From Escherichia phage 21, in the sequence record M23775.1: 1,688 nucleotides of DNA, one strand, 5' to 3'. A program made the position numbers and the translations under genes. This document shows, piece after piece, positions 1-1,688 of the stretch (positions within the stretch are counted from its first letter, which is position 1; the number at the start of each line of letters is the position of its first letter). A model generated the notes under the pieces. That model was not told the DNA's origin and did no database searches. It was given only the letters and a program-made list of their open reading frames with translations.

Positions 1-12
1 GGGCGGCGACCT
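1..12 (+). other. cos cohesive-end sequence (12-nt 5' overhang of cosN); left terminus of a linear lambdoid virion genome
   Basis: Window begins GGGCGGCGACCT, identical to the lambda left cohesive end as I recall it. The following ~30 nt (cgcggtttttcactatttatgaaaatttt) also closely match lambda's cosN-proximal sequence, with a few substitutions. Confidence 0.8.
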
Positions 13-77
13 CGCGGTTTTTCACTATTTATGAAAATTTTTCAGGGAAAATCGTGTCGGTACTTCTCGAATATAAC

Positions 78-91
78 TTTTTGTTTTTTTT
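78..91. other. T-rich tract (TTTTTGTTTTTTTT), possible intrinsic bend / IHF-assisted bend region of cosB
   Basis: Directly visible run of 13 T in 14 nt. Lambda cosB has an IHF site (I1) between R sites, but I could not find a clean WATCAANNNNTTR match here, so the function is speculative. Confidence 0.25.
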
Positions 92-111
92 AATATTGCA
101 TCCGTAAAGGT

Positions 112-160
112 CCGACATGAAAGTGTCCGAAAATGCCTTTTTCTGGCGTTTTCATGTCGG
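112..160. repeat. 11-bp perfect inverted repeat (CCGACATGAAA ... TTTCATGTCGG) with a 27-bp spacer
   Basis: Arms at 112..122 and 150..160 are exact reverse complements. GTCCGA also recurs directly at 110..115 and 124..129. Candidate pair of oppositely oriented terminase-binding (R-like) sites. Confidence 0.7.
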
Positions 161-177
161 GCCTTGTATTTGATAAT

Positions 178-205
178 GGGTTGTTTTCATGGGGTTGTTT
201 TCATG
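178..205. repeat. perfect 14-bp tandem direct repeat (GGGTTGTTTTCATG x2) ending on the nu1 start codon
   Basis: 178..191 and 192..205 are identical. The ATG of copy 2 (203..205) is the nu1 start by homology; the ATG of copy 1 (189..191) is out of frame with it. Confidence 0.9.
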
Positions 206-751
206 AAGGTTAATAAAAAGAGGCTTGCCGAAATTTTCAACGTGGACCCGCGGACGATTGAACGCTGGCAGTCTCAGGGACTCCCTTGCGCCTCCAAAGG
301 TAGTAAGGGCATTGAATCTGTATTTGATACTGCCATGGCAATTCAGTGGTATGCGCAGAGGGAAACTGATATCGAAAACGAAAAGCTCCGCAAAGAACTG
401 GACGATTTGCGTGCGGCAGCGGAGTCAGATTTACAACCCGGCACCATTGACTATGAACGCTACCGGCTCACAAAAGCGCAGGCAGATGCGCAGGAACTGA
501 AAAATGCCCGTGAAGACGGAGTAGTGCTGGAAACTGAACTGTTTACCTTCATTCTGCAACGTGTGGCACAGGAGATTTCGGGGATACTTGTGCGTGTGCC
601 GTTGACATTACAGCGTAAATATCCGGACATTTCACCATCACACCTTGATGTGGTGAAAACTGAAATCGCGAAAGCCTCCAATGTTGCAGCTAAGGCCGGT
701 GAAAACGTGGGCGGGTGGATCGATGATTTCAGACGCGCAGAAGGCAGCTAA
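203..751 (+). CDS. nu1: terminase small subunit (lambda gpNu1 homolog), 182 aa
   Basis: The translation from 203 begins [12 protein letters not shown]..., against lambda Nu1 MEVNKKQLADIF..., and similarity continues over the full length (for example [28 protein letters not shown] against lambda [28 protein letters not shown]). Length is 182 aa against lambda's 181. Stop is TAA at 749..751. The ORF track shows the frame open from a TTG at 164, and ATG 176 is in frame, but homology supports ATG 203. Confidence 0.9.
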
Positions 752-790
752 GGGTGGATCGATGATTTCAGACGCGCAGAAGGCAGCTAA
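713..790. repeat. perfect 39-bp tandem duplication spanning the nu1 stop and the A start
   Basis: 713..751 and 752..790 are identical (GGGTGGATCGATGATTTCAGACGCGCAGAAGGCAGCTAA). Each copy carries an in-frame ATG for the A reading frame (723 and 762) and a TAA in the nu1 frame. Confidence 0.9.
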
Positions 791-1688
791 TGCAGCCGGT
801 GCGATAGCTACAGGGCTTTTATCTCTCATTATTCCTGTTCCACTGACGACAGTTCAGTGGGCCAATAAACATTATTACCTTCCTAAAGAGTCGTCTTATA
901 CCCCGGGGCGATGGGAAACACTGCCGTTTCAGGTTGGCATCATGAACTGTATGGGCAACGATCTGATTCGCACGGTTAACCTGATTAAATCTGCCCGTGT
1001 TGGTTATACAAAGATGTTGCTGGGAGTGGAGGCTTATTTTATTGAGCATAAATCACGCAACAGCCTTCTTTTTCAGCCCACGGACTCAGCTGCTGAAGAT
1101 TTTATGAAATCTCATGTTGAGCCAACGATAAGGGATGTTCCTGCATTGCTGGAGCTGGCTCCATGGTTCGGAAGAAAACACCGCGATAATACGCTCACCC
1201 TGAAGCGTTTTTCCTCCGGTGTGGGGTTCTGGTGTCTGGGTGGTGCGGCAGCAAAAAACTACCGTGAAAAATCCGTGGATGTGGTCTGTTATGACGAGCT
1301 TTCCTCGTTCGAACCGGATGTTGAAAAAGAGGGTTCGCCAACCCTGCTGGGGGATAAACGTATTGAGGGCTCTGTATGGCCAAAATCCATTCGCGGCTCG
1401 ACGCCAAAAATCAAAGGCTCCTGTCAGATCGAAAAAGCCGCTAACGAGTCGGCACACTTCATGCGTTTTTATGTGCCCTGTCCGCACTGTGGGGAGGAGC
1501 AGTATCTGAAATTTGGCGATGATGCCTCGCCTTTCGGTCTTAAGTGGGAGAAGAATAAGCCAGAAAGTGTTTTCTACCTTTGCGAGCATCATGGCTGTGT
1601 GATCCATCAGTCTGAGCTTGACCAGAGTAACGGGCGGTGGATCTGTGAAAACACGGGCATGTGGACCCGTGACGGCCTGATGTTTTTC
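723..1688 (+). CDS. A: terminase large subunit (lambda gpA homolog), 5' part; ORF runs off the 3' end of the window
   Basis: Hand translation in the frame with codon starts divisible by 3 gives ...[83 protein letters not shown]..., closely matching lambda gpA (..[35 protein letters not shown]...KSARVGYSKMLLGVYAYFIEH...[12 protein letters not shown]). The frame is open from 657 to 1688, checked codon by codon to 1112 and at 1470..1598 and 1680..1688. Candidate starts are ATG 723 (first repeat copy) and ATG 762 (second copy, giving an N-terminal length closest to lambda); ATG 681 is less likely. Start is therefore uncertain by 39 nt. Confidence 0.88.
987..1010 (+). other. Walker A-like ATPase motif KSARVGYT within the A homolog
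   Basis: Codons 987..1010 encode KSARVGYT, corresponding to lambda gpA KSARVGYS, which I recall as implicated in the packaging ATPase centre. Confidence 0.6.

Follow-up and report, generated by a model that had tools for sequence, protein, structure and literature searches.

A phage 21-type cosB in a DNA window with two tandem duplications around terminase genes 1 and 2

The cosB of phage 21, its sites and the residues that determine its recognition have already been published and annotated. The order R3-I1-R2-R1 has been stated for phage 21, and its small terminase subunit, TerS-21, binds cosB-21 (PMC9026076). The critical specificity contacts and clashes involve base pairs 56 and 59 of R3 and residues 20 and 24 of TerS, Glu24 of lambda clashing with the G:C pair at bp 56 of R3-21, and the two phages discriminate against each other by more than 10^3-fold (PMC4669245). 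In the model put forward for this recognition, IHF at I1 folds the DNA so that R3 and R2 can be engaged by a TerS dimer (PMC4669245). Phage N15 has a simple cosB, with a single critical R site and without I1, R2 and R1 (PMC4669245). Its cohesive ends are lambda-like and its R3 is placed equivalently (PMC4669245), as in the DNA analysed here, a stretch of 1,688 nucleotides referred to below as the window, which carries the full complex cosB.

The earlier note on this DNA, made from the letters alone, had described positions 46-202 as a cosB that differs from that of lambda, and had proposed BLAST against phage genomes to find the nearest cos/Nu1 type. This type turned out to be phage 21 itself: the best megablast match among phage records was phage 21, with 100% coverage (X02501.1, M81255.1, and OL657228.1). 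A global alignment with X02501.1, the 1635-bp record of the phage 21 left end with genes 1 and 2, was 100% identical outside two tandem duplications, and a direct test confirmed that the window equals X02501.1[1..191] + [178..737] + [699..1635]. All bases 1-1635 of X02501.1 are present in the window in the same order, and the first and last bases coincide. The variants that set X02501.1 apart from OL657228.1 and M81255.1 are found in the window as well, and its cos and gene 1 are ~99% identical to these two records. Since the window is X02501.1 but for two duplications, the 46-202 region represents the cosB of phage 21. More precisely, judged by sequence, 46-177 is almost certainly the cosB of coliphage 21, its packaging start site. 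This is the best explanation, and we found no evidence to the contrary. By annotation, the cos segment extends to 177, and 178-202 is not cosB but the gene 1 translation start region, present twice through a 14-bp duplication. The earlier note had allowed for a match to a characterised phage with mapped R sites that do not coincide with its motifs, which came true in one half: a phage with annotated R sites does match, and the sites coincide partly with these motifs.

In the following, X02501.1 coordinates equal window coordinates up to 191, and those of M81255.1 are offset by 166. The window begins at the mature left chromosome end, with the 12-nt cohesive end, the right half of cosN, at 1-12 (+ strand), which is the same as lambda 1-12 and is annotated as the cos nicking subsite in OL657228.1. 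I2, annotated as an IHF site adjoining cosN, lies at 30-44 (196..210 in M81255.1), and the 'IHF binding sequence 1' of X02501.1, complement(31..41), falls within it. R3, a putative site for gp1, the small terminase subunit, occupies 50-65 on the + strand (AATCGTGTCGGTACTT), is annotated in OL657228.1 and M81255.1, and has the 21-type bases G56 and G59. I1, the IHF bending site, lies between R3 and R2 at 74-86 on the - strand and is annotated in three records (X02501.1, OL657228.1, and M81255.1). The IHF consensus WATCAANNNNTTR was matched here on the - strand with 1 mismatch; such matches numbered 3 in the window against 1.77 expected, which by itself is not significant. I1 shares its position and 80% identity with the I1 of lambda. 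R2, at 107-122 on the - strand, is a putative gp1 site that is inverted with respect to R3 and R1 (reverse complement TTTCATGTCGGACCTT) and is annotated in OL657228.1 and M81255.1. It is followed by R1, also a putative gp1 site (TTTCATGTCGGGCCTT), at 150-165 on the + strand according to M81255.1 and at 150-166 according to OL657228.1. The label 'putative' is the one that the R boxes of phage 21 carry in M81255.1. Finally, I0, annotated as an IHF-like site, is located at 172-186 on the - strand (338..352 in M81255.1). It corresponds to the 'IHF binding sequence 3' of X02501.1 (175..185) and to an IHF consensus match at 174-186 (- strand, 1 mismatch), and it overlaps with the ribosome-binding site of gene 1, in the first of its two copies.

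In the native coordinates of X02501.1, the Shine-Dalgarno sequence (SD) of gene 1 is annotated at 178-181 and its start at 189. In the window, gene 1 lies at 203-751 on the + strand, is a CDS in X02501.1 as well, and has its own SD copy at 192-195. It encodes the 182-aa small terminase subunit gp1, which belongs to the Pfam family Phage_Nu1 (E = 1.9e-81) and has a winged-HTH at its N-terminus. The list of open reading frames contained a 195-aa frame that starts with TTG 164 (164-751), which was rejected as a longer protein; it is only gene 1 (ATG 203) with its frame continued upstream across the duplicated leader. Gene 2, for the large terminase subunit gp2, starts at 762 on the + strand and is cut by the window end at 1688, where X02501.1 ends as well. 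The window therefore holds the first 309 aa of gp2, which belong to the Pfam family GpA_ATPase (E = 1.4e-57).

According to the earlier note, the first ~45 nt and the terminase genes are lambda-like, and this was confirmed. Over positions 1-45, identity to lambda is 91%, and the 12-nt 5' cohesive end within them is identical, which places the window with the lambda-like cohesive-end phages. The terminase proteins gp1 and gp2 belong to the same Pfam families as TerS and TerL of lambda, with 53% identity of gp1 to Nu1 and 72% of gp2 to gpA, the latter over residues 15-309, whereas at the extreme N-terminus of gp2 0 of 14 residues are shared. The further statement that 46-202 bears no resemblance to lambda was too strong and, as far as architecture is concerned, wrong: order, orientation and spacing of the sites are kept within 1 bp. 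In phage 434 (OL657226.1), a lambda-type phage from the same annotating group, R3 is located at 50-65, I1 at 74-86, R2 at 108-123, and R1 at 151-166, so that R3-I1-R2-R1 order, orientation, and positions within 1 bp are the same as in the window. In BLASTN, lambda aligned to window positions 1-109 with 76% identity. Identity to lambda was 59% over 46-177, with 66% for 46-109 and 52% for 110-177, and the individual sites gave 69% for R3, 80% for I1, 56% for R2, and 38% for R1. The difference is in the R boxes themselves, where the core is TCRTGTCGG in phage 21 and CGTTTCC in lambda (J02459.1), and where bp 56/59 of R3 are G/G in phage 21 and T/C in lambda. On these sequence comparisons, the cosB regions of 21 and lambda have the same scaffold and differ in R-box content.

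The arrangement in the window is that of a 21-type cosB: R3-I1-R2-R1, with three R boxes of which R2 is inverted. R1 matches the reverse complement of R2 at 15 of 16 positions, and R3 matches each of the two at 11 of 16. A perfect 11-bp inverted repeat had been pointed out in the earlier note, and it is indeed there: CCGACATGAAA at 112-122, the core of R2, and TTTCATGTCGG at 150-160, that of R1. Among mononucleotide shuffles of the native 46-191 sequence, 2.9% contained an inverted repeat of 11 nt or more. Further support for the repeat comes from its extension to 27-nt arms (107-133 and 139-165) with 81% complementarity, from R3 as a third copy, and from conservation among relatives.

The protein that reads these boxes also differs from its lambda counterpart. 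The recognition helix of gp1 (residues 17-24) reads RTIERWQS, compared to RTIQNWQE in lambda Nu1, with E, R, and S in phage 21 in place of Q, N, and E in lambda at residues 20, 21, and 24. Differences in the N-terminal DNA-binding region of Nu1 had been claimed before; the helix differs at these three positions, and the first 40 residues as a whole are no more diverged than the remainder of the protein (21/40). When compared with the published lambda-versus-21 determinants, the window has the 21-type bases G56 and G59 at the specificity positions of R3, and its Nu1-family gp1 has the 21-type TerS residues E20 and S24. The lambda-type set, T56 and C59 with Q20 and E24, is absent. The combination of G56/G59 and E20/S24 fits the published determinants as far as the sequence can tell. 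A packaging specificity other than that of lambda, as had been proposed, was correctly deduced, but this is not a case like that of the lambda and 21 pair; it is phage 21 itself. By analogy with the described system, IHF would bend the DNA at I1 (74-86) and so place R3 opposite R2. The resulting R3/R2 assembly would anchor gp2 (762 onwards), and cosN would be nicked just upstream, leaving GGGCGGCGACCT as the end at position 1. The distinction from lambda would rest on the R-box bases (G56/G59 versus T56/C59) and on residues 20 and 24 of the recognition helix (E/S versus Q/E).

More distant relatives retain the same elements. IdasGreatGrand and PhiR5_1, two diverged phages of the 21 type, preserve the R cores and the I1 core, and their spacers vary. 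The cores in IdasGreatGrand and PhiR5_1, respectively, are TCATGTCGG and GCATGTCAG for R3, CCGACATGAAA and ACGACATCAGA for R2, and TTCATGTCGG and TTCATGTCGT for R1, and the TerS helices are RTIERWQS and RTIDRWQT. In PhiR5_1 (L006, 301-510, compared with window 1-205), the altered sites R3 GCATGTCAG, R2 ACGACATCAGA, and R1 TTCATGTCGT occur alongside the TerS substitutions E20D and S24T. These changes may reflect co-variation of site and reader, and possibly a sub-specificity. Closer to phage 21, we compared ~60 IMG/VR contigs with the native gene 1 leader, all of them close relatives, which gives this conservation test low power. Cos variation in these contigs was mostly found in the length of the T-run at 83-88, adjacent to I1, and at positions 92, 98, 99, and 102 of the I1-R2 spacer. 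R3 and R2 were unchanged in all ~60 but one, a contig that is divergent across the whole of 1-57, and R1 varied in four of the ~60, at 155 in two and at 158-163 in two. The 21-type cos is common in E. coli: window positions 1-177 matched 922 of 5,426 complete genomes, 602 of these over at least 80% of the length, mostly with an identity of at least 99%. Genomes of O157:H7 matched only positions 1-41, that is cosN and its flank.

Aside from the duplications, nothing distinguishes the window from X02501.1. The phage 21 records X02501.1, M81255.1, and OL657228.1 share with it the cosN end, I2, R3, I1, R2, R1, I0, gene 1, and the 5' part of gene 2, and they lack the extra 14 bp (178-191) and 39 bp (713-751). 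The first duplication, GGGTTGTTTTCATG at 178-191 (+ strand), is an exact tandem copy of 192-205, reaching from the start of the annotated SD to the end of the gene 1 ATG. Through it arise a second TTTTCATG and a mini-ORF of 5 codons at 189-206 (MGLFS*), the stop of which, TGA206, overlaps the true gene 1 ATG at 203. The second duplication extends from the annotated gene 2 SD to the gene 1 stop, its first copy at 713-751 (+ strand) being exactly repeated at 752-790. Genes 1 and 2 thereby lose their native overlap of 29 bp, and gp1 is unchanged. The 39-bp copy is in frame with gene 2, so that initiation at ATG 723 would add 13 aa to the N-terminus, and ATG 762 gives the native gp2.

Neither duplication junction had a match in the 5,426 complete E. 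coli genomes, including the 602 in which 80% or more of the 21-type cos is covered, nor in phage records, plasmids, IMG/VR viral contigs, GTDB species genomes, or JGI metagenomes. The positive controls of this search worked for E. coli genomes, viral contigs, and phage records. The native gene 1 leader was found in 65 viral contigs, and in 55 of 62 of these the native junction of genes 1 and 2 was found as well. The duplicated units start at the 'pot. SD-sequence' features of X02501.1 (178 and 699) and end with the final base of the gene 1 start codon ATG (191) and of its stop codon (737), respectively, in that record. Because the junctions are absent from all collections and the breakpoints lie on annotation boundaries of X02501.1, the duplications are by far most likely a computational, annotation-driven artefact or a matter of design. 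Such a pattern arises when 'SD to stop' units are concatenated from a feature table, or when overlapping genes are deliberately uncoupled. The first and last base as well as the private variants of X02501.1 are common to both sequences, which suggests that the window was derived from this record via its feature table and is not a separate isolate.

The duplications could also be real, being either a natural variant of phage 21 or a laboratory construct in which the two genes were uncoupled, with the extra GGGTTGTTTTCATG as a genuine part of the leader. This would agree with the fact that gp1 and gp2 are both intact and that each gene has its own SD, as in a deliberate uncoupling. However, neither junction occurs in any collection searched, although the native junction is present in 65 viral contigs. 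Moreover, the breakpoints fall exactly on X02501.1 feature boundaries (178, 699, 737, and 191), the window begins and ends exactly as the 1635-bp record does, and, as read from the sequence, there is no microhomology at either junction. We therefore regard real duplications as improbable, with a natural variant being unlikely. With an artefact or design as the preferred reading, the two duplications should not be taken as biology.

Another way to read the R2/R1 inverted repeat is as an RNA hairpin in a late transcript through cos, acting as an attenuator, terminator, or stability element, instead of or besides providing protein sites. The region 100-175 folds to -35.5 kcal/mol (z = -8.05 compared to shuffles), and a scan reported a terminator-like site at 142-161. 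However, the long stem is not followed by a proper U-tract, and the match at 142-161 is a different, short stem, the one such match being close to the 0.4 expected from shuffles. Over positions 1-300, the scan for promoters and terminators gave counts close to shuffle expectation and no convincing terminator. In addition, there was no Rfam match at gathering threshold, the third copy, R3, is not part of any hairpin, in keeping with protein sites, and relatives conserve the R-box core and not the pairing of the inner stem, as judged by eye. Any inverted pair of protein sites folds in silico, and together with the lack of an Rfam match this led us to reject the RNA element, which we consider very unlikely.

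The earlier note had centred its motif set for cosB on TTTTCATG, reported three times in direct orientation and once inverted. The three direct copies are present on the + strand at 149, 184, and 198, but native phage 21 has only two, the copy at 184 being owed solely to the 14-bp tandem duplication and missing from every natural phage 21-type sequence. Thus, the duplications had inflated the motif count. The copy at 149-156 lies within R1 and is the sole one in a terminase site, and the copy at 198 consists of the spacer and ATG of gene 1 and is not a cosB element. An exact inverted copy does not exist; there is only the 7-mer CATGAAA at 116, inside R2. Of the mononucleotide shuffles of native 46-191, 6.8% had a direct repeat of 9 nt or longer, and for this reason a 9-mer direct repeat alone is weak evidence. 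With R3 lacking the motif and two of its three copies located outside cosB, TTTTCATG was rejected as a recognition motif. The motif set also misses R3 (50-65), the most critical site, and the IHF site I1 (74-86).

In native phage 21, the 9-mer GTTTTCATG is found both in R1 (148-156) and where gene 1 is initiated (197-205 in the window). There is a slight chance that the latter constitutes a weak fourth gp1 half-site, through which gp1 bound at cosB could also occlude its own ribosome-binding site or start codon and thereby autoregulate terminase synthesis. The corresponding sequence of the initiation region, TTTCATGAAGG, matches R1 at 10 of 16 positions and keeps the equivalents of bp 56 and 59. 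If this were true, the duplicated copy in the window would double the element.

A new, third packaging specificity, neither that of lambda nor that of 21 and set by the TTTTCATG motifs, would be in line with the limited identity to lambda (just 59%) and with the three copies in the window, but it is rejected by exact identity to phage 21 (100% to X02501.1 outside the duplications). Of the copies, one was produced by the duplication and a second belongs to the start of gene 1. The conserved core is TCRTGTCGG, which is shared by R3, a site that has no TTTTCATG. Such a specificity is virtually out of the question.

The cosB-TerS pair of lambda and 21 is the classical model of how closely related viruses evolve mutually exclusive packaging while the nicking site and the motor are kept.

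Follow-up and report, generated by a model that had tools for sequence, protein, structure and literature searches.

The left end of the phage 21 chromosome carries an 11-bp perfect inverted repeat upstream of the terminase small subunit gene, and the question raised by this locus is whether the repeat forms a structure in DNA or RNA or reflects a set of oppositely oriented protein-binding sites. In the 1688-bp window, by which we mean the whole stretch of DNA that was analysed, CCGACATGAAA (112-122) and TTTCATGTCGG (150-160) are exact reverse complements of 11 bp each with a 27-bp spacer between them, and the perfect pairing ends there, extending neither inward nor outward. Perfect inverted repeats with arms of 11 nt or more and a spacer no longer than 60 turned up in 3 of 300 dinucleotide shuffles of the whole 1688-bp window, and the same criterion returned 15 hits in 2000 shuffles of bases 1-202. 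With an equally good repeat in only ~1% of shuffles, a chance origin is unlikely. The repeat is the perfect core of a longer element, a 59-nt quasi-palindrome (107-165) in which two 27-nt arms, 81% complementary, flank a 5-nt centre.

The source of the sequence was determined by global alignment to X02501.1, entitled 'Bacteriophage 21 DNA for left end sequence with genes 1 and 2', to which the window is identical at all aligned bases; it departs from that record only by a 14-bp and a 39-bp perfect tandem duplication, both outside the repeat. Megablast against deposited phages likewise returned phage 21, at ≥99% over the full length. Because the alignment to X02501.1 differs only by the duplications, window positions 1-177 correspond directly to phage 21 coordinates. 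Throughout the cosB region the sequence is the same in the phage 21 records X02501, M81255 and OL657228, and nothing differs. The complete phage 21 genome (OL657228) annotates the cos nicking subsite at 1-12, R3, I1, R2, R1 and a small terminase CDS at 189-737; M81255 carries the same R boxes, labelled 'putative', together with the IHF sites I2 and I0; and three IHF sequences are marked in X02501. Both arms of the repeat lie inside the annotated cosB R2 and R1 protein_bind features, in agreement with the preliminary description, made from the letters alone, which had placed the region in cosB. The element is already known, being annotated base for base in GenBank, and the repeat as first stated rediscovers a textbook element of lambda-like DNA packaging and matters little by itself.

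The subsite order in the window is cosN, I2, R3, I1 (IHF), R2, R1 and gene 1. The left cohesive end, which is the right half of cosN (GGGCGGCGACCT, 1-12, plus strand), is identical to bases 1-12 of the phage 21 records and is the cos nicking subsite of OL657228. It is followed by the I2 zone (30-44), an IHF-like site or static-bend segment between cosN and cosB that corresponds to the 'I2 site' at 196-210 of M81255 and has a weak IHF consensus match at 30-42. R3 (AATCGTGTCGGTACTT, 50-65, plus strand), a putative gp1 (TerS) binding box, is annotated in OL657228 as a 'gpNu1 binding site' and also in M81255. The annotated IHF site I1 (74-86, minus strand) is present in the three phage 21 records and matches WATCAANNNNTTR with one mismatch. 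R2 (107-122, minus strand), a putative gp1 binding box that holds the left arm, is described in OL657228 as being 'in opposite orientation to R3 and R1' and is annotated in M81255 as well; R1 (plus strand), the putative gp1 box that holds the right arm, spans 150-166 in OL657228 and 150-165 in M81255. Between these two boxes, inside the quasi-palindrome, lies the partly self-complementary spacer (123-149), which reads GTGTCCGAAAA TGCCT TTTTCTGGCGT. Further downstream, I0 (172-186), an IHF-like site that overlaps the gene 1 ribosome-binding region, corresponds to the 'IO site' at 338-352 of M81255, with a consensus match at 174-186 carrying one mismatch. Gene 1 (203-751, plus strand; its start is position 189 in phage coordinates) encodes the terminase small subunit gp1 (TerS), and the 5′ part of gene 2 (762-1688, plus strand) encodes the annotated terminase large subunit gp2 (Pfam GpA_ATPase, E 1.4e-57). 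The R boxes at 50-165 thus adjoin a 12-base lambda-like cohesive end and lie upstream of terS, in three copies of which R2 is inverted relative to R3 and R1, and this is the arrangement of a complex cosB. The consensus scan for IHF gave the one-mismatch match at 74-86 and none in 123-149, between the arms, so that an IHF site in the spacer was rejected; over the whole window the scan was not enriched (15 matches vs 17 expected from shuffles), so that the match at I1 is by itself no proof of IHF binding.

Next, the R boxes were compared with one another. The 8-bp core CRTGTCGG is present in exactly three copies, at 53-60 (+), 112-119 (-) and 153-160 (+), where base composition predicts 0.09 for the 1688-bp window. 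Its third copy, CGTGTCGG at 53-60, is the core of R3, in direct orientation and outside the palindrome. Searching instead with TTTCATGTCGG at ≤2 mismatches gave four matches vs 0.74 expected, a number reached in 0 of 200 shuffles; this 11-mer search misses R3, which has three mismatches, and the 8-bp core recovers it. Over the annotated boxes (107-122 vs 150-165), the reverse complement of R2, TTTCATGTCGGACCTT, agrees with R1 at 15/16 positions, and R3 agrees with R1 or R2 at 11/16 each. Since R2 is inverted relative to R1, the two boxes are read as an inverted repeat. These comparisons uphold the view of the arms as winged-HTH small-subunit sites facing opposite ways, as they coincide with R2, annotated in 'opposite orientation', and with R1. 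The repeat first reported, of 11 bp with a 27-bp spacer, is accordingly real, as its exact complementarity and the shuffles bear out; its description was incomplete, leaving out the 16-bp boxes matching at 15/16, the 59-nt quasi-palindrome and the third core copy in R3. We are highly confident that the arms are the conserved cores of cosB R2 and R1, and that the inverted repeat is a by-product of the orientation of these sites and not a structure-forming element. The steps of this reading that were observed directly are the identity with phage 21 cosB, the three copies R3(+), R2(-) and R1(+), the conservation of the arms and their co-variation with the TerS helix, the last two of which are given below.

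Conservation was assayed on relatives sampled as 115 further loci encoding TerS relatives, among which 20 unique 21-type left ends were used for the comparison within the group. In these 20 left ends, each arm had 3 variable columns out of 11, with mean non-consensus fractions of 0.018 and 0.014, while the spacer (123-149) had 18 out of 27 (0.148) and the flank at 166-188 had 15 out of 23 (0.157), so that arm variability was ~10 fold below that of the spacer within the 21 group. Whether the arms are kept in close relatives had been proposed beforehand as a check, and their near-invariance in the 20 unique left ends favours function. Single-base variants inside the arms are rare among the relatives. 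L055 carries one in the R1 arm (TTTCACGTCGG) and L077 carries C112 to T in the R2 arm; in both, the other arm shows no compensating change and the perfect repeat is broken on one side. The R2-R1 element is also widespread, as 583 of the 5426 complete E. coli genomes contain the 83-bp R2-R1 segment at ≥90% identity.

Comparison between groups indicated that the three R boxes always change jointly, and TerS residues 17-24 with them, in four combinations of core and helix across ~100 lambda-like cos loci. The R core CATGTCGG goes with RTIERWQS in 21 and IdasGreatGrand; CGTTTCC goes with RTIQNWQE or RTIQNWQD in lambda, 434 and prophages of Citrobacter, Kluyvera and Enterobacter; CAGATCC goes with RTITAWQS in a third group (L091-L105); and ATGTCGT goes with RTIDRWQT in PhiR5_1. 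R3 lies outside the palindrome, and therefore its co-variation cannot stem from selection for base-pairing; joint change of the trio is what three copies of one protein recognition sequence would be predicted to show. The comparative data thus provide a clean illustration, drawn from sequence only, of R boxes and the TerS recognition helix co-evolving as packaging-specificity modules, and they add a third specificity class (CAGATCC/RTITAWQS). The members of this class, prophage contigs from IMG/VR, carry CAGATCC in R3, R2 and R1 alike and the full R3-I1-R2-R1 layout, and their spacer is significantly self-complementary (z ~ -3). The CAGATCC-type cosB had no full-length match among deposited phages in near mode, where the best match covered 43%.

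The protein predicted to read these boxes was also characterized. Gp1 belongs to the family Phage_Nu1 (PF07471, E 1.9e-81) and has the N-terminal wHTH expected of a TerS that serves a complex cosB. PDB entry 7LWR (8 chains, 'Terminase, small subunit') matches gp1 residues 1-54 (window 203-364) at 100% identity, and therefore the DNA-binding domain of exactly this protein has a solved structure; the same residues are homologous to the lambda gpNu1 wHTH domain 1J9I, a dimer, and to 7LW0. The entries 7LXS and 7LW0 are the matching domains of two other lambda-like TerS proteins, and a 2026 review table that places 7LW0 under lambda TerL is at odds with the 7LW0 sequence.

According to the literature, cosB is arranged as R3-I1-R2-R1 in lambda, 21, phi80 and Gifsy-1, R2 pointing the opposite way from the other two boxes, and in the published model a TerS dimer is docked on R3 plus R2, spanning the IHF bend (PMC4669245, PMC9026076). 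R3 is the most critical box, and lambda R1 is accessory and non-critical (PMC4669245, PMC9026076). Specificity is set by R3 bp 56 and 59 in lambda and 21 and by TerS residues 20 and 24, and cosB-bound TerS anchors TerL for accurate cosN nicking (both PMC4669245, PMC9026076, PMC4856287); lambda I2 is a static bend (PMC4856287). The lambda cosB, which works with gpNu1 and IHF, is like the window in subsite order, orientations and spacing; lambda TerS is homologous to gp1 (52% identity, Phage_Nu1, wHTH), and lambda R2 and R1 also form a long quasi-palindrome, with 25-nt arms. The two R boxes are identical at 16/16 positions in lambda (PMC9026076) against 15/16 in phage 21, and the box-to-box spacing of R2 and R1 is 43 bp in both 434 and 21. 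Lambda differs from phage 21 in the R core (CGTTTCC vs CATGTCGG) and in the recognition helix (RTIQNWQE vs RTIERWQS), and therefore the two have mutually exclusive packaging specificity (PMC4669245).

By homology with lambda, a mechanism for the phage 21 site may be proposed. Each R box is a copy of one asymmetric recognition sequence with the core CATGTCGG; IHF would bend the DNA at I1, bringing R3 and R2 opposite each other, to be bound by a gp1 dimer through its two wHTH motifs. R1 would be bound by one more gp1 DNA-binding domain from the terminase oligomer, which would strengthen the assembly in an accessory manner. The cosB-bound gp1 would then anchor gp2 for an accurate nick at cosN and would retain the new left end until the prohead docks. 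For phage 21, the binding of gp1 to R2 and R1, the IHF-dependent docking on R3 and R2 and the accessory part of R1 are inferred from lambda and the literature, in which TerS binding to R2 and R1 and its need for packaging go back to footprinting and genetics in lambda and to lambda/21 specificity genetics (cited in PMC4669245 and PMC9026076). In the accepted model, it is R3 and R2 that make up the functional inverted pair, bracketing I1 (74-86), and not R2 and R1. The parallel that the preliminary description had drawn, with R sites bracketing an IHF bend, is thus misplaced for this pair, as I1 lies between R3 and R2 and not between the arms.

Other explanations of the pair were weighed against the reading as protein sites. 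As RNA, the segment 107-165 folds at -35.5 kcal/mol (z -9.3), with ~26 pairs and ~23 nt upstream of the gene 1 ribosome-binding site, and it might also act as a hairpin in the late transcript that crosses cos into gene 1, with an effect on terminase translation or on the stability or processing of the mRNA (RNase III might cut it, for instance). Long palindromes around R2/R1 are found not only in 21 but also in IdasGreatGrand, 434, lambda and CAGATCC-type cos sites, and the spacer by itself folds significantly in some lineages (L082, z -4.2; CAGATCC group, z ~ -3). Against this, the R boxes, already explained by protein recognition, account for most of the stability, and the spacer-only fold, ranging from z -4.2 to +0.2 across lineages, reaches only ~ -1.2 in phage 21 (p ~0.1) and ~0 in the 434-, Kluyvera- and L111-type sites. 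An RNAalifold consensus of 18 diverse R2-spacer-R1 segments kept 12 pairs, all within the R boxes and 9 changed on both sides, and contained no spacer pair; the literature consulted makes no mention of processing at cos. Such an RNA role is hence quite improbable. Pairing kept by compensatory change outside the protein-recognition sequence, which would mark a structure-forming palindrome, was not found, and a hairpin or cruciform as the primary function was rejected, as fold stability stems from the R boxes, spacer-only folds are weak and inconsistent, and the consensus drops the spacer. The cruciform or hairpin option of the preliminary description likewise gains nothing from the comparison, since across lineages the R-box arms alone stay complementary and the spacer does not. 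In a more specific form, the repeat would be an extruded DNA cruciform or a single-stranded DNA hairpin recognised by its shape by terminase or a host protein. The ssDNA fold of 107-165 (-19.3 kcal/mol, z -7.6), with its 5-nt loop and extended arms, is in favour of this; yet the arms are imperfect (81%) with bulges that disfavour extrusion, what is conserved inside a specificity group is the arm sequence and not merely the pairing, changes in the arms are shared by the direct-repeat copy R3, and the spacer pairing is not conserved. We regard this shape-based role as very unlikely. An intrinsic terminator was also rejected; one weak site was predicted (142-161, 8 pairs, 3 GC; 1 vs 0.5 ± 0.9 in shuffles), and the long hairpin is followed by GTATTTG, with no T-run. 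A chance repeat devoid of function, for which the ~1% of shuffles holding an equally good repeat could be cited, has a negligible probability and is effectively refuted by the conservation data, given that the arms are near-invariant in relatives while the flanks diverge, coincide with annotated sites and are retained in the 583 E. coli genomes.

Two further possibilities concern what R2 and R1 might do as a pair. The literal proposal of the preliminary description was that they are a symmetric pair for one gp1 dimer, in which case the A-run and T-run of the spacer could provide a bend or flexibility independent of IHF. From lineage to lineage the spacers between R2 and R1 are unrelated in sequence, but time and again they hold an A-run and a T-run ~10 bp apart (GAAAA..TTTTT in 21, lambda and 434; TTTTT..GAAAA in the CAGATCC group), and this recurrence suggests that curvature or flexibility, not a specific sequence, may be what is kept. 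R2 and R1 are also the best-matched pair, at 15/16 here and 16/16 in lambda (PMC9026076), and the 43-bp spacing is common to 21 and 434. [quoted passage not shown] In the other possibility, the R boxes are protein sites and 107-165 is additionally maintained as a 59-nt quasi-palindrome with a structure-level role, which may be a late-mRNA hairpin tuning the terminase genes or a spacer that bends by itself and allows R2 and R1 to be bridged by a second TerS dimer. Such an added role would fit because R3 is far less like R2 or R1 than these two are like each other, the palindromes recur, and in several lineages the spacers, unrelated in sequence, are significantly self-complementary; we consider it improbable all the same. 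A pure model of three independent sites requires neither the R2/R1 likeness (15/16 vs 11/16 to R3) nor a self-complementary spacer, and for this reason an extra constraint or a palindromic origin of the R2-spacer-R1 unit is possible. The likeness inside the long palindrome could reflect an inverted duplication at its origin, a preferred geometry for a second TerS dimer, or a role at the RNA level, and is of modest interest for packaging specialists. For the preferred reading of the arms as R-box cores, a structural role is not needed to account for the repeat and is unsupported as a conserved feature; it may be a lineage-specific extra.

The comparison was extended to the 'simple' cosB of N15, which consists of a single R3 with an accessory rR2 inside terS. 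N15 resembles the window in its lambda-like cohesive end and in a homologous TerS, which recognizes an R box located where R3 lies (PMC4669245); it differs in that the inverted R2-R1 pair and the IHF site, both part of the complete complex cosB of the window, are missing. In L103, a prophage of the CAGATCC group (IMGVR_UViG_2529293040_000025, ~520-620), a precise ~100-bp deletion fuses the R3 core to the R1 core and takes out I1, R2 and the spacer, so that terS starts at bp 82 from the cohesive end. This locus is a natural instance of the R3xR1 unequal crossover that was proposed as the origin of the N15 simple cosB (PMC4669245), and this natural fusion supports the proposed origin of N15-type simple cosB sites.

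Among the sampled loci, L021-L028, L032-L039 and L041-L042 all encode a TerS ~52-53% identical to gp1, as lambda Nu1 is, and some of the contigs, those that keep the cos left end, have a cos identical or nearly identical to that of lambda (the L025 group of six). They are often short or low-coverage contigs in assemblies of Kitasatospora, Paenibacillus, Bradyrhizobium, Chromatium, Shewanella, Limosilactobacillus and others. Lambda-like contigs in assemblies of such unrelated taxa are almost certainly lambda DNA contamination.

Finally, the two tandem duplications by which the window differs from the phage 21 records (178-205 and 713-790) are both absent from those records; every phage match splits around them, and both terminase reading frames are intact. 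The first (178-191/192-205) is a perfect 14-bp duplication of GGGTTGTTTTCATG, from the gene 1 ribosome-binding site through the ATG, whose boundaries are the RBS start (178) and the end of the start codon (191) annotated in X02501. It creates a mini-ORF, MGLFS*, which starts at the first ATG and overlaps the real gene 1 start, and its junction had no match in the 5426 complete E. coli genomes. The second (713-751/752-790) is a perfect 39-bp duplication that begins with the gene 2 RBS and ends with the gene 1 stop codon, a stretch where genes 1 and 2 naturally overlap and which is the RBS-to-stop span of X02501; its junction had no match in phages, IMG/VR, metagenomes, complete E. coli genomes or plasmids. 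The ATG of its first copy (723) is in frame with the gene 2 start (762) and would add a 13-aa N-terminal extension. The letters at the duplication junction are GCAGCTAA followed by GGGTGGATC. The two duplications look like an artefact of record construction by concatenation, or a deliberate, engineered separation of overlapping genes, and not like a natural variant.

What the first reader, a model, noticed from the sequence alone, without database searches (positions are those of the whole stretch)
713..790. Perfect 39-bp tandem duplication at the nu1/A junction
In lambda the A start codon lies inside the 3' end of nu1, a short overlap thought to couple translation, and the Nu1 C-terminus and gpA N-terminus form the holoenzyme interface. 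Here the 39 bp holding the nu1 stop and the A start is duplicated exactly and in frame (13 codons). If A starts at 723, it gains a 13-aa N-terminal repeat ([13 protein letters not shown] then [13 protein letters not shown]...). If A starts at 762, the nu1-A overlap is lost and replaced by a 10-nt gap. Perfect identity of the copies implies a very recent event, an assembly or cloning artifact, or selection.
Basis: partly seen in the sequence, partly recalled or inferred. Interest (0 to 1): 0.6.

Follow-up and report, generated by a model that had tools for sequence, protein, structure and literature searches.

The report
Pasted-overlap artefact in phage 21 record
The perfect 39-bp repeat is really in the sequence, but the window is the 1985 phage 21 left-end record with two overlapping annotated pieces pasted twice, so it is almost certainly a text artefact and not a biological duplication.

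Summary
In detail: 713..751 and 752..790 are identical 39-mers covering the gene 1 (nu1-type) stop and the gene 2 (A-type) start. The window is otherwise base-for-base identical to GenBank X02501.1 (phage 21 left end, 1635 bp). It has the same first base, the same arbitrary last base, and a private T found in none of 67 other copies. Exactly, window = X[1..191] + X[178..737] + X[699..1635]. Both duplicated blocks start on the first base of an annotated "pot. SD-sequence" feature. They end on the last base of the gene 1 start codon and of the gene 1 stop codon. Only 1 of about 1600 possible placements per duplication does this. Neither junction has microhomology. Neither junction occurs in IMG/VR, GTDB genomes, JGI metagenomes, 5,426 complete E. 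coli genomes or PLSDB, whereas the single-copy junction is common. The best explanation is three overlapping annotated segments of one database record concatenated in silico. If it were physical DNA, gp1 would be unchanged and gp2 would be made from two equally good starts, wild type and +13 aa. Interest is low.

The parts
1..191 (+). Segment 1 = X02501 bases 1..191: the cos region (cosN end 1..12, R3 50..65, I1 74..86, R2 107..122, R1 150..166) through the gene 1 SD and its ATG (189..191)
   Evidence: Exact string identity window == X[1..191]+X[178..737]+X[699..1635]. cos sub-site coordinates come from the OL657228 annotation, which is colinear here.
192..751 (+). Segment 2 = X02501 bases 178..737: gene 1 from its annotated SD (X178) to its stop codon (X737)
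   Evidence: X178 is the first base of the 'pot. SD-sequence' feature and X737 is the last base of the gp1 CDS.
752..1688 (+). Segment 3 = X02501 bases 699..1635: gene 2 from its annotated SD (X699) to the end of the record (gp2 aa 1-309, partial)
   Evidence: X699 is the first base of the second 'pot. SD-sequence' feature. The window ends on the same base as X02501, inside gene 2.
713..751 (+). 39-bp repeat, copy 1 (X699..737): gene 2 SD, ATG 723, last 10 codons and TAA of gene 1
752..790 (+). 39-bp repeat, copy 2 (X699..737 again): gene 2 SD, ATG 762 (the wild-type gp2 start)
178..191 (+). 14-bp repeat, copy 1 (X178..191): gene 1 SD to ATG. This ATG (189) is out of frame with gene 1 and opens the mini-ORF MGLFS* (189..206)
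192..205 (+). 14-bp repeat, copy 2 (X178..191 again): gene 1 SD to the true gene 1 ATG (203..205)
203..751 (+). Gene 1, terminase small subunit (182 aa + stop), protein identical to X02501 gp1
   Evidence: Translation is identical. The exact protein is present in the public collection, named terminase small subunit / P21 prophage-derived TerS.
762..1688 (+). Gene 2, terminase large subunit, wild-type start, aa 1-309 (runs off the window)
   Evidence: Translation is identical to X02501 gp2. The exact 309-aa fragment is in the collection.
723..761 (+). Hypothetical 13-codon N-terminal extension of gp2 ([13 protein letters not shown]), present only if the first copy's ATG were used
   Evidence: The extended protein is not in the 15-billion-protein collection.

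Best explanation
The repeat is a sequence-text artefact. The window is GenBank/EMBL record X02501.1 (phage 21 left end, genes 1 and 2), rebuilt by joining three overlapping annotated pieces end to end. The pieces are the cos/leader region through the gene 1 start codon (X1..191), gene 1 from its annotated Shine-Dalgarno to its stop (X178..737), and gene 2 from its annotated Shine-Dalgarno to the end of the record (X699..1635). Because the pieces overlap by 14 and 39 bases, the overlaps appear twice, as perfect tandem repeats. Shown: the exact decomposition, the descent from the X02501 text, the coincidence with annotation edges, and the absence of the junctions from nature. Inferred: the process itself. 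It could be feature-wise export or concatenation, transcription of a multi-panel figure, or deliberate editing. No phage is implied to carry the duplication, and real phage 21 has a single copy with a 29-nt gene 1/gene 2 overlap.
For: (1) The window equals X[1..191]+X[178..737]+X[699..1635] with 0 mismatches over all 1635 reference bases. (2) It shares the record's first base and its arbitrary last base inside gene 2; OL657228 simply continues past that point. (3) It carries T at X1371 (window 1424), where 67 of 67 other copies have C, including both later phage 21 records. It also carries A at X1353 and C at X1530, shared only with the other early phage 21 record, M81255. So it descends from that one 1985 record. 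(4) All four duplication edges fall on annotation landmarks of that record. The left edges are the first bases of the two 'pot. SD-sequence' features (X178, X699). The right edges are the last base of the gp1 start codon (X191) and the last base of the gp1 CDS (X737). For each repeat length, only 1 of about 1600 placements has both edges on such landmarks, a joint probability of about 4e-7 given the lengths and about 1e-9 unconditioned. (5) Two such events sit in one 1.6-kb record. (6) There is no microhomology at either junction, and the repeats cannot be slid by even 1 base. (7) Neither novel junction is found in IMG/VR, GTDB genome contigs, JGI metagenome contigs, 5,426 complete E. coli genomes or PLSDB plasmids, and a codon-degenerate version also finds nothing in IMG/VR. 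The single-copy junction is in at least 120 viral contigs, and the locus is in 663 E. coli genomes. 123 of 123 fetched loci have exactly one copy. (8) The extended gp2 protein is absent from the 15-billion-protein collection, while wild-type gp1 and gp2(1-309) are present.
Against: I could not identify the actual source of the 1688-base window, so the concatenation process is inferred from its product. The right edge of segment 1 (X191, the end of the ATG) is a natural landmark but not a feature boundary in the X02501 feature table, so a purely feature-table-driven export does not fully explain it. No raw reads or physical DNA can be examined here. A scarless synthetic construct designed from the X02501 text would give the same string.
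Confidence: 0.88

Rival explanations
1. A deliberately engineered ('refactored' or decoupled) terminase operon, synthesised from the X02501 text. Overlapping parts were separated by duplicating the overlap, so that gene 1 (SD to stop) and gene 2 (SD onward) become self-contained cassettes. gp1 would be unchanged. gp2 would be translated from two starts: ATG 723, still overlapping gene 1, giving +13 aa, and ATG 762, 10 nt after the gene 1 stop, giving the wild-type protein.
For: The geometry is what overlap-duplication refactoring produces: parts run from SD to stop. The private variants of X02501 would be inherited if the DNA were synthesised from the database text. The gp1 protein is untouched and the wild-type gp2 ORF is intact. 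The two gene 2 starts have near-equal predicted SD pairing (-6.8 vs -7.3 kcal/mol) and accessibility (0.415 vs 0.429), so the design would express.
Against: There are no scars, restriction sites or spacers between the parts, and the redundant start codons (ATG 189, ATG 723) are not inactivated, as a designer would normally do (from my knowledge of T7.1-style refactoring). As a result the first duplication creates an out-of-frame mini-ORF (MGLFS*) in front of gene 1, and the second creates an unwanted N-terminal extension. No plasmid in PLSDB has the junction. Segment 1 needlessly includes the gene 1 SD and ATG.
Confidence: 0.06
2. Two genuine, very recent spontaneous tandem duplications in a phage 21 laboratory stock, each duplicating a translation-initiation region. 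They might be selected because they change terminase subunit expression or coupling.
For: The perfect identity of the copies fits a very recent event. Both duplications include an SD plus a start codon, so a common selective theme is imaginable. Tandem duplications without microhomology do occur (from my knowledge).
Against: The edges coincide to the base with a human annotator's 4-nt 'potential SD' calls and with codon ends. There is no microhomology at either junction. The rest of the sequence is identical to the 1985 record, including its private T1371 and its arbitrary end, yet that record, made from the same lineage, has neither duplication. The junctions are absent from every collection searched. 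A perfect 39-bp tandem repeat would be prone to loss by slippage or recombination (inference).
Confidence: 0.03
3. A read-assembly or sequencing artefact (mis-joined contigs or gel-reading overlap) in an independent sequencing of phage 21.
For: Assemblers and manual gel-reading merges can duplicate overlaps between adjacent reads or clones.
Against: An independent sequencing would not reproduce X02501's private variant or its exact start and end. Read or clone ends would not be expected to fall on SD-feature starts and codon ends twice.
Confidence: 0.03

Closest known systems
Phage 21 left end, GenBank X02501.1 (cos, gene 1, gene 2 aa 1-309)
   Same: All 1635 bases are identical, with the same start and end, the same private T at X1371, the same gp1, and the same gp2 from ATG 762.
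   Different: The window has X178..191 and X699..737 written twice in tandem (+14 and +39 = +53 bases).
Phage lambda nu1/A junction (NC_001416: nu1 191..736, A 711..2636)
   Same: The operon layout is the same: the small-subunit gene's 3' end overlaps the large-subunit start, by 26 nt in lambda and 29 nt in native phage 21. The C-terminal region of lambda TerS binds TerL (PMC9611059) and carries a specificity domain for TerL (PMC4856287).
   Different: Lambda and all natural phage 21-type loci examined have one copy of the junction. In the window the overlap is kept for ATG 723 and replaced by a 10-nt gap for ATG 762.
Overlap duplication in refactored synthetic phage genomes (T7.1-type design; from my own knowledge, not checked in the literature here)
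   Same: Overlapping genetic elements are made separable by writing the shared bases twice, and part boundaries follow the annotation.
   Different: Refactored designs normally add unique sites between the parts and silence the redundant start codons. Here the joints are seamless and both ATGs are intact. No physical construct is known, and PLSDB is negative.
Natural slippage or microhomology-mediated tandem duplications
   Same: Head-to-tail, perfect copies.
   Different: There is no junction microhomology, the edges sit on annotation landmarks, there are two events in 1.6 kb, and the junctions are absent from all natural relatives.

Membership tests
Phage 21 / lambda-type cos terminase operon | Lambda-type cohesive end and cosB (R3-I1-R2-R1) upstream of the small-subunit gene | tested here: met
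   Window 1..177 is identical to X02501/OL657228 1..177, which are annotated with cosN, R3, I1, R2 and R1.
Phage 21 / lambda-type cos terminase operon | Small subunit (gp1/Nu1) followed by large subunit (gp2/gpA) | tested here: met
   gp1 (182 aa) and gp2 (1-309) are identical to the X02501 products. The exact proteins are named terminase small / large subunit in public sources.
Phage 21 / lambda-type cos terminase operon | Single-copy junction with the large-subunit start inside the small-subunit 3' end | tested here: not met
   The window has two copies. All relatives have one. Native overlaps are X709..737 in phage 21 and 711..736 in lambda.
In-silico concatenation of overlapping annotated segments of one database record | Sequence identical to the parent record, including private variants and arbitrary record ends | tested here: met
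   0 mismatches to X02501. T at X1371 against C in 67/67 other copies. Same first and last base.
In-silico concatenation of overlapping annotated segments of one database record | Repeat boundaries coincide with annotation coordinates of the parent record | tested here: met
   The left edges are the SD feature starts X178 and X699, and the right edge X737 is the gp1 CDS end. The fourth edge, X191, is the end of the gp1 start codon, a landmark but not a feature-table boundary. Only 1 of 1622 and 1 of 1597 placements qualify.
In-silico concatenation of overlapping annotated segments of one database record | Blunt junctions, and the junction strings are absent from independent sequence data | tested here: met
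   No slidability at either junction. 0 hits in five collections, with positive controls.
In-silico concatenation of overlapping annotated segments of one database record | Documented provenance of the concatenation step | not testable with these tools
   The source of the window is not given, and the original 1985 paper is not in the held library.
Natural tandem duplication (slippage or illegitimate recombination) | Presence in physical DNA or independent isolates | tested here: not met
   The junction is absent from IMG/VR, GTDB genomes, JGI metagenomes, E. coli complete genomes and PLSDB. Physical DNA is not testable here.
Natural tandem duplication (slippage or illegitimate recombination) | Short direct repeat (microhomology) at the duplication endpoints (common but not obligatory) | tested here: not met
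   The period identity extends 0 bases beyond either repeat on both sides.
Refactored / decoupled synthetic operon | Overlap written twice so that each part is self-contained | tested here: met
   X178..737 and X699..1635 are each complete from SD onward.
Refactored / decoupled synthetic operon | Redundant starts silenced and/or scars or restriction sites between the parts | tested here: not met
   ATG 189 and ATG 723 are intact, and the joints are seamless.

The most novel reading that the evidence does not exclude
The string represents real DNA: a phage 21 derivative or synthetic terminase cassette in which the translation-initiation regions of genes 1 and 2 are each duplicated. The large terminase subunit would then be made as a mixture of the wild-type form and a form carrying a 13-residue N-terminal repeat, at the end of the protein believed to contact the small subunit. 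Gene 1 would be preceded by a 5-codon upstream mini-ORF that ends in an ATGA overlap with its start.
Probability: 0.07. Interest if true: 0.3.

Novelty: not a real feature. Interest (0 to 1): 0.06.

Why it matters
It matters mainly as data hygiene. A perfect in-frame duplication at a textbook translational-coupling site looks like an interesting recent evolutionary event, but here it is explained by how the sequence text was put together. Anyone using this string for gene calling, model training, or studies of terminase N-termini or gene overlaps would get three errors: a false 13-aa extension or repeat on the large terminase subunit, a false mini-ORF before gene 1, and a false loss of the gene 1/gene 2 overlap. 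The useful diagnostic is general. Multiple blunt, non-slidable perfect repeats whose edges coincide with feature coordinates of a parent record indicate concatenated overlapping features, not biology. If the DNA were real, it would offer a modest natural experiment on whether the nu1/A-type overlap and a free gpA-type N-terminus are needed for holoenzyme assembly.

Tried and rejected
1. Exact scans for the 39-bp-duplication junction in viral, genome and metagenome contigs found nothing. The 14-bp-duplication junction also found nothing, and neither did a codon-degenerate protein-level junction.

2. 44-mer junction megablast against complete E. coli genomes and PLSDB plasmids gave no match. A SNP within the junction 28-mer could hide a hit, but the alignments spanning the junction in the fetched loci also show no 39-base gap.

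3. An ancient two-copy arrangement with diverged copies is rejected. 123/123 loci have exactly one copy at 5 or fewer mismatches, and HSPs across the junction carry 0-5 gap positions, never 39.

4. The exact-protein look-up of the extended gp2 fragment, intended to locate the source record, did not find it.

5. Literature searches for the original sequence paper and for phage 21 gene 1/2 junction work were unproductive. The library holds only reviews that mention phage 21 in passing; one search failed on a term that was too short. I could therefore not test the idea that a multi-panel figure in the 1985 paper breaks at X191/X178 and X737/X699.

6. The minus-strand ORF 638..829, which spans both copies, was considered and dismissed. 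It is a mechanical ORF antisense to two well-established genes.

Full report
**1. The observation**

The window contains a perfect tandem repeat at 713..790: period 39, 2.0 copies, 100% matches, no indels. The two halves are identical strings. The period-39 identity does not extend one base beyond either end. An exact 39-bp tandem repeat is not expected by chance in 1688 bases (about 6e-21, my arithmetic).

- The small-subunit ORF ends at TAA 749..751.
- ATG 723 and ATG 762 are in frame, 13 codons apart.
- Translation from 723 reads [26 protein letters not shown]....
- From 762 the gap after the upstream stop is 10 nt.

It is GGGTTGTTTTCATG x 2 at 178..205, spanning the Shine-Dalgarno and start codon of the small-subunit gene.

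**2. What the window is**

The window begins with a lambda-type cohesive end. Megablast against phage records gives phage 21 as the best match (X02501.1, M81255.1, OL657228.1), covering 100% of the query in two pieces. X02501.1 is 1635 bp and the window is 1688 bp. The 53-bp difference equals 14 + 39.

A global alignment shows 0 mismatches to X02501 over all 1635 bases, with only two gaps, at the two repeats. The identity window == X[1..191] + X[178..737] + X[699..1635] was asserted as a string equality and passed.

**3. Descent from one database record**

The window starts at base 1 of X02501 and stops at its last base. That last base lies inside gene 2, and the complete genome OL657228 simply continues past it.

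The later phage 21 records each differ from the window at three positions. A census over the other fetched copies gives:

| Position | Window / X02501 | Other copies | Shared with |
|---|---|---|---|
| X1371 (window 1424) | T | C in 67 of 67 | no other record |
| X1353 | A | T in 59, A in 1 | M81255 only |
| X1530 | C | T in 55, C in 1 | M81255 only |

All three are third-position synonymous changes (my reading of the frame from ATG 762). The window is therefore the text of X02501 plus 53 bases, not an independent sequencing of a phage.

**4. The repeat edges are annotation edges**

In X02501 the feature table lists 'pot. SD-sequence' at 178..181 and 699..702, the gp1 CDS at 189..737 and the gp2 CDS at 709..>1635.

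- The 14-bp block is X178..191. It runs from the first base of the first SD feature to the last base of the gp1 ATG.
- The 39-bp block is X699..737. It runs from the first base of the second SD feature to the last base of the gp1 stop codon.
- For each length, only one placement out of 1622 and 1597 respectively puts both edges on such landmarks. An unconditioned estimate for both events is about 1e-9.

The 4-nt 'potential SD' calls are a 1985 annotator's judgement, so a mutational process has no reason to respect them. Neither junction has any microhomology.

The simplest description is three overlapping pieces pasted end to end: leader through the ATG, gene 1 from SD to stop, and gene 2 from SD to the record end.

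**5. Absence from nature**

| Query | Collection | Result |
|---|---|---|
| 39-bp junction GAAGGCAGCTAA\|GGGTGGATCGATG | IMG/VR viral contigs | 0 |
| 39-bp junction | GTDB species genomes | 0 |
| 39-bp junction | JGI metagenome contigs | 0 |
| 44-mer across the 39-bp junction | 5,426 complete E. coli genomes | no match |
| 44-mer across the 39-bp junction | PLSDB plasmids | no match |
| 14-bp junction | IMG/VR, GTDB genomes, JGI metagenomes | 0 in each |
| Codon-degenerate junction (AAKGGSMIS) | IMG/VR | 0 |
| Control: the locus | complete E. coli genomes | 663 of 5,426 genomes |

Every listed E. coli hit spans 262 bases, not 301. All 123 fetched loci have exactly one copy of the 39-mer at 5 or fewer mismatches, and alignments across the junction show 0-5 gap positions, never 39. 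The extended gp2 fragment is not in the 15-billion-protein collection, whereas wild-type gp2(1-309) and gp1 are.

Single-copy versions are the rule, and no two-copy version, perfect or diverged, was found.

**6. Best explanation**

The repeat is an in-silico artefact: overlapping annotated segments of X02501 were concatenated, and the overlaps appear twice. I put this at about 0.88.

What I cannot show is the process, because the window's source is not given and the 1985 paper is not in the held library. One loose end remains. X191 is the end of the start codon and not a feature-table boundary. A pure feature export would therefore need a rule such as 'upstream region through the start codon', or else a figure panel that ended there.

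**7. Rivals**

(a) A synthetic 'decoupled' operon designed from the X02501 text would give the same string and would inherit the private variants. However, the joints have no scars and the redundant ATGs are left intact. This creates an out-of-frame mini-ORF (ATG GGG TTG TTT TCA TGA = MGLFS*, 189..206) in front of gene 1 and an unwanted extension on gp2. PLSDB is also negative. About 0.06.

(b) Two real spontaneous duplications in a lab stock. This is contradicted by the annotation-edge coincidence, the lack of microhomology, and the fact that the record made from that lineage lacks them. About 0.03.

(c) A read-assembly error in an independent sequencing. This is contradicted by the inheritance of X02501's private base and its ends. 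About 0.03.

**8. How it would behave if it were physical DNA (inference, for completeness)**

gp1 is unchanged. The 39-bp copy carries the SD, spacer and ATG, so both gene 2 starts have the same local context.

| Gene 2 start | Predicted anti-SD pairing | Mean unpaired probability, -18..+10 |
|---|---|---|
| ATG 723 | -6.8 kcal/mol | 0.415 |
| ATG 762 | -7.3 kcal/mol | 0.429 |

(Values.) I would therefore expect a mixture of +13-aa and wild-type gp2. ATG 723 keeps the native overlap with gene 1. ATG 762 lies 10 nt past the gene 1 stop, close enough for termination-reinitiation.

The C-terminal region of lambda TerS binds TerL (PMC9611059) and holds a specificity domain for TerL (PMC4856287). 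That the partner site lies in the N-terminus of gpA is from my own knowledge of the lambda/21 chimera work, and I did not verify it here. An N-terminal repeat could therefore perturb holoenzyme assembly. A perfect 39-bp tandem repeat would also tend to be lost by slippage or recombination.

**9. Comparison with the known**

The locus is a member of the lambda/21 cos-terminase operon family. The cos sites, gp1 and gp2 are identical to phage 21. In lambda, nu1 is 191..736 and A is 711.., a 26-nt overlap. Native phage 21 overlaps by 29 nt. The one defining layout feature the window does not meet is the single-copy overlapping junction, and that departure is what the artefact explains.

**10. Verdict**

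The gene-level reading is correct. The biological interpretation is not supported. The feature is not real biology, and interest is about 0.06. The most novel reading not excluded is a real engineered or mutant phage 21 terminase cassette, with probability about 0.07 and modest interest if true.

Noticed in passing
window 178..205: A second perfect tandem repeat (GGGTTGTTTTCATG x 2) covers the gene 1 SD and start codon. The first ATG (189) is out of frame and opens a 5-codon mini-ORF, MGLFS*, whose TGA overlaps the true gene 1 ATG (ATGA at 203..206). It shares the annotation-edge property of the 39-bp repeat and was the key clue to the artefact.
   Followed up: yes
window 1424 (X02501 position 1371): X02501 and the window have T (codon TGT, Cys), where all 67 other copies have C (TGC), including M81255 and OL657228. 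This is probably a 1985 sequencing error or a private stock variant. It is synonymous.
   Followed up: partly
L003 (M81255.1) 1258..1259 = window 1145..1146: M81255 reads TA where the window, X02501, OL657228 and 64 other copies read AT. This is probably a transposition error in the M81255 record.
   Followed up: partly
window 600..900 versus complete E. coli genomes: The phage 21-type terminase junction is very common as a prophage. It is present in 663 of 5,426 complete E. coli genomes, often at 100% identity (for example Nissle 1917, O104:H4 and ATCC 11775), with up to 3 places per genome.
   Followed up: no
protein collection, cluster 1: The 90%-identity cluster that holds the gp2(1-309) fragment has an unrelated 421-aa Alistipes putredinis glycoside hydrolase family 57 protein as its representative. 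This looks like a clustering or look-up oddity in the database and has nothing to do with the window.
   Followed up: no
window 164..751 and P0022: An in-frame TTG at 164 extends the gene 1 ORF upstream. It is 195 aa in the window, partly because of the 14-bp insertion. One public annotation (E. coli S88, 190 aa) also uses a start upstream of the accepted 182-aa gp1 start.
   Followed up: no
window 705..772 versus X02501 691..719: The predicted mean unpaired probability of the gene 2 initiation region is 0.23 in the native single-copy context and 0.42 for both starts in the duplicated context. This is a model output only, from a 160-nt folding window.
   Followed up: no
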